IMG/VR virus record: IMGVR_UViG_3300041964_000082
Coordinates: 1-64,000 of that record
Length of the DNA: 64,000 nucleotides
Source of the DNA: a virus
Direction: 5' to 3' (one strand)
Positions 1 to 64,000 of this stretch are shown here, piece after piece (positions within the stretch are counted from its first letter, which is position 1; each line of letters opens with the position of its first letter). The notes under the pieces were generated by a model. That model saw only the letters and a program-made list of their open reading frames with translations, was not told the DNA's origin and did no database searches. Position numbers and translations under genes: made by a program.

Positions 1-1537
1 CCAAGATCTAGAACCGCGCATTCGACAGGTATCGCAGGCGGCAGAGTCGCTTGAGCTTCTGACAGCTCGACTCGATTCTAGTCGTGACAAGCTAGATGAT
101 CTGCTGCAACGCCTGAATGGACTGCCTACCAAAACTCAGATTTAACCGCAGAACAGCGCGATCGCTACGCTGCAATTAAACGCACCCGCAACGCTCAAGG
201 CAAGCTGCCGCAGCGGGTTGAGCAGTATCGACAGTTACGCGCTGAATTGAGTTCGCAGCTTGCCACCCGCGCTAACACCACACAGCAGCTATCCGACAAC
301 TACAGTACTCAGCGGCAGTCCGCGATCAACAACCTGCAAGCGATCGTTAGCCGCGATGTCGAAACCGTTCGCACTAATCTACAGATCCTTGCTTCTCTTC
401 GTCCCGGTTCAGTCGCTTGGCTGCTGGATAGCCGCAACTGGGAAGAAGGGGCGATGCCTTCAGATCTGGCGATCGTCTTGCAGCGCCAACCCGGAAAGAC
501 ACCAAATGAGCGCTTGCAGTCTGCCGCCAACGAAGTAGCAAAACTAGTAGGGACAGGTCAACGGGCGAATCCAGTCAATTCAAAAGCAGCTTGACTACCC
601 AGATCAGCTTGCACAGGCTACGACCGCTCAAGCCGCTGCCCAGATCGCTCAGTGGCAGCAGTTGCGCGATGAGTTGGCGGATGAGGGTAGGTTGAGCGAT
701 CGCCAAATTCAGCAACTCCTGAAACACCAGACGCATTCGAGCGATCGATGTGGCGCGATCGGGCAATCAGTTAATTGAAGATTTGGCAGAGTTCAACCAA
801 GACTTTGCCAACCTGCTTCTAACTGATGAAAATGTTGACCCACGCCAAATCATTGATCAGTCGGAACTGTACCGACGCGCTCGCGATGGCTTCGCTGAGG
901 AGACGCGCAGACCAAAGCAGCAATCGCTCGTGAATTGAAGAGCGCTTGCAATTGCCACGGCACTACAGCAGCGGAGTGAACGCGATCGAGGGGCAGCGTT
1001 AATCTATGAGGTCGATGGTCGCGCGATCAGCGTGTCAGACTTGCGATCGCAGCTAGAGCAATACAATCAGCAGTTGCGAGAATTCTTGCAGATTCCTCAA
1101 ATTGACGTAGCGGCAAGAGTGACGGCAGAAGAAGACGATCGCTTGCGTCGTCGGCAAAGTGAGGTAGAGAAATCTCAAGCGCAAATCGCACGACTTGGCA
1201 GCACTTCAGGGTGAGCTATCAGAAGTTAACTTGGAAATTCAAAAGCGAATTGAAGCAAGAGAACGCGACAAAAGCGAGGGATTGCAGTCGATCGACTGGA
1301 AGCAAGACGCAGACGAATCCTGAAAGACATCGAGAACGCAGGCAACCCGAATGGATGATACAGAGCGAATTGACGCAACCGAAGCAGAACCGCTACCCAA
1401 TGGCGGGAAGTATGCGGTTGTCCGGTATGAGGGCGCAGACGGGCTACCTGCTACCAAGGCGACGGCGACTAAGGCAGAAGATATTGAGTACAGTGCGACG
1501 ATCGCCCAATATCCCTAATTACGATGAGGATGGTTAA
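1..1537 (+). CDS. C-terminal part of a large Q/R/E-rich, probably virion-associated protein, split by frameshifts
   Basis: Successive protein-like + strand ORF fragments (247-594, 750-938, 1032-1214) upstream of tail genes; no recognisable motif. Confidence 0.3.
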
Positions 1538-2006
1538 TGGAAGAGGTGGATCTGATCGGCTGAGGACAGCGATCGAGACAGCGCTGAGAGATGAACTGGG
1601 GGTTTATGTCTTCCCTGGTGGTAGACCGCACCTGCGATCGTGCCTGAGCATGGGAACCGATAACAGTCCGATCGATGGGACTAAAGCGAGGGGCTAGAGT
1701 GTGTGCTTGTATTCCGTCCTGATGTGCCGCTGCGTCCCCTTGATGGGCAATGCTTTCGAGGGAAACCTACAAAGTTCAAATCCTGCTGAAACAGTGGAGT
1801 GCTGAGCAGAACACGCTAGGGGCGCTGTCGCGAATTCTAGAGACGATGATCCCGATGCCTGGATGGTCGGTACAAGTGGCAGCGTTCGGCGGCAGATCCC
1901 GATCGTAGAGCTTGGACTATCGAGATTTTATCGATGATTCTCACGCAAACTCTGCTGAGAGAAGCATAGGAACACTGCCCGCAGAACTAATTCTAAAGAC
2001 TCTGCA

Positions 2007-2705
2007 ATGGCTAAAACTCCTTTTTTCACAGGGAAGGGCGTAGAACTGTGGCTAGCTGCGCTTCCTGATGGTATTGAAACCGAGCCGATCGAATTTACGG
2101 CAACGGCATCCGCAGCAGCAAAAGGGGCAACCACAGTCACCATTACGCCCGCACTGCCTGCCGATAGCTTCGTGCCCAAAGACAGCTATATCAATGCCAT
2201 CAGCGCATTGGGTTATGAGGTTCTGGTGCAGCTTAATGCTGATGCTGAGGCTGGAGATACGACGCTAACGACCAAGCCACTACCGGAAGCGATCGTAGCG
2301 GGTTCGACGGTCGAATATCCGCTCAAGCTCCGCGCTCGTACCACTGCCGATCTCGATCGCTCTGGTAACCGAGTCACCACGGTTACATTTGATGACGATG
2401 CCTACGAAAGCGGTCGCACCACGACGATTTCGATCGGGCTGAACATGCAAGGCAACTGGTCGCCTCTCGATGCAGGCTACGCCACCTGCTGAACATTGGT
2501 TTAACGAGGGCTATCAGCAGCTTTATTTCTGGATGCAGTTGCCCAATCCACGTCCGACTGTTTACAGCAAGGGCAAGGTTTACAAGGGTACAGGGTCAAT
2601 CACCTCAATGCCGCTATCTGCTCCGGCTGATGGCATTATCACCGGAATATTGACGCTGCCTTTAACGGCAAGCCGACGATGGTTAACCCAACGCCGATCG
2701 TCTAA
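2007..2705 (+). CDS. Major tail (tube) protein, frameshifted
   Basis: ORFs 2007-2492 and 2470-2796 join into a beta-rich protein ending YKGTGSITSMPLSAPADGIITG, typical of tail-tube C-termini; lies upstream of chaperones and tape measure. Confidence 0.7.
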
Positions 2706-2905
2706 GGATGATTCGCTCATTGCAGTCGCGCGGTGTCTTTTGCTGTGGCTGTACGGTGCAGCCCGATGGTGTCCAGGTCGCGATCTATATGACTGATGGC
2801 AGTCAAACAGGAAATCGCGACTGGTAGACCTCGACACAAACGATCGCTACACCGTGCAGCTTCCTCGCATCACAGAAAGCCCAACTTACAAAATTCTCCT
2901 TCCCT

Positions 2906-3679
2906 ATGCCCCTGCCCTACAAAACGCTTAAGCCCGTTGAAACCGTCGAGTGGGCGGGTTCACAATTCGGAAGCGAGGCAGCTTGACCGTAGCCGAAGAA
3001 CACGCCATGCTGGGTTAGAACAACTCATCGAGAGGAATCCATAAAATCTGACTCCGTTGCAGTCAGATCTAGTGCTAAAACAGCGACGTGATCACTATCT
3101 TGATTCAGTCCAGACTTGATCGCGACTGGGATCTCTGCAAAAACACAGCTTCTGTTTGGCCTGTAGAATGGATGGAGAGACGGTAGAGATCTGAACCAGA
3201 CATGGAATGCTAGATGATCTGTTTGACTTCTTCATGGCTGAACAGCGGCGACACAAGTCGATCGAGGATTAGAGGCGGAACCGCAGTCGGCTAAAAAAAA
3301 GAAATAAATTGGGCAGAAACCTACTGGCGACTGAAGTTGGCATACCCAGTGAGAACGCTTTGGTGAGGAGAGGTTTGGGGATTGTTCGCTGATTGAGGTT
3401 GAAGACGCACTAAATGCACTCGATCGCAGAGATTTTGAAGCTGCCAACCGTGCCGCCATTCCGATCGCCTTCTGTTGGGCAAATGATGCTGCTAGCAAGG
3501 GAGTTAAAGAATTGATCAGACTGTTAATCCCTTACGCCAGCGTTCTCTACAGCGAAGAAGCCCGATCGATCATCGATCCAAAGGTTGCTCAAATTTGGCT
3601 GGATTTAGCCAATGAACAACGCATTCCGAGTTGGGCGATCGCTGAAATCGATATGAAACTGATTCGAGCCGCAGTATGA
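2906..3679 (+). CDS. Tail assembly chaperones G/GT with a probable programmed -1 frameshift (additional indels present)
   Basis: Position between tail tube and tape measure; A AAA AAG at 3295-3301 just before TAA 3305-3307; the -1 frame reads EINWAETYWRLKLAYP. Confidence 0.55.
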
Positions 3680-4049
3680 GCAGCTATAAACTCAGCTTAA
3701 ACATCACCGAGATCAACAAGCGGCAGAGCAGGCATTTGTTGACACTGCCTTTCAGTTTGGCGCTGCCATGACTCGCGTAATCTCAGAACCTCGATCGTGG
3801 GCAGGATGGGATGACACACGAGACATCGTTGACACTGGACAACTGCGATCGAGTCAGCAGATGGTCTTTAATAATCCTTTTGAAGCTGCCTACTCATGGC
3901 CTACAGAGTACGCCGCCTACGTTCACGAAGGCTACACACTGAGAAACGGCGAACGAGTTGCAGGGACGACCCTGGACAGTATAGCGCAGCAGGAATTCGA
4001 CATCCAAGAGGCGTATGCTGCGGCGTATCAGAAGTACATAAATGCGTAG
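3676..4049 (+). CDS. HK97 gp10-like tail completion/neck protein (frameshifted 5' end)
   Basis: DIVDTGQLRSS and EYAAYVHEG motifs characteristic of the family. Confidence 0.7.
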
Positions 4050-4138
4050 CCTCTTGTTTTCATCAAAACTTCACAGCCAAAGATTGCAGAATTTTATCTG
4101 GCGACAAGCATACTAAAGGGGTCGATTCCATCTTCCTC

Positions 4139-4609
4139 ATGAAAGCTCAAGCATCTGCGATCGCTGCCTTGGTTCTTTTGGCTGGGTGCGCTACTCAGTC
4201 CAAAGATCTGAGTGGACAGGTATTCTTTCCTAGCGCTCCGCCTGGATACGATGGACAGCCCTGCACCGCACCAACAGGTTATGACGATATCGAAGCGGGG
4301 TTACAGGTTGTCGTCAAAAATGCGGCGGGCGAAATCGTAGGCAGTGGAGCGCTTCAGGAAAGCACGGCAACAGCGAAAACTTTGAGTGAAGAGCAGCAAA
4401 GAGGATTGCAAGATCCACAGGTGGCAGCACATCTCGCAGGCAGAGTACCAATTACCTGTACCTTTCCTTTTGAGGTTGAAGGCATACCAAAATCAGACTT
4501 TTACACAGTTCAGGTAGGCAGTGGCGATCGCGGTTCTCTAACTTTTAACTTTGACGAACTTGAGCAGCAAGATTGGAAGGTTGTCTTAACGCTAGGTGAT
4601 GCGCCCTAG
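4139..4609 (+). CDS. Lipoprotein moron
   Basis: MKAQASAIAALVLLAGC: signal peptide with LAGC lipobox; inserted within the tail operon. Confidence 0.7.
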   Translation: MKAQASAIAALVLLAGCATQSKDLSGQVFFPSAPPGYDGQPCTAPTGYDDIEAGLQVVVKNAAGEIVGSGALQESTATAKTLSEEQQRGLQDPQVAAHLAGRVPITCTFPFEVEGIPKSDFYTVQVGSGDRGSLTFNFDELEQQDWKVVLTLGDAP

Positions 4610-4624
4610 CTCGATCGCTTTTAG

Positions 4625-4635
4625 GTAGGAATTCT
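4625..4635 (+). promoter_or_regulatory. Candidate late-gene promoter motif GTAGGAATTCT (identical copies at 10529-10539 and 13679-13689)
   Basis: Identical 11-mer about 24-27 nt upstream of three structural-gene starts. Confidence 0.55.
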
Positions 4636-4661
4636 AGCCACGAAGTCTTTAAGCAAAGCTC

Positions 4662-7600
4662 GTGGCAAGTCTCGGAACCCTCAATCTTGTTTTATCCGCA
4701 GACTCTAGTCCGCTACGCAAAGAGCTAAGCGGAGTCACACGCGAAGCCCAATTTGCCGCCAAAGCAATTCAAGGCATCTCCACAGGCGAAAGCTTTAGCG
4801 GTGCAGGGCTTCAGGTTCTAAGCTCGACCATCATTGGCCTAGTTGACGATACCCATCGGCTAGGCAATGAATTTAAGCTCACCACTTCACTAGTTGAAAA
4901 CCTAAAAAACGGGATAGGTGGTCTTGCCGCACTCCCGATTCCTGATTTTCAGGCAGAAGCTTTATCCTCACTGGGGCTAGGGCAGGTTTCTAGCAGTCTG
5001 GAAGTCCTCAGCCTTGCCTCTACAGGATTAAAGACACTGGCGATCGCTCAAGGGATCGCTCAAGGTGCGATTGTAGCTTTTAGCGGTGCGCTCGAAACAC
5101 TGAGAGTAAACCTCAAGTTAGTCAGCTACTTCTTTGAGGATATTGGCAATTCACTCAGGGCAGCAGGGGCAATGTTTGCGCCCCTGGTTGGCTTGATGGA
5201 TGGCGCTGGTCGCGCATTCGATCGACTGTCGGATGGGGCGGGCGACGTTAAAGGCAGAATGGATTCTGCCTGGGTTTCGGTTGGCAGCTTTGGGCAACAA
5301 CTCCAGAAATATATCGGAGCCGCCGAAAAATTCCAGTCGGCAATGGAAGATCTGGGCGAAGCTGCCATCCTATTTAATCAGTGGAAGAACCTTTCTGATA
5401 TCGTTGACGGTTTTTTTGGCGGGCTTCAAGAGAATTTTGACGCCGCTCGCAACTTTGAAACGCTAAATAATCGACTTGAACTTACCTCTACATCGGCGGG
5501 TGGAGCGAGAGAGGATCTAGCCTTCCTTCGGCAAACAGCAAAAGATTTAGGGCTAGACTTCAAGGCGGTTAGTGAGGGTTTCGCCCAATTCTCAACAGCA
5601 GCAAAACTAGCGGGCTACGACGCTAATCAGACCAAGCAAGTCTTCACAGACGTATCGCAAGCCGCCTCTGTGATGGGTCTGTCGGCTGAAGAGACCTCTG
5701 GAGTATTTCTAGCACTGCGGCAAAGTTTATCAGGTGGAACAGTTCAGCTAGAAGAATTAAACCAATTAGCTGAGCGTGTACCAGGTGCATTTGCTGCTGC
5801 TGCCCAAGCGCTAGGGGTAACGACAGGCGAGGTTAAAGGCTTGATTTCGGCGGGCAATGTTTCCTCAGCCGACTTTATTCCTAAATTTGCTGCTGCTCTT
5901 GCTTCTGTCACCGAGTCCGGCGTTACTGATGCGATGGGTTCTGGCACAGCAGCGGTCAATCGTTTTAATAACGCGCTGGGCGAAGTGTCGGTTTCACTTG
6001 GTAAAGATCTGCTGTCATTCGGTACGCCTGCAATCAATGCCTTTGCCAAAGTGCTTGAATTTGGCGCAGAAAATGCTGAATTGTTTGGAACTGCTGTCGA
6101 TGCATTCCTCGTTGCAGCAGCAATACGAGGTGCGGGTGCAGTAGGCAAGATGGGCACCGTGATTGCTAGCTTCGTCGCGCAAGGCGGCAAAGGCTCGATC
6201 GCAATGCAACTATTTGGGCAGCAAATCTCGCTTACGACTGCACAGATCGGAAACTGGCAGCGCAGGCTGGCTTAACTTTTGCTGCCCTAACTGTTTTCTA
6301 CAAAGTACTCGATCGCTTCAAGGATGGTGGCAGTGAAACCCAAAAGGCGGTCGACAGCCTCAACAATTCCTTGGTTGAACTGAATCAAGCTGCTGGCAAT
6401 ACTCCGTCACTTGCCGCGATCATCCCTGAAAATCCACCTTCAACTGATTTTCTCGATTCATTTGTCCACAAACTGAATGATGCCAACGCCGCAATCAATC
6501 GCTTGTTTGGACTGGATGAAGGCTTTGGCAGGCTGACCACCAATGCTGATAAACAGCTCAACGATCAGCTGATCAAGATCGGAGAATTCGGTCAAAAAGC
6601 ACAGGAGATTTTAGGACAATCGCTCAGCCTGCGTGAACAAAACAAAGGCGGTGACGGAGCGATCAACGAACTGAAGCAGCTAGACGCGATGCTTGCCCAA
6701 ATTGAGCAGCGCAAAGTCAACGTTGACCCTGCCAATGAGGACGCGATCGCTCAAATCCGACAAGAAGAGGAAGCGCTACTAAAGCGACGAGCAGACGCCC
6801 AAAAAGAGGTGCAAGCAACCCAAAGCGCCATCAACAACGCGCTGACGCAGGCACGGCAAGAGCTTCAGAATCTTGATCCTGCTCAGATGGGGCAAGAGGG
6901 ATACGATCGCGCTAAGGAGCAGATCGAGACTCAGATCACGCTGCTAGAGCGAGAGAAAACAGAACTCGATAAGGTTGCCAACGCTGCCACACAAACTGCT
7001 CAAGTTACGGCTGACGCTTTCAGCAAGTCGAATCACGAGATCGAAGCGGGCTACCAGCAGCGACAGGCAGCGATCGCAGAAGCGCTGGCAAGTGGAGAGA
7101 TCGACGAAGAGCAATCGAGAGAACGATCGCTTCAGGCTGAGCAAGAATACTTGCAGCAAAAGCTGGAACTAAACCGATCCCAGCTTGAAAAACTGCGGGC
7201 AGAACTAGAGAAAAACGCCAAGCTGCGGGCGATCGATCCTGCCGCTGCCACACTGACGGCAGATCAGGAAAAGCAGTACGCAGAACAGGTAAAGCAACTT
7301 GAACTGGAGACGGCGCAGACCCGCATTCAGATTGCCCAGAACACCCGCGAGGGCAAGCAGCAGGCACTAGAGGATGAGCTAAAAGGCATCGAGCAAGCCA
7401 ACAGCGAAGCAGAAGCCGCAGTCTCTAAAAGTCAGAACGATCGCACTGCCGCCATTCGTCAGCAGCAGCTAGCAGGTACGGTGGGAGAGGAGGAAGCCGC
7501 CGCTAAGATTGCCGAAATTCAGCGCGACTCGATCGCTGAGCAAATCGACCTTGAACGCGACAAGCTCGCTCAGCTTGCAGAACTTGAAGCCGCTGGCACA

Positions 7601-9834
7601 ATTCCAGCAGAAGAAGCCGCCAAGCGCCGGCTAGACATCCAAAGCGAAATCAGCGACCTCAGTCTGCAACAGATTGAGTCTGAGCTTGATGCCCGTCTGG
7701 AAGCAGAACGCAAAGCGGCAGACGAGGCAAAAGAACTGCGAGATTCTGTAAACGTCGATGCGACTCGCGAGACTACACAGGTACGAGTAAGGCAGGCAGG
7801 CGGCGAAATTAATGAGGCAGAAGCCGCAGCAGAAATCGCAGAAATTACCGCCAATGCCACCGCACGGCAGATTGAACTGGTAGAGCAGCGTTTAGGGCGT
7901 GGTGCGGCGTGGCAGTGATGAAGAAAAGGATTTAACCAGAGAACTTGCCGACTTACAGCAGCAGTCCGCAGAGCAGGAGATCGCCCGTCAAGAGCAGGTG
8001 AAGCAGGCGCGATTGGAGGCTCTTGAACGTGCCAACGAACAGGCTGAGCTGCGATCGATCAAGGAGAAACCGCTGAAATTACTGCTATTCGTGAACTGCA
8101 AGCCCAGAGGGTGATCAGTGCTGAGGAGGCAGAGACAAGAATTGCTGCTATGAGGCAGCGTACTGTAGCCCTTCAAGTTGCTCTTACCGAAAGCGAAATC
8201 GAACAAGTTCGACAGCTTCGAGCGGAAGGCGTTCTTAGTGAAGAAGAAGCGATCGAGCGTCTGTCAGACCTAAGTGGCGAACTTGGCGAACTAAATCAAC
8301 AGCGAGTTGAAAATGAAATCGACGCGCAAGAGCGATTAAAGCAGGCTCGATTGGAGGCAATGGAAAGCGCCAATCGCCAAGCAGAAGCGGCGATCGATCA
8401 GTCACAAACCACAGGGGTTACTGCAATCAAGAGCTTGCAGGCGCAGCGAATAATTTCAGAGGAAGAAGCCACCGAAGAAATCGCAGCGCTACAGCAAGAA
8501 GCACTCGATCAGCAGATTGCCCAAACTCAAGAGCAAATTGCAGAAATTCAGCAGCTTCGATCTGAAGGCATTCTCAGCGAAGAAGAAGCTACTGACAGAT
8601 GATCGACCTAAATGGAGAATTAGGCGATCTTAACGAGGAACGAATCGATGCAGAAATTGACTCTCAAGAGAGGCTAAGAGAGTCGCGAATAAAATCCCTT
8701 AATGAGGAGCTAGACTTCAAGCGCAAATCAGCAGAAGCAGATCAGGGACTCAACCAAATCGCGATCGACTCTATTAAAAATGAAAACAATCTTCTGTCTG
8801 CTCAAAGCAGTCTGCTTGAGGCTCAGTCGGGGCTAGCAGAGCAGCGACTTCAATACGCCCTTAGAAGACGCTGAAACGGCAGGCAATAGCGCTCAGCTGA
8901 TCAGATCAGACAGCAAATTCTCGCTCAACAAACCGTTGCCCAAGAGAAAGCAGTTTGCGATCGCTCGACAGCAGCTTGAACTCAAGCGCGAACAAGTCGC
9001 ACTGGAATCACAGCAGCGGCAGATTCAAGCTGATATTGCGATTACAGAGGCAGAAGTTGCGCTCTCTACAGCAGCAATCAATGGTGAAAATCAACAGGTG
9101 ATCGCAGGGTTAGAGCGAATTTTAGATCTGAGACGGCAGCAGCGAAAGGCAGTCAATGACCAGAACAGAGCGCAAGAGCGATCGCTTGAACTTGAGCAGC
9201 AAACGCTCACCACTCAACAGCAGCAAACGCGAGAACAGCAAGCACGGCAGCGGGCGCAGGCAAACAATAGAAACTCAGGCAGCGGCAGTGGTTCGGGTGG
9301 TCAATCAGGATCGGGATCAGGATCTTCTGGAGGCTCAAGGAGTTCTGGATCAAGCTTCGGATCGAGATCTGGACTTGCACCCAGCCGATCGCTTGTTAGT
9401 CGAGAGTCGCTGGTCGCTGCAATGGGTGCGGGAAGTATGCCAGCCAACTTTAGCTATGGCGGAATCGGTGGCAGTCAGATGCGGCAAGCGGAATGGCGCA
9501 CACCCGAATGGAGCGATGGGCGATCGACACCAGTGCAAAGTCCTGCTGCTTCGACAATGGCAGCATCTAGGCAGTCAAGTCCTTTGCAGTTGCAAGGGCT
9601 ATCACAGGCGGGCTTACAGCGCAATGCGCAAGCAAATCGCGCAGCTCAGCCACAGACTACAGGAACGCTAACAGCAGCCAATTCAATAGCGGAATTAATC
9701 AGCTATCGCAAAGGATCGTTCAGCTTGCGAATGCGCCAAGAGCGGTAACACTTCAAACACCCGAACCCGTTCGTGACTATCAGCGAATCTCCAGTGATTT
9801 AATGTCTTCTCGCGCTAGAGCAGCAGGAATATGA
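4662..9834 (+). CDS. Tape measure protein (several frameshifts)
   Basis: MASLGTLNLVLSAD start; tape-measure domain LRQSLSGGTVQLEELNQLAERVPGAF; long E/Q/A coiled-coil repeats across ORFs 4662-6275, 6371-7918, 8111-8602, 8599-8874, 8936-9748. Confidence 0.9.
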
Positions 9835-10282
9835 AACCAGGAACGATCGAACTCTACGCAGGCGGCATGATGCTCTTACTGGAACTATTCAGCGAGGGGA
9901 CTTTTCCACGCGAAGATCTTGAGGTTACAGGCGTCTCTTTTCCGCATATGGAACGCCTGCACAGATGGCACAACCTACCAGATGAGCATCTGGAATCTTA
10001 CGGTCTTTGCTAACCGACAAAGGATGCTGAAAAGCTAGCGAGAATGTATCGGCTCAGCAAAAGTCAAAATATTTTGATTGTCGATCGCACCGATCGCTAT
10101 TGGGAACCCACCCAAACAGAGCGATCGCGCCTGGAGATGTGGCAGTCGTAGAAGACGGAATGACAGGTTATTTTGCTCAGTTTTACGGGCGAATTACTCA
10201 GGCGATCAAGCAAGACAAAGAAGGTAGAATGCGGGCGATCCAGTTACAGCTAACCGAAACTGACAAAGTGCCGATCGCATGA
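9831..10282 (+). CDS. Putative distal-tail/minor tail protein (frameshifted)
   Basis: Coupled to the tape-measure stop; fragments 9831-10013 and 10100-10282; positional inference. Confidence 0.45.
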
Positions 10283-10518
10283 GCATGAGCGAAGATCTGC
10301 GACTACTAAAGCAATTAGACTTGTCGCTGGTACTCCGCGATGGGCGATGGTATTGCGGTCAATTTGGCGGCGACTTCGAGGGCGATGAAGGCTATTTAGA
10401 CGAACACGGAAGGATCGATGGGCTTCTATACAATGCCGGGGTAGCTGATACCATCCCTAAAGCGATCGCGCTTGCTGTTGTCGCTCGTCAAAGTGTGCGG
10501 CAGCGATCGAAGAATTGA
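10279..10518 (+). CDS. Hypothetical protein
   Basis: Intact 79-aa ORF overlapping the upstream stop (ATGA). Confidence 0.55.
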   Translation: MSMSEDLRLLKQLDLSLVLRDGRWYCGQFGGDFEGDEGYLDEHGRIDGLLYNAGVADTIPKAIALAVVARQSVRQRSKN

Positions 10519-10565
10519 AATTAAATCAGTAGGAATTCTCACGGCAGCAAACTCACCGCTGCCGC

Positions 10566-12400
10566 ATGACCGTCGATCGCAGTTCCCGCCCTTTCAAAAT
10601 CGTCGTTGCTGCGCCTGGTGAATCGATCGCGCAAGGGTTGGATGTAACCGCGATCGTTAAATCATTTAGCGGTAGCTGCAACCTACTCGACCAAAGTGGA
10701 ATTCAATCTTGGTCAGGCGATATTGTGCTTAATGCCTACTCACCAGGAATCTCGATCGAGTGCAACCCCAGGCGCGATCGAGTTCGTTGGGCGCGTGGCA
10801 ACCGTGTAGTGATTTGGCTGGCAAACAGTGTCGGGACGCTGGTTAGGTACAAAACGCTTCATATCCTGAAAGAACCGTTGCCGCCCACACCAAGAATTCG
10901 AGACGCTATCACCCTAGACATCGGTGATAAGCTTGCGCTCCTTGACTTTAGGCAACCACCGGGGGATGAGAGCGGCGTTGCACCCGGTACAACCAGCACT
11001 CGATCGGATGTCGTGGCATCGCTGTTACAGGCAGCAGGTGCAGGCAATCTCACCGGATCAATCCCTGGTGATGTCAACTGTCCTCTACAGAAATTAGGCA
11101 GTGAAGGTTTTATTCAGCAGGCAGGTCAAATCGCTTTTGCCGCTGGTAGGTACTTATGGTGTGATGCCACTGGAGATGTTCGCGCTTCGGCAATCCCTGA
11201 CGATGAAGATGCAACCGCGCATCGAGTAATAGCGATCGGGCAAGACGAACTTGGATATGAGGCGATCAGCAGTGAAGAAACACCTGCCGAAATTGTGCGC
11301 TGTACTGGCACTGAAAATGTCACCAAGTTTACGGACGACTACAACAAAAGCACTGTTGAAACGTGGGGGCCAGCGGCGATCGTCAGCCCCAACGCAGGCG
11401 GCATCACAATCTTTTCAGAGAAACGATCGAGGAATCTTGGGGGCCAAACTCACGAACCGTTCGCACTTATCGAGTGGAACCGCGCGGGCTTGTATTTCCT
11501 GATGTGCAGAGCAATCGGATTGCCTTAGTGCCCAGCCTCGATCAAGAGGAAACATTCGTCTACGAACCAGGGATAGAGGGCAAGCTACTAAGAATTGAGA
11601 GGCATATTCGCAAGCCCTATGGCGTGGCACTGCGTGAATATTACGCCACACAATCCGCGCAAGAGCAAGCGAACAATCGATCGAACATGATCGCGGCTGA
11701 ACGGGTGATTACAACTTTTGATTACAGCCTAGAACAGACGATCGGGATATTCAGTGACACCTCAGAACCACAGGGCGCGATTTTGCCTAACGAGGATTGG
11801 ACGTTTGGCAACCCTGCTTTTCTAGTGCCTTCTGCGGCTGAGAATCAAACCTGGAAAGAAGTTTACAAGGGTGAATGGAAATACACCAAATCGACCTATG
11901 AAGCAGTCGCGCGGGCATTTCCAGAAGTGATCGAGGCGATGCTGCCAGATACGCCGACAAGCGCCAAGCTGGGGATCTTGCTCACCGACAAGCAGACCGT
12001 AACCAGCAACTCAGGACAAGCGCAACCACCTGCACCCGAATCGACGTAAGCCCAAGACCACAACCGAAGAGAAACCGATCGAAGGCGTGTGCAGAATTCC
12101 GCTCTTATGCAGGGGCGAGAGTATCAGGAGAGGGAGCGCACCTATGACGTGCCTTACGCCGACCAAGAGGAGAGCTAAACGCCTGCTGCAAGGCGACTAG
12201 GCAAACTGCTGATCGGGCGGCATTTGGGCAAAATATCGAGTTCGCGCTGAGTGATTATTGGCTGAACGATCGACCGCCATTGCAGACGATATCCGTGACT
12301 GAACCTGACGGTCGTGAGTATAAATTCTTGCTGAATAACATTTTGATCGCGTTTGATAATCGCAACTGTTTTTAGGTGGCGACGGGCATTGGTTAGGGGA
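10566..12400 (+). CDS. Tail hub/baseplate-like protein (frameshifted; may continue into the GHG-repeat protein)
   Basis: ORFs 10566-11528 and 11363-12049; GRYLWCDATGDVR resembles tail-hub segments; position after tape measure. Confidence 0.55.
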
Positions 12401-12402
12401 GA

Positions 12403-13677
12403 TTGTTGATGACTAAACGCCTGAAGCTACCTTTTCAAACTGTTCTCATCTCAAAGGTGGGCAGGGGGCATGGGGGCGAGATGTTCGCGCCTCCCTATCC
12501 TCTAGCCCCGACTCAAGTTACTTTGTCGGGCGGACAGGGGCATGGGGGCGATATTTCGTCACCACTCAACCTTGCAGGCGGACAGAGGCATGGGGGCGAA
12601 AACTTTGTCTATGCACCGATTTTGGCGCTGTCAGGGGGGCATGGGCACGGAGGCGAAATAGGGCAACCCGTCTCAGCGATCGGGGCACATGGGCATGGTG
12701 GGCAGATCACCTTTGCTTGCGCCTACGAGAACCTTAGAGGGTGGACATGGGCATGGTGGAGACGTGCTTGTAACGCCTGCGTATATCCGCATGAGAGGGG
12801 GGCATGGGCATGGCGGCGAACTCAGACCCCGCCTCAACTTTGCAGGTGGACATGGGCACGGCGGGCAAATCCTAGCGCGATCGAACCCACTGAACCTTGC
12901 AGGTGGACAGGGGCATGGCGGAGATATCGCGGCACTAGCGGCAGCTTTTGCCATGTCGGGTGGACATGGGCATGGCGGCGCACTGGCATTGCCACCCAGC
13001 ATCGTCAACAGCGCCCTAACGCGCTATATGTTTGCTGATTCCAACGTCACTAGAGACGGAAGCGATCTAGTGACGCAATGGAGAGACAAAAACCCGCTGA
13101 GCGGTACGGTAAGCAACAGCGGATCGGGTCGCCTTTGTATGTCGCAAGCGCCATCAATACTCAACCTGCTCTCAGGTTTAATGGATCATTAAACTTCCTA
13201 TCAGGTGCAGGCGGCGGTTTAATCACGGCGGCACAGTTTACCGCTTTTGTCGTTTTCAAAGCCAGCAGCATTACGGCAAATAGCTCAATTTCCTTTTACA
13301 ACCAAACCTTAATTAGTACAACTGGGGGTTGGTGGGGGCTGCATCTCAGAACGCCGAACATCGTGATCGCTCAGAACTACACACTGTCAGGCGACACTTC
13401 GGTCACACGAACACTTTCCAGCCCAACCGCCCTAACGATCGCAACGGTTTGGCACGGAGGCAACGAACTAAACCTGCAACTCAACCAGGGGACAGTCGGC
13501 ACGATCGCGAGTGGAGACACCGGATCAATTAGTGATACCTTCCGCATCGGTCGCATTACTTCGGGGGCCTACTATGCGGGCGATATTGGAGCAATCTTGA
13601 TTTACAACACCGCGCTTTCGGATGTCGATCGAACCTATGTCCAAAACTATCTAAACGAGATTTACGCGGTCTTCTAG
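12403..13677 (+). CDS. Tail fibre/receptor-binding protein with GHGHGG repeats and a C-terminal LamG/ConA-like domain (frameshifted)
   Basis: About 10 G(H/Q/R)GHGG repeats; VTQWRDK, PALRFNG and GDIGAILIYNTALSD..VQNYL motifs typical of phage LamG-like domains. Confidence 0.65.
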
Positions 13678-13712
13678 CGTAGGAATTCTCAGGCGATGCT
13701 CACAAAGAGTTT

Positions 13713-14397
13713 ATGCCGCCAACAAGTTTTGCCGCATGGGATGAGAGAGTCGGTCGAGTAATGTACTTGGGAGACGCCCGACCCGACCCCAGCAGATTCA
13801 GAGTTATGCTGCTCAACGGTCTGAGCGTCACCCGAAATACTTCAAAGGCTGCGATCGTCTCAGCCGAAGTTTTAGGTGGTGGCTATCTCCGCGCTAGCTA
13901 CGCACCGAGCGGGGGCGTTTTCGACTCAGGACAAAATCGATATGAACTATCAACCGTAAACGTCGATATTTCAATCAGTGGCACATCAATTCAGTGGTCA
14001 AGCGTGGTTCTGTTTGCTGATGCCGCTGCTGTTCATGCCCTGACAATGGGGGCGATTAATACCTCAACCGATCGAATCACAATCACAGCGCACGGGCTGA
14101 CCAGCGCAACTGAGGTAGCAGTTACTACAACGACTGTGCTGCCTGGGGGATTGTCGCCAACACGCTGTATTTCGCTAGGGTTATTGATGCGAATACGATC
14201 GAGCTTGCATACCACCTCAGCCTTAAACAGCATCGTCGATATCACCACGGCGGGGACTGGCACTCACTCACTCAGAAACGCCACAGGAACGCCTTTCAGT
14301 TTGAGAACTTTGCCGCTCAAACCGTGGGTGCTGGGGCTACTCAGTCGCTTCGCATCGATTGGGCGATTATGAACGCAGGCAACGTGAATGGTGTCTG
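13713..14397 (+). CDS. Minor tail/fibre-associated protein (frameshifted)
   Basis: 219-aa ORF; TDRITITAHGL..LPGGLS and VDITTAGTGTHSL segments are common in phage tail proteins. Confidence 0.55.
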
Positions 14398-15754
14398 ATG
14401 AGCGAAGAGTACACCGCTAGGAGATTGGCATCTTTCGGCAGCAGCTAGTCCGCCACCGCAGCTTAGCGGCATCGATCGCCCGTCAAGAAGAGATCGATGC
14501 TACATCGCCCCCACTGCGATATGTTAGCTACGATGCCGATCGGGGTGCGAGAGCTTCGATGGATGGCGGCATGGTGTACGTGCCAACAATTACCAACGGG
14601 GCGATCGCGTTGGGGTCAAGCGTGATTAGTACGGGCGGGTGTTGGACGGCAGGCCCAGAGTGGTGCGAGAAGAACGGAGGACACAAGAGCGCGTGAGTTC
14701 AACCGTTGCCTATCTGCTAGAAGCGCTGCAAGAGTCGTTTGGTGGCACTGAAACGCCTGTGACGACGATGCCGCAGACGATTCTCTATCTGCGGATCAAC
14801 AACCGGACGATCGAGCTACTGAACATTGACAGTCGCATCGCCAACCGTCGATCGAATGGCATCACGCCGCTGTTTTTCTCGATTGTCGATCGCCCTCGCA
14901 GCGCGTGATTGTGCAAGTCGTTACGACAGCCGCAGAGACTTAGGGACTAGGAAGCGACGAGACAATTACTCATACACCCGTTCGTCTGCATACATGGATT
15001 GTGAACGCCTAGCAACGGGCAATCGATCGCTGCTCACACGCAAGTTTTAGGCAATCGCACCCAGAATCAGACCTGGAGTTTTGGCAACTACGGCAGCATT
15101 GATTTTGAGGCAGGAAATGCAATGACCTTGGGGCTATTTCCCAAAGCGATCGAGTACCCTGCCGCTCTTGCCACATGGAGCCAACACTTGATCACAAGTT
15201 CGGTTGTGACCTTCGGCAACTTGACCGCTCATCGGGCTGTACAGCCGCAGAGTTGGGCGCGGGCAGACATGGCGGGGTTCTATCCATTTATCAATCCCAC
15301 TGCTATCAGTAATCAGCTAACGCGGCTACGGGTTCTCTATCAAGGGACAGGGTATCAGCCGACTTTGCCGGGGCTGTTTGGCAGCAGTTCAAGCTTGGCG
15401 ATCGAAACTGCACCTGTTGCGGATGTGACGACCGCGCTGAATCAGCCCGACACGGTATTTCGACAGCGCAAACGACTGACTCAGCGCACAGATTTAATCG
15501 CGGATCACCCTGCTTTTAGCGCTTGGGGCTTCACACTCGAAACCTATCTTACTAACCTGTTTTATCCGTTTAACACTTTCAATGCACCAGGGACGATCGG
15601 GCAACTCTTGACAGCTACCCCAACCGATCAAATTCAGTCTGCCAGAACAGACATGATCTTTGCGAATGTGATGTTGCCGGGGGGCGCAGACTTTATCGAA
15701 AGACGATCGCCCTATCGGTATTTTCGATTACTCAATGCTTTGGGAGTACCTTAG
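14397..15754 (+). CDS. Putative virion protein (frameshifted)
   Basis: Fragments 14639-14908 and 15122-15754; N-terminus resembles ORF 15755-16033. Confidence 0.4.
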
Positions 15755-16033
15755 ATGCCCGATGAAAACAGCGCCCGTAGCCTCGGAAAAAAACGACAAC
15801 AGAAGCAGCGCGAACGCCATCTCAGCAGGACTACAGCACCGGATCGTCGTCCACTGAGTGGCGAGTGTGTGGGCTACGATGCCGATGCTGCTGCCTACCT
15901 AATCAAGATTCCAGGCGGCGGTGTGATTCGGGCAGCAAGTTTATCGAATGGAGCGATCGCAAGGGGCGATCGAGTTCGGGTGAACACGGCGAGAGGAAGT
16001 TCTCAGGCAACAGTTGACGGAATGCCACGTTAA
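15755..16033 (+). CDS. Small putative virion protein
   Basis: Intact 92-aa ORF abutting the upstream stop. Confidence 0.6.
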   Translation: MPDENSARSLGKKRQQKQRERHLSRTTAPDRRPLSGECVGYDADAAAYLIKIPGGGVIRAASLSNGAIARGDRVRVNTARGSSQATVDGMPR

Positions 16034-16315
16034 TTAGCTGTAGTGTCCTTCAACTTTTGATGAGATCAATTGGATTAAAGCAAGCTCTGAATCAGTAAAA
16101 GACTCTTCGCTGTCAAAGTATCGAGAGCTTAAATAATCGATACTTTCATTCTTAAGGATGACTCGCAAGTACTTAATCAATAGCTGTCTGTATATATCTC
16201 TTTCTGTCGCAAACTTCGGCTGATTAGACGCTGTGACAGGATCTTCATTCCATTGGGACACAACACGAGTAAGCAAAATTACTTCTTCTTCCGTCCAAGG
16301 ATTCGGGTTTAGCAT
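16034..16315 (-). CDS. AT-rich reverse-oriented moron, hypothetical
   Basis: 93-aa ORF convergent on the tail operon, lower GC. Confidence 0.55.
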   Translation of the reverse strand: MLNPNPWTEEEVILLTRVVSQWNEDPVTASNQPKFATERDIYRQLLIKYLRVILKNESIDYLSSRYFDSEESFTDSELALIQLISSKVEGHYS

Positions 16316-16383
16316 GTGGCGTCAGGTTCAAGTAGCCTCAGTCTAGCTAGCGGGAATGCTGCTATCAAGAATTCTGAGGCAGT

Positions 16384-17131
16384 ATGAGCGCAACCCCAAC
16401 CCTAACCGCCGCTTGCCCGATCGATCGCCTCAGCAATGTCGATCTGCTGTGGGTGCAACAGCAACTCCTAAGAGGCGGCTACCTCGATCGCCCCACAGAT
16501 GCAGACGGCTTGATCGGCAACCGCACTCGCACCGCCTTTGCTAATTTCAAGCGTGACGCCTCTTTGTCCGATCCTGAGCTAATTGGCGGCACGTCGATCA
16601 CACTAGTTGCAGCAGCTTGACGCGCCTCACAAGGTCAGTGAGCAACAGCAGGCGTTGGCGACCAAAGCCAATCCAATCGCAGGTACTCGATCGGGTAAGC
16701 GGGCAATTCTTCCAGTAGTCGGTGAAGTCTACGAAAACGATGGATCGCTGATGGCGCTTACCTGACCTGGGGTGAAATGCTGCGCGGCTTTAGCCGATGC
16801 CGATCGGGTCTGCCACTTTTGGGAGCGAGGAGCAGCTTGTAAAAAACATGCTGGCAACTGCGGCAGCATACCGATGATCCGGCAGAAGTTCGGCAGTCCG
16901 ATCGCCATCAACTCTGCCTACAGACCATACACCTTAGACATTGGAGCATCACGATCGCAGCACAAATATGGTCGCGCTTTGGACTTGCGCCCGCTCAATG
17001 GCGATTTTAAACGGTTGCTGGAAGTTGTCAAAAGTACCTCAGCCATCAAGGGGATCGGGCTAGCTCAGCCAAGCTTTTTGCACGTCGATATCAGGCCAGA
17101 AAAGAAGCGCACTATTTTTCGCTATGCGTAG
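16384..17131 (+). CDS. Endolysin: peptidoglycan-binding domain plus peptidase M15 (frameshifted)
   Basis: VQQQL...ADGLIGNRTRTAF PG-binding motif; INSAYR, SQHKYGRALD and FLHVD Zn-peptidase motifs. Confidence 0.85.
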
Positions 17132-17132
17132 G

Positions 17133-17300
17133 ATGACATTGCTCTGGCAGGACGGCGATCGAGTCCGCAACACCAATACCGACCAACTCGCGACAGTGCG
17201 ACTAGAGCTGGGATCGTCGCCTGTGTTGGCGCTTGATCAGGGTGGCGTAGTTTCAGGACGGCAGGAGATCTTGCAGTCGATGGGGTGGAAAAAGATATGA
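17133..17300 (+). CDS. Small hypothetical protein (55 aa), paralogue of the next ORF
   Basis: Manually translated MTLLWQDGDRVRNTNT...SGRQEILQSMGWKKI; ATGA overlap with 17297. Confidence 0.55.
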   Translation: MTLLWQDGDRVRNTNTDQLATVRLELGSSPVLALDQGGVVSGRQEILQSMGWKKI

Positions 17301-17467
17301 ACTGGCGTAAGGGCGATCACCTAAAAAACTCACAAACGGGTGACAAGGGCACGATCGCGCGGATCAACGGGCAAAGCGTTCATGTTCACCATCGAGATGC
17401 GCCGGGAATCTCGGTTGGGACGCAGGAACGATTAGAGCTGGCAGGGTGGGAGTTAGTGGAAGATTGA
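17297..17467 (+). CDS. Small hypothetical protein (56 aa)
   Basis: MNWRKGDHLKNSQT...VGTQERLELAGWELVED. Confidence 0.55.
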   Translation: MNWRKGDHLKNSQTGDKGTIARINGQSVHVHHRDAPGISVGTQERLELAGWELVED

Positions 17468-17515
17468 GCGGCGATCGGGTGCAAAGCAGGCAAACACACA
17501 GCAAAAGGGTTGAAA

Positions 17516-18004
17516 ATGAAAGCACTAAGCGATCGTCAGAATACAGCGGGCTTCACTTTGATCGAAGTTTTGATAACGATAATCATTATCGGTATCCTCA
17601 GCTCTCTCGCTTTGCCAGCGTACTTATCACAGGCTGCAAAAGCCAAACAGACAGAAGCGAAGGGGTATGTGAGTGCTGTCAATCGCGCTCAGCAAGCCTA
17701 CAGAATCGAAAAGTCTACATTTGCTGGGGAATGGACAGACCTAGAAATTGGCATTCCTGCCGAAACTCAAGACTATACCTACACTCTGAGCGCTGCGAGC
17801 GAAACCACAACAACGATCGCTGCCGAATCAGAAGCGCCTGAACTGCGCGACTACTCAGGCGGCGTGGTAGTCCTGCAAGACAGCGGGCAAACGTCCGTAG
17901 CCGCCTGTCAGACAACCAAAACAGGTGGGAGCGTGATTCTGCCGACGCTCGATCGATCGATTGGGGCAGGATGTGAGGGCAACGATGTGGAGATCATGCG
18001 GTAA
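17516..18004 (+). CDS. Type IV pilin (cyanobacterial pilin G/H-like family)
   Basis: Class III signal G|FTLIE, hydrophobic helix, QAAKAKQTEAK...VNRAQQAY motif, C-terminal Cys pair. Confidence 0.92.
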   Translation: MKALSDRQNTAGFTLIEVLITIIIIGILSSLALPAYLSQAAKAKQTEAKGYVSAVNRAQQAYRIEKSTFAGEWTDLEIGIPAETQDYTYTLSAASETTTTIAAESEAPELRDYSGGVVVLQDSGQTSVAACQTTKTGGSVILPTLDRSIGAGCEGNDVEIMR

Positions 18005-18216
18005 GCAATGGCTAACTTTTCTCCACGGCAAGGACATCCGATCGAAGTCTCCCGGCAACCGCTGTTTGTTCTGTCGATCGCGTGTCTGCGTCTCGCCTGG
18101 GTCGTATTGCGAAGATTGGCTAGCGTACATGATACGCGGCAACGAAGTGGGTATGGTTCACAATCGCTGCTTCTATGGCGGCGGCGAACCAAACAAAGAG
18201 AAGGCAAGGTAAACAG

Positions 18217-18579
18217 GTGGAACAACTGCTAGCCCATTTGTGCGGAGACTGGATGACCCAAAATAATTGGATTGCCCTGAACAAACGCACCTCTCCATCA
18301 TGGCTACCCGTCCTGGTACATGGCATGTTCTACGGTCTGTCATTTGTGGTCACAAGCCTTGCTTTTGATTCGCCCGAAATGCGATCGCTCATGCCTTTAG
18401 CCTTTATCGTCAGCACTCATATTCTGGTTGATCGATTCAATGTAGCCTCGCTATGGGTGAGAGCCTACAACTGGCAATGGGACGGCGATCGCCCCAACGT
18501 GCCTAACTTCGTCCTCTTGTGCTGCGACCAATCAATCCATTTGTGGCTAAATGCTATTGCTTTGCACTATCTTTCTTGA
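18217..18579 (+). CDS. DUF3307-like membrane protein
   Basis: AHLCGDW..Q, H...Y, THILVD and DQSIH conserved motifs. Confidence 0.8.
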   Translation: MEQLLAHLCGDWMTQNNWIALNKRTSPSWLPVLVHGMFYGLSFVVTSLAFDSPEMRSLMPLAFIVSTHILVDRFNVASLWVRAYNWQWDGDRPNVPNFVLLCCDQSIHLWLNAIALHYLS

Positions 18580-19230
18580 TTCGTCTATTTTCTCTCATCA
18601 AAGGAGTTGTCAATGCTTTTTCTATCGACCATCCACACTTAAAGCGCCTGCTGATAGTAGTAGGTCTAAAGCCCAGCCTTCTTTCCCACTCTCTTACACA
18701 AAGCGTCTCACCTTGAAAAGTTATCCATCGTGTCGTTCGTCTGTTTGCCGCTTGCTCTATCGGAGTAGCCCATCGACAGTTGTCTTTTGAGTAGCCACAA
18801 TTGTTGTCAATCCGATCAATCGAATGCTGTCTTGTTGGAGGTTCGCCCATATCCTCCAAAAACGCCTCGAAACTGTTGCGCATCGATCACAGACTGTAAT
18901 TCCTTTTGCCCCGTAATTTGCATAATTTGAGTCTTTGCAATCACAATGACACCGAGAAATCATTGCAGACCACGATCTAAAAGCGCCAGACAGATTATGT
19001 CCTCGCGTGTGTCCATGCGTGGAGAATCTTTCAGCAGCGGCAACTGCTGCAAGATCTTTCTTCAAACAACCACAAGATCTTGTGTGTCCTGTTGTAACCT
19101 TATGCTTGCTAAATTTCTTTTGTGTTCCGCAGTCACACAGGCATTCAAGTTGCGCTCTTCCGCCCAATATCTCTTTGACAACGGGTCAAACGACCAAACC
19201 GATCGCCCGGATCACTGTTATTCTTGTCAT
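18554..19230 (-). CDS. HNH endonuclease 1 (frameshifted)
   Basis: CLCDCG, SCGC, WSAMISRC, NYGAKGITVC, HSIDRIDNNCGYSKDNCRWAT..Q..N. Confidence 0.88.
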
Positions 19231-19313
19231 AGCCCTCTCGCAAGTCGTGTTGTGAAATGGGTCAGCCGTTGCCGAATGTTGGAAGCATTTTGCAGCGGCG
19301 TTTCTATTATTTT
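19225..19313 (+). ncRNA. Candidate cis-antisense RNA over the HNH1 start codon and leader
   Basis: Conserved with 20766-20853; hairpin with G-U pairs on the + strand followed by a U-rich tail. Confidence 0.5.
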
Positions 19314-19334
19314 AACAAATCTAAGAAATGCAGT

Positions 19335-19391
19335 CGATCAATCAATTCACCTGTGGCTGAATGCTCTTGCTTTGCACTACCTGATCATCTA
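19335..19391 (+). repeat. Orphan second copy of the DUF3307 3' end
   Basis: 41/48 nt identical to 18525-18572; encodes DQSIHLWLNALALHYL. Confidence 0.9.
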
Positions 19392-19404
19392 GGAGGCGAT
19401 CGCC

Positions 19405-19689
19405 ATGCCAGATACACCCCTTGAACGCCTCGCAGAATTAGAAGCCGCTGTAGCAAAGCTAGAGGTAAGCGATCGCCTGCAAGTGAAGCAAATTCGGCTG
19501 ATCCAAAAGCTCAACTCTGCTCTGTTTGGGTGCATAGCGATCGGGCTTCTGCTCAGCCAGCAAACCATCCAAAGCCCTGAAAATAGACAGATGTTAGAAC
19601 GCATTGCGATCGGCGTAATAGCAGCAGGTGCGTCTGGTTTAGGCTTAAGTGGGTTTCTGGAAACGAAAGAATCGGAGTCAACTGAATGA
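19405..19689 (+). CDS. Holin-like small membrane protein
   Basis: N-terminal coiled coil, two hydrophobic segments, charged tail, GGAGG RBS; lysis region. Confidence 0.45.
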   Translation: MPDTPLERLAELEAAVAKLEVSDRLQVKQIRLIQKLNSALFGCIAIGLLLSQQTIQSPENRQMLERIAIGVIAAGASGLGLSGFLETKESESTE

Positions 19690-19946
19690 CTTTCCACAAA
19701 TCCAGTAATTACGTCGAAATAACCTGCCCTGCTTGTGACGAGCAAGGAAATCGGCTTATTCCAGTTGAATCAGTTGCCTTCAGAGTTCATATCAGCATCG
19801 CGATCGACCCGAAAATGAGCCAGAGTCAAAAGACTTTCAGCCACTATTGCAAGAGTTTTATGAAAAGCTAAATCAACATTGCATAGAATTTAACGATCGA
19901 TACACCGCTTTAATCCAAGGTTAATTACCCAAGATCGATCGCCCTC

Positions 19947-20069
19947 ATGCCCGCAACCCAGCAACCCAGTGCCCGCGAACTCTTGAGAGCGATCGAGCAG
20001 AACGAATTGCGGCTCCACTATCAGCCGATCGTTTCTCTGCAAGCTCCAGCCTTGCCTGTGAGCGGCTAC
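19947..20069 (+). pseudogene. Orphaned EAL-domain N-terminus
   Basis: LLRAIEQNELRLHYQPIVSL...VSGY breaks off just before the EAL motif; the rest of the 302-aa ORF is the antisense shadow of HNH2. Confidence 0.8.
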
Positions 20070-20077
20070 AAATCAAT

Positions 20078-20771
20078 TTATCCGGCCTCTCTAGCTGCTT
20101 TACTGCCTTTAGCTGATACTCCCTTTCTGTTCATACTTGGTGTTGTAAAAGCTTGCTCTACACTCCATCCTCTCTTTAGCCGACTGGATAACAGTGACGC
20201 GGGCAAACACACTTTGTCGCTCCACTCCTGCAAGCACAAAGACTCACCTTTATATTCAACAATTGTGTTGTTAGATCTGTTTCTTTGTTGTTGCTTGCGC
20301 GTTGCCCATCGACAATTTTCTTTTGAATACCCTAAATCGTTGTTTCTACGATCGAGAGTATGTTTATTTGTCGAAGGCTCACCCATATCTCAAGAAAGCT
20401 TCAAAGCTTTTACGCCATCGATCGCAAACTGTAATGCCTCTGCCACCATAGTTCTCGTAATAAGTATTCTTTGGATTGTGGCAACGTTGAATCATGTTCG
20501 TCCAAATTCGGTACAGTCTTGTTTTACGTCCACATGGGGTATGACCATGCTTTGTTATACGCTGCCGAGTAACATCAGACTGAAGACACCCGCACGATTG
20601 AGTGTGTCCAGTACGCAGCGCTTGCAGCAGAACTTTGCGCTTTTTGCCGCAATCACAAAAACATTCAAAGACTCGATACGTTCTACCAGAAGAAATCCTA
20701 TGTCTGGCAACTTCCTGAACGATTGTCAGCCGACCAAATCGATCGCCCGGATTTACTGTTATTGTTGTCAT
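20078..20771 (-). CDS. HNH endonuclease 2 (frameshifted), paralogue of HNH1
   Basis: GDRFGRLT, CFCDCG, SCGC, NYGGRGITVCDRW, HTLDRRNNDLGYSKENCRWAT. Confidence 0.9.
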
Positions 20772-20853
20772 AGCCCTCTTGCAAGTCGTGTTGTTAGATG
20801 GGTTAGCCGTTGTGAGGTGTTGGAAGCACCCGCAGCGGCGTTTCTATTATTTT
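20766..20853 (+). ncRNA. Candidate cis-antisense RNA over the HNH2 start codon and leader
   Basis: Hairpin GCCGTTGTGAGGTGTTGGAAGCACCCGCAGCGGC plus T-rich tail; covaries with the copy at 19265-19299. Confidence 0.5.
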
Positions 20854-20911
20854 AGCTTAAATAATATTGATAGCTTGCTAATTACTTGTCGCTCAACAAA
20901 GCCTAATTATT

Positions 20912-21653
20912 GTGAACATACTAGACGCGCTAGAAAAAAAACAACTTCTGTTGTACTATCAACCAATTGTTGATCTGCAACAGCACAGCGCCCCAGTAGT
21001 GGGGTATGAAGCGCTTTTACGCTGTAAATGCCCCGATCGAGGTTTTCTACTTCCTAAAGACTTCCTACCCAGCATTACCCAAGCAAAAATAACTGATTTC
21101 AAGTGGCAAACGCCTTTATTTAACTGGGTATTCACTGAAGCATGTAGAACAGCAGACAACGCTTGAAGACGGGCTGTACTTGAGCGTAAACGTCGAACCT
21201 ATGCAGTTTCTTGAAGCTGGGTTTGTAGCACGAGTCAAGCAAACAATAGAACAGCTAAACCTTAAAGGCCGAATATGTTTTGAGATCACGGAACACTCGA
21301 TCGCGAGTCGTGATTTGCTAGTTCTACAGCAAGAACTTACATTATTAACAGAATCAGCAAAAGTTGCTCTAGATGATGTTTGGACAGGCAATGCTTCTTT
21401 GTGGAGAATTAGCGAACTGTATGGGTTGATTGACCTCTTAAAAATCGATCGCGTTTTCATGCCAAAAGACTCGTTTGATCGCAAGTCGATTGCTATCTTT
21501 AGGTGTTTCGTCACACTAGCTGACGCTCTGGACTTGCAGACAGTAGCAGAGGGGATTGAAACACAGCAACAGGTTGATTTCTGTCGATCGCTGGGCGTAC
21601 GCTTTGCTCAGGGGTTCTTTTTCGGGAAGGCGCAGGCAGAGTTGGCGCAATGA
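20912..21653 (+). CDS. EAL-domain c-di-GMP phosphodiesterase (one frameshift near 21165)
   Basis: YQPIV, EALLR, SVN, EITE, LDDVWTG, LKID, VAEGIE and QGFFF motifs. Confidence 0.9.
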
Positions 21654-21948
21654 GTTGCAAACCCTGCCAAGACTTTAAAAGTCGTGGGAGAGCATTAGAA
21701 TTAAGACATATCTTTACGGTGTTACCAATGGAAGATAACGAAGACTTTCAATTGTCATCTGAATTACGCAACTTTTGGCACTACCTGAAATACAATCCAG
21801 CGTCGTTGTTTGATTACTGGTTAAAACATATGAAGAGGCCATCTGAAGAATTTTGGATGATGCTCAACTGGAACAGCCCTAGTTTCTGAGACTAACTTCT
21901 TCGCTTTGTACACTTGTACTCCCACGAAGCGACGGCTAAAATGTAGGG

Positions 21949-22184
21949 GCGATCGATCAATCAGTGGCTTGCCGCGCCCTGACAGGATGGGCTTCTCTAA
22001 GGGCTAGAGCGTGAGTGTTCTACTGGGTGGGAGAGAGAAGACTGAGCGCTGATTATCTGAGGCTTGGCGATAGCATCAACAGAGCGAGATACTCTCAGGC
22101 GGCAACAGCGCAATCGATCGCAATATCTCACCTGCCATGTGTAGGCGGAGCAACGAAGGCGATACGGGTATCCGGTCGCCTTTT
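21949..22184 (+). ncRNA. Candidate structured ncRNA, about 235 nt
   Basis: TTGTAC-17-TAAAAT promoter (21914-21942), several internal stems, terminator 22156-22184, no convincing ORF. Confidence 0.5.
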
Positions 22185-22277
22185 GCATTGAAACTCTAGC
22201 CACTCGATCGCGTCACTGCATACGGTGTACCTTGCCATTTGCACGGTTAAACTGTATTAAGCTGCTGCCGTGCTGTC

Positions 22278-22925
22278 ATGAAATACGATCGCATCGCAAT
22301 CGACTTCTTGGATTGGCTACGGCAACTACTGTGGCACAGGGAAGATGTGATCAAGCACCGTCCCTACGATGTGCTACGAACGATGCGGGGAAAGTACGGG
22401 CTAATCAGCAAAGTCGATCGACGGACGCCACGCGCTATCTCGACTTACACATTTCTCCCTTTCCGCTACAACCAGCCAGAGCAAGAGCTGCGAGACATCC
22501 ACCTCTGCTGCGATCACCTGGGGGCAATTCAGGGCGAGAAATCGATCGCGCCTCGTGGTGGAGGCAATCAGCTAACGCACAGAATTTCAATCTATAGCGC
22601 CAGTCATTTCTTAGATGCGCACGGCTCCTACGACCTGAAAGAGCTGTTCTCCGGCGAGTACGATCTGCAAGGCCAAGACGCGCTACCACACAGACAGGCG
22701 TCATAGTTGTAGATAAAGTTGCTTACTATTTCAAAGAGCGCGACCCTAAGGCGTTCAACTGGGGGTTTGAAGTCCCGGCTACGGTAAAAGAGGTGATGTC
22801 AGGGACGTGGCGATCGCCCTCATCCGATCGGCAAGACTTCACCATCGAGGGCACGTTGATCGATGACGGGAAGCCACGGAAGGCACGAATCACAATTAAG
22901 GACGATCGCGATCGATCGAGGTAGG
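22278..22925 (+). CDS. Hypothetical protein (frameshifted near 22690)
   Basis: ORF 22278-22706 continues in another frame as YFKERDPKAFNWGFEVPATVKEV... Confidence 0.5.
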
Positions 22926-23188
22926 AGGCACGATGAAGCAGGCGACTCAGTAGAACTCGTGGAGATGCAGGAAGCTTTGGTAACTGCCAGTGAAGCAGCA
23001 CGATTGCGGTATGCCCTGCTACTTGCCCGCTGGTACTGCCACGAGCGCGATCGAGCATCAGAAGCAGAGTCCTTGGCGCACCAGTGGCAGATCTGCGCCT
23101 GCATCTGGGCGTCGGTGGGGATTCTTGCCTGTACTGCGGTTTTGGTGATGGTCGTGAGCGGTTGATAAAACAAGAGAGCGGCTTAACC

Positions 23189-23677
23189 ATGTCCAACGGA
23201 TTCACCCGTCAAGAGACAATGATTTTGACAGGTCTTACATCAAACCAACTGAGCTACCTCGATCGCACGGATTTAGTTACTCCTCGAAAAGAAGGACACC
23301 CAAGACACCCAAAAATCACGTACTCAGCAGAACAAATTTTAGAAATTCAACTTATAAAAAAACTGAGAGAGAAAGTTTCACCCAAAGAAGTCGAGTCAGC
23401 CTTAGATTATCTGAAATCCAAAGACTACGATCCTCCGCTTCTTAATGTCAGACTTTTGTCTTTCAATAAAAACTTGTATTGGATTAAAAATGAAGAAAAC
23501 TTGAAGAGCTTAATCATGGAATTAGTGGAAAAGAATAAAGGTGAAATCGTTATGCTTACAATTGAACCGATTGGTGACGTTATCTCTGAAATCTGGGAAG
23601 AGAGAAGAAAAAGCCGAGTGTTAGATTTTGAGAAACGAATCAAAGGAACTGCGCTAGAGGTAAAGCGATCGCCCTAA
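23189..23677 (+). CDS. MerR-family HTH regulator
   Basis: GFTRQET..LTGLTSNQLSYLDRTDLVTP...YSAEQILEI..IKKLR. Confidence 0.8.
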   Translation: MSNGFTRQETMILTGLTSNQLSYLDRTDLVTPRKEGHPRHPKITYSAEQILEIQLIKKLREKVSPKEVESALDYLKSKDYDPPLLNVRLLSFNKNLYWIKNEENLKSLIMELVEKNKGEIVMLTIEPIGDVISEIWEERRKSRVLDFEKRIKGTALEVKRSP

Positions 23678-24213
23678 AACAAGGAAAGCTGCCCCTCAGC
23701 AACAGACTTCGATCGCTTACCCTTGCGCCTGTCCTGAGGTGGGGTGGAAGGCTGGGAAGTGGATCGATCGCAGCTCAGAGCGAAGATTTCGGCTTCGATC
23801 GGGTCATACCATGCGGGCGGCTCTCCATTCTCATCATTCACCCCAGCATAGATTCCAAAAAGGTCGGCTCTCATGCCGCTGATGAGCTTTGCCGCTTGGT
23901 CGGCATCGCCAGAAACCTCGATCGCATTTAGCAGCATCCTCTGCCAGATAATGCCACCCTGTCTTTGGTACTGAAGAAATTTGTCGGCATCCATTGGCAC
24001 GTTTTTGTGACACTGCCTGCACAGCGATACCAGATTCGATAGGTCATCTGCTCCACCCTGTTCTATCCAGTGGATGTGATGCGCCTCAACGTGGTCATAG
24101 ACAAAACCGCAGCATTGACAGATATTTCGATCGCGCTTTTTCACCTGATTCGGCAAGGTGTAGCTGCGCTTCGATCGTTCTTCTTTGGGGGCGATAGATA
24201 GCTTTTTGGGCAT
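23674..24213 (-). CDS. HNH endonuclease (zinc-binding CxxC type)
   Basis: RDRNICQCCG, EAHHI..GG.DDLSNLVSLCRQCH. Confidence 0.85.
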   Translation of the reverse strand: MPKKLSIAPKEERSKRSYTLPNQVKKRDRNICQCCGFVYDHVEAHHIHWIEQGGADDLSNLVSLCRQCHKNVPMDADKFLQYQRQGGIIWQRMLLNAIEVSGDADQAAKLISGMRADLFGIYAGVNDENGEPPAWYDPIEAEIFALSCDRSTSQPSTPPQDRRKGKRSKSVAEGQLSLF

Positions 24214-24344
24214 ACACTTTTTGACCTGTCATCGATCGCAACACCTTATTATATAAGGGTTTCAGCGTTTACGCGAAAAACCAGTTTAACCAGAACGGCT
24301 TTTAATTTTCGAGTAGACATGAGAAGCTAGACGGATGGAGAAAA

Positions 24345-25850
24345 TCACGATCGCAGTCGTTCGATCAGTGTCGAAGAGCAAGACGGCAACCGCAAACCAG
24401 CTTCGCGGCACCTTGAAGCAATTATCGCAAGCGGAGCCAGCCGATCGCTTATTTTTTGGATAGTATGCGACACGAGATGCCGACTGTAGACGAGCGACCC
24501 GGTTAGCTCGGCAGCGATCTCGAACTGAGTCATAGCTGGATAGGTGGGTAGATTCTATCTGACATCCCGGACGTGATTCGCACTGACCACAATCAGGGAT
24601 GCTGTCAAAAAGTGATTCGATGATGCCGTCAGCATGAAGGTCACATTATTGGCGCTTAACATGGGACTAGATTTGACCACTGATACAGGCGAACTCATGG
24701 CAGGCAGTAGCAGCGTCCGGGTAGGAGATTGAGCATCGACAGATCCGATCTCGCGACTATGCGCGCAACCGCAAATTCGCGCACAGTATACGACATCCCT
24801 CGAGGCGGTGTGCACGATTTGGCTGGGTGAGGACACGCAAAACACGCTGGAACTCGACACAACACCGGTTTCTGTGTGCTGCTAGTCAGAACCATCAGGA
24901 GATGTCTAGGCTATTATTGCACTGCTATCACGTCGAGCTATTTGAGAGGCTGAAATGCGTCTACTCAGACTTGTATGCATGCTATCCATCACTTTTACGG
25001 CATCCACACCGGGTAAAACCTCCTCGACTTGCGCCTCTACAGCATGAGCTATCAGCAGAGGTCTTGGACACATTCCGTCGCCAGCGTCACCGACGTTCGC
25101 AGCTCGTCTGCTGGACACGAACAGGGATTCCAGACTGGTACGAGATCCGATTCTCTGTGGCGATCGAGTGGTGAACATGTACGAGATGGCGACCAACGAA
25201 GATGGGCACAGCGCTATACTAGATAAACGCTAGCTAAAACCGGAAGTGATAGTCCTAGCGGACAGTTACCGGGGCTGTTACTCGAGTACGCCATGCTGCG
25301 TTCATCAAAACCTTATAACGCTACTCTGCGCCTGCTCGAAGTGTTGGGCGCACGCTGAGAGTGATTTATTCACGAAGCGACTGAGCTTTGTGTGATGAGT
25401 GCGGCACGCGTGTGAACTGCAAAAACTGATGGAATTGGGCACGGCAAGCCAGAGCAAAAGAGCGTTTGCTTCATCAATGTTCTGCCTATGTCCAGGATCG
25501 ATCGCGCGGCGAAGGCTTGTACAGCAAAACTGTTCTCGGTCTGCACCCAGACACCGCAAATTCGGATCGAAAAAGTCGAAGCTGCTGTTGTAGAACAAAC
25601 TGACTAGAACACGCTCAGATCTTTCCAGGAAGACGCGACAATCGTAGCGGTGCTGCTTCCGTGCAGAGCCTCCAGACACACCAGAAATTGCTGAACATGC
25701 GCTTGCAGATCGGCAAGCTTAAGGCAATGGATGACTACGACTTAGCCAGCATCACTCGCAGCCAAGAAGCCCGCCTTGCAGCCCTCTAGATGCAGGGCTA
25801 CACAAAACAAATGACACGAGAAGTAACGATCGGAATAATTCGACGGGCAT
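24345..25850 (-). pseudogene. Large serine recombinase/integrase, heavily garbled
   Basis: Ordered remnants across frames: RRII..SRV, SG..RKQ, LRRAID..QNID, PI..GHLVY-like, LIAH..AQVEEVL, VVYCARICG zinc ribbon; size and position fit an integrase. Confidence 0.45.
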
Positions 25851-26958
25851 TTTCAAACCCTAGATTCTGGCGTCTCTGGGGATTCGATAAGAAGCATGAG
25901 TTTGTCATGAGGTCGTCGATCGAATCATGGTGAGAGACGGCAAGATTGTGTCAACACGCTGCGTTGAGTTTTCTCGTTTAAGCTCGATTGATTCAGCGAT
26001 TTCGCGCAGCTCTGCAATTTGCGGCATTAGAGCCGAAATTTGATCGTCAGGTGTGCGGGCAATTTGCAAGGCAAGCTCCATCAGTCAAACTGAAGGCGCC
26101 AATCAATCATTTTTGAGCAGCTTGGAATCCATCTTTCAATCTCCTAGTGTGTAAGTTTCAATCTACGGAAGTCAGTCCAGCTAAACTCGATCGCCCTCTA
26201 CAAACTCAAATCGATTCACGCTGCTGTCAATTGGGACGTACCTAGAAACCAATCAAGTCGATCGCTTCCAGTAAACAGCGAAATAGTGGGAGCGTTAGCA
26301 GGCGCATACTGCACCCGATCGCTATCGACGGATAAAATTCTGTAAAGTCTGCCTTCCCATTGCTGCCAGATGTCCCAGGTTGCGGGTGGGTCTAGTCATC
26401 GCGATCGCCCTCACGTTTGGTTCGCCTCATCTGCTCAATCCGCGCCTCAAAATATTCCACCGTCTTGATACAGGCAAGATAGAGTCACAACGAACATCCA
26501 AGATGCGCCCAAGAGTTAAGCGGTGGAACTCGATCACCCAACCCGTAATAGCCCAGCCAAAACGCCACAATCAAAATAGTTTCTCATACTCGATCGCCCT
26601 CCTTCCCTTAGAATCTCGATTCAACAAACTCTGCGAAATTCTCGACCTCGATCGCACTATCAGGCGGCAGATCGAAAGTAGTAAGCGCGTTGTCCAGATC
26701 CGAGTGCATCAACTCAAGCATTGGCGAAAATTGATGCGTGCCAATCTTCAGGAGTGTAGCCATTGTCGATCTCACCCATCTCTTTCGTGTGTCAAAGCAA
26801 AATTGATCGCCCTTTGATCCCCGTCACTCGTCTCTTGCGCTGCTAGATACTTGAGTTGTTTTGCATTCTGGCGAGATAGTGAAGGCGGGACTTGCTGCCA
26901 TTGACTACAAATTTCGAGAGCCAACAAACTAATTGATAGAGATCTGATTCTGTGAAAC

Positions 26959-27276
26959 TCACGATCGATCGCCTCCTCTTTGCAACTCTTCAACTTGCGT
27001 CTCTAAGCACCCGATCTGCTGCTCTAAATTGGCGATCGTCTCCGCGCGATCGCTCAACGCTTGCAGAGCATTTTTGAGGTCGATCGCCTGCGTTGTGATG
27101 GTTTGAATCGCTTGATGATTCCGTTCGCGTTCAGCGCCTATCAAAGCCATCAGCATCAAGCAGTGCGATCGAGCTTCTTCGAGTGAAAGCTGATGGATGC
27201 TTGCCACTTGCGCAAAGGCTAAATGGGTGGGCATAGTCGCGGGTTCAGTGTTGTGGTCAAATTCTGGGTGTGTCAT
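26959..27276 (-). CDS. Hypothetical coiled-coil protein
   Basis: 105-aa ORF in the coupled leftward operon. Confidence 0.55.
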   Translation of the reverse strand: MTHPEFDHNTEPATMPTHLAFAQVASIHQLSLEEARSHCLMLMALIGAERERNHQAIQTITTQAIDLKNALQALSDRAETIANLEQQIGCLETQVEELQRGGDRS

Positions 27277-27614
27277 TGCTGTCTCCTAAAAAATGGTTTG
27301 CTGCGCGTTCTGCCCATCAGTCCCAGTCCTCCCAGTGAAAATCGCAGTAGCCTAGCCCGTCTGCGTCGTAATGTGTGACTGGCAATCACACTCCTCTGAA
27401 AACTCACATCCGCTTGGTGTAGCTGTTGGCTCCGTATAAATTGCTGCGCCCTCAAACAGTGGCGATGTAAATTCCATTACGGGCGCTTCCTCTGTCGTGT
27501 CTTGTTTAGAAATTCGGTCGAGAGGTTGATAAACTGATTTGCGATCGCCATATAGCCTCTTGCGTTGGGTATGGTGGTCAATTTGGGGTTGAGCTGCTAC
27601 TCAACCCCATCGAT

Positions 27615-29654
27615 TTATTTCTCAGACCAGTCATCGCAGACGATAGAGCTGGCCTTAAACGGGTCTTCAACAACTGGAATCACTTGGACAAACATCGCTA
27701 AGCACCCCTGCATGGCAAGCCAAACTGCATGAGCAGCAGCGTCGGCGTGTTCTGCTTTGCAAGTGCAATCAAGCTCGTCGTGGCAAATATTGACGAGCTG
27801 CAAATCCCATTCAGGATGCTTGGCGGCTTCGGTGCGGATAACGTGCATCGCTGCCTTCACCGCATCGGCTTCGACCATCATCCAAGCGGCCATCACTGCA
27901 TCGGTGGGCTTGGCAGACTTGGCAATATAGGGTTTGCCGTCGCGTCCTGTTTTGGGGTTCTCCCAGACAGGAAGCCACACGCGCCGACCACTAACGCCCG
28001 TTGCCCAGGTGTAGGAAAGTGATACGCCGGAGTGACGGACTTGATTGGTTTTCAGATGCCGCTTGACGCGATCGTGATAGGCACGAATACCAGGGAAAGA
28101 TTCACCCAGCAAGGCAACAATGCTTTCGGCAAACTCGATCGAGTTCTCGAAGCCACCAACCCGGATCGTCTCGCTGGTTTTGGATGCGCCTGCACCATTT
28201 AGCCAGCCGTAAAAGACGTTCTTTGAGACGTTTCTAAGCGAGGTAGCAAGAACCGCGTCCGGTGTTTTGCGACCGTTTTCGTCTTCCTGCTTGCGAATCT
28301 TGCTGATCTGCTCTCGTGTCCAATTTCTTGCCACAGTTGGCAGCGTGGACAGCCGCGAGGCGACGATCGCGTGAACGTCTACGTTGTCGATGTAGCTGGC
28401 GATAAACAGTTCATCGCCTGTAGTCTGGGCAGCGATGCGGGCATGAGCTGCGCTGAGGTCAACGACTAGCAGCTTGTAGCCGACAGGCGGGCGGAACGCC
28501 GATCGCACTTTGGGCAAGTTCAGCGCTGCCAGTTCAGGGCAAGCCTTTGTCGGGTTTGGCGGATTTTGCAGGTTACAAGACGGGATACCATTGCCGCCGC
28601 CGCTTGTGCTGCGTCCGCGCCCCTGCTTTGCCTGCTGTCGATAGCCACCGCGCACCGCGCCATCTCGATAGGCCCGCTTCATGTTGTGGAGGTAGTCGAG
28701 GTATGCGCCGATCGATCGACCCGCCAACAGCGATGAAATCTCAGGGCGATCGCGGTAAGGGTTCAGCGCTGATTTGTCAGATTTGCTGACTTCAATCCCC
28801 AGCTTTTGCTTGATCGCGGCTGGTAGTTTGGCGTGGTCGTCCACCGATAGGTCAGGAAAAGCAGGCGGCGAACGGCTCCAGTAATGCGGCTGCTGCTGTT
28901 CGTACTCTGCGGTGATGGCATCGAGAATCTGGCGATCGACTGGGAAGCCACCGATCGTCATTTCAGCGAATGCAGGCAGGGCATTAAACTCGATGCTGGC
29001 GCTGAGGTTCATGCCTGCTAAGTCAACTTCTGCCGCTAGCTTGCGCCAAATGGGAACAGCACGCGCACATCATTTGCGGCGTAGTTGATTTGCTCATTGC
29101 TGAGCGGCCATCCCCAGTCCGATCGCTGCTGCTCTTTGTCGATCGAGATGCCAAGCCGTTCACCTACTGCTTTTAGCGAGTGCCTGTAGGCTTCGATGCC
29201 AGCCCACAAAAGCTGACTGAGCAGCATCGTATCGGCGCAGCGCCAAGCCTTGATGCCGTACTTGTGCCCTAACCAGCACAGCTCAAATAGACCGTTGTGC
29301 ATCACCGTCCAGATGGCGGGCGATTCCACTGTGGTCTTGAGCGTGTCAAAGAATCCCAGTCTGGTGAGGCGATCGTGGTTGGCGCTGCGATCGTCGTCCC
29401 ATCCACCCAAGTCAGCCACTAGGACACTGCCAGACTTCAGACCTATCTGAACGGTGCGGATATGACCCAGCCAAGGGGTCTAGCGGGTCGTTCTCGCCTT
29501 TGCCGTAGGTTTCTAGGTCAAGGGCGAATGAGGTCTGCTCCTGCCAAGTGAGGATGAACCGTTTGATTTGCTCGTCGGTGGCAGTAGAGGACAGAACGAT
29601 CCCAGGATCGATCGCGGTGAGGTTGGCAAATAGTGAGGGTTGATTAGTGAGCAT
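27615..29654 (-). CDS. Family A DNA polymerase with 3'-5' exonuclease (frameshifted)
   Basis: ExoI LDLET, ExoII HNGLFE, ExoIII YAAND; motif A VDLSAAHAR, motif B RNVSKNVFYG, motif C CHDEL. Confidence 0.9.
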
Positions 29655-32600
29655 TTTCAACGGCTCCCAAGGGTTGCATTTCAATTCGCTGATTTTGTGC
29701 CGCTCTGCTTCCGTCAGTCGTCCCCAAATGCGCTGCTTACTGTCTGGGGTCAAGCTTGTGAACATCTCCCAGCTGAGCAGGTCTTGCACGAATGCCGGAT
29801 CGTTGGTTTCGGCTGCTTCCTTGAGAAGCTTGGCGGCATCTGCGATCGAGTCGTCGTCAAACTCAACTGCGATCGGCTCTACTTCGGTAATGTCTGCCCA
29901 CTGGTTTAGTCCCAAGTGAAGCCGCGTTGTGTCACCCAACTCGATGCGTTCAATCTGCCGTTGTTGTCCTCGCCATTGAACGCGATCGCCTGTTTTATAG
30001 GTGATGCCATCGTGTTCTGTCTGAGCTGTGCTTTCTACACCGACTCGCTTACCCATTGGTGAAGCGTCTTTGCGGTAGTTAGCGAATCCACCTTTAACCA
30101 CTACTGGAGATTCAACACAGACCCCCCCCCTCTGCGCGTGTCGAAAATGTGATGAATCTTCCACAACCTTGACCACGACAGGGTTTGAGTCGTTTTGAGA
30201 TTGATCACAACCGTCGAAAAAGTTCGACACACAATCAAGTGTGTGATCTACTTTTTCGACACCGTGTGATGAACTTAAATCCTCTCCCTGTATGGGTTCT
30301 AGAGATTGATCACACTTTAGGGTTTTTGGCATAGGGGGGGGTGTGTGATCATCTTGTGTTGGAATTAAGTACAAGCAAACGCGCTTATCTTTTTCCCAAC
30401 GGTTTGTAGATACAAGCCCTTCCTGCACCAACGCTTTTAGAGGTCGTGAGAGCGATCGATCGTTATCGTTTAGCCCAACTGCTTCTTTCAACCATCGGGC
30501 GCTCATGCCGTTGGGGTGGTGCGGTTGATTGACTCGAATCGCTTCGAGGATTTTGGCTTTCAAATGCTTCTCTTCGGCAGAAACACCCGACTCGCTATGG
30601 CAGACCCAATGGAAGCGGGGAAATCGTCGTCTATCAGTTCGATCGAAAAGCAGCCGTTGCAACTGCGTCCGGCCATCTTGATTTGTCTGGCGCGATCGGT
30701 TGGGTCTTGAGTGACACGCAACAACGTGTGTATATTGTCGCAAGCGCCAATTAAGGCGCTATTCCCTGCAATCTTTTCCAGGTTTCCTGCTTCTTTGTTT
30801 TTGTTGAAGTGATGGATCAAGTAACCCGACACTTTCAACATTGAGAGTCTGGATTGAAGGTCGTAGACAGGGGCAGCAAACGCCTGTGAATTTTCATCGC
30901 ACCCCGTCGATTTGCTCGCCATTCGTAAGGAGTCGATCATCACAATGTCGGCGCGATGTTCAACAATCCACTGCTCTAGCGTGTCGAGGTCATCGATCGA
31001 CCACTGTCGCTCAACCCGCAAGCTACCTGCTAAAAGCACCTCTGGGTCATAGAGAACATTTACGCAATCAAGGTTGTCTCGGATTTGCTCTTCGTTTTCC
31101 TCAAGCTGAACCAGCAACACACGCGCCTTGGTTGTTGGTGTCTGCCCTAAGAACGGCTTGCCAGTCAGCAGTGAAGCGACTTTTTCATACATCAGCGTCG
31201 ATTTACCGTCTTTGGCAAATCCAGCAAGCATCGTCAGCCCGACCTTAGGTGTAAATCGAGGAATGAGCCAGCGCGTACCTGATGACTCAAGATTTATGAG
31301 GTCTTGAAGGCTGTATGACGTTTTAGCGGTGTTGTGCCGCTTGCTGATTTCGGTCACAATGCGCCGAACAAGCGCCATAGGCACAGAAAATTTAGAAGAG
31401 ACACGGATCAGCGTTAGCTCTTTTTCAAGCGGGTCACTGTGCAATAGAGCGTCGGTAATCGCTAGCCGCAATTCGGCGTAGCCATTGTCCTGCGATACCG
31501 TGGACTCGATCGCCTGCTTCGTCGTCTTGGCAGCAGCAACCGGCGTTAGAACCTCTGTCAAAATTGGCTTCGAGATTTTAACGCCGGTCTGCTCTTGCAG
31601 CGTCGGCCAGAAAAATACGTCCAACTCTGGCTGATTGTGTTCACCGATCGATTGGGAAAACTCGCTAGCCGCATCCATGACGGCTTGCAACTTGGCATCG
31701 GTGAGCGGCAAGCCCTGCTCCTCGACTAGCTTTTGTGCTTCAAACCGCAGACCATGCACCCGCCCGTCGATGTGCGATCGCCAAGCGTCCATGCCGTTTG
31801 CGATCACAAATTCATCGGGGTCGAGTTTGTCGGCAGCACCGGGGCGCAGTAGGTTTTGATGCCTGCCGCTGCCAAGTGCTTGATTCCATCTCTAGTGCCT
31901 TTGTCACCGGCTCCATCCGGGTCAAGGCAGAATGTGACTGACTGCACCCGACGCTTGACTAAGGTTTCGATCTGGTCTTGAGACGGGTTAGCTGCCACCC
32001 ATGCCACAACGCGGCTATCGCCTCTGGCTTGCAGTAGAGCGGCATCGAATACGCCTTCGACGACTACCAGATCGCGATGATTGTCTGCCAGCGCCCGATC
32101 GAGGTAGAGGGGCGATCGCTTAGAGCGCAGCCACACCTCGTCGCCGGTTCCAGGGTTGCGCAGAGCAGTTGTTTTGGGCTTGCCTTGGGGCGGCGTTTTG
32201 GTGTGGTAGCGACCGTAGATTGTGAGCGGTCTGCCGTTTTCGTCTGCCCAAGGGATCGTGATATAGCCTTCAAGCGGGGCATAGTAGCCACCCTTTGGTG
32301 TGCCATGCTCATCACGATTCGATAGAGGATGCCGTTTTCCTCTAGATCTTCGATCGAGAACACTTGCAGCAGATGAGCAGCAGCGCGATCGGCAGATGGG
32401 AAAATGCCCAAGCCTAGATCTTCGATGTCTAGCGCTGTAAAGCCGCGCTCATCCGTCAGATAGGCGATCGCTTTTTTGCTCTCGCTCAGCAGCAGATTGT
32501 GGCAGTAGGTGGCGACAGTTTCCAGCAGGTTGCGCCGGTTATCAACCTTCTGCATCTGCATCTTTTGTTCTGGCGTCATTTCCCGCTCTGGGAATTCAAC

Positions 32601-32905
32601 CCCAGCGGTTTCGCCTAAGAATTTGGCAGCTTCAATAAAGCTTTGCCGCGTGGCGAACCGTTGCCGCCCATGACCTGGTGTAGGTATTGGATCGGTGTGC
32701 CGCCTACTTCACACTGAGGGCAGCGCCACATCAGCGAATCGGGATTCATATAGAACGATGTGCCGCTCTTAGAATCGTGCCAAGGGCACTTACCGCGCCA
32801 GCGTCCTTTCGATTTGTGCCAGTCATGCTGGAATAGACCTTCGTAGATCTGTTCAGGCTGTAAGCGGCTGTAGACGGCTTGCAGAAATGTGTCGATCGGA
32901 TTCAT
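29655..32905 (-). CDS. Primase-helicase (CHC2 Zn finger + TOPRIM + RecA-like/AAA_25 helicase + C-terminal extension), frameshifted
   Basis: CPWH...CPQC; VVVEGVFDA and LDPDGAG; Walker A GFAKDGKS, Walker B MIDS, LIHHFNK. Confidence 0.85.
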
Positions 32906-33435
32906 TACGCCGCCCTCCGTACTGCTTTGCTGTAAGCACATCTTCCGTATTCACCGGTTAGTCGAAGCTCTGTCGGTCGCTGCACTTGTTGCAAAATCCA
33001 TTCGGCGTTGATCGTGTATGTTTCAACGTCGAGACGGTTAAGAACTCCTGCTTTGTATTCAGTAACGGGGTGTTTGTGGACAACCTCAAAGGCGTAAATA
33101 ATGCTGCCCTTGTGCTGAATGGCAACGTCAAAAATGATGTCCGGTCGATCGCCTGCTTTGACTAGCTGCTCAAAAGTTGGAACTGTACCCCAGTGCGTTT
33201 CATCCCAAGCGTGAACATAGCCACCCCATTCAACAGATTTAGAAACCGGATACTCCTCAAAGATCCCCCACGTAGGTTCTCCTCGATTTGTGCGCCAAGA
33301 GATATCACCGATGCGGGCGTAGGTGTCATTGTCTTTGTAGGCAGCTTCTCCGAGTTCTCGAAGCCACTGCGTTAGCGTTTGCTTGGCGAATTTGTGCTTG
33401 TAGCTTTCAACCGATCGATTTTCAGGAGTTGTCAT
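32905..33435 (-). CDS. Hypothetical, possible PD-(D/E)XK/CoiA-like nuclease
   Basis: IFDVAI....IYAFEVVHKH motif. Confidence 0.4.
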   Translation of the reverse strand: MTTPENRSVESYKHKFAKQTLTQWLRELGEAAYKDNDTYARIGDISWRTNRGEPTWGIFEEYPVSKSVEWGGYVHAWDETHWGTVPTFEQLVKAGDRPDIIFDVAIQHKGSIIYAFEVVHKHPVTEYKAGVLNRLDVETYTINAEWILQQVQRPTELRLTGEYGRCAYSKAVRRAA

Positions 33436-33437
33436 GA

Positions 33438-34050
33438 CTAGGCGACCTCCTGTACTTGCTCGATCGAGTTCAGCCGACCGATTGGGCCCGTCTTCTGCAA
33501 AACTTCCCAGTTGTATCGGACGATCGCTTCTTCCAGCGTCTTGAACGACCCCAGCCGCTTCGTCTCACCGTTGGCTCGAAACTTGGCGACGTAAAATTCG
33601 CCCTCTTTCGAGATGCCCTTGTGCGCGATCGCTTCCCTCTGCGCGGCGGATGGTTCTGCACGTTCTCCGCATGGGTCACAACTCTGAGATTGCAGATCCA
33701 TCGGTTATCCAGCGTGTCGCCATTGCCATGATCGATCTGCTTGCCGCGTGTGCTAACGCCGTGCAGTTGAGCGATCTCTTCGTGCAGTCTGGGCGCTGTG
33801 TGGCGATCGACTCTGCGGCGGGCGTAGACAAGCTGTGATTTGTCTGGGCGCGTCCGGTTCACATCTGCGTAGTATTTCCGCCCTGCAGCTTGAGCGCGTC
33901 CTCTTGATGCACGATCGCCTCCAGTCCTTTCGACAGCGGCAGGCGGGCGATCGGGCGACCGCAGGTGCAGTATTCGGTTTTCTGGGCATTAGAGCGATCG
34001 ATTGTACCAACCGAATTTGGTACAGTTCTGTGTAAAGTTTGCATGACCAT
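33438..34050 (-). CDS. HNH-AP2 endonuclease (frameshifted)
   Basis: IDHGNGDTLDN..NLRVVTHAEN followed by AP2-like KGIS...YVAKFRANGETKRLGSFKTLEEA..YN. Confidence 0.8.
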
Positions 34051-34159
34051 TGTTTGCTTCTGTGTAGGCGTGGTCGGGGCGATCGCTGTCCGTGGAAAGT
34101 CAAGCGATCGCCTTTTGGTTTGGATTTAGAACGGCGACTCTGATGGGTCGCTAGATACG

Positions 34160-34890
34160 TCAATGAGTTCTGCTGTCGTTGGGGCGTTGTAGATTTCGGG
34201 CTGCGAAGAATCGTCAGCGATTTCGCAGATTTCGTCGTAGCGATCGACCGTGATGTCGTAGAACGACTCAAAGCCCAAAACCCGATAGGCAGTCTACGCA
34301 CACCCTCTGCTGTGAACCCTGATTTCTTCGCGATCGCCCACAAGCGCTTGCCCTGCTTCTCGCTGATTACGGCAGGCTTGCCAGCTTCAAAAGCTGCTGC
34401 ACCCATTTGCGCGTTTGGGATTGTTTCGACCTCTGTCTCGTCGAGCATTCCTAGCCCGCACATTGACAGAGTGACGCGCCGCTTAGCCTTTAGAAATAGC
34501 TTTAAGGATGGCATTGGCTCTCGCTTCACCTTGCAGGCTTCCAAGCGCTACAGCGCCGATATCGCTGTCTTCTCGACCATGACGATCGCGAGCAGTTACG
34601 GTGACAACGACAAGACCATCCTCAAACTGAATCTCAGGCTTGGTGATAGAAATGTGATTGATTTTGCGTAGCTGGTCAGTCGCGCCTTTAAGTGCGTACA
34701 GGGTTAGCTTTCCATTTAGTTTCAAGTAGCTAAATGGCTGTGTTAGTGGGTTCAATCCGACCGATTCGCACACCTGCATGTAGTAGCTGATGCGTTCCGG
34801 TTCCGACAGTCTAGACAGGTCATTTTCAAGCAATACCTTTTCAATTGCTGCGGCTTTGTCGGTGTCGTGGCTAACAGTAATTGCGGTCAT
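34160..34890 (-). CDS. Single-strand annealing protein (RecT/Red-beta-like), frameshifted
   Basis: YYMQVCESVGLNPLTQPF, ANAILKAISKAKRR and GLGMLDETE motifs. Confidence 0.7.
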
Positions 34891-35322
34891 TATGTTTCTC
34901 CTGAGAAGTGAATTTTGAACTTAGGCTGCGTCGTCGCCAGTTGGGGCTGTCACTCGATCGCCCCGCTGATGGTGTGGCAGAGGCGCGATCGCTGGGCGGT
35001 GCTGGCGTGGGATGCGATCGCGCAGCTTTCGGTGCTGATCTAGGCTGATTACTTTCATGGTGGTATGTGGTGAAGGTGTGCAGAGGGCGGCAGAACACCG
35101 CCCGCAAATCTAGAACGGTGTGCCAACTCGATCGACCCTGCGAACGATCGCGCCGGGAATCTGTCGCCAAACTTCGAGGATTGTCTCTAGCGGCGAATCT
35201 TTGTGCATGAGGATGTCTGCAACCTGTGCCGTGCGATCGTCTGGATTCGGCCAGAACTCCACACGGAAGGCGATCGGATTGCGGCAACTGAGAGCGTTTA
35301 GAGAGGAGAGGTAGCGTGTCAT

Positions 35323-36297
35323 CTATGCCACCTCCTGGGAGTGGAGTTGCAAAACTCGCTGGAGTGCGATCGCTGCTACTTGTGGGACTACTGAGTTGCC
35401 GAGTCCTTTAATGCGGTGTGTCCGATCGGGTATCCCATGAGCCACTCGCAAAACGCTGGATTCAGTTGCCCAAGGGTTTGATCGCCCGCTTCGTGGCGAA
35501 GATAGTCGATGATGTGTTTCTGTTTGTTGGAGTTCCAGCGCTCCTTTGACGCACAACCCCTGATCCCATCGTTGGCGTCCAGTGTCGGCATTAGCCCCAT
35601 TGCTTTCGCCTTCTTCGTGTTGCTGCTGCCGCCAAAAGGATTTCTCTGGCTGGTTAGCGTTGGCATTAGCTTCACAAATCTGGCTAGCGACACACTGCCA
35701 TCTACTCCGTTGTTGCTGATCTTGCGAGGCTTTCCACTCTTGAGCCAATAAATTTGTGTATTCTCGTTCAGAATTGCCCCCATTGTTCCGTCTGATGCGG
35801 TGACAGTTGGTAGCAACGATGAAGACTCTTTCGCGTAAATGAGGCGCACCCACTGACGCCGCTGAAATAGTCTGCCATTCCGCATCGTACCCGCCTTGGG
35901 AAAGCTCCCAGAGAACGGTTCCCATAATGCGACCTCGCTGTTTCCGAAGCATCTCTGCGACGTTTTCCAGTACGAGGTAACGGGGTCTGCACTCGCGAAC
36001 GATTCGCATGAGTTCAAAGAAGAGTCCAGACCGTTCACCTTCCAGTCCTCGCCCGTTGGGGTTGGCGCATGAAATGTCCTGACAGGGAAAACCTCCGGTG
36101 ATGAGATCGAAATCTCCAGGCTTAGCTGAGTAGGTTCTGATGTCGTCATGGATGGGGATTCCAGGGAAATTCTTAGCTAGAACCTTTTGGCAGTAGGGAT
36201 CGATTTCCACGAATTGCCGTGTCTCAATTCCTCCGACCATTTGAGCGGCAAGGGAAAAACCGCCAATACCTGAGAACAGATCAAGATGTTGCAGCAT
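35323..36297 (-). CDS. C5-cytosine DNA methyltransferase, alpha chain
   Basis: Motifs I DLFSGIGG, IV GFPCQ, VI ENV, VIII PHLRERVF, X GLGNSV. Confidence 0.92.
   Translation of the reverse strand: MLQHLDLFSGIGGFSLAAQMVGGIETRQFVEIDPYCQKVLAKNFPGIPIHDDIRTYSAKPGDFDLITGGFPCQDISCANPNGRGLEGERSGLFFELMRIVRECRPRYLVLENVAEMLRKQRGRIMGTVLWELSQGGYDAEWQTISAASVGAPHLRERVFIVATNCHRIRRNNGGNSEREYTNLLAQEWKASQDQQQRSRWQCVASQICEANANANQPEKSFWRQQQHEEGESNGANADTGRQRWDQGLCVKGALELQQTETHHRLSSPRSGRSNPWATESSVLRVAHGIPDRTHRIKGLGNSVVPQVAAIALQRVLQLHSQEVA
35388..36149 (-). CDS. Nested alternative-frame methyltransferase beta chain (TRD-like repeats + motif IX)
   Basis: 253-aa same-strand overlapping ORF with LLPTVTASD/LMPTL repeats and LNPAFCEWLMGYP. 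Confidence 0.8.
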   Translation of the reverse strand: MTTSEPTQLSLEISISSPEVFPVRTFHAPTPTGEDWKVNGLDSSLNSCESFASADPVTSYWKTSQRCFGNSEVALWEPFSGSFPKAGTMRNGRLFQRRQWVRLIYAKESSSLLPTVTASDGTMGAILNENTQIYWLKSGKPRKISNNGVDGSVSLARFVKLMPTLTSQRNPFGGSSNTKKAKAMGLMPTLDANDGIRGCASKERWNSNKQKHIIDYLRHEAGDQTLGQLNPAFCEWLMGYPIGHTALKDSATQ

Positions 36298-36466
36298 CGA
36301 TCGCCTCCTTCACCTGCTGAGTTGCTTCGCCCTCTGTTTTGCACTCCTCGCTTTCAAAGCGATCGGTATGGGCAACGTAGAGCGGGTAGGGGGCGAACCC
36401 CCCATCTGCATCTATGTTCTGTGTGGTGTGAATTTCGATCGTGTAGCCCTTGTAGGTGAGTGACAT

Positions 36467-36685
36467 CTACGCCACCCCCTGCGCTGCTACAGGCTTGCCA
36501 GCGTCTTTCCATCCAGCGTTGTAAGCCCACTGATAGGACACGCCGATCGAGCGCTTGGTGCGTCCTGATGTGCGATCGTCTTTGCCCTGCTGATAGGCGC
36601 GATCGACTTGGTTCTGTAGATGAATGGCGCTGTGAGAAGTGTTGTACGAGGCGTTTACCTCATGCTCCAGCGGTTGACGTGCCAT
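36467..36685 (-). CDS. Small protein with RMF/CrpP-like motif
   Basis: GAGG RBS; DRAYQQG....SGR....YNAGWKDA. Confidence 0.45.
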   Translation of the reverse strand: MARQPLEHEVNASYNTSHSAIHLQNQVDRAYQQGKDDRTSGRTKRSIGVSYQWAYNAGWKDAGKPVAAQGVA

Positions 36686-36848
36686 AGTGTAGTTACCTCT
36701 GTTTGGGGTGCTCACCTGCTGCGTCGTGGAAAACTGGCGGGTGAGCTTTTGCTTTGTTACCCCTCTATTATGACGCGATACTAGTATCCTGTCAACAGCT
36801 AGACAGTATCGCGTTATCGTGCTATCTTGAGATGGTACGATAGGGGCT

Positions 36849-37085
36849 ATGAAGATGAGATGCAAACTACCTGAACTGATGAAGGCGCGAAACCTTGACC
36901 AGAAGACTCTTGCCGCTGAGACGGGCTTGAGTCCTACAACCGTAGGGAAGTTGTACCGCAGCCATTTCGATCGCATTGACAACCACACAGTTACAACGCT
37001 GTGCAAATATTTCGGATTGCGGACGCTTGATAGCTTGATCGAGTTGGTTTGGGAAAGTGGTGACACAGAAGGACGGCAAGCATGA
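36849..37085 (+). CDS. XRE/Cro-CI HTH regulator
   Basis: LPELMKARNLDQKTLAAETGLSPTTVGKLY...LCKYF. Confidence 0.9.
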   Translation: MKMRCKLPELMKARNLDQKTLAAETGLSPTTVGKLYRSHFDRIDNHTVTTLCKYFGLRTLDSLIELVWESGDTEGRQA

Positions 37086-37663
37086 CTCTCACAACCATCG
37101 ACCCATTGACCTTGCCGTCTATCCCGCTGTCCGATCGTCGAAATCTGCCTGAATCGGCTGGAATCTATTTCGCAATCGCTGCTGATGGCTCGATTCAATA
37201 CATCGGCAGGGCAAAGAACTTTAGAGCTAGATGGGGTTCTCATCACAGGCTTAAAAAGTTGGCAGAAATCGAAAGCGTAAAGATTGCTTGGCTTGAGGTT
37301 TCTGATTTGCTGCTGTTGCCCGAAATTGAGTCTTTGCTGATTGCTCATTTCCAACCGCCTTTTAACAAGGAATATGAGGTAAGGTTCAAACCGTCTGGCT
37401 TGACTGCTGCTTCTCTTCCGTGCGCAACTTCTTTTAGAAAATTCACTCCGACAGGGTGGCGACTTCGAGCGCTAATGGCTGAAAAGCGGATAACAAACCA
37501 GCAGCTAGCCGATCGATTGCAAGAAATTACAGGCAAGCCAAGGCATCGCCAAACTATTACTCGCTGGCGCAACGCTGATACGATGCCACTGCTCGACGGC
37601 AAAGATTTAGACGCATTGCAGCAAATCCTTGAATGCTCTCGCGACGACCTGTTAGGAGACTGA
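37082..37663 (+). CDS. GIY-YIG domain + XRE HTH fusion
   Basis: GIYF...YIGRAKNFRARW; LRALMAEKRITNQQLA...TITRWR. Confidence 0.85.
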   Translation: MTLTTIDPLTLPSIPLSDRRNLPESAGIYFAIAADGSIQYIGRAKNFRARWGSHHRLKKLAEIESVKIAWLEVSDLLLLPEIESLLIAHFQPPFNKEYEVRFKPSGLTAASLPCATSFRKFTPTGWRLRALMAEKRITNQQLADRLQEITGKPRHRQTITRWRNADTMPLLDGKDLDALQQILECSRDDLLGD

Positions 37664-38259
37664 GTAATACCGATCGATCGATCAGTATTTGTAGAATTTT
37701 GAATAAAGCTCACCATGTCGTTTCTTATCTCAATCGGAAGATGGGGCGGAATTTATTGGTCTAGCGGGTACACAAAGCGGCTGTGCTTGGGGTGGATTGC
37801 GTTCACCTTTATTCCGATGGATGATGATTTCCTGCGTCCTCGCGATGGACAAGAAAATATTCAAAACTAGGAACGCGATCGACCACCAGAGCAGGACGCG
37901 ATTCGCTGTAGTTGGCGTTTGCAGAAATTTGAATAGGAGCGATTCTTGTGAAATTCGTCATGAGTAAAACGTCCGATCAAAAGAACAAATATGAGCAGGA
38001 GTTTTCTTCTTTCGAGGAGCTTATAGCTTGGGCGAAACAGCAATATGCTCGCGTAGACGGTCAAGTTGAGATCATCCTTAAAGTGCCTGTACCAAGAGAA
38101 GGAGTGCCTTTCATTGAGGTGCAGCCAGAGTTGGAAATTCATGACGACTGCCGAGATCTTGGGTGGTAGGAAAGCGATCGCCGCGTGAACAGGGACAGCG
38201 ATCGCAGTTTGTGTAGTTGCTGATAGAAATTTGCATAACAGTGCCGTCTAAAAAGCTGT

Positions 38260-38733
38260 CTACTGGAGGCGATAGGGGTATCCATTGGTGCGTCCGTCAT
38301 AGATGCCGCAACCTGCATTTCTCAGGTATTCCGTCATGCTCCGAAGCGTTGCAGTGTCAACCGTTAGAGTCGATCGCCCCTGATCCACCTGCTCTCGATC
38401 GATTCCCGCAGCCTTTGCGATCGCTGTTAGCAACTCCTCAAGCGCTTCGCGGTTCTCTCGGTGGGTTAATCCCTTTGCTAGTGCCAGTTGGAAGGTTCGC
38501 AGCGGCAGCGTTAGTTCGATCGTTGTTGGTTTCAGTGCTTCGTCTGCCTCGAATTCTGCGCAGGGTATCAGCACAGAAGAAAACAGGTTTAGCCGCTCTT
38601 GGCTGTCAATTTCTAATCTTTTCGACGCTTCCCAGTAGGGAGCATTAACAGCACAGCCGCGATCGGCGTTGTATTTGCAGTTTTTACAGATTGGTGGGGT
38701 CATAGTTTCAGGTGGTGATTTGGTTTCTTGCAT
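38260..38733 (-). CDS. Hypothetical Cys-rich protein
   Basis: CKNCKY..CAVN and C.EFE motifs. Confidence 0.55.
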   Translation of the reverse strand: MQETKSPPETMTPPICKNCKYNADRGCAVNAPYWEASKRLEIDSQERLNLFSSVLIPCAEFEADEALKPTTIELTLPLRTFQLALAKGLTHRENREALEELLTAIAKAAGIDREQVDQGRSTLTVDTATLRSMTEYLRNAGCGIYDGRTNGYPYRLQ

Positions 38734-39875
38734 TACGCTGTTGCCTCCTGTAGGTTAAAAATAGTGAGTTGCTGGCAGCCGTCCGCAACCTTGAGCAGCT
38801 TGGGTTTGCTGACTCCAGGCGCGTGTTTTTCTAGCCATTCTTCGCGCTCTTGCTCAGAAGGCAAATACTTAAAATGTCCTAGCCGCTGGCAGCATCGACT
38901 AATCCAGTGCGGATCAATTTCAATGCCGATCGCCTGCCTGCCTAAGCTTTTCGCAGCGATCAGTGTTGAGCCTGATCCGGCAAAGCAATCGAGTACGACA
39001 GCGTTCGATCGAGTGGACGCGCTAATGATGTGTTGCAGCAGTTCTAGCGGCTTTTCGCAGGGGTGCTTACCTGGATATGCGCCAACGGTCGGAAATGTCC
39101 AAACATCGGTGTATGGCACGTCAGCAGTGACAGAGAAGGGGCGGCGTAGCGATTCGTATTCTTGGCGTAGCGATTCGTATTCTTGGCGTAGCGATTCGTA
39201 GCTGCGTTCAAAGTAGCCGGGGAATGCTAGCTGGAGTTTTGCGTAGTGTTCTGGTGTTGGACAGTTCTTACCCTTCTCCCAGTTAGAGCAAGCACCCCCA
39301 TGATTTACAGTGCCGTATGCCCCTACAACCTCGGTTAACTGCTTCGATGACAGCTTATGCTCCGCTCTAATTTGTTTAATGTAGTTACCCCAAACCGCTT
39401 GCGCTGCTTCGTCGCATTTAGACCAGTAACCGCTTTCATCTTTTGCGCCTTCATCAGATCCATAGTGTTCGCAAAAAATAATAGATTCCGTGTTAGGCAG
39501 AAACGATCGAACCTGCTCTTTGTCTGCACACCAATTTCTATTCCCGTTGGACTTGTACCAGCGGATGCTATTCAGCACATTAAATCGATCGCCCAACATC
39601 ACCTCAACTCTTGCTGCCATTCTCGGAGAGGCAAAACAGTAGAGCGAGCCATTCGGCCTTAGCAGTCTTTGCCACTGCTCAGCGACTTTATCTAGCCAAG
39701 ACAGGAAAGCTGCGGGCTTCTCCCACTGACAATCCCACCATTCATCTTTTTTCACCTGAAAAAAAGGTGGATCTGTGAGGATTAGATCGACACTGCTATC
39801 AGGCAGCGATCGCATTACTGCCAAGCAATCGCCCTGGTACAAGCTGATTTGTGGTGTTTCAAAGCACGGTTTCAT
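38733..39875 (-). CDS. Beta-class N6A/N4C DNA methyltransferase with inserted HTH
   Basis: TDPPF before HPCEKP and LDCFAGSG; XRE-like insert. Confidence 0.9.
   Translation of the reverse strand: MKPCFETPQISLYQGDCLAVMRSLPDSSVDLILTDPPFFQVKKDEWWDCQWEKPAAFLSWLDKVAEQWQRLLRPNGSLYCFASPRMAARVEVMLGDRFNVLNSIRWYKSNGNRNWCADKEQVRSFLPNTESIIFCEHYGSDEGAKDESGYWSKCDEAAQAVWGNYIKQIRAEHKLSSKQLTEVVGAYGTVNHGGACSNWEKGKNCPTPEHYAKLQLAFPGYFERSYESLRQEYESLRQEYESLRRPFSVTADVPYTDVWTFPTVGAYPGKHPCEKPLELLQHIISASTRSNAVVLDCFAGSGSTLIAAKSLGRQAIGIEIDPHWISRCCQRLGHFKYLPSEQEREEWLEKHAPGVSKPKLLKVADGCQQLTIFNLQEATA
39143..39200. repeat. 21-bp tandem repeat, about 2.8 copies (YESLRQE)
   Basis: GGCGTAGCGATTCGTATTCTT repeated exactly. Confidence 0.95.
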
Positions 39876-40632
39876 CGTTTGCTTTAGATGGTGATTGGTG
39901 GGCGGCGATCGCCCCTCTTTCCTGAAGCGATCGCCTGTCTGCTGTTAGTGGGCAGCAGATTGTTTATTGCGGTAGATCTCCTGTAGCTTGGTTGCCACTA
40001 GAAACAGCCAAGCGGAACTGACGAAAAATGCGAGAGCCAATTTCAAGAGCATTTCTGTACCTCCTCAAGAGTTTCAGGCGGTGAAACAGCACCCGCAACG
40101 CCTGCTCGCTCCCAAGCGTGTACTCGCCCTAGCACTTCCTGACGTGCCAGCAGCAGAGCATCGATCGCTTGTCGAGATTGCTTCAGCAGAGCGATGTAGG
40201 ACTGGCAGTCAGGCGTAATTGCTGAGTTTGCTGCCGATCGTTCAACTGCAACGATTTGAATTCGTAGTTCGTGAATGGGGTGAAGGTCGATCGACATCTA
40301 TTTACCTCCTAGAGCAAAAGTGTTGTTGTAGATATCACTCACACGCTGAGCTGTGACGATCGCTGCATGATGCCGCCCCAACTGAACGCTTAAACTCCTG
40401 TTTCTGGACTGGAGATCGTTGTTTCTGGCTTGTAAATCGCTGTTCTCATCCAGCAGATTTCCACAGAGAGATTTGACCGCGGGCTGTAGTTTTGCTGATA
40501 TCTGCTGACGGTGATCGGGGTTTGGTTCTGCTGCGAGTTGAGCGATCGCCTCGCAGATTAGGCGTTGCGCTTCTTCAACAAATTCAGCTTGCATAGAATC
40601 TCCTTGCAGTAAATTAGGCGGCTGGCTAATCG

Positions 40633-41607
40633 TCACGCTGCATTGCTCCTTTCAGCTCGCTCCAGTTCTCGATCGCACAGTTGCTCGATCGCCTTCTGCG
40701 CTCGTTTTTTCAGCTTCGGTCGAAGTTCGAGCGCTTCATTTGGCGCGTTGGCGCGAAGAACTAGCTCAGAGAGGGTGAATGGCTGATCGGCTGCAATCAA
40801 CTCGTCTAGAGCCTTTTGCAAACGAACTACCAAATCAGCCCATTGCTCCTGGGTGTAATAGCGGCGGGCGTGGAAGTGTCCAGTCGTGAGCAATCGCCCT
40901 TCCTGCACTAAGCCTGACAAGGTACACGAAAAGCTTCTCTGAGGCAGATCGGGGTCAAGTTCTTTGATGTCACTGGCAAGCAATCCACCGCCAGATTCTT
41001 CGACCATCTGCATTACGCGGTCTTTGTTGGTGAACCGTCTTTTTGTTAAGCTGTGTGCCTTTATAGGCTTGCTGCTGTAGATGTAGTGATGACTCTTTTT
41101 GGCGCGATCGCGGTAGATCTGCCCCTCTTGCGCCAGTACAGTCAAAAACTGTGTCAGTGATGCAGGCGGTAAGATGCCTTCTTTCCGGCAGCGCGAAGTC
41201 AGAGTGGCGGTAGTGCCTGTACCAAACCGCTTAACGATCTGCAGCGTCTGATCCTTTTCGTCGTCCTCGCTGATAGGTTGCAGTGGCGGTCGTTCGATCG
41301 TGAGCCGTGCAGACTTTGCCGCTAAGTCAGGAAGAACAATTTTTAACTTGCCACCGCAACCGTCATTTACCAGGTCAAAGCACGATCGACACAAGAACCG
41401 AGTATTCCACTGATGCCCGTGATCAGTCTCGGTGACGATCTTTGCTGCGGCAGACTTGAAATCAGGCAGGCCACAGTAACGGCATAGTGCGCAGCTTTGA
41501 TATGGCTGAGCGACCGCGAACTTGTGAATAGTGCTGTAGGTGCGATCGATCTTGGCGGCAGTAATCCACCCATTCAGGGCTTGAGCAGGATTGCGGGGTT
41601 TCATCAA
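40633..41607 (-). CDS. Hypothetical with Cys cluster and wHTH-like repeats
   Basis: CRYCG...LCRSC; two LxxLxQEG helical repeats. Confidence 0.55.
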   Translation of the reverse strand: MMKPRNPAQALNGWITAAKIDRTYSTIHKFAVAQPYQSCALCRYCGLPDFKSAAAKIVTETDHGHQWNTRFLCRSCFDLVNDGCGGKLKIVLPDLAAKSARLTIERPPLQPISEDDEKDQTLQIVKRFGTGTTATLTSRCRKEGILPPASLTQFLTVLAQEGQIYRDRAKKSHHYIYSSKPIKAHSLTKRRFTNKDRVMQMVEESGGGLLASDIKELDPDLPQRSFSCTLSGLVQEGRLLTTGHFHARRYYTQEQWADLVVRLQKALDELIAADQPFTLSELVLRANAPNEALELRPKLKKRAQKAIEQLCDRELERAERSNAA

Positions 41608-42603
41608 ACAACCCTCCCGTCAGCTAGGGGAACGCGGTAGCCACGCCAGCCGGGATAGCTAGCGTCCAAATAGGCGATCGTGTCGTTCCACCAGTCGTAG
41701 CCCCTTGAGTAGCCGAGAAATTTAGCGACCTCTTGAATTGCTCTTTCGACTCGATGAGGTGTTTCGCCGCATTCGTGCTGTAGTTGTTCTAGGAGGGATT
41801 CAGGAATCTCGATCGATCGGGCTTCGATGGGTGAAGCAGGTGTAATCGTTCGTACGAGTGTGCTAATCTGCGGCATGTTATTTGCAAGTTTGTTTGGGTC
41901 ATGGGGCGGGCTGAATGCCCGCTTTTTCTTTGGCCTAGAGAAAAGTTTCAGACGCTCCTGGCTTGCCGGGGCGAATGTCGTAAACACAATCGCTAATCTG
42001 ACGCCCTGAGACAGCTACGCCGTTCTTCAGATAGGCCACGCGACCTTGAATCAGATAGCGATGGTGGATGTGGCAATCCAGCCGCTTAAAGTAGTCACCC
42101 CGCGCTTTGCTCTGGAACACATCGCAGGGCAGCAAGTAGAGCAGGCGGGCGTGTTCGTAAGAGCGATCGAGCAGTTCAAGACTGCGCTCGAGAATGCCGA
42201 TCGCCCCTCCATCGCCTCTAGACAGGCAATTAGCACGAACAGAAGCGCGATCGCCTCTTCGCTGTACAGCGCTTGGAATTTGCCACTGCGGACGCTTACT
42301 ATGTCCCACTGGATGGGATGCTCGATCGTCAGCGGCAGTTGATGCAAGCGAAACATGCGCTTGAAAATGATGCACACCTCAATCAAGTCGGCGCGATCGG
42401 GTTTGGCTGCGTTCTCAAGCTCGTAGCCGCAAAGCTCGTTGTCTAGCCAAAAGCTTTGATTGCCTTCCAGCATCGAATCTGTGCGGATGCACAGATTGGG
42501 TTTGACTGCTGCCAGTTGATCGAGCAGCGCGGTTAAATCAATCGTTGCAACTGGTGCGTTTGTATCAGTCATCGTTATAATACGGGTGTGGTTTGTACTC
42601 AAC

Positions 42604-42644
42604 AAAAGCCCCGATCGCGTTACCACTGCCCGATCGGGGCTTTT
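42604..42644. terminator. Intrinsic terminator-like hairpin
   Basis: AAAAGCCCCGATCG...CGATCGGGGCTTTT. Confidence 0.75.
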
Positions 42645-42650
42645 GTTTGT

Positions 42651-42818
42651 CTATGCGGCAGATTGTTGAGAAGCTTGCTTGAGTTGTCGCCATTCACGAC
42701 GAAACCGGACGACAGTTGCCCTAGAGACAGGGACGCGATCAGGGATGCTGTCGATGACAACGCCGCGATCGAATAATTGAAAAACCTGTTGCTTGAGAGC
42801 CTGTGTTGCTACTGCCAT
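42651..42818 (-). CDS. Small HTH protein (55 aa), divergent from the repressor-like gene
   Basis: Manually translated MAVATQALKQQVFQLFDRGVVIDSIPDRVPVSRATVVRFRREW... Confidence 0.6.
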   Translation of the reverse strand: MAVATQALKQQVFQLFDRGVVIDSIPDRVPVSRATVVRFRREWRQLKQASQQSAA

Positions 42819-42944
42819 AGGTTCAATTGAGCATTTGAGCGGTTAAAAAGACCCCGAAAGTGGGGTCAGAAGCTTTTGTATTGCCGAAGGAGGAGACGCC
42901 GGAGCAGCGGTTAGCATGTCCGGTGCGCTGGTTCTATCTTGGCG

Positions 42945-43028
42945 TAAAACCGGAACTCCGTCAACTAAAACCGGAGGAGCGGTTTTATAGCTAGTACAAC
43001 CGTAGTTGTGCATAAAACCGGAACTCCG
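42945..43028. promoter_or_regulatory. Operator-like repeats in a divergent switch
   Basis: TAAAACCGGAACTCCG exact at 42945-42960 and 43013-43028; TAAAACCG...CGGTTTTA at 42966-42987. Confidence 0.65.
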
Positions 43029-43064
43029 GTACACTTGGGTCAGAAAGTGACAGCGTACTGACAT

Positions 43065-43772
43065 ATGGTCAATGAACTGACAGATACCGAGATTGAAAGG
43101 AAGCGCTGGTTTTCCGCCCTGATTGCAGAGTTGCAGGGCGATCGAACACAGGAAGAGCTTGGACTCCAGATCGGTGCAGCGACTTCAACTGTGCAAGATT
43201 GGCTGGGCAAAGATGGGATCGCCAAGACTGACCCGCATAAGGTGAGAATTCCTTACTGGAGAGCGATCGCGCAGGCTAAGGGCACAACCGTAGATGCCCT
43301 GCTCGAAGAGATGAACAAAGCGATCGCAGGGGAGGAGTCAGGCGTAAAGCCTGCCCCAAAGTCTGATCGATCGGTCTATGACCAGCTTGCAGAAATGTGC
43401 AGTTTGGCAAGTATCCTGCAATCCAAGTTGCAGAAATTTGAGAAACAATTGTTAGGGAATGCTATGTGCAGCAACGCCGTTGTCAGGCTGATTCAGGCAG
43501 CTTTTGAGGCTAAAAGGATGTCGGTCAACAACCCGAGTCATATGCGCCGATTTCTCAATGGGGTCGATTTGGAGGATGTATCTGCTGAGGAAATTCGGCT
43601 GGTCGCGATCGGGCGATATCCCCCAAATTCTGAAAACATTCCAGCGATCGCAGCCGCCCTCACGGAATTTACGGGCACTGAATACACCCAAGAAGAGTTA
43701 GAGCATCTAAACCTGCTACCAGTGGATGCGGATCAAGGGCAGGACTGCCGTACCCTCAATCCGATCGACTAG
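43065..43772 (+). CDS. CI-like repressor (N-terminal XRE HTH)
   Basis: RTQEELGLQIGAATSTVQDWL; no obvious S24 peptidase domain. Confidence 0.6.
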   Translation: MVNELTDTEIERKRWFSALIAELQGDRTQEELGLQIGAATSTVQDWLGKDGIAKTDPHKVRIPYWRAIAQAKGTTVDALLEEMNKAIAGEESGVKPAPKSDRSVYDQLAEMCSLASILQSKLQKFEKQLLGNAMCSNAVVRLIQAAFEAKRMSVNNPSHMRRFLNGVDLEDVSAEEIRLVAIGRYPPNSENIPAIAAALTEFTGTEYTQEELEHLNLLPVDADQGQDCRTLNPID

Positions 43773-44566
43773 CCCGCTTGGGTTTTCAGGCTCTTAGCGT
43801 AGTTCTGCCAGTATCCGGTCTGCCAGCAATCGCCTTCTTTGACCGTTACAATAACTTCGCCTTCTGCCAAACTAAAGACGCGATTGTGAAGCAGCCAGTT
43901 CATATCCTGCCAGCGATTTTCGTAGGAAACCTGCTGCTCCTCTCCTGTCTCCAAGAACTGCTCAATTGCCTGACGACGCGGCATGGCGATCGCTTCTGCC
44001 CAGACACTAAGCGGCTGTCCGATTAGTTCGTTGATCCGTCGGTTGAATTGCTTTTCAGCGAATTCGTATTTTGCAGCCAAGCACGGAAAGCCTTTGTCAC
44101 GATCTGCGCTATAGACGATCGCGCACCCTTCCAACCTTTTAAACAAGAGTGGATTTGCCCTAGCCCACGAACTTAAAAAATCTGTTTGAGTTTGCATTTT
44201 GTCCTCAGTAATGTACGGCTGATTTAATTGAAGGACATTGTTAGTCGCGGCGTACAGACGGTTATTGACCCGAATTACTACGCGCTTTTGCTGAAGTGCT
44301 GGGGGGTGGCTTTTCCAATCTAGCGATCGCCATAGCCGATCGGCTGATTTTACGTCAGGACAGTTAACTAAATATTCATCATCTAAAGAGCAAAATTCTA
44401 GACGCCTATAGTCTTGATCTTGCTGGAGCCAATTCAGAAACTCGGAGTTGGTATGGGAGTCAGTCATGATCACGATCGTTGCTAACGGGAGTACGGTTCT
44501 TGCTGGGCTGTGGGGCTTAGCCAGTGATCCGCCGTCATGCCTCGCTGAGGATTTCGACAGTTCCAT
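43769..44566 (-). CDS. Hypothetical protein, possibly PAS-like C-terminus
   Basis: 265-aa intact ORF. Confidence 0.5.
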   Translation of the reverse strand: MELSKSSARHDGGSLAKPHSPARTVLPLATIVIMTDSHTNSEFLNWLQQDQDYRRLEFCSLDDEYLVNCPDVKSADRLWRSLDWKSHPPALQQKRVVIRVNNRLYAATNNVLQLNQPYITEDKMQTQTDFLSSWARANPLLFKRLEGCAIVYSADRDKGFPCLAAKYEFAEKQFNRRINELIGQPLSVWAEAIAMPRRQAIEQFLETGEEQQVSYENRWQDMNWLLHNRVFSLAEGEVIVTVKEGDCWQTGYWQNYAKSLKTQAG

Positions 44567-44961
44567 AATTGTCGAGACTGCGATCGATCTCTGATCAACC
44601 TGGCCTCAAGCAATCAAGTTTTGCTAATTTCTTTCCCTAGCCTACTCGTGTTTTTACGGGGAAGACACCCCTTTATCTAAAAAAGTCTCTCTATCTTTTG
44701 GATTAGGTAGCATCTGCTTCACAATTGCTTTCTCATGCGCAGAAGGGCTTTGAGCAATTGTATACGATCGCGCTTCATGAAACTTTTACACAAGGGTGGG
44801 CTGAGTCACCTCATGGGTGGGTGCGATCGACTGTGAGAAAATAACGGGAAACCGACGCAGCCAAGCTTTGCAAGGGCAGCCGCGTCGGTTTTGTCGTAAC
44901 TGGACAATTGCACTCACAGGTTTAGACGTTCGGTTTAGACCAGTGGGTGTAACCCCTCACT

Positions 44962-45201
44962 ATGGTAAAACAAGGCGATCGATTTACGTTGGGTGAACTG
45001 CGCAGAATTAGGGGAATAACGCAGCGGCAAGTAGCGGATGCAATGGGCGTCACCGGAAAGGCTGTGAGCGAATGGGAGCGCGGCATTAACGAGCCGCATA
45101 TCACGCCGCTGCAAACGCAGAAAATGATGGAAGCCTATGGCTGTGACACAGTTCAAGAATTGGTAGACGCGGTTGCTGCTTGCCGCCAACAAAATGCGTA
45201 A
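44962..45201 (+). CDS. XRE/Cro-like HTH regulator
   Basis: LGELRRIRGITQRQVADAMGVTGKAVSEWERG..EP. Confidence 0.9.
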   Translation: MVKQGDRFTLGELRRIRGITQRQVADAMGVTGKAVSEWERGINEPHITPLQTQKMMEAYGCDTVQELVDAVAACRQQNA

Positions 45202-45238
45202 AAGCCTTCTGTAGCCGACGCGATCGAGCGGTCGAATG

Positions 45239-47519
45239 TCAAGCATCGGTGCTGCTCTCTTTATTCGCTTCCTTTCGCTGGCGAATCAGCACCTTCAGAT
45301 CACCCCAAACCTGATAATTGTGAGCGGTGCTGGTAATGCGTTTAACCCATCCTCTCAGCGCTGTATCCCACAATTCGGCAATGACAGCGAAACAGATAAA
45401 CAGTGCTGCTACTAGCCCAGCGATCGTGACCGTGGCCACAATGTAAGGCGTAATTGCTTGGCAGAAATTCAAATAGCGAACTGGTAGATCAAGCATCGGT
45501 GTCACTCCTCAGCGCAGCAATCTCCATCAATCTAGCTTCCACCATTTCGATCGAAGGGTGCGACTCAAAATCGCCTAAACCTGATACGCGATTTGCCACT
45601 GCTAAGGCTTTTGCGGAAAACAAACCAGGTGAAAACCTCAACCTAAACTGCTCGATGTCTGAATCAAAATAATATTTAGGATTGTCATGCAATACAATTT
45701 GAAACGATCCTTGATTGTCAATCCCACCCTCTGAGTGTCCTGCAATCCCATAGTAAAGAGCCGTCCTAGGGTAATGCGCTCCACCTGTCCATAGTTCGGT
45801 CATATTTGCTCCTTTGTAAAACTCAAAACGGCGGCAAAACCTCACGCCCACAGATCAAGCATCGGTGTCATTCTTCAGCGCAGCGATCGCTGCTTCCATA
45901 TCTTCTGTACTCGTCACCTGCTGCACCCGTCTGCCGCGCGGCTGCTCGTACACAGTCCATTGGTCATACTCCCAAACTAGCCAGCGGTTATCACAGGATA
46001 GGCGGGCGTTTTGGGTTTTGAGGAATTGTTCAAGCATCGCGATCGTCCTCACTCCAGTAGTAACGCTTGACGACAATTAGAATTATCTTGCTCATCTTCA
46101 TCCGCAATCTGAAACTTGCCTTCCCACCAAGGATTGCTTGGCTGTGGAATGACAGCTACAGCTTTAACCTCCTGCACTGGATCTGCGCCCTCTTCATGCC
46201 CAGGAACGACGATCAAAAGTTCATCCGGGTATCGATCGAGGATTTCCTTGAGCTGCTTGACGTTAAGCATCGGCGATCGCCCTCCTCTGCACCGGAGTTG
46301 CCAGTTATCCTTGCAAAAGGCCACCATTCAACCTCATGACCTGTAAATCCTGGCAAGACCTTGATTTCCATCTTTGAGGCGTTCGCATACCAGTGACCGT
46401 AGGAGTCAACGGAGTAGCGATCGCGAAGCATTTGCTCTACTGCTTGCTTCAGATCCTCCTCGCTGCCCATTACGGTGAACCCTCGAATCAATAGCGGATG
46501 GCTAGGAGCGCCCTGCCGAGTTGCAGTGACCGCATACTGCCAGATATAGAGTGGTTCAGGAGGCTCAGGAAAAAGCGAAACCTCCTCTATAGGTGGTAGA
46601 TTGGCTCCCGTCTCCATGTCAACGCCTGTACAAATTGTTTCGCAGTTGTAGGCCTTAAATCCTGGTTTCAGTGAAGTCAAGACACTCGATCGAAACTCAC
46701 TGATCGCTTTTTCAAACGAGACTCCACTGATAGTAATCATCGAGTGGATAGAGTAGGCTTCCCAGCCCTTGCTATCCACCTTAAGCGCGATTCCTGAGCA
46801 GCTTAGCATCCACAAAATTGTCATTTTCTTGGGTAAAAGTAGTTGGGTTGGCTGTCGATTGAGGGTGAGAACTGGCTATGATTGATCGCCCTCCTTCTGC
46901 TCTTGCGCAAATCGATCGCACCACGCTTTTGCCGCTGCGTCGATCTTCGCTTGGTCGGGAATGCCTTTTTCGTTGGCCTTGGCGAGAACAATCTACACTG
47001 CCTCGAAAATCTTCACCTGAGTCACCTTGAGATTTCTGTGAGCGATTTCGGCATCAAGTTGCTGCTTGAATCGCTGGCCGAAGCTTGAAAGGTCTACTAT
47101 GCCTGGGTTTGGGGTTGTCATGGTTGCATTGCCTCCTGAGAATTGAGATCGGTACGAGCAGCAATAATCGCCTCAAGAGTAGTGAAGCCATCGTTCTCAG
47201 ACATAGCACGGCGAAGTTCAGCAGAATCTCGTGCATCCTCAAGTGCTTTCATACGTGCCATGAACGCTGCATGACGTGCCTCTTCCTCTGCATCCATCCT
47301 TTTAAGGTCAATTTCTAGCTTGATTCGATAGAAGATGATTTGCCCTGCAACGGTTATTGCAATGGCTCCGGCAGATCCGCCTAGCTCTGACTTGGGAAAT
47401 GGGAACTGTCCTTTGCTGAAGCTATATCCAACCCAGATCAGAAAAGCCAGAGCTAGCAGGGTTACTCCGTTGTAAATAGCCAGCACTAGATCTACTTCGC
47501 GATCGTCATGGTCGTGCAT
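45239..47519 (-). CDS. Cluster of small leftward hypothetical genes
   Basis: Translationally coupled ORFs, three ending in TDA-stop. Confidence 0.55.
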
Positions 47520-47565
47520 TTGGTTTGTCCTCGTGAATGGTTCAAATCTTTGCGGTGTGCGATCG

Positions 47566-47919
47566 TCAACTCGCTTTATTGTTCGAGCGATACTGCTCGA
47601 CCCTTTTCTGCCAGTGCAGTTTGCCTTTCAAAGCCGTTGTACCGTGTGGCGAGTTTAGATTCGGCTGCAATTCATTAATGTAGAAAAGCTCCCAGCCTAA
47701 AAGATCGGAAAGGCGAGCGTTTTTTGTTTCTCTCAAAATTTCAAGAGAAAAACTAAATACCCCGTTCTCATCGCAAACCTTTTGGAACTTTTTATTTGAA
47801 TGTCGATTTCGGCTTAAACAGTAAATATGCTCAGAAAATCTTGCTTCAATGCAAACACTTGATCCGACATACGAATCGCCTGTCGCAACGCAAGTAATTC
47901 GATAAACACCAACTGTCAT
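47566..47919 (-). CDS. GIY-YIG endonuclease
   Basis: GVYRI.....SYVGSS..I..RF..H; AT-rich. Confidence 0.85.
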   Translation of the reverse strand: MTVGVYRITCVATGDSYVGSSVCIEARFSEHIYCLSRNRHSNKKFQKVCDENGVFSFSLEILRETKNARLSDLLGWELFYINELQPNLNSPHGTTALKGKLHWQKRVEQYRSNNKAS

Positions 47920-48185
47920 TCGCTGGCTCCTGTGTCTTTGATAAGCGAATCTTGAATCTCAGCAATTCGCACATTAATTGCGCTCAATGTCGGCGTCACG
48001 CCTTCTGCATTCAACTGATGGTACGCTTCATAAAACAAAATTAGCTGCTCTACCTGAGATCCTTCGTTGCGCCCTTGTCGTTCAGAAATGCGGGTCAATA
48101 GTGCGCGCAGGTCACTATCTAGTTTGTAATTAACGCGATCTGTAGGTCGCGATCGTCGTGGTCTTCCCAAAATTGTTTCGGTCAT
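47916..48185 (-). CDS. Ribbon-helix-helix-like regulator
   Basis: GRPR..DRVNYKLDSDLRALL...GRNEGSQVEQLI. Confidence 0.6.
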   Translation of the reverse strand: MTETILGRPRRSRPTDRVNYKLDSDLRALLTRISERQGRNEGSQVEQLILFYEAYHQLNAEGVTPTLSAINVRIAEIQDSLIKDTGASE

Positions 48186-48462
48186 CTCGTCGCCCTAATT
48201 AAACATGAAAAACATCTGTATTTGTCTATAATACAGCAGTTATCAGTATTTTATCTGTACAAAATACATGAGAATAAATTATCAATATCTGCTATTACAT
48301 AAGAATTCTGTCTGTTTTTCGTCTGTACAAAAGGCATACGGTTGAGCCATACTGTTTTACAAGGCGGAACCGACAGAGACAACCCGGCTGCTCTGCGGAA
48401 CCAGCGGCAACCAACCTGGATCGCTCCGCCTTTAACTCACCCAAGCAAAGGAGCCAAGTAAA

Positions 48463-51400
48463 ATGATTGCCACATACGCCAAGCAGCTAGCACAGATTGA
48501 AGAGTTTGAGAAAGCCTACGATCATTGCGTTGAAAACTTTCAAGCCCCATTAAAAAAAACTCTTAGAAAAGTTAGAAGGCAAAGACGCTGAAAGTAAATT
48601 TTTGGTGTGTTCTGGAATTGTTAAAGATCCTGCTTTTAGTGCGGCAGTAAAACTATGTGCAATGGCAGTTATAGCTATTGCCTTGGGATTGCGCCCGACA
48701 GTCTAGATGGCGATTAAGGGGGGAGGCTTGAATGTACACCGCACACTGCCAACCCCTCATTTAACTCACTCACTACTGGAGAATCTAATGATCGCCACAT
48801 ACATCACTAGGAAAGGTGCTTCTTACTTCTGTAGCGAACGACTAGCCCATGACGCAGCCGCAAGAAGCAAAACTGAAATCCTGCTCAGGATCACCTCTGG
48901 CTTTTTCGTGGACGGTTTTTATTGGTGGATTGAGAAGCTAACCCCGGAGTTTGGATGGATTGCCGTAGAAGCGTGTGACGACATGGATGAGGCTTACTCA
49001 TCTGCTAAAGAACGAATTTTGCAAGAAATGGCAGACTAGCGCACGAGCATCTATGATGATCAATTTTATTGACAAATACCGCATACAAGAACCGTTTTAC
49101 GGTGTTTTTATTGTCAAAAAGCGCTACTTTTGTTTTTGGCGTATTGCATCATGGACTGGCTCAAAAAATGGCAGTTGCCCACACATTTTTGAGTCTATAG
49201 ATGATGCTGAGCGATGGATAAAGCTGGATATTTACAACGACCGCAAAAGATTCAACCGGGAGTGATGCGGTTTTGCAGAAATGGAAGAGATTCGCGAGGG
49301 CAGCGCAGAGATTCTGCGGCAGTGGGCAGAGGGCGATCGCGCTTAGAGAACGCACATCACAGGAGTATTTATGCAATTCACAGCACTAGATGGATACGCG
49401 ATCGAAGCGGTTAGCAGTTTTTGCGACTGGTTGGATCCTGATCGCGTTCGACTGCGAGACGAAAAGCGGCGGTACTACCAAATTGAAAACGTCTGCAAGC
49501 TTTCAGAGTCTCCCGAAACCATAGCGCGATCGTTTGTCGCAATGGTTGATAACGGACTATGGACTATTGAGCAAATGTGCGAAATGTTGACCTTAGTTCC
49601 TGCTGAGAAATACACCGCCATCGTTAACGCAATCGAAATCTTGAAGGAACGAAGAATCGATACGCGCCTCTTGAAGGCACACAAAGGATAGCGATCGCGC
49701 CCAAGCCGTCCAGTGCAGGGAAGACGACATAAAAGCTTCTGCATACCAAAAGCGATCGCCTCCCCGTCGAAAGTTTGGCGATCGCCTTTCACTCACCACC
49801 GTTAGATAGGAGCAATCATCATGCTACGACGATTTGCCGCCGTTTCCGCGATCGCTCTTTCGCTGTCTATTCCTGCTCAAGCCGCGCTTGCCAATGTCCA
49901 GCCGATCGATCGATGCCCGCTAAAGCCTCATGAATGCGTCCAGACGACGCTACCAGAGTTGCAGGGCAGCAGACAGAAGGGACAGACAACGTACACGCCC
50001 CCAAATCGAGGTGGCCCCACATCCACACAAGGCACTGGCACTCGGTATCGTTAGGCGATAGGAGCGATCGCTCCTCGCAAAACGCCCCTCCACAGGGGCA
50101 CTGCACACTACTCACCACACACTCACAAAGCCATGTCTGTAGAAAAATTTGTAGCCAGCTTGAACGACGAACAACTACAAGCTTTGCTAGAAGCGTTAGA
50201 AAACGATGAATCCGTGAAAGAGCTTTATGAATGCGTTGAAGCTTTGATGGATGCAAGGGGTCTCTAGTTAGCCAATCGCGATCGCCCCTAATGGAGGACT
50301 AGCAGCAGTATGACAAGGTACACCCAATCTCAAATCAATGCCGCCAAGAAAATTGCAGAACTGCATGGATATGACCCAAATCTAGTTTCTGATGAAATTG
50401 CGATTAAGTTTATCGATTGGTGGCATAACTCCAAAACCGAATACGCCTCAGTGGAAGAGGCTACGCGAGCAGGCTTAAGCGGCCTCGTGACAAACGGGAT
50501 TGCTCAGCAAGAAGCATTTTGGCAAGACGAATTCCCCTTACGTTAGGAAAATTGATCGAAATGACCCTTAAAGTATGTGTCTGGCAGTGCAGTCAATGCC
50601 TGTTCTCTGCCAACAAAATAGTGAGCGATCGCCGCAAAAAGCAGATCCTTGCTGAGTGCCGAGCAAATGATCAGCATTTCATTTGCCACAAGAGCGAGGA
50701 TACGGTCTGTCGCGGATTCTACGATCGCTTCAGTACCAACCTGATTAGGATCATGGGTCGCTTGAACGGGATTGAATTTGTAGAACCAGAGAAGGAGAGC
50801 GATCGAAATGACCCTTAAAGAAGCGCTACAGCAAGCGATCGACTCTAGATCCTACTTCACCATCTATGCCGAAGTTTCACCCGATGGCGGCTGCTTCATG
50901 CTCGATAGCGAGGCTTCTTTTGCGAACAGGAAGGAATGCAATTCTTTGCAGCCGCACAGTATATTCGTGAGAGCGTGGATCATTTCCAGCTATCGGCTAG
51001 AGCAGATTTTGGACGAAGTGAACGCAGACGAGTTCCCACTAGGTTAGGAGGCGCGATCGATGAACCTTTGCAAAGAAATTGACTGCCCATTCTTTTCTGA
51101 TGACCACACGAAGTCTTGGGGATGCCAGCGCTGGAAGTCTTCTGGTGTCTGCCACCTTAAAAAAGTTCATCCTGAGTTAGATTCTCGCAGTGGTTACGTT
51201 CTGGACGTTTACACAGAAGTAGACGTTGCTGGATTACGCAGAGAGAATGAAGCGTTCTTTCAAGAAGATCGCTACTTCGGTGAGGTTCGCTCTCACTACG
51301 AGGAATACCCCGAAGACTTTTGAGGGGAAATTTGTCCCGCGGAAAATATAGCTAACTCCAGGAGAAACACAGTGCCTATCAATTTGGACGGTATTAAGCC

Positions 51401-52614
51401 TAAATTCCACGTCCGACTATCCGTAACTAACAACAACCCGTCGATTGTATTTAATTTTGCAAGACCTCCAGGAACAGAGGTGATTGCGGAGTTTAACGCT
51501 TTGAAGAATCATTCTTTCGTTAAATTCTTGATTACTAGCCAAGTGCATCAAAGCGGGATTATTGAATTGACTCCTGAAGTCGATTCCTTTGAGGTAGCAG
51601 AGGCGATCGCAACCTGCTTAGAAAACGATCACGGCTTGACCGTCAACAGGGTTCAGTGTACTTCCATCGCAGGACGGTTTGCTGAATCTGCGGTTGCAAA
51701 GTTTGGAGCGTGACTCAGGAGGCGCTGATGACACCACAAGAGCAACAGTTTTACGAGAACCTTTTTCCCTGCCTGCGCGATCGCGATTGGTGGCACACAG
51801 GGGCGCAAAGCTTCGGTTTGGTTTGGTGGAGGATTAACCTGCCATACATCACGGTAGATGAGATTACTGCTGCTGTTCAGGTAGGTTTGGTTAAGCTGCC
51901 GAATAGTTCCAAGCTGTTTGCTCAGATCAACACTGACGGCTATCCCAGCTTGGGATATACCTGCGATCTGCCAATCAATGTTAGACAGGCAAGTAGTGAG
52001 GAAGTGAAGGCGAATGCAATGTCGATCGCGCTTCAATTGCTCAGTGACAAAACTGAGGTGATTCGCCAGCGTCGGCAGCAGTGGCTAGATGAACTAGAGG
52101 AGATGCGATCGAATGGCGCTAACCTACTCTGAAACTGCCGCACGTGCGATCGCGCTCCACCCCGGCACGATTGCCACCCGCGATGATTTCTATCGGCTGT
52201 ATCGGCGGCTAATTGAAGCCAACGCCCCGATCCAAGATGCACAGGTTGCGGCAGGTGCTATTGCCCGATGGAGACACGAAAGAGTCCCGCCTAACGCCAC
52301 TCAGAAAAGGTCGATCGCGTACCTTAAAGACGTACTAGAGCGATTGAATTTGTACGTGAAGGATTGGAGTCAGCATGATTTCCATTAGAACTGACAGCTA
52401 CAACCAAGCCAATCAACTAATCGCAGCGCTGGCAGAAGCGGATATAGAAGCAGGGATAACTGAGGGCGGCGTTACTTTGCGCGTAACACCGGATCAGATT
52501 CCCCTGTCTAGCCAAATCGCAGCAAGCTATGGTCTGACATTGACAGCAGGCAATGCAATTCCTATGGGCGGTGGATGGGAAGAGTGTTTCTCAAATAAGG
52601 CGAAGCACTGCTAG
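48463..52614 (+). CDS. Rightward array of small hypothetical (early/host-interaction) genes
   Basis: More than ten short ORFs with GGAG RBSs and coupled stops/starts. Confidence 0.6.
49821..50054 (+). CDS. Small secreted peptide precursor
   Basis: Signal peptide ending AQAALA; C-terminal YTPPNRGGPTSTQGTGTR. Confidence 0.65.
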   Translation: MLRRFAAVSAIALSLSIPAQAALANVQPIDRCPLKPHECVQTTLPELQGSRQKGQTTYTPPNRGGPTSTQGTGTRYR

Positions 52615-52849
52615 AAGAATGGCTAGCCTAGCGCGATCGCCTCAGCCGTACCACGTCCCTATAACATAAGCGACTTTGAAGAGTTCGATCCTGATGAGGA
52701 TTACGAGATTGTTCAAGATAGCCAGCTTTTGGGCTATTTCTCTGAGGCAGTGAAAGATTTTATTAAAACGGACTCTTAAGTTGAGGCTTGAGGCAGTTTT
52801 ACCGATTGTCTTTCCGATGACCAAATATTTGGGATGCAAGCCCCGTCGT

Positions 52850-52990
52850 TTACGACGGCTTTTTAGGGAGTCGCAACCTACGGATCAACTCTCTCAGTAC
52901 GTCAGACTTCGTTCTGCAGACTGCCTCGCAATAAGCCTCTAGCAATGCAAACTCTTCATCATTCAACCGGAAAAACACACTTTTACTCAT
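52850..52990 (-). CDS. 46-aa ribbon-helix-helix (CopG-like) protein inside the IS
   Basis: MSKSVFFRLNDEEFALLEAYC...RTKSDVLRELIRRL. Confidence 0.75.
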   Translation of the reverse strand: MSKSVFFRLNDEEFALLEAYCEAVCRTKSDVLRELIRRLRLPKKPS

Positions 52991-53024
52991 GGCAAGGTAT
53001 ATCGTTATGATATACAATAGTAGC

Positions 53025-54236
53025 ATGAAACTTCGCTACCGCTATCGTCTTTATCCCAATTCCGAGCAGGTTAAACTGCTCTCTAAGCTGTTTGGCTGCA
53101 CTCGTGTAGTTTGGAACGACGCTTTAGCTTTTTGCCAGCAGACGTGGAAGGAGGGAATCAAATACCCTGGTGCTAGCGAGTTGATGAAGCAGTTCATCAC
53201 ACAAGCGAAAGCCAATCCTTTGCGCTGCTGGTTAAGCGAGGTTTCTAACATCCCATTGCAACAGTCGATTCGAGATCTAGACGCTGCCTTTCGCAACTTC
53301 TGGAACTCGATCAAAGGCAGCCGCAAGGGGCAGAAAGTAAAGCCACCCAGGTTTAAGAAACGGCATTCTAGACAGACTGCCAGATTCACCACGGGTGGAT
53401 TCAGCATCAAGGCTGAGAAGGTCTACTTTGCCAAGATTGGCAAGGTCAGAACGGTATGGAGTAGACCTTTGCCATCTACTCCATCCTCCGCAACTGTAAT
53501 CAAGGATGCAGCCGGACGCTACTTTGTCAGCTTTGTCTGCGAAGTCGAGGTTGCTACACTGTCAACTTGCCCTAACGCGGTCGGCATAGACTTGGGCATC
53601 CAGACCTTTGCCGCCCTGAGCACGGGTGAGAAGATTGATGCCCCCAAGCCGCTCAAAGCTGCACTCAAAAAGCTCAAACGATTACAACAGAGCCTCAGCC
53701 GCAAGGTGAAAGGATCAAAACGTAGAGAGCAAGCAAAGTTAGCCGTAGCGAAGCTTCACGCCTTCATTGCTGATGCCCGCACCGATTTCCTGCACAAACT
53801 CTCAACTCGACTGATTCGCGAGAACCAAGCAATCAGTTTAGAAGACCTAAATGTGTCAGGGATGGTCAAGAACCGCAAACTCGCAAGAGCGATTAGCGAT
53901 CTAGGGTGGAGAACCTTTCGAGAGATGTTGGTCGCCAAAGGTGGGATGTATGGCCGTGAAGTCAGCATCATCAACCGTTGGGAGCCGACATCGCAAGCCT
54001 GCTCAAACTGTGGGCATCGTGGCGGCAAACTCAATTTGTCTGTCCGATTGTGGGAGTGCCTGTATTGCGGTGTAAGTCATGACCGAGACATCAACGCTGC
54101 CATAAACATCAAAGTCGCGGGAGGACATTCCGAGACTCAAAACGGACGTGGAGAGACTGTCAGACTGCCATTGGCAGCAGGTTTCAGTGAAGCGTCAACC
54201 CATCAATTAGGAGAGCAGCTATGCCTGGACTTCTAG
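53025..54236 (+). CDS. tnpB: RNA-guided endonuclease TnpB
   Basis: YRYRLYP HTH; RuvC GIDLG, LEDL, HDRDINAA; CSNC/CLYC zinc finger. Confidence 0.97.
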   Translation: MKLRYRYRLYPNSEQVKLLSKLFGCTRVVWNDALAFCQQTWKEGIKYPGASELMKQFITQAKANPLRCWLSEVSNIPLQQSIRDLDAAFRNFWNSIKGSRKGQKVKPPRFKKRHSRQTARFTTGGFSIKAEKVYFAKIGKVRTVWSRPLPSTPSSATVIKDAAGRYFVSFVCEVEVATLSTCPNAVGIDLGIQTFAALSTGEKIDAPKPLKAALKKLKRLQQSLSRKVKGSKRREQAKLAVAKLHAFIADARTDFLHKLSTRLIRENQAISLEDLNVSGMVKNRKLARAISDLGWRTFREMLVAKGGMYGREVSIINRWEPTSQACSNCGHRGGKLNLSVRLWECLYCGVSHDRDINAAINIKVAGGHSETQNGRGETVRLPLAAGFSEASTHQLGEQLCLDF

Positions 54237-55453
54237 ATTGGGAATCCCCGTGCGTTCACGCCGGGGAGGATGTCAAATAAGCGACCTCTGCCTGCTCCCA
54301 GTTGTCGCTACTGATTTTGATCTTGGATATGTGGCGTTCGCCAAACGATCGAGTCGGCATCGTTGAAAATATTGCACTTACTCTGGCATTGTCATGATCC
54401 CGGCTGGCTTCTTGCAGGTTGCTGATCGTCTGGTTTAGCATCTTTCCATCGAACAGAGAAATTTGCTCCAGTATCTCAGCGATCGGCAGGCAGTCATCCC
54501 AGCTTTGTGTGTTTTCGCTCATGGCTCGATCAAGTGCGATGAATAGATTCTAGCTGCCGACATTCTGCCGCAGAACGCCCCAACATCGAGTTGCGCGATC
54601 AGGCTTGGGGTCGCTGGGTGGGGAAGCGATCGATAAACTCTAAAATTAATGGTTGACCATTAAAGTAGAATCGAGTATATTAATGGTGTACCAGTAAATC
54701 AAAAGGCGGTCAAAATGCAGCCCAAAACATTTAGTAAAAAATGGTATCCCGGAATGCCTAAATTCTCAGATCCTTTAGATGAGATTGACTGGCTAGAAGA
54801 GTACGAAGCAAAACACGGATTGCGTGAGCCTGAATTTGATGTGGATGGAGCAATTGGAGAGATTGCAAAATATCTCCCAATGGATTCAAACCCATCCGAA
54901 GCCAACCTCTTGAGCAAAGCATACCAAGTAGCTGAGGGCGCGATGTCTGCCCAGGAAGCTGCAAATTTACTCAGCAGCAAGAAAATCGTTATCAAGAAAA
55001 GGTAGGGCAAAGCTAATGCTAGGTGAAGTGAAAAATATTGCCAATCTTGGCGTAAAGCCTGCTACAGGAGAACACTCCTATCAGGTTTTCAGAATGAAAA
55101 ACGGGCACTACAAAGAGGCTCAATATCAGATTGGCACAGTATTTCAAATTGAGGAGGAAGGTGATTCAGGAAGAATGATTCTTCTTGACCCTGACGGAGA
55201 TCGCGTTTTTGTGCCTGCCGAAGAGCGTCAATGCTTTGAGGAGGTAGATGACTCCCCAAAGTAAAACGCGGTCGCCCCGAAGGTTTCAGCCCTATCAACG
55301 GTGAAGGTGGGGCCATGCTCAAAAAGAGCAAAGCATGGTCAATGCCTGACGAGGACTGGAAGTGGCTAGAGTCTCAAGATAACCAGTCCGAAACGCTTCG
55401 ACAGGCGATCGCGTTTTACCGACAGCAGTCAGAATAGACGCGCAGCCAACAGA

Positions 55454-55496
55454 AAAACCGCAGCACTGGGCTGAAAAGCTTGCGTACTGCGGTTTT
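55454..55496. terminator. Bidirectional terminator between convergent operons
   Basis: AAAACCGCAG...CTGCGGTTTT. Confidence 0.7.
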
Positions 55497-56175
55497 GGCG
55501 TGGTTTGTACTAGCGATCGATCTAGCGTCGTCTCAGCTTGTCATTGGCGCTATTCCAAACAGCATCAACCATGATTTCTACCAAATCGCTTGTAATCCGA
55601 TCTTTAACCATCTGCTCTAGGGTTGCATGAAAATCTCTTTGCACAATTATCTGAATTTGCCGCAAGATTTCTTCCTCGACAACCTTCTTGATCGGGTTGT
55701 CATAAGTGGCAGACAGTTTGCCAATCTGCTGCTCAATCTCGGTCTTTAATTTGTCGCCAATTACGCTGTTAAGAATGGCATCAGAAACCATTTGATTGAT
55801 CTGCTCTGCGTCGATGTTGACTTGAATACTCATTGAAAATTCCTGTTTGTTTGGTTTGTACTAGTGGTTAGTAAAGGAACTTTGCCCTGTCATCTCGACA
55901 TGAATGGTCTTGTCTTGATCGTCACACCACACAATGCCGTCTGCATCCCATAGTTTTCTAGTGCCTTCAAGAGCATTTTTTATGCCCTCTGTTTTCGCCA
56001 CCGTGTCTGCCAGGTGAACAAGCTTGACGCCTGCGGTCAATTCTCTTAGGCAGTCGTCAAGGCGATCGGGTGGAATGTCCAGCAGATCAGAGATCGATCG
56101 GATTGTGTATTTGGTGTGTTGCGTCATGGCGTTTTGTGGGTGGTTAGCGCAGGACTGGAGAGCCGCGATCGATGC

Positions 56176-56607
56176 TCAACCATTCACCAACCAATTTAAT
56201 ACCATTGGCAGTAAGTATCGCCAGGTCACCGTAATGCCGATCGCAATACACAGCCAGCGCTGTATTTCGCTAGAGATTTGATCTTGCCACAACAGCCGCC
56301 GATTGGGCTTTTCCTTGCGCTTATTGAGGGGTGGTCGATGCTTAGCTATGGCGATCGCTTCTTCGTGCTTAAGTTTTCGCTCATTCTTTATGATTCGATA
56401 CTCAATATGAGTTGCGCCTAAAGCATCGAGCTGTTTTTCTCGATGGTGACTGCCGTAGCCAAAATTATTGCCCCATCGTTCATGCAAATTTTTGCTGATG
56501 CCGATGTAAAGCAGCTTGCGGGTAAATGGGTTGCGACCTGCGTAGACATAATAGATGCCAGGTTCTTTCGGGAGAGAGGCGCGATCGCTCCAAGGAATGG
56601 ATTTCAT
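56176..56607 (-). CDS. GIY-YIG domain protein with a hydrophobic C-terminus
   Basis: PGIYYV...LYIGISKNLHERW. Confidence 0.8.
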   Translation of the reverse strand: MKSIPWSDRASLPKEPGIYYVYAGRNPFTRKLLYIGISKNLHERWGNNFGYGSHHREKQLDALGATHIEYRIIKNERKLKHEEAIAIAKHRPPLNKRKEKPNRRLLWQDQISSEIQRWLCIAIGITVTWRYLLPMVLNWLVNG

Positions 56608-58253
56608 TGGGCAGATTCTCCAAATTCTCTCGCTATTTCTCTTTCAATTTTGCCTTCATCCCAATCCAAAATATAAGGTGGTTTTGTCAGGCGATGCAGG
56701 CGCGATCGATAAAGCGATCGCAGTTCTTCAGAATGTGGACTTTCAAATATGGAACCTAGCCAAAAATCAGGATCGTTCAGTGGTGTATCAATTCCTAACT
56801 TATTGCATTTAGCAGCCGCTGCATAGGGATTCCATTCATTCAAATACGCAATTTTGCGCCATTGGCGAAAGTAAGCGATCGCTCCTTCTCTCGACTGCTT
56901 GGCGCTGAGTTCGCTGCCCAGAGTTAGCAACTTGCCTGTAGCTGGATCAACCAAGAAAACGCTCGATCGCGGCTGCTCAGCTTGGCAGTGAGGGCAGACA
57001 ATCATGCAGGCTAGAATGCTTTTCTTGCAGCTAGCACAGCGCTTCTGAGGTGCATCACCTTCTAGCTTGGCAACAGGTGACAAGATCGAGTGATCGATTG
57101 ATTCACTTAAATCTTCAATTTTGGGATGCAGCCCACTATCGCCAAGCTGCACATTACCCGCAAAATCAAACACATGGCCTGATTGCTTACCAGATGCAGA
57201 GCAAGGGCGCGATACTCTGCCAACCGCCTGCACATAGCGATCGCGGCTTTTGATTGCTCTGAATAGCAACGCCGACTGAGTACAGGGCATATCCCAGCCT
57301 GTAGACAAAGCTTGAACACATAGCAGGTTAGTTTGCCCTGTCTCATACTCAACCATCAGTCGTTCGTAGTCGGCTTGCTTTGTCTCTTCACCGATGATTT
57401 CAAAGCGATGCCCTAACCTGCTTGCAATTGCTTGCACCCGTTCAATTTGGCTGAATCCCCCTTGCTTAGGCTTGCAAAAACCAACAGCATGAATCGGCGC
57501 GATCTGTTGCTGCTGACAGGTATTGAGCCACTGTTGCAGCATCCACTCGATCGCGCTGTCAGAGTCCAGATCGAGCTTTTCTTTGTCCTTCAGCGGGCGA
57601 ATGAGAGAATGATAGACCAATGGCGACAAATAGCCCTTTGCCTGCATCTGCCTGTAAGAGGGCAATGTAACAACTGCGGTATGCCGCTCTAAATCTCCAT
57701 GCCGCAGATCCACACCCATCGATCGATTAAATGGCGTAGCGGTGAAGCTGATGATCTTCTTCCACTGCCAGCGCTTGTAAATATCTTCTACTTCCTTAAA
57801 AAAACTGCCTGTGTGCCCTTCATCAATCAACACCACTGCGCTATCAGATAGCCACTGATGGAGCGCAGGACGTGATGCAAGCGTTTGCAGCGTGACGATC
57901 TGAATCGGTGCATGAATGTCTTCAAGCTCAGGAAATGCACCTGAAAGCACCCCGTACCTGCCAGCTAAACCCATGCGATCGAGCGCACCGACCATCTGAG
58001 TGTGATTGGTTGCCGACCTTGTAACAACGCAGTTGAAGGGCACTAGAATCGCGCATTTCTGCCGTGCATTGTAGGCTTGACGAGCGATCGCAGCTTGCAG
58101 GTTGGTTTTGCCTGTGCCAGGTGATCCGCTCACCAAAATCCGGCTATGACCTTGATAAAAACAGCGATCGATTTCCGCGATCGCTGTTTTCTGATAGTCC
58201 CTCAGCTTGACCAGCGGTTGAGGGAGATAGGAAGGAAGAATGGGCGATCTCAT
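56604..58253 (-). CDS. SF2 (DExH) helicase with C-terminal zinc finger
   Basis: LRDYQ, PGTGKT, IDEGH, TATP, STGWD, QAVGRVSR, CASC..CPHC. Confidence 0.92.
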   Translation of the reverse strand: MRSPILPSYLPQPLVKLRDYQKTAIAEIDRCFYQGHSRILVSGSPGTGKTNLQAAIARQAYNARQKCAILVPFNCVVTRSATNHTQMVGALDRMGLAGRYGVLSGAFPELEDIHAPIQIVTLQTLASRPALHQWLSDSAVVLIDEGHTGSFFKEVEDIYKRWQWKKIISFTATPFNRSMGVDLRHGDLERHTAVVTLPSYRQMQAKGYLSPLVYHSLIRPLKDKEKLDLDSDSAIEWMLQQWLNTCQQQQIAPIHAVGFCKPKQGGFSQIERVQAIASRLGHRFEIIGEETKQADYERLMVEYETGQTNLLCVQALSTGWDMPCTQSALLFRAIKSRDRYVQAVGRVSRPCSASGKQSGHVFDFAGNVQLGDSGLHPKIEDLSESIDHSILSPVAKLEGDAPQKRCASCKKSILACMIVCPHCQAEQPRSSVFLVDPATGKLLTLGSELSAKQSREGAIAYFRQWRKIAYLNEWNPYAAAAKCNKLGIDTPLNDPDFWLGSIFESPHSEELRSLYRSRLHRLTKPPYILDWDEGKIEREIAREFGESAQ

Positions 58254-58406
58254 GGTTGCGCTATCTTTCCCACTCACGCCAAACAACAAATGAAACAGCA
58301 AACAATACGGTGATTAGCAAAAGCCAGATCAACGGCGTATTTGTCCACGCTCCAAACAAAGAGATTGCAAAACTGAATGCAATAACTGCCGTATGTTCAG
58401 AGGAAG

Positions 58407-61032
58407 TCATGACTCTTTCCCCTTAGCTCCCAAAACAATTGCATTCAGAGCGGATTCACTTACAGAGTAGTAATAGCAGTCTGATCCCATGTTCAAGAAT
58501 TCGGCATAGCTTTGTGCTTCTGCAAGAGTCTTGAAACCCGATTTATAAAGTCTTCTTGTTGAAGGCCATCCTTCTTCCCATATAGAGTAATTGTCTTCCC
58601 TGGATTGATGTGTCATGACTGTTCACCTCGAATAATGCTTGCTTTGCCATTATTTACTTCGATCGCTTTCCCTGGATTCGATCGCCATATGTCGATCAAC
58701 TCTTGAGGCAATTTGCCAGCCTTCGCTTCAAACCAACTATCAACCAGAGCAGCAGGTACAAGATAATGCGCTGGCTCTGTTGTTGGTTGAGCCGCTTCAG
58801 GGTCAAAGTCACCCGTAGGATCAGCCATTGTTGCTGTAGCTGTCTGCGGCTGTTGCTGGGCTTGCTGGAGTGCCTGCCGTGCTTCGTAGTTGGGAGGTCT
58901 AACACCGATTACCTCAGCAAATTCCTCATGCCGATCGATGGGGATTAGGCCATACAACTGCTCAGCTTCGTCAATTTCTTTGAGCTTTTCACCGATTTGA
59001 ATTTCTTTGCGGATGCGTTCTGATTTGACTTCTTTTTCCAGTCCCTCAGCGCGATCGAGAGAGGCTACCTCATCCTCACGAATGCGCTCAACTGCCACTG
59101 ACACACCGAAGAAGGCGATCGCCGCTAGCAGCCTGCCTGAGTTGGCAGGATTCTTGGGCTGCATTAAACAGGCGAGTAGCAAGCATCCACCGAAGATTCC
59201 CAGCCCTGTAGAGAGGCGATCGAATAGTGACACCGACTGCTTTTTAGCTGTCTTGTGCTGATGAAATAGGTTCATGGCAACACCTGCTGATACTGCGGCT
59301 GGTAGGGCTGTGCAGGTGGTGCAGGCTGAAATAGCAGCGACATTGCAAACGAGCAAACGATCGCGCTTAGCGCTCCCCAAAACAGGCAGGTGTTTCGTAA
59401 TTCTTGGATCTCGGTTGCCTGTCGTCGCTGTTCACGCTTGAGAATGTGGATTTCATCATCGATCGCTGCGATGTCTGCCGCAATTCTGCGCGTGTTGTCG
59501 CCTGTCAGTCGATGATAGGTTTGCGCGGCTTGCGCTGCTCGTTCTGCTTCTACTGTACTGTCTTGAATTTGCCAGGATTCTCGTAATTGATGCACTTGCT
59601 TTCCTCCTTCAGATAAGCTTGCCGATGCCGATTACTGCGGCGACCGACAGGCAAAACAAAATGGCATAGGGTAAAAATCGGGATGGGAAAAGTTGAGGCT
59701 CCACTTGGAACTCTTCGCCTGATTCTTGAGCTTTGGCAAGCATGAACGCCAGTACGATCGCCCCTACTCCAAGCACAAAGCTGATAAATAGAGTGGTCAT
59801 TCCGAGTGATGCTGTTACCGAAAAATGCCCCGTTGCCAGCAATAGCGCGATCAGCAGTCCTGATTCGTTCCACCATTCAAAAAAGGGTCTGAGAGCTTTC
59901 ATGGCAACCACTCCTGAATTTGGTTGATTGGATTGAGTGCGGTTAGCTGCTGCTGAGCTTTTAGGGCAACGTAGGCACTGCCAGCGGCGATCGTCGTTGC
60001 GGTCAGGATGCCGCACATAAAGCCGATCGAGAATCGAATCATGTTTTACCTCTAACGCTTTATGAGAAAAGAAAGAAAAGCGCGATCATGACGATCGCGC
60101 TACCAGGAAATGATGCTAGATCGCAAACCGAGATGCGGCTTGACTGATTGCAGTGTTAAATGATGCCTTAGCATGGCCTTCACTAAGTTTGTGCTGTGCT
60201 TCGGCGTTGATTTGGGCAACTGCTTGACCTGCCTCGCCTGCTGCCATCGCAATATTGGCGCGACTTTTGGCGGCTGCTACATAGCCTTTTGTAGCAGCGA
60301 TCAATGGCTTTTCAAGCATTTGCATTGTGTGGGCATCACGAATAACTGCGCCAATTTCTGCGCCAAGAGTACGCGCTTTTTCTTGAGTGAGTGGACGCTG
60401 AATTGCCTGCACACCACGCATGATCTTTTGTCCGTTCTGCCGATCGATTGCGTTATTTTTGCCAACCGCTAGCAGCGCAGCATTGCTGATACCAAGCCCG
60501 TTAGTCGCAATCGCAACACTGGATTCACTTTGTGTATTCACTCGACTGATGCCCTGACTGACTGCTCGAACTAAACCCATGAGTCGATCCTCCAATAATC
60601 AGTAGTGCTGTAGCTGTGCCCGCTACTAGCAGGACTTTGTTTGCAGTATCTAAGCGATTAATTGCCGACGCCGATCGCCTCAGCAAGCTCGACATTCGCA
60701 GCGTCACCCAAACGATCGAGGGCATCCGCTGTAAATCGATCGAGAGTTGCCGCAATTCTTTCATCGACACGCCGAAAGGAGTCGGCTAGCTTGCGATCCA
60801 CCTCCTGCATTTTGCGTTCGACGTGGGATTCAAGGTTCGTAGCATTCGATTCAATCTTTGCGGCAAGGCGATCGACTTCACCGATCATCTTTTGATGCTG
60901 CGTGTCGGCATTGCGATCGGCTTGCGCCAACTTGTCAGCGATTGATCGACTGCCTGACTTTGCTAGCTTGCCGTTACTGTCGCCATTGAGTGAGGGGCGA
61001 TCGGGTTGCTTGGGTAGACCTTCTAGAGCCAT
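58407..61032 (-). CDS. Operon of membrane-anchored and coiled-coil hypothetical proteins
   Basis: Five to six coupled ORFs with 1-3 hydrophobic segments or Ala-rich coiled coils. Confidence 0.55.
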
Positions 61033-61176
61033 ATGACATCTCCTGAATTTGCTCTTTTTCGGACAATAACACAGGTTACCGTTATTTGGTACAAATTCGG
61101 GCTTATTTTGGACACCTAGCGAAAATTCACTGTAGAATGACACCTAATCAGCCATACCGTAGGATTAAAAGCATCC

Positions 61177-61470
61177 ATGCCAGATACACTCATGCCCGCT
61201 AAAGACGATCGACTCCGCATTTCCTCGCTTGGGGAGTACTACGAAGACTTGCTTGCAGTTGACAGCCGCATCAACGATCGAACACCTGCACAGCAAGGAT
61301 CGAGCTTGCTGTGTGCAAAACTCCAAGAGCGAGAGCAGCGCATTAAAGATCGGGTGGGCTATTTGGCGTGGAAACGTGGGTTGTCGTTTGATGAAATGTG
61401 GAAGCAGTTGGTGCAGGACAACTACAGCAAAATCACCCCAGAAGAAGCGGTATTTCTAAGGGAAGAGTAG
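61177..61470 (+). CDS. Conserved-looking small hypothetical (possible DNA-binding protein)
   Basis: Intact 97-aa ORF divergent from the membrane operon. Confidence 0.55.
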   Translation: MPDTLMPAKDDRLRISSLGEYYEDLLAVDSRINDRTPAQQGSSLLCAKLQEREQRIKDRVGYLAWKRGLSFDEMWKQLVQDNYSKITPEEAVFLREE

Positions 61471-61569
61471 TTTTCGGCCTGTCTGTACTGCGGCAGCAGG
61501 CAAAATCAGTAGATCAAAGGCTCCGCAGAAACTTTTGCGGAGTTTTTATTAATTGCAGGGGTTTCGAGA

Positions 61570-62100
61570 ATGACCACTCAGGATATCTACAGCAGCGCAT
61601 CAGCTCGAAAGATTTGCACATTGCTCTATGGCAAGGCAATTCATCCGAGTACTTGGGCGAGTTGGCGAAAACTCGCAGATATTGATAGCAACCAAAAGAG
61701 GCTAACCAAACATCAATACCTTTTGGTTTGCGCGATCGCTTACATCAGAAGCATCCACCCTAAAAAGCATCTGACCTGGAGCTTTGTAGAACCTGTGATG
61801 CTTGAAATTGAATTGCACATTGCAGCGGCTCTTAAAAGAACTTCTGCTGCATACAAAATTGCCAACAAAGCGATTAAACCTTCCAAGGAGTCGCGGCTTA
61901 TTAAAGGCAGAGATATTCCGTCTTACTTGAAAAGCAGAGGGATTAATCCGCCTCATATCAGCACTGTCTATAGAAAAATTGCAGGCTTTTCGCTGGAAGA
62001 ATACTACAGCGATCGCCAAGTTCTGGCAATTTTCAAGCACCACAAGTCAATTCAGAGCTTCAATCGAACCTATAAAATCAGATCCCTACAGTTTGCTTAG
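61570..62100 (+). CDS. Basic hypothetical protein with HTH-like segments
   Basis: IHPSTWASWRK and PHISTVYRK segments. Confidence 0.55.
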   Translation: MTTQDIYSSASARKICTLLYGKAIHPSTWASWRKLADIDSNQKRLTKHQYLLVCAIAYIRSIHPKKHLTWSFVEPVMLEIELHIAAALKRTSAAYKIANKAIKPSKESRLIKGRDIPSYLKSRGINPPHISTVYRKIAGFSLEEYYSDRQVLAIFKHHKSIQSFNRTYKIRSLQFA

Positions 62101-62678
62101 TTTTTGAGATGCAATTATAAAGATCCAGACTGGGTAAGGGTTTCAGCGATTGGCGGATCAATACAGTATGGATTTCGCACTATTTTTGCCTGTTTTGCAA
62201 TCGCTGAAACTCTTGCCCAGAAAGGATTCGCACGGAGTTGGCGATCGCCTGTTTTCTTGCGAACGTCGATCGGGCTTAAATCGACTCAATCGTTCGTCCC
62301 GCAAAGGTTGTAGGCGTTTTGCAAACACGATCGATCGGCTGAGGTTTGGCTACCAACTGCTCAGCAGCGCGATCCGGTAGGTTTGTACGCCAAGTAGTAT
62401 CGAATCGCTTACGCGCCAAACCACTTGGACTATCCTTTTCCGCTTTAGCTCGATCGCGCAGTGCTTCGATGTCGTGACTACTCAATCGGAGTGGAAAGAC
62501 TAAAAGCTTAGTGGTCATTGATGCTGCTTTGAGAGTGCTTATACCCTGTCTAACGGCATCTCAGGGATAAAAGCAACGTTTGGACGACTATCTTGATTTG
62601 TGTTGCAAAGTCTTTACATTTGCTGCCCGATCGCCCCTTATGACAGATTTCTCCCAATGCTCCCACTAAGGCGTAGCG

Positions 62679-63083
62679 TCAGACATTCTCAGTGCTTGCT
62701 TCTAGAAGCTGGATTGACGGGAATTCATCAGGCAGCGCAATCTTGACCTTTAGAGTTAGCAACAGCGATCGAATGCTGCCATAGGTTTCGCCACCGCGAC
62801 AGTCAGTAAGCAGATCGAGCGGAATCAGTCGCTCGCCCGCGATCGTCGTTCTCCAGCCAATTTTGTTCGTGCGGCTGGCGTTAAAAGACTCGATCTCAGC
62901 AACGCGAGAAGCTGGAAGCAGTAGCCAGCGATTCTTGAGCCAATCTCTTGCACTAACTGAAAACCCTTTACCAGAAGCGGGGCGCAGCAGACGGGCGAGA
63001 TCTTGCTGAATTTCAGCAGACGCCTCGGCAAAAGATCGATCGCCGTTGGCAAAGAATGCTTCGACTTCCTCGGTTGTCGCCAT
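62679..63083 (-). CDS. Hypothetical protein
   Basis: 134-aa ORF coupled (TAATG) to the upstream gene. Confidence 0.55.
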   Translation of the reverse strand: MATTEEVEAFFANGDRSFAEASAEIQQDLARLLRPASGKGFSVSARDWLKNRWLLLPASRVAEIESFNASRTNKIGWRTTIAGERLIPLDLLTDCRGGETYGSIRSLLLTLKVKIALPDEFPSIQLLEASTENV

Positions 63084-63890
63084 TAAACGTTTCTCCCCAT
63101 TGCCGTCTCTTTGGCCTGAATTCCGTTGTAATAGTTTGTGTGTTGTGCTGCCGTCAAGCCTCGTCCTACGCCAATGTGAGTCATGAGTCGATTGGCAAAA
63201 TTCGCAGGCCCAGCCGTCACATTAAACGCAAAAGCGTAAATTGAGTTTGTCGGCAACGTTCCCGCTGAACTGCTGATAGAAGCTAAAGATGTTGCATTGC
63301 GATAAATTGCCGCTGAGTTGTTGGCGGTTCGGTTGCCTGTGAATAGTCCTAGCGTGTTTGTGTTTGAGGTTGATGTGCGAGAGGTTTGATTTGAGTAGCA
63401 ATCAAAAGTGAAAACATCGCTGGCCGAAGCGTGAAGCAAAAAAGATGAGGATCCAGACAAATAGGCTCCAATATCAACCGCCCCGGTTGATCCGCTTTGC
63501 TGCCTGCGAGAATAAAAGGCTAACCGCCCAGACGTAGACGTAGAAACTTCTGAAGGAATGATGCCAAGATCCAAGTATTTTGAGATTATTGCTTCGTTCC
63601 AGCATCCAGTCCAGTCGCTTCCGTCCAATCCCCTGCACGAAAGTTAACGATGAAATAGTCTTGCCTGTTGGGATGTATAGAGGCGTCAATGCAGCAGCAA
63701 GATTTGTCCCCAAGAACGGCATCTCTAGCCCGATGCGGATGGTCGAGAGAATGCCTGCAAGCTCCCACCGTAAGCACCATGCTGTTCGCAAGGCATCGAA
63801 TGCCGTGCCCGATATCGTCCCACCCGCAGTCGTAGCGCGATCGAACCAACTCACAACGTCAGGATGGGGCTCGTAAATGCCTGAGAGCAT
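63083..63890 (-). CDS. LamG-like virion-associated protein (frameshifted)
   Basis: S/T/N-rich beta protein, AIYRNA..., IGVGRGLTAAQHTNYY..IQ....MGRNV ending. Confidence 0.55.
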
Positions 63891-64000
63891 TAGACTGCCG
63901 CTCCATGAAAGACCCAGGTGTTAGCCGACAAACGTCTCAGCACGATCGACTTGTAGCGAGCAGTAATGACCACAGTCGTTGCTGCTCCGTTCAAGGTGAC

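Follow-up and report, generated by a model that had tools for sequence, protein, structure and literature searches.

A nuclease gene that lies between two copies of the 3′ end of a phage DUF3307 gene probably belongs to a free-standing homing element (cassette 1), the mobile unit of which would be the nuclease gene together with a foreign, respelled version of the final 19 codons of the gene it targets. The cassette lies in the window, the stretch of 64,000 nucleotides analysed here, taken from the start of an IMG/VR virus record of 94.7 kb (its first 64 kb). An earlier note on this DNA had proposed an intron-less invasion in which the nuclease brings its own repair patch. The ends of the uninterrupted and the patch-bearing alleles, the chimeric make-up of the target gene and the recurrence of the layout in other phages all agree with that proposal.

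Two diverged copies of one gene end flank the nuclease gene

The features at cassette 1 are as follows, in positions of the window.

18175-18579, plus strand: DUF3307 gene (Pfam PF11750), intact and chimeric, with its last 19 codons of the patch type
18520-18579, plus strand: left copy, the cassette-borne replacement gene end (CC DQSIHLWLNAIALHYL S, stop); repeat core 18525-18572; GC3 0.375
18554-19230, minus strand: free-standing nuclease gene, with a Zn-ribbon module, a probable PacI-like beta-beta-alpha-Me core and a C-terminal helix-turn-helix (HTH)
19231-19314, no strand assigned: conserved cassette leader, common to cassette 2 up to TTATTTTA
19315-19329, no strand assigned: 15-nt filler from the cassette end to the orphan, with no match to cassette 2 or to the DUF3307 alleles
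19330-19392, plus strand: right copy, the orphaned native gene end (AV DQSIHLWLNALALHYL II, stop TAG); repeat core 19335-19382
19391-19689, plus strand: GGAGG ribosome binding site (RBS) and 94-aa gene, the backbone to the right of the insertion, with about 95% nucleotide identity to phage G001 from the TAG onward

A repeat search of the window identified a direct repeat of 48 nt, 18525-18572 versus 19335-19382, with 85% identity (41/48). When the 1.5 kb on the left was compared with the 1.5 kb on the right by BLASTN, this pair was the sole match (E = 5e-11), so that the 41/48 match first noticed by inspection was recovered independently by both methods. Read in codon register (18526-18573 versus 19336-19383), each copy encodes 16 residues with the shared peptide DQSIHLWLNA[I/L]ALHYL, in which only the I/L position differs. 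There are eight nucleotide differences in this register, and seven of them are synonymous, which confirms the synonymous bias noted earlier. In simulations with eight random substitutions, taking either copy as the start and kappa from 1 to 4, seven or more synonymous changes arose in a fraction of 0 to 0.001 of the trials, of which 40,000 were run for each setting. A synonymous excess of this kind is the signature of two alleles that were each once functional. Other phages that carry this nuclease family show the synonymous bias again.

Homology to the uninterrupted alleles described below extends the duplicated segment slightly beyond the nucleotide repeat, to 18520-18579 on the left and 19330-19392 on the right. 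The longer left segment reads CC...I...S followed by a stop, and the right one AV...L...II followed by a stop. Ten of the first 30 nt past the junction differ between the patch and the native end. GC3 is 0.375 in the left copy and 0.37-0.42 in the nuclease genes, 0.60 in the body of the DUF3307 gene and 0.50 in the right copy, and at six of the seven synonymous differences it is the right copy that uses the codon commoner in this phage.

The last eight codons and the stop of the nuclease gene overlap the left copy on the opposite strand, the minus-strand frame ending at 18554, within the copy, as had been noted. The DUF3307 gene is nevertheless whole, in keeping with the earlier suggestion that the left copy keeps it intact: the reading frame runs from 18175 to 18579, and its product matches PF11750 with E 3.5e-9 and 37.2 bits, above the gathering cutoff of 23. 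About the first 13 codons of this frame (18175-18214) share homology with the beginning of a 119-aa gene of G001 (locus L085) that is otherwise unrelated. The true start of the DUF3307 gene may be a GVG-type GTG at 18217 or the ATG at 18253.

The right copy had been taken for the original gene end on the ground that it runs into the RBS of the next gene. Its stop codon, TAG at 19390-19392, does overlap the GGAGG of the 94-aa gene, which starts with ATG at 19405. As evidence of an original end this overlap is weak on its own, because G001 has the same TAG/GGAGG arrangement without the orphan.

Uninterrupted alleles end like the right copy

The 90%-identity protein cluster of the DUF3307 product contains five sequences, P0001 (the window), P0122, P0123, P0124 and P0125. 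P0122 (121 aa) is encoded on a 35.8-kb JGI contig, and P0125 (109 aa) comes from JGI, Logan and ENA. The comparison of empty with filled alleles was made on proteins only. The two uninterrupted proteins, P0122 and P0125, end ..NFVLL-AV-DQSIHLWLNALALHYL-II, identical in 20/20 residues to the peptide encoded by 19330-19389, and they agree with the orphan at every position that separates the two copies. P0001, P0123 and P0124 end ..NFVLL-CC-DQSIHLWLNAIALHYL-S, which is the left copy. As P0122 and P0125 end like the right copy, the right copy is the native end of the gene and the left copy came with the cassette. The composition of the two copies agrees with this. This was the arrangement proposed in the earlier note, and the check suggested there, whether empty-site alleles carry the left or the right end, came out for the right when run on these proteins. 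P0122 and P0125 are moreover alleles that were never invaded, because pop-out between the repeats could not restore the residues AV at the edge of the segment.

The body of the window DUF3307 protein is one residue off P0122 and five off P0123, and its end is that of P0123. The patch-type end is present on two different DUF3307 bodies, and the window gene is a chimera of a native-type body and a patch-type end. As the body is near P0122 but the end is that of P0123, the crossover from body to patch is placed between 18445 and 18519. Such a chimeric pattern is as expected of break repair with a short conversion tract. Thus, at the protein level, this one site has both the presence/absence polymorphism and the chimeric flanks that mark a free-standing HEG.

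The layout is also that of a self-patching element. On one side of the nuclease gene is the full-length target gene, on the other a stranded fragment of the same gene end; the stranded fragment is the one found in uninterrupted alleles (for cassette 2, in P0127), and the diverged end is the one on the gene. The insertion point of cassette 1 is at a DQxxH motif, which is kept in a 35%-identical homologue, and insertion at a conserved coding motif was likewise found at the EAL motif for cassette 2 and at a P-loop in locus L005. Searches for relatives of the DUF3307 gene in IMG/VR, JGI metagenome contigs and GTDB genome contigs returned none. BLASTN with 17500-19900 gave no match in 50,697 phage records, and an exact 34-nt pattern comprising the orphan and the RBS was not found in metagenome contigs.

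A second cassette at a gene start

A paralogous nuclease gene lies a short distance to the right, beside an EAL gene.

19947-20069, plus strand: cassette 2 orphan, the native first 41 codons of an EAL gene, up to ..PVSGY directly ahead of the EAL motif; GC3 0.68
20078-20854, minus strand: cassette 2, with the paralogous nuclease gene, conserved leader and hairpin; 2-nt gap relative to cassette 1 near 20388
20912-21653, plus strand: EAL gene to the right of cassette 2 (Pfam EAL); GC3 0.38-0.44; 1-nt indel near 21155

The cassette 2 orphan is 98% identical to the N-terminus of an uninterrupted EAL protein, P0127 (256 aa). The EAL gene to the right of the cassette has 64-68% amino acid identity with P0127, with the divergence spread over its whole length, and its GC3 is as low as that of the cassette; the two copies of the gene start share only 47% amino acid identity. 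Cassette 2 behaves like cassette 1 in this arrangement, with the start of a gene in place of its end.

The same layout occurs in other phages

Translated left and right flanks were compared at 102 IMG/VR loci carrying relatives of the nuclease. Four further phage lineages were found to have the same layout, and most loci had no such duplication. The cases are listed by locus.

L005/L006: dNMP kinase gene start, interrupted within the P-loop; nearly all shared codons respelled
L009: last 9 codons of a gene for an 868-aa product; 8 codons and the stop respelled with no amino acid change
L010: first 7 codons of the gene that follows, in fusion with the nuclease frame
L118/L119: last 26 nrdD codons duplicated; the copies are 77% identical in amino acids and flank a HEG with the same Zn modules

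The relatives of the L009 target gene (59-74% amino acid identity) are all without the nuclease, and are too diverged to assign the native copy in L009. One of these relatives (L092 2665-2737, also L091) repeats its last 8 codons in respelled form, 14 nt past the stop and just ahead of the RBS of the next gene. This second copy may be the scar of a lost cassette. In L118, a jumbo-phage contig, a 232-aa gene with two Zn modules and a different C-terminal domain lies between nrdD and nrdG (2061-4901). The L005 phage also carries a ThyX gene with a LAGLIDADG-type insert, probably an intein (44-2254); with the dNMP kinase case in the same phage, several homing elements thus occur in one genome.

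A further member of the nuclease family, of 414 aa with four Zn modules, is encoded in G001 between a 60-aa gene and a pilin gene (L086, 1303-2547, minus strand). The window is empty at the corresponding site (17468-17515), and there is no duplication beside the G001 nuclease. When the G001 pilin gene is compared with that of the window, its 5′ half is about 65-70% identical and its 3′ half about 95%. The divergence of the 5′ half beside the nuclease looks like co-conversion in classic intronless homing.

The nuclease and its probable relation to PacI

The nuclease of cassette 1 had been described as an HNH nuclease, and this holds at the level of PHROG families: its pieces match phrog_374 and phrog_3377 (both 'HNH endonuclease') at consecutive profile positions, with E values from 1e-21 to 4e-35. 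It does not hold in the canonical sense, since Pfam and NCBIfam gave no match to an HNH model, or to any other, and the general-base His is replaced by Arg. Among 38 aligned relatives, a Cys-rich Zn module, a core of conserved motifs and a C-terminal helix-turn-helix can be recognised. The motifs of the core are W..M..RC, YGGRGI.VC.RW, SFEAFLEDMG and [DE]R.DN.GNYEP.NCRWAT..EQ..N. At the position of the general-base His of HNH enzymes there is a nearly invariant Arg, and a His four residues upstream is not conserved, so that the canonical histidine general base (the first H of HNH) is absent.

The AlphaFold model of the nuclease has a pLDDT of 89.7. Foldseek found no match to it in the PDB at E ≤ 0.001, and a sequence search of the PDB with the nuclease returned nothing significant. 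In VIA-align the top match was PacI, at a moderate level (Z 6.0, rmsd 2.3, 76 residues, 21% identity). PacI was also one of three weak hits in a profile search of PDB sequences (E 0.79, which is not significant alone), and this match aligns the core motif of the nuclease with PacI VDRSDSFEGYSPQN. The sequence and the model together indicate that the nuclease is likely to be a PacI-like beta-beta-alpha-Me enzyme and a member of the HNH superfamily. We call it PacI-like, and not canonical HNH, because of the Arg at the general-base position and the lack of a Pfam or NCBIfam HNH match.

PacI itself was reportedly described by Shen et al. in 2010 as having no His at the usual general-base position. 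In this the phage nuclease resembles it, and the motif D-R-x-D-x(3)-G-Y-x-P-x-N is common to the two (PDB 3m7k / 3ldy). PacI is, however, a small dimeric restriction enzyme, whereas proteins of the phage family have, besides the core, one to four Zn-ribbon modules and an HTH at the C-terminus.

In the window the nuclease frame is split into three pieces by three 1-nt homopolymer indels. An intact protein, P0002 (225 aa; JGI, Logan, ENA), is identical to the window nuclease residue for residue apart from these indels, which are AA to A, CC to CCC and GG to G, all in short runs. The breaks come without any substitutions, and for this reason we read them as probable sequencing errors. Decay of the nuclease gene had been considered as an explanation, and was dropped once the intact and identical P0002 was found. 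If the frame breaks were real, the copy in the window would be dead. The tail of P0002 (..KKDSAKQ) is encoded antisense to the left copy, which argues that the junction of nuclease and patch is present in other assemblies too.

Indels also occur in a peptidase gene, in the nuclease gene of cassette 2 (the 2-nt gap) and in the EAL gene, and the record is probably error-bearing in this stretch. The peptidase gene (within 16384-17131) has four 1-nt indels relative to its intact G001 orthologue. As such indels are likely to be sequencing errors, it would be wrong to take the broken genes in this stretch for pseudogenes.

Leader, hairpin and filler

At the end of each cassette is a conserved plus-strand hairpin, with GUUUCUAUUAUUUUA after it (19256-19314 and 20797-20854). 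In cassette 1 the stable hairpin of the leader occupies 19265-19299 and is followed by a U-rich tail. The two hairpins fold with energies of -25.1 and -28.9 kcal/mol (z -4.7 and -5.1). Their inner stems differ, with AAUG/CAUU in one cassette and GGUG/CACC in the other. The minus strand of the region folds much more weakly. The hairpin looks like an intrinsic terminator for plus-strand transcripts and lies antisense to the leader of the nuclease gene. The junction of cassette and orphan falls within a promoter-like minus-strand site (19337-19309).

Proposed pathway and alternative origins

We propose that the nuclease would cut uninterrupted alleles near the LL|AV-DQSIH codons, ahead of DQxxH, a site suggested by the point at which homology ends. 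The break would be repaired from a cassette-bearing genome. On one side the body of the gene would pair with that of the donor; on the other, the native end of the recipient would pair with the orphan of the donor and become the new orphan. The patch and the nuclease gene would be copied in from the donor between them. As the patch differs from the native site at 10/30 nt, the new allele would escape cutting in its turn, and the copied-in patch would keep DUF3307 functional. The divergence of patch and native end would also reduce pop-out by recombination between the copies.

The same outcome could have arisen as the scar of a single repair event, in which a donor nuclease gene lying downstream of DUF3307 was copied once, by homology-directed repair on one side and illegitimate end-joining on the other. 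The duplication would then be accidental, and patch and orphan would have no role in further spread. Such an origin would accommodate the 15 nt of unexplained filler between cassette and orphan, the intergenic position of the G001 relative, which has no duplication and is adjoined only by a diverged pilin 5′ half, and the EAL gene at cassette 2, which looks donor-derived as a whole and not just at its start. We nonetheless think it unlikely. The patch-type end is found on two gene-body haplotypes, and at least four further phage lineages that carry this nuclease family have the layout too. In addition, the structure once formed offers homology to either side of the cut, as shown for the WHO elements of yeast (PMC7282813).

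Two tandem DUF3307 genes might alternatively have flanked the nuclease gene, the second having been reduced to its last 20 codons. Paralogues under selection would likewise differ mostly at synonymous sites, and the bias between the copies speaks for such an origin. The uninterrupted alleles, however, are single genes with the orphan-type end on a window-type body. The fragment is, further, in all the cases found here exactly the segment repeated beside the nuclease gene, at 3′ and 5′ ends alike; decay would not leave exactly that segment, and we therefore reject this origin as very improbable. Least credible of all is a target-site duplication of the transposase type that has since diverged, or a chance resemblance: the copies are indeed direct repeats bracketing an insert, but copies that start identical, with the orphan then drifting randomly, give seven of eight synonymous differences in at most 0.001 of trials, those at cassette 2 share only 47% amino acid identity, no terminal inverted repeats are reported at the cassette ends, and chance is excluded by the E value of 5e-11. 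The marks of a transposon, an initially identical short duplication with terminal inverted repeats and a transposase, were not found.

The homing element proposed here might have a broader form. Tentatively, and with less assurance than we attach to cassette 1 itself, we suggest that a widespread nuclease family without a Pfam model, with Zn-ribbon, PacI-like core and HTH, could habitually spread as a nuclease gene joined to a respelled gene end, with the hairpin as a working part. If so, the family would be a phage counterpart of the yeast WHO elements, active at the 5′ as well as the 3′ ends of genes. It would continually swap the termini of conserved phage genes for foreign alleles, and the hairpin would insulate the stranded fragment or the nuclease leader.

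Comparison with known elements

Read in this way, the element is the phage version of a kind already known, from which it differs in its nuclease and in having 5′-end forms beside 3′-end forms. The closest parallels are the WHO elements at the yeast FBA1 gene, whose mechanism has been modelled and for which allele-specific cleavage has been shown (WHO6; Coughlan et al. 2020, eLife, PMC7282813). There, too, a nuclease gene is flanked by a full-length target gene with a foreign, resistant 3′ end and by a stranded fragment made from the former 3′ end of the recipient. The target gene is chimeric, the unit in WHO consists of the nuclease and a gene end that confers resistance, and the stranded fragment serves in WHO as a homology arm. 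WHO nucleases differ in being derived from intein/LAGLIDADG proteins, in acting in eukaryote meiosis and in building tandem clusters. In the phage the nuclease is probably of the PacI-like beta-beta-alpha-Me type and is encoded on the opposite strand, and the sister cassette replaces a 5′ end.

Similar hybrids of genes with mobile reading frames (mORFs) occur in fungal mitochondria, in atp6 of Allomyces macrogynus and in atp6, atp9, cox2 and nad3 of Glomus (PMC3630166), and partial duplications of cob and atp6 are also described from fungal mitochondria (PMC6279837). In these cases a C-terminus has been inserted together with an endonuclease reading frame, and the native C-terminus is left downstream; this native copy agrees with close relatives, and it is the inserted one that is diverged. 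Unlike the phage cassettes, the mORF elements are organellar, encode LAGLIDADG or GIY-YIG enzymes, often as in-frame fusions with the host gene, and are described only for 3′ ends. The nuclease of cassette 1 is not of the LAGLIDADG, GIY-YIG or intein-derived kinds. By analogy, cassette 1 appears to work like the WHO and mORF elements; as its nuclease matches the PHROG HNH families and probably has a PacI-like fold, it is not their homologue.

Intronless homing by a free-standing phage endonuclease, SegF of T4, was reportedly described by Belle et al. in 2002, a paper cited in PMC8351571. Like SegF and its relatives, cassette 1 has a free-standing nuclease gene beside its target. Spread by break repair with co-conversion of the flanks would be another shared trait, and the G001 nuclease by the pilin gene looks like this classic form. 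In the classic cases the insertion is intergenic and no piece of a gene is duplicated. PMC10448857 places phage HEGs at exchange (recombination) boundaries, and a word search within it found no mention of target-gene fragments flanking a nuclease gene. In the literature searched, no phage case of a self-patching nuclease with a gene end was found.

The cassette shows how a HEG can invade a coding sequence without an intron or intein while leaving the host gene unharmed. Filled alleles, empty alleles and an intact nuclease sequence are all present in public data, and allele-specific cleavage and homing are therefore directly testable. If elements of this kind are general in phages, they would explain small orphan gene fragments beside nuclease genes, sharply diverged gene termini and chimeric alleles, and some of the spurious 'split gene' calls in phage annotation. 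The analysis also flags a common nuclease family that Pfam misses.

Genomic setting

Genes in the window include those for a tape measure protein, a family A DNA polymerase and methylases, and a TnpB gene (OrfB_IS605 / Cas12f-like) at 52989-54236. GCGATCGC, which we take to be the HIP1 palindrome of cyanobacteria, occurs in 77 copies, or 1.2 per kb, and on that account the host of the phage is taken to be a cyanobacterium.

The insertion site is in an accessory stretch with a G+C content of 0.40-0.47, against 0.52-0.58 around it. Homology to G001, the closest phage found, stops near 18214 on the left and resumes exactly at the TAG at 19390 on the right, which suggests that the whole interval from 18214 to 19390 is a replaced module relative to G001. 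G001 was considered as an example of the empty site and was rejected, as its interval carries a 35%-identical DUF3307 gene and other genes. This difference in gene content argues that the region is mosaic for reasons other than cassette 1 as well.

Follow-up and report, generated by a model that had tools for sequence, protein, structure and literature searches.

In a HIP1-rich genome of a cyanobacterial-type phage or prophage, two reverse-oriented paralogous HNH-type genes each lie inside the coding sequence of another gene, and the displaced end of that gene is present twice. These genes are probably diverged, now frameshifted, free-standing homing endonuclease genes (HEGs) that sit at the edges of gene-conversion tracts, with stubs of the resident genes left behind as scars. 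At both cassettes, comparison with the stranded end shows that the working end, next to the endonuclease gene, is of foreign or recoded sequence.

Layout of the two cassettes and their duplicated gene ends

The stretch of DNA analyzed, here called the window, comprises positions 1 to 64,000 of IMG/VR virus record IMGVR_UViG_3300041964_000082, the whole of which is 94.7 kb and holds only these two HNH copies. The window has a GC content of 51% and 77 HIP1 sites, and was compared at the locus with two related contigs, L085 and L086. The features were as follows.

18175..18579, + strand: DUF3307 gene, 134 aa, working copy (Pfam PF11750, E 3.5e-9; PHROG 6676/2470)
18525..18579, + strand: copy A, DUF3307 C-terminal end (DQSIHLWLNAIALHYLS*) fused to the gene body (DNA comparison)
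18554..19230, - strand: HNH-1, putative HNH-type homing endonuclease gene 1, broken (PHROG 374/3377; DNA and protein alignments)
19231..19314, no strand assigned: leader 1 (-10 box, ribosome-binding site, hairpins on both strands)
19335..19392, + strand: copy B, orphan DUF3307 C-terminal stub (DQSIHLWLNALALHYLII*) (DNA comparison)
19947..20069, + strand: orphan, codons 1-41 of the resident EAL gene (L085 comparison)
20070..22189, no strand assigned: foreign block at cassette 2, with HNH-2, leader, EAL' and approximately 540 nt more (GC, HIP1, L085/L086 homology)
20078..20771, - strand: HNH-2, putative HNH-type homing endonuclease gene 2, broken (PHROG 374/3377; alignments)
20772..20854, no strand assigned: leader 2, elements as in leader 1 (comparison of the two leaders)
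20912..21653, + strand: EAL', xenologous EAL-domain gene, split (Pfam PF00563 on both pieces)

The repeat spacing is 1,540-1,541 nt, and similarity between the cassettes runs from a left limit at approximately (C/A)AATCAAT to an invariant 23-mer on the right. The initial annotation had described two paralogous reverse HNH cassettes 1.5 kb apart, each breaking a coding sequence at conserved motif codons (DQxxH in one, just before the E of EAL in the other) and each accompanied by a second copy of the displaced terminus. All of this was borne out, the cassettes being 1,540 nt apart with PHROG 374/3377 matches, and the duplicated DUF3307 C-terminus and EAL N-terminus keeping their genes whole. 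Its view that the locus has no transposase, intron core or inverted repeats also stood. No transposase ORF was found at the locus in the ORF list or by Pfam and PHROG, and repeat searches found no terminal inverted repeats around either cassette. An Rfam scan of 17000-23000 (E ≤ 1) gave no family and a single chance lncRNA match, and a tRNA scan of the locus returned zero. A group I or II intron or an intein does not fit either, there being no ribozyme core in the Rfam scan and the HNH reading frames lying on the strand opposite to the interrupted genes. Nor does an insertion sequence or transposon, for which the duplicated ends are also unlike a target-site duplication. Using blastn, 16300-24200 matched nothing in GenBank phages beyond a short HNH match in Rhizobium phages.

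Cassette 2 can be compared directly with an uninvaded allele. At the same locus L085 has an uninterrupted 259-aa EAL gene and no HNH gene, while L086 represents a third allele, likewise uninterrupted and without HNH. The orphan, which has a GC content of 59%, shares 90% DNA identity and 38 of 41 residues with the intact L085 gene; it ends at ...VSGY, directly before the Glu codon of the EAL motif, and its homology to L085 is lost precisely at the end of the Tyr41 codon, with the HNH-2 stop codon lying 8 nt away. The stranded end is thus the native allele of a close relative. The complete copy beyond the leader is a different gene: EAL' is 46-54% identical to the resident-type L085 protein along its whole length, has a GC content of 45% and carries a frameshift near 21156-21180, and the two N-terminal copies (19947-20069 versus 20912-21034) matched in the flank test at E 1e-8. 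Foreign composition extends over the 2.1 kb block at 20070-22189, where GC is 44-47%, lower than in the orphan (59%) or the window (51%). The block contains no HIP1 site, lies inside a 3.3 kb HIP1-free stretch, and is followed at 22190 by resumed DNA homology to L085 and L086. A 302-aa + strand ORF at 19947-20855 was rejected as a gene, being the orphan EAL start running into the antisense of HNH-2 and having no counterpart at cassette 1.

At cassette 1 the working DUF3307 gene ends in copy A, 18 codons long, which overlaps the final 8 HNH-1 codons on the opposite strand and is AT-rich like the cassette (38% GC versus 51% for the gene body). Copy B lies on the far side of HNH-1, its junction 20 nt from the end of leader 1 and its stop codon within the orf94 ribosome-binding region; from 19390 onward the sequence is again homologous to L085. 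Between the copies (18525-18572 versus 19335-19382) DNA identity is 85%, and across the 16 shared codons the 8 base differences comprise 7 synonymous changes and one Ile to Leu. These mostly synonymous differences indicate that the copies diverged as working genes, and a target-site duplication was therefore rejected. No empty-site relative was found for cassette 1: the DUF3307 protein had no relative in IMG/VR, orf94 had none in metagenome contigs, and a back-translated DQSIHLWLNA pattern matched in neither collection. For this reason the native end was judged by composition and contiguity, from which we infer that copy B is the native DUF3307 end and copy A the imported one. The DUF3307 body has 2 HIP1 sites and 51% GC, yet DNA homology of the window to L085 and L086 is already gone at 18201-18204, and the first ~9 codons of the gene resemble the start of a different gene in L085.

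The HNH family, its distribution and the recurrence of duplicated ends

Both HNH genes matched PHROG 374/3377 'HNH endonuclease' at E values of 1e-21 to 1e-39, and across the curated 'HNH endonuclease' profiles PHROG 374, 3377 and 2081 the best match was E 1.5e-39. As assembled, both frames are interrupted, at differing sites. HNH-1 carries a -1 lesion near 19213, a 20-nt deletion and a further -1 at CDR|W near 18885, and HNH-2 a 2-nt deletion at FL|DMG near 20383. Programmed frameshifting was rejected, since the two copies would need shifts in opposite directions at different sites, and intact homologues read straight through, including P0002 (231 aa, 73% identical to HNH-2). With both endonuclease genes broken, present-day mobility of the cassettes is doubtful. 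Further frameshifts occur elsewhere, such as four 1-nt indels that distinguish the endolysin gene from that of L085, so the virus record is either decaying or error-prone.

The encoded proteins have a Zn-ribbon, an HNH-like domain and a C-terminal helix-turn-helix. Pfam assigned no family to the HNH pieces or to the intact homologues, its HNH models failing to match even at E ≤ 5, and a PDB sequence search gave chance matches only. Protein alignment identified the conserved motif S/T-I/L-D-R-I-D-x-N-G-x-Y...N-C-R-W...Q..N, in which the Asn positions are conserved and the Arg of the HNH-like motif is nearly invariant, at the position where the HNH_3 consensus would lead one to expect the first His. 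An AlphaFold2 model of one homologue (L019; pLDDT 93) gave nothing in a Foldseek search of the PDB at E ≤ 0.001. Its top VIA-align match was the HNH restriction enzyme PacI (3m7k), with a middling Z of 6.5 and an rmsd of 2.7 A over 76 residues (model residues 70-159). Because of the Arg at the expected His, the lack of a Pfam HNH match and a PacI Z of only 6.5, nuclease activity of this HNH-type family is assumed.

The family is a widespread and variable phage gene: 374 relatives were confirmed in IMG/VR, 7,193 proteins matched at E ≤ 1e-20, and 1,206 GenBank phage records contain members, there annotated as 'HNH endonuclease', 'homing endonuclease' or hypothetical. It is also polymorphic for presence among relatives: L085 has a 414-aa member separating its endolysin and pilin genes, a place occupied by 67 nt in the window.

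Duplicated gene ends recur rarely around these genes. A first flank test using blastp-short at E 1e-3 proved too noisy (31 of 77 loci versus 14 of 77 shuffled pairs) and was replaced by a stricter one, which found flank duplications at 3 of 134 loci encoding homologues, one of them doubtful. At L037 a reverse-oriented HNH gene is flanked on one side by a 418-aa gene and on the other by 46 residues duplicating that gene's C-terminus, and at L132 there is an N-terminal copy of an RNA-ligase-like gene. Most homologous loci thus lack duplicated gene ends, and the trait does not mark the HNH family, given this frequency and the failure of the 23-mer and the antisense terminator of the leaders to recur. 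The 'family of self-repairing cassettes' proposed in the initial annotation was therefore not supported.

These recurrences bear on whether the HNH genes had any part in making the stubs. Illegitimate recombination between phages could have produced both boundaries and stubs, with the HNH genes as mere passengers, and such passive mosaicism would suit a region in which the three related contigs (window, L085 and L086) are mosaic throughout, their junctions coinciding with gene boundaries, neither HNH gene is intact, and the nuclease activity of the family is assumed rather than proven. We consider this unlikely, as the stub junctions abut the cassettes at the 8 and 20 nt distances given above, both fall inside the homologue of the co-imported gene by conserved motif codons, the same geometry recurs at L037 and L132, and HEGs are known to mark exchange boundaries (PMC10448857). 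Concatenation of two co-occurring strain variants during assembly, giving false duplications and frameshifts, is far less credible still. The record is metagenome-derived and has several unexpected frameshifts; however, the copies are diverged (85% DNA identity; ~44% protein identity) rather than collapsed repeats, L037 is an independent contig with the same architecture, and the dissimilarity of the joined sequences at the junctions would leave a graph assembler without shared words to switch on. Homing by the HNH genes, with stubs as its scars, accordingly remains the preferred reading.

The leaders and a possible antisense RNA

Upstream of each HNH gene is a leader of 83-84 nt, 85% identical between the copies and with the invariant 23-mer at its outer end. 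Its - strand in leader 1 has a TAAAAT -10 box (19314-19309), a GAGGG ribosome-binding site and a small hairpin covering that site. The + strand, antisense to HNH, has a much more stable hairpin, of 15 bp at 19265-19299 in leader 1 with a U-rich tail at 19300-19314, and at 20806-20839 in leader 2 with a U-rich tail at 20840-20854. Differences between the leaders are all mid-hairpin and preserve pairing (A-U to G-C twice, plus a shifted bulge). The conserved leader of ~83 nt with a covarying hairpin, and the presence of a conserved structured element antisense to the HNH 5' end, were thus confirmed from the earlier reading. The + strand hairpin and U-tail look like an intrinsic terminator antisense to the HNH 5' UTR. 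A - strand terminator was rejected, since that strand lacks a U-tail and has A-C mismatches in place of three G-U pairs.

Inside the first HNH codons of both copies is a conserved TGnTATTnT extended -10-like motif (19216-19224 and 20757-20765). The 83-nt element could therefore encode a cis-antisense small RNA of ~80 nt controlling the HEG, although we give this only a modest chance, and the label 'antisense-controlled' in the initial annotation stands as a hypothesis. Such an RNA would start at the TGnTATTnT motif, end at the + strand hairpin and U-tail, and be complementary throughout to the HNH 5' UTR, to its ribosome-binding site and to the start codon; it might repress the endonuclease in genomes already carrying the cassette, much as RNA-OUT does for the IS10 transposase. 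In IS10, the transposase is under RNA-IN/RNA-OUT antisense control, and as a working analogy for the leader only, the parallels are an outward promoter-like motif in the first codons, a stable stem-loop RNA (here predicted) complementary to ribosome-binding site and start codon, and a position at the very end of the mobile unit. Unlike IS10, the + strand RNA here is hypothetical and the mobile element would be a HEG, not a transposon. If the proposal is true, this would be an antisense-RNA-controlled homing endonuclease cassette, a kind of which we know no description.

The leader is also part of the case for a dedicated, undescribed family of compact cassettes, in which an HNH gene, antisense-RNA control and a short replacement end are combined and insertion into genes with their repair is itself selected. 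Copy A fits such a patch, having 18 synonymously recoded codons that overlap the HNH 3' end; similarity between the cassettes spans approximately (C/A)AATCAAT to the 23-mer, the hairpin is kept by compensating changes and has its + strand U-tail, and the TGnTATTnT motif is placed to start an antisense RNA of ~80 nt. We nonetheless hold this family improbable. Cassette 2 delivered no short patch: the whole of EAL' and ~540 nt more are foreign, which contradicts an import limited to a replacement terminus and, with it, the earlier claim that the element 'replaces the displaced end' at the EAL site. An exact search for the 23-mer in IMG/VR gave no other occurrence, and terminator-like hairpins antisense to the HNH upstream region occurred at 2 of 34 intact homologous loci, no more commonly than sense-strand ones (likewise 2 of 34), so that a recurring leader is lacking as well as recurring flank duplications (3 of 134). 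The principle, moreover, is already described for mORFs and WHO elements (PMC3630166, PMC7282813).

One-sided homing as the probable origin, and its precedents

On the favored reading, each HEG would lie exactly at the non-homologous edge of imported DNA. Imported block 1 would run from ~18202 to 19334 (the DUF3307 gene, convergent HNH-1 and leader) and block 2 from 20070 to 22189 (HNH-2, leader, the divergent complete EAL gene and ~0.5 kb more). During mixed infection, the endonuclease, presumably expressed from the -10 box and ribosome-binding site of its own - strand leader, would cut the resident DUF3307 or EAL gene at the conserved-motif codons. One broken end would be resected until it reached homology with the donor and would copy the donor's own cleavage-resistant gene copy together with the HEG, while the other would be joined without homology at the cut, so that the resident terminus would remain as an orphaned stub (at 19335-19392 in one case and at 19947-20069 in the other). 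The + strand hairpin with its U-tail should stop antisense transcripts running through the HEG. Host gene function would survive, since the HEG brings along a complete or recoded copy.

The same trick is already familiar from yeast and fungal mitochondria, so that the layout is no new kind of system and the designation 'undescribed system' is not supported; we found no published description of the end-swapping layout for phages. The closest parallels are the mORF 'gene hybrids' of fungal mitochondria, reported for Allomyces macrogynus atp6, for Glomus atp6, atp9, cox2 and nad3, and for Endoconidiophora atp6 and cob (PMC3630166, PMC6279837). There, as here, an endonuclease gene lies inside the end of a host gene, a foreign or recoded copy of the terminus maintains a complete gene, the original terminus is left on the far side of the endonuclease gene and corresponds to the allele that close relatives carry (here shown at cassette 2), and differences between the copies are largely synonymous. 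mORFs are fungal and encode LAGLIDADG or GIY-YIG enzymes, whereas the present enzyme is HNH-like and its host a phage. Unlike mORFs, the HEG here lies on the opposite strand, which precludes any in-frame fusion to the host gene, and in one case the displaced end is an N-terminus and the import an entire xenologous gene, not just a terminus.

WHO elements at yeast FBA1 home without splicing through allele-specific cleavage (Coughlan et al. 2020; PMC7282813). With each integration the 3' end of the target gene is likewise exchanged while older ends stay in place, and allele-specific cleavage would be a further, here predicted, similarity. In contrast, WHO proteins are intein-like and HO-related, they form arrays at a single eukaryotic nuclear locus, and their activity has been demonstrated experimentally.

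Among phages, the free-standing HEGs of T-even phages (seg, mob) perform intronless homing and marker exclusion, and T4 provides both one-sided homing with illegitimate double-strand-break repair (Parker et al. 1999, as cited in PMC2988022) and RNA hairpins over HEG ribosome-binding sites (review PMC2988022). Shared with the present cassettes are a free-standing phage HEG that adjoins its target gene, putative co-conversion of flanking donor DNA, non-homologous junctions where only one flank is homologous, and an RNA hairpin over the HEG ribosome-binding site. Unlike those described here, T4 HEGs are usually co-oriented and intergenic, without retained gene stubs, and their 5' ends are not known to carry a terminator on the antisense strand. 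Of all the elements of the two cassettes, only the terminator-like hairpin at their 5' ends, with its strand asymmetry, lacks a clear precedent. In ICP1, HEGs are found at recombination boundaries (PMC10448857).

Set side by side, L085 and the window provide a before-and-after view of a phage HEG entering a coding sequence without an intron or intein, in which the resident end remains as a datable scar and the imported copy keeps the host function. Gene-stub scars of this kind point to where cleavage probably took place, which here is beside the catalytic EAL motif and beside DQxxH. Because they mark the edges of laterally transferred blocks, such stubs can help in interpreting phage mosaicism and in correcting gene calls.

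Two reverse-oriented HNH genes and the duplicated ends of their neighbors

The whole record spans 94.7 kb, with the window as its first 64 kb, and is estimated to be 94% complete. Its host is very probably a cyanobacterium, since the HIP1 palindrome GCGATCGC occurs 77 times in the window against 2.25 expected. No cultured phage resembling the region around the cassettes was found by blastn of 16300-24200 against GenBank phages. Apart from the HNH genes, all genes around the cassettes were on the + strand, in the order endolysin, two small ORFs, type IV pilin, DUF3307, orf94, orf61, and EAL-domain gene.

Features at and next to the cassettes
17510-18004, +, type IV pilin
18175-18579, +, DUF3307 gene
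18554-19230, -, HNH-1, PHROG 374/3377 "HNH endonuclease"
20078-20771, -, HNH-2, PHROG 374/3377 "HNH endonuclease"

Consistent with the initial annotation, the HNH genes form a reverse-oriented paralogous pair; the cassettes are spaced 1,540 nt apart, with no third HNH copy of this type in the record. Each is bracketed by two copies of an end of an adjacent gene. At cassette 1, the last 16 codons that the DUF3307 copies share are present at 18525-18572 (copy A, on the working gene) and 19335-19382 (copy B, an orphan stub); at cassette 2, the opening ~41 codons of the EAL gene are present at 19947-20069 and again at 20912-21034, confirming a second copy of the displaced end at both sites (DUF3307 C terminus, EAL N terminus). 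The reported lack of a transposase, intron core, and terminal inverted repeats was also upheld: ORF and repeat inspection of the cassettes revealed neither transposase nor terminal inverted repeats, and an Rfam scan of 17000-23000 detected no intron-like RNA.

The phage-borne pilin, carrying Pilin_GH and N_methyl domains, adjoins the DUF3307 and EAL genes and is kept in two related phage contigs, L085 and L086; this neighborhood may be a host-lifestyle module. The adjacent small ORFs at 17124-17467 (58 and 60 aa) share ...GD.v.N..T...gt..r... and a terminal GW, and look like tandem paralogs. Two further HNH-type genes, unrelated to the cassettes, lie at 23674-24213 and 33470-33862 (PHROG 7785/589 and 99/4578), the former ~90% conserved in L085 and L086.

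Origin of the duplicated ends

For cassette 2, the mosaic relative L085, reached via orf94 (97% identical), encodes an uninterrupted 259-aa EAL protein at the same position, with no HNH gene there. The orphan, the stranded start of the resident EAL gene, matches the start of the L085 gene (90% DNA identity, 38/41 residues) until homology stops right after the Tyr41 codon, where the Glu codon of the EAL/EGL motif would come next; the HNH-2 stop codon lies 8 bases beyond the end of the orphan. EAL', the working copy, shares just 46 to 54% identity with the L085 protein over its whole length, and DNA homology with L085 and L086 resumes no earlier than 22190. GC content of the intervening 2.1 kb is 44 to 47%, compared with 59% in the orphan, and this low-GC foreign block falls within a 3.3-kb stretch (19477-22809) free of GCGATCGC, for which the window mean is 1.2 per kb. 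Based on this homology edge, the divergence of EAL', the low GC, and the late return of homology, the resident gene appears to have been cut after codon 41 and everything to its right replaced by a foreign block made up of the putative homing endonuclease gene (HEG), an entire xenologous EAL gene, and ~0.5 kb more. A short N-terminal patch was ruled out, as the whole of EAL' is foreign and L085/L086 homology is back only at 22190.

For cassette 1, searches of IMG/VR and metagenome contigs with the DUF3307 protein, orf94, and the DUF3307-end pattern identified no empty-site relative, hence this case is argued from evidence within the window. Over 16 codons, copies A and B show 8 base differences, seven synonymous and one Ile to Leu, with a chance of ~1e-3 in a binomial estimate taking ~28% of random changes as synonymous. 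The copies therefore probably diverged as working genes in different genomes, and the mainly synonymous differences speak against a target-site duplication. Copy A runs over the final 8 codons of HNH-1 and has a GC content of 38%, against 51% in the DUF3307 gene body, tying it to the cassette, while the copy B stop codon lies within the ribosome-binding region of orf94, exactly at 19390 where L085 homology restarts, tying it to resident DNA. A compact patch model may hold at this site. Since L085/L086 homology to the left is already gone at 18201-18204, within the first DUF3307 codons, the whole gene may also have been imported. The first ~9 codons (MAAANQTK..., 18175-18204) align with L085:3886-3911, the start of an unrelated 119-aa ORF (MAATQQQS...), so the DUF3307 start seems chimeric, at a mosaic junction.

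A single scheme fits both cassettes, namely a free-standing HEG adjoining a homolog of the gene that it cuts. The resident gene would be cut at codons of a conserved motif; one broken end would be resected to the nearest homology, followed by copying of the donor gene and HEG, while the other would be joined at the break without homology, stranding the resident terminus as a stub beside the HEG. Cutting, repair route, and expression signals are all inferred at both cassettes. For the T4 td intron, homing on one side only, with long resection and illegitimate joining, has been demonstrated (review: PMC2988022), and HEGs lie at genetic-exchange boundaries in ICP1 phages (PMC10448857).

Reading frames and leaders of the HNH genes

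When the two cassettes were aligned with each other and with 32 intact homologs, HNH-1 showed deletions of 1, 20, and 1 nt and HNH-2 a 2-nt deletion at FL|DMG. The two HNH halves share one frame in homologs, and an intact 231-aa relative (73% identical) reads straight through both lesion sites. Both endonuclease genes are thus broken as assembled. Programmed frameshifting is unlikely because the lesions differ in site and direction between cassettes. Four 1-nt indels, none in a homopolymer run, break the endolysin gene (16384-17131; peptidoglycan-binding domain and M15-type peptidase) into three ORFs, its L085 counterpart being intact (248 aa), and EAL' is frameshifted near 21156-21180, with Pfam EAL positions 4-73 and 88-235 in different frames. 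Given frameshifts in the HNH, endolysin, and EAL genes, either the element is decaying or the assembly is error-prone.

Upstream of each HNH start codon lies a leader of 83 to 84 nt, 85% identical between cassettes, whose outer end is an invariant 23-mer beyond which similarity breaks off abruptly. The leader RNA folds at -31.8 and -37.3 kcal/mol on the + strand (z -3.0 and -4.7), compared with -22.8 and -20.4 kcal/mol on the HNH-sense strand (z about -2), and the three G-U pairs per copy in its 15- to 16-bp stem become A-C mismatches on the - strand. Differences are all midstem and keep pairing, although two sequences are too few for statistical covariation. The conserved leader with pairing-keeping changes was retained from the initial annotation, but its hairpin belongs to the + strand, not the HNH-sense strand. 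As GUUUCUAUUAUUUUA follows the + strand stem, the hairpin resembles an intrinsic terminator that would act on transcripts running antisense to the HNH gene. The leader may encode an antisense RNA of ~80 nt, starting at the conserved TGnTATTnT within the opening HNH codons and terminated at the hairpin, but the probability of this reading is low, and antisense control is a hypothetical idea. The - strand carries a TAAAAT -10 box and a GAGGG ribosome-binding site covered by a small hairpin; such hairpins are known from T4 mobE, segB, and I-TevI (PMC2988022).

Distribution of the family and relation to known mobile endonucleases

The protein combines an N-terminal RFGRLTV strand and CxCxCG...GHTQSCGC zinc ribbon, a conserved RC-NP...YGGRGI-VC-W region, the motif S/T-I/L-D-R-I-D-x-N-G-x-Y...NCRW...Q..N, and a C-terminal helix-turn-helix-like GW..E.A..TP (alignment A3). 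An AlphaFold2 model of the homolog L019 is confident (pLDDT 93), with the HNH restriction enzyme PacI as best structural neighbor at a middling Z of 6.5 over residues 70-159. Pfam HNH models gave no match, and a nearly invariant Arg occupies what is presumably the position of the first catalytic His. We call the protein HNH-type on PHROG and GenBank annotations, its catalysis being putative. Relatives comprise 374 confirmed in IMG/VR, 63 bacterial-genome loci spread over many phyla, 1,206 GenBank phage records, and 7,193 proteins at E<=1e-20.

At 134 homologous loci we compared the flanks on either side for directly repeated peptides, a test that recovered both window cassettes. Three were positive: L037, a clean parallel in which a reverse-oriented HNH separates a 418-aa gene from a 46-residue copy of that gene's C terminus; L132, with an N-terminal copy of an RNA-ligase-like gene; and L125, which is doubtful. 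An exact search of IMG/VR found the leader 23-mer nowhere else, and at 34 intact loci terminator-like hairpins in the region upstream of HNH were not commoner on the antisense strand than on the sense strand. With duplicated ends mostly absent from homologs' flanks, the proposed family of self-repairing cassettes was not borne out. The L132 nuclease (2554-5105) shares the N-terminal zinc-ribbon modules but differs in its C-terminal domain (...EYDGIQHF...); on one side of it is a 22-residue orphan copy of the N terminus and on the other the complete 474-aa RNA-ligase-like gene, and all three lie on one strand. Another member (L085:1985-3229; 414 aa, three zinc-ribbon repeats) sits between endolysin and pilin genes where the window has only 67 nt (17467-17534), an intergenic presence/absence polymorphism at which gene ends are not duplicated.

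Nor is the system undescribed. The layout matches that of fungal mitochondrial mobile endonuclease ORFs, where an inserted foreign C terminus replaces the native one, often with synonymous differences, and the native terminus remains downstream, matching close relatives (PMC3630166, PMC6279837). It also matches yeast WHO elements, each integration of which replaces the FBA1 3' end with no splicing involved (PMC7282813). Unlike these, the cassettes involve an HNH-type enzyme, a phage host, opposite-strand orientation, one N-terminal case, whole-gene import at one site, and an antisense-strand hairpin. The observation itself is real, and the reading as homing cassettes under which the invaded gene stays intact is right in outline, though neither as a new system nor as a family property; the scar recurs sporadically, as a by-product of homing would be expected to do.
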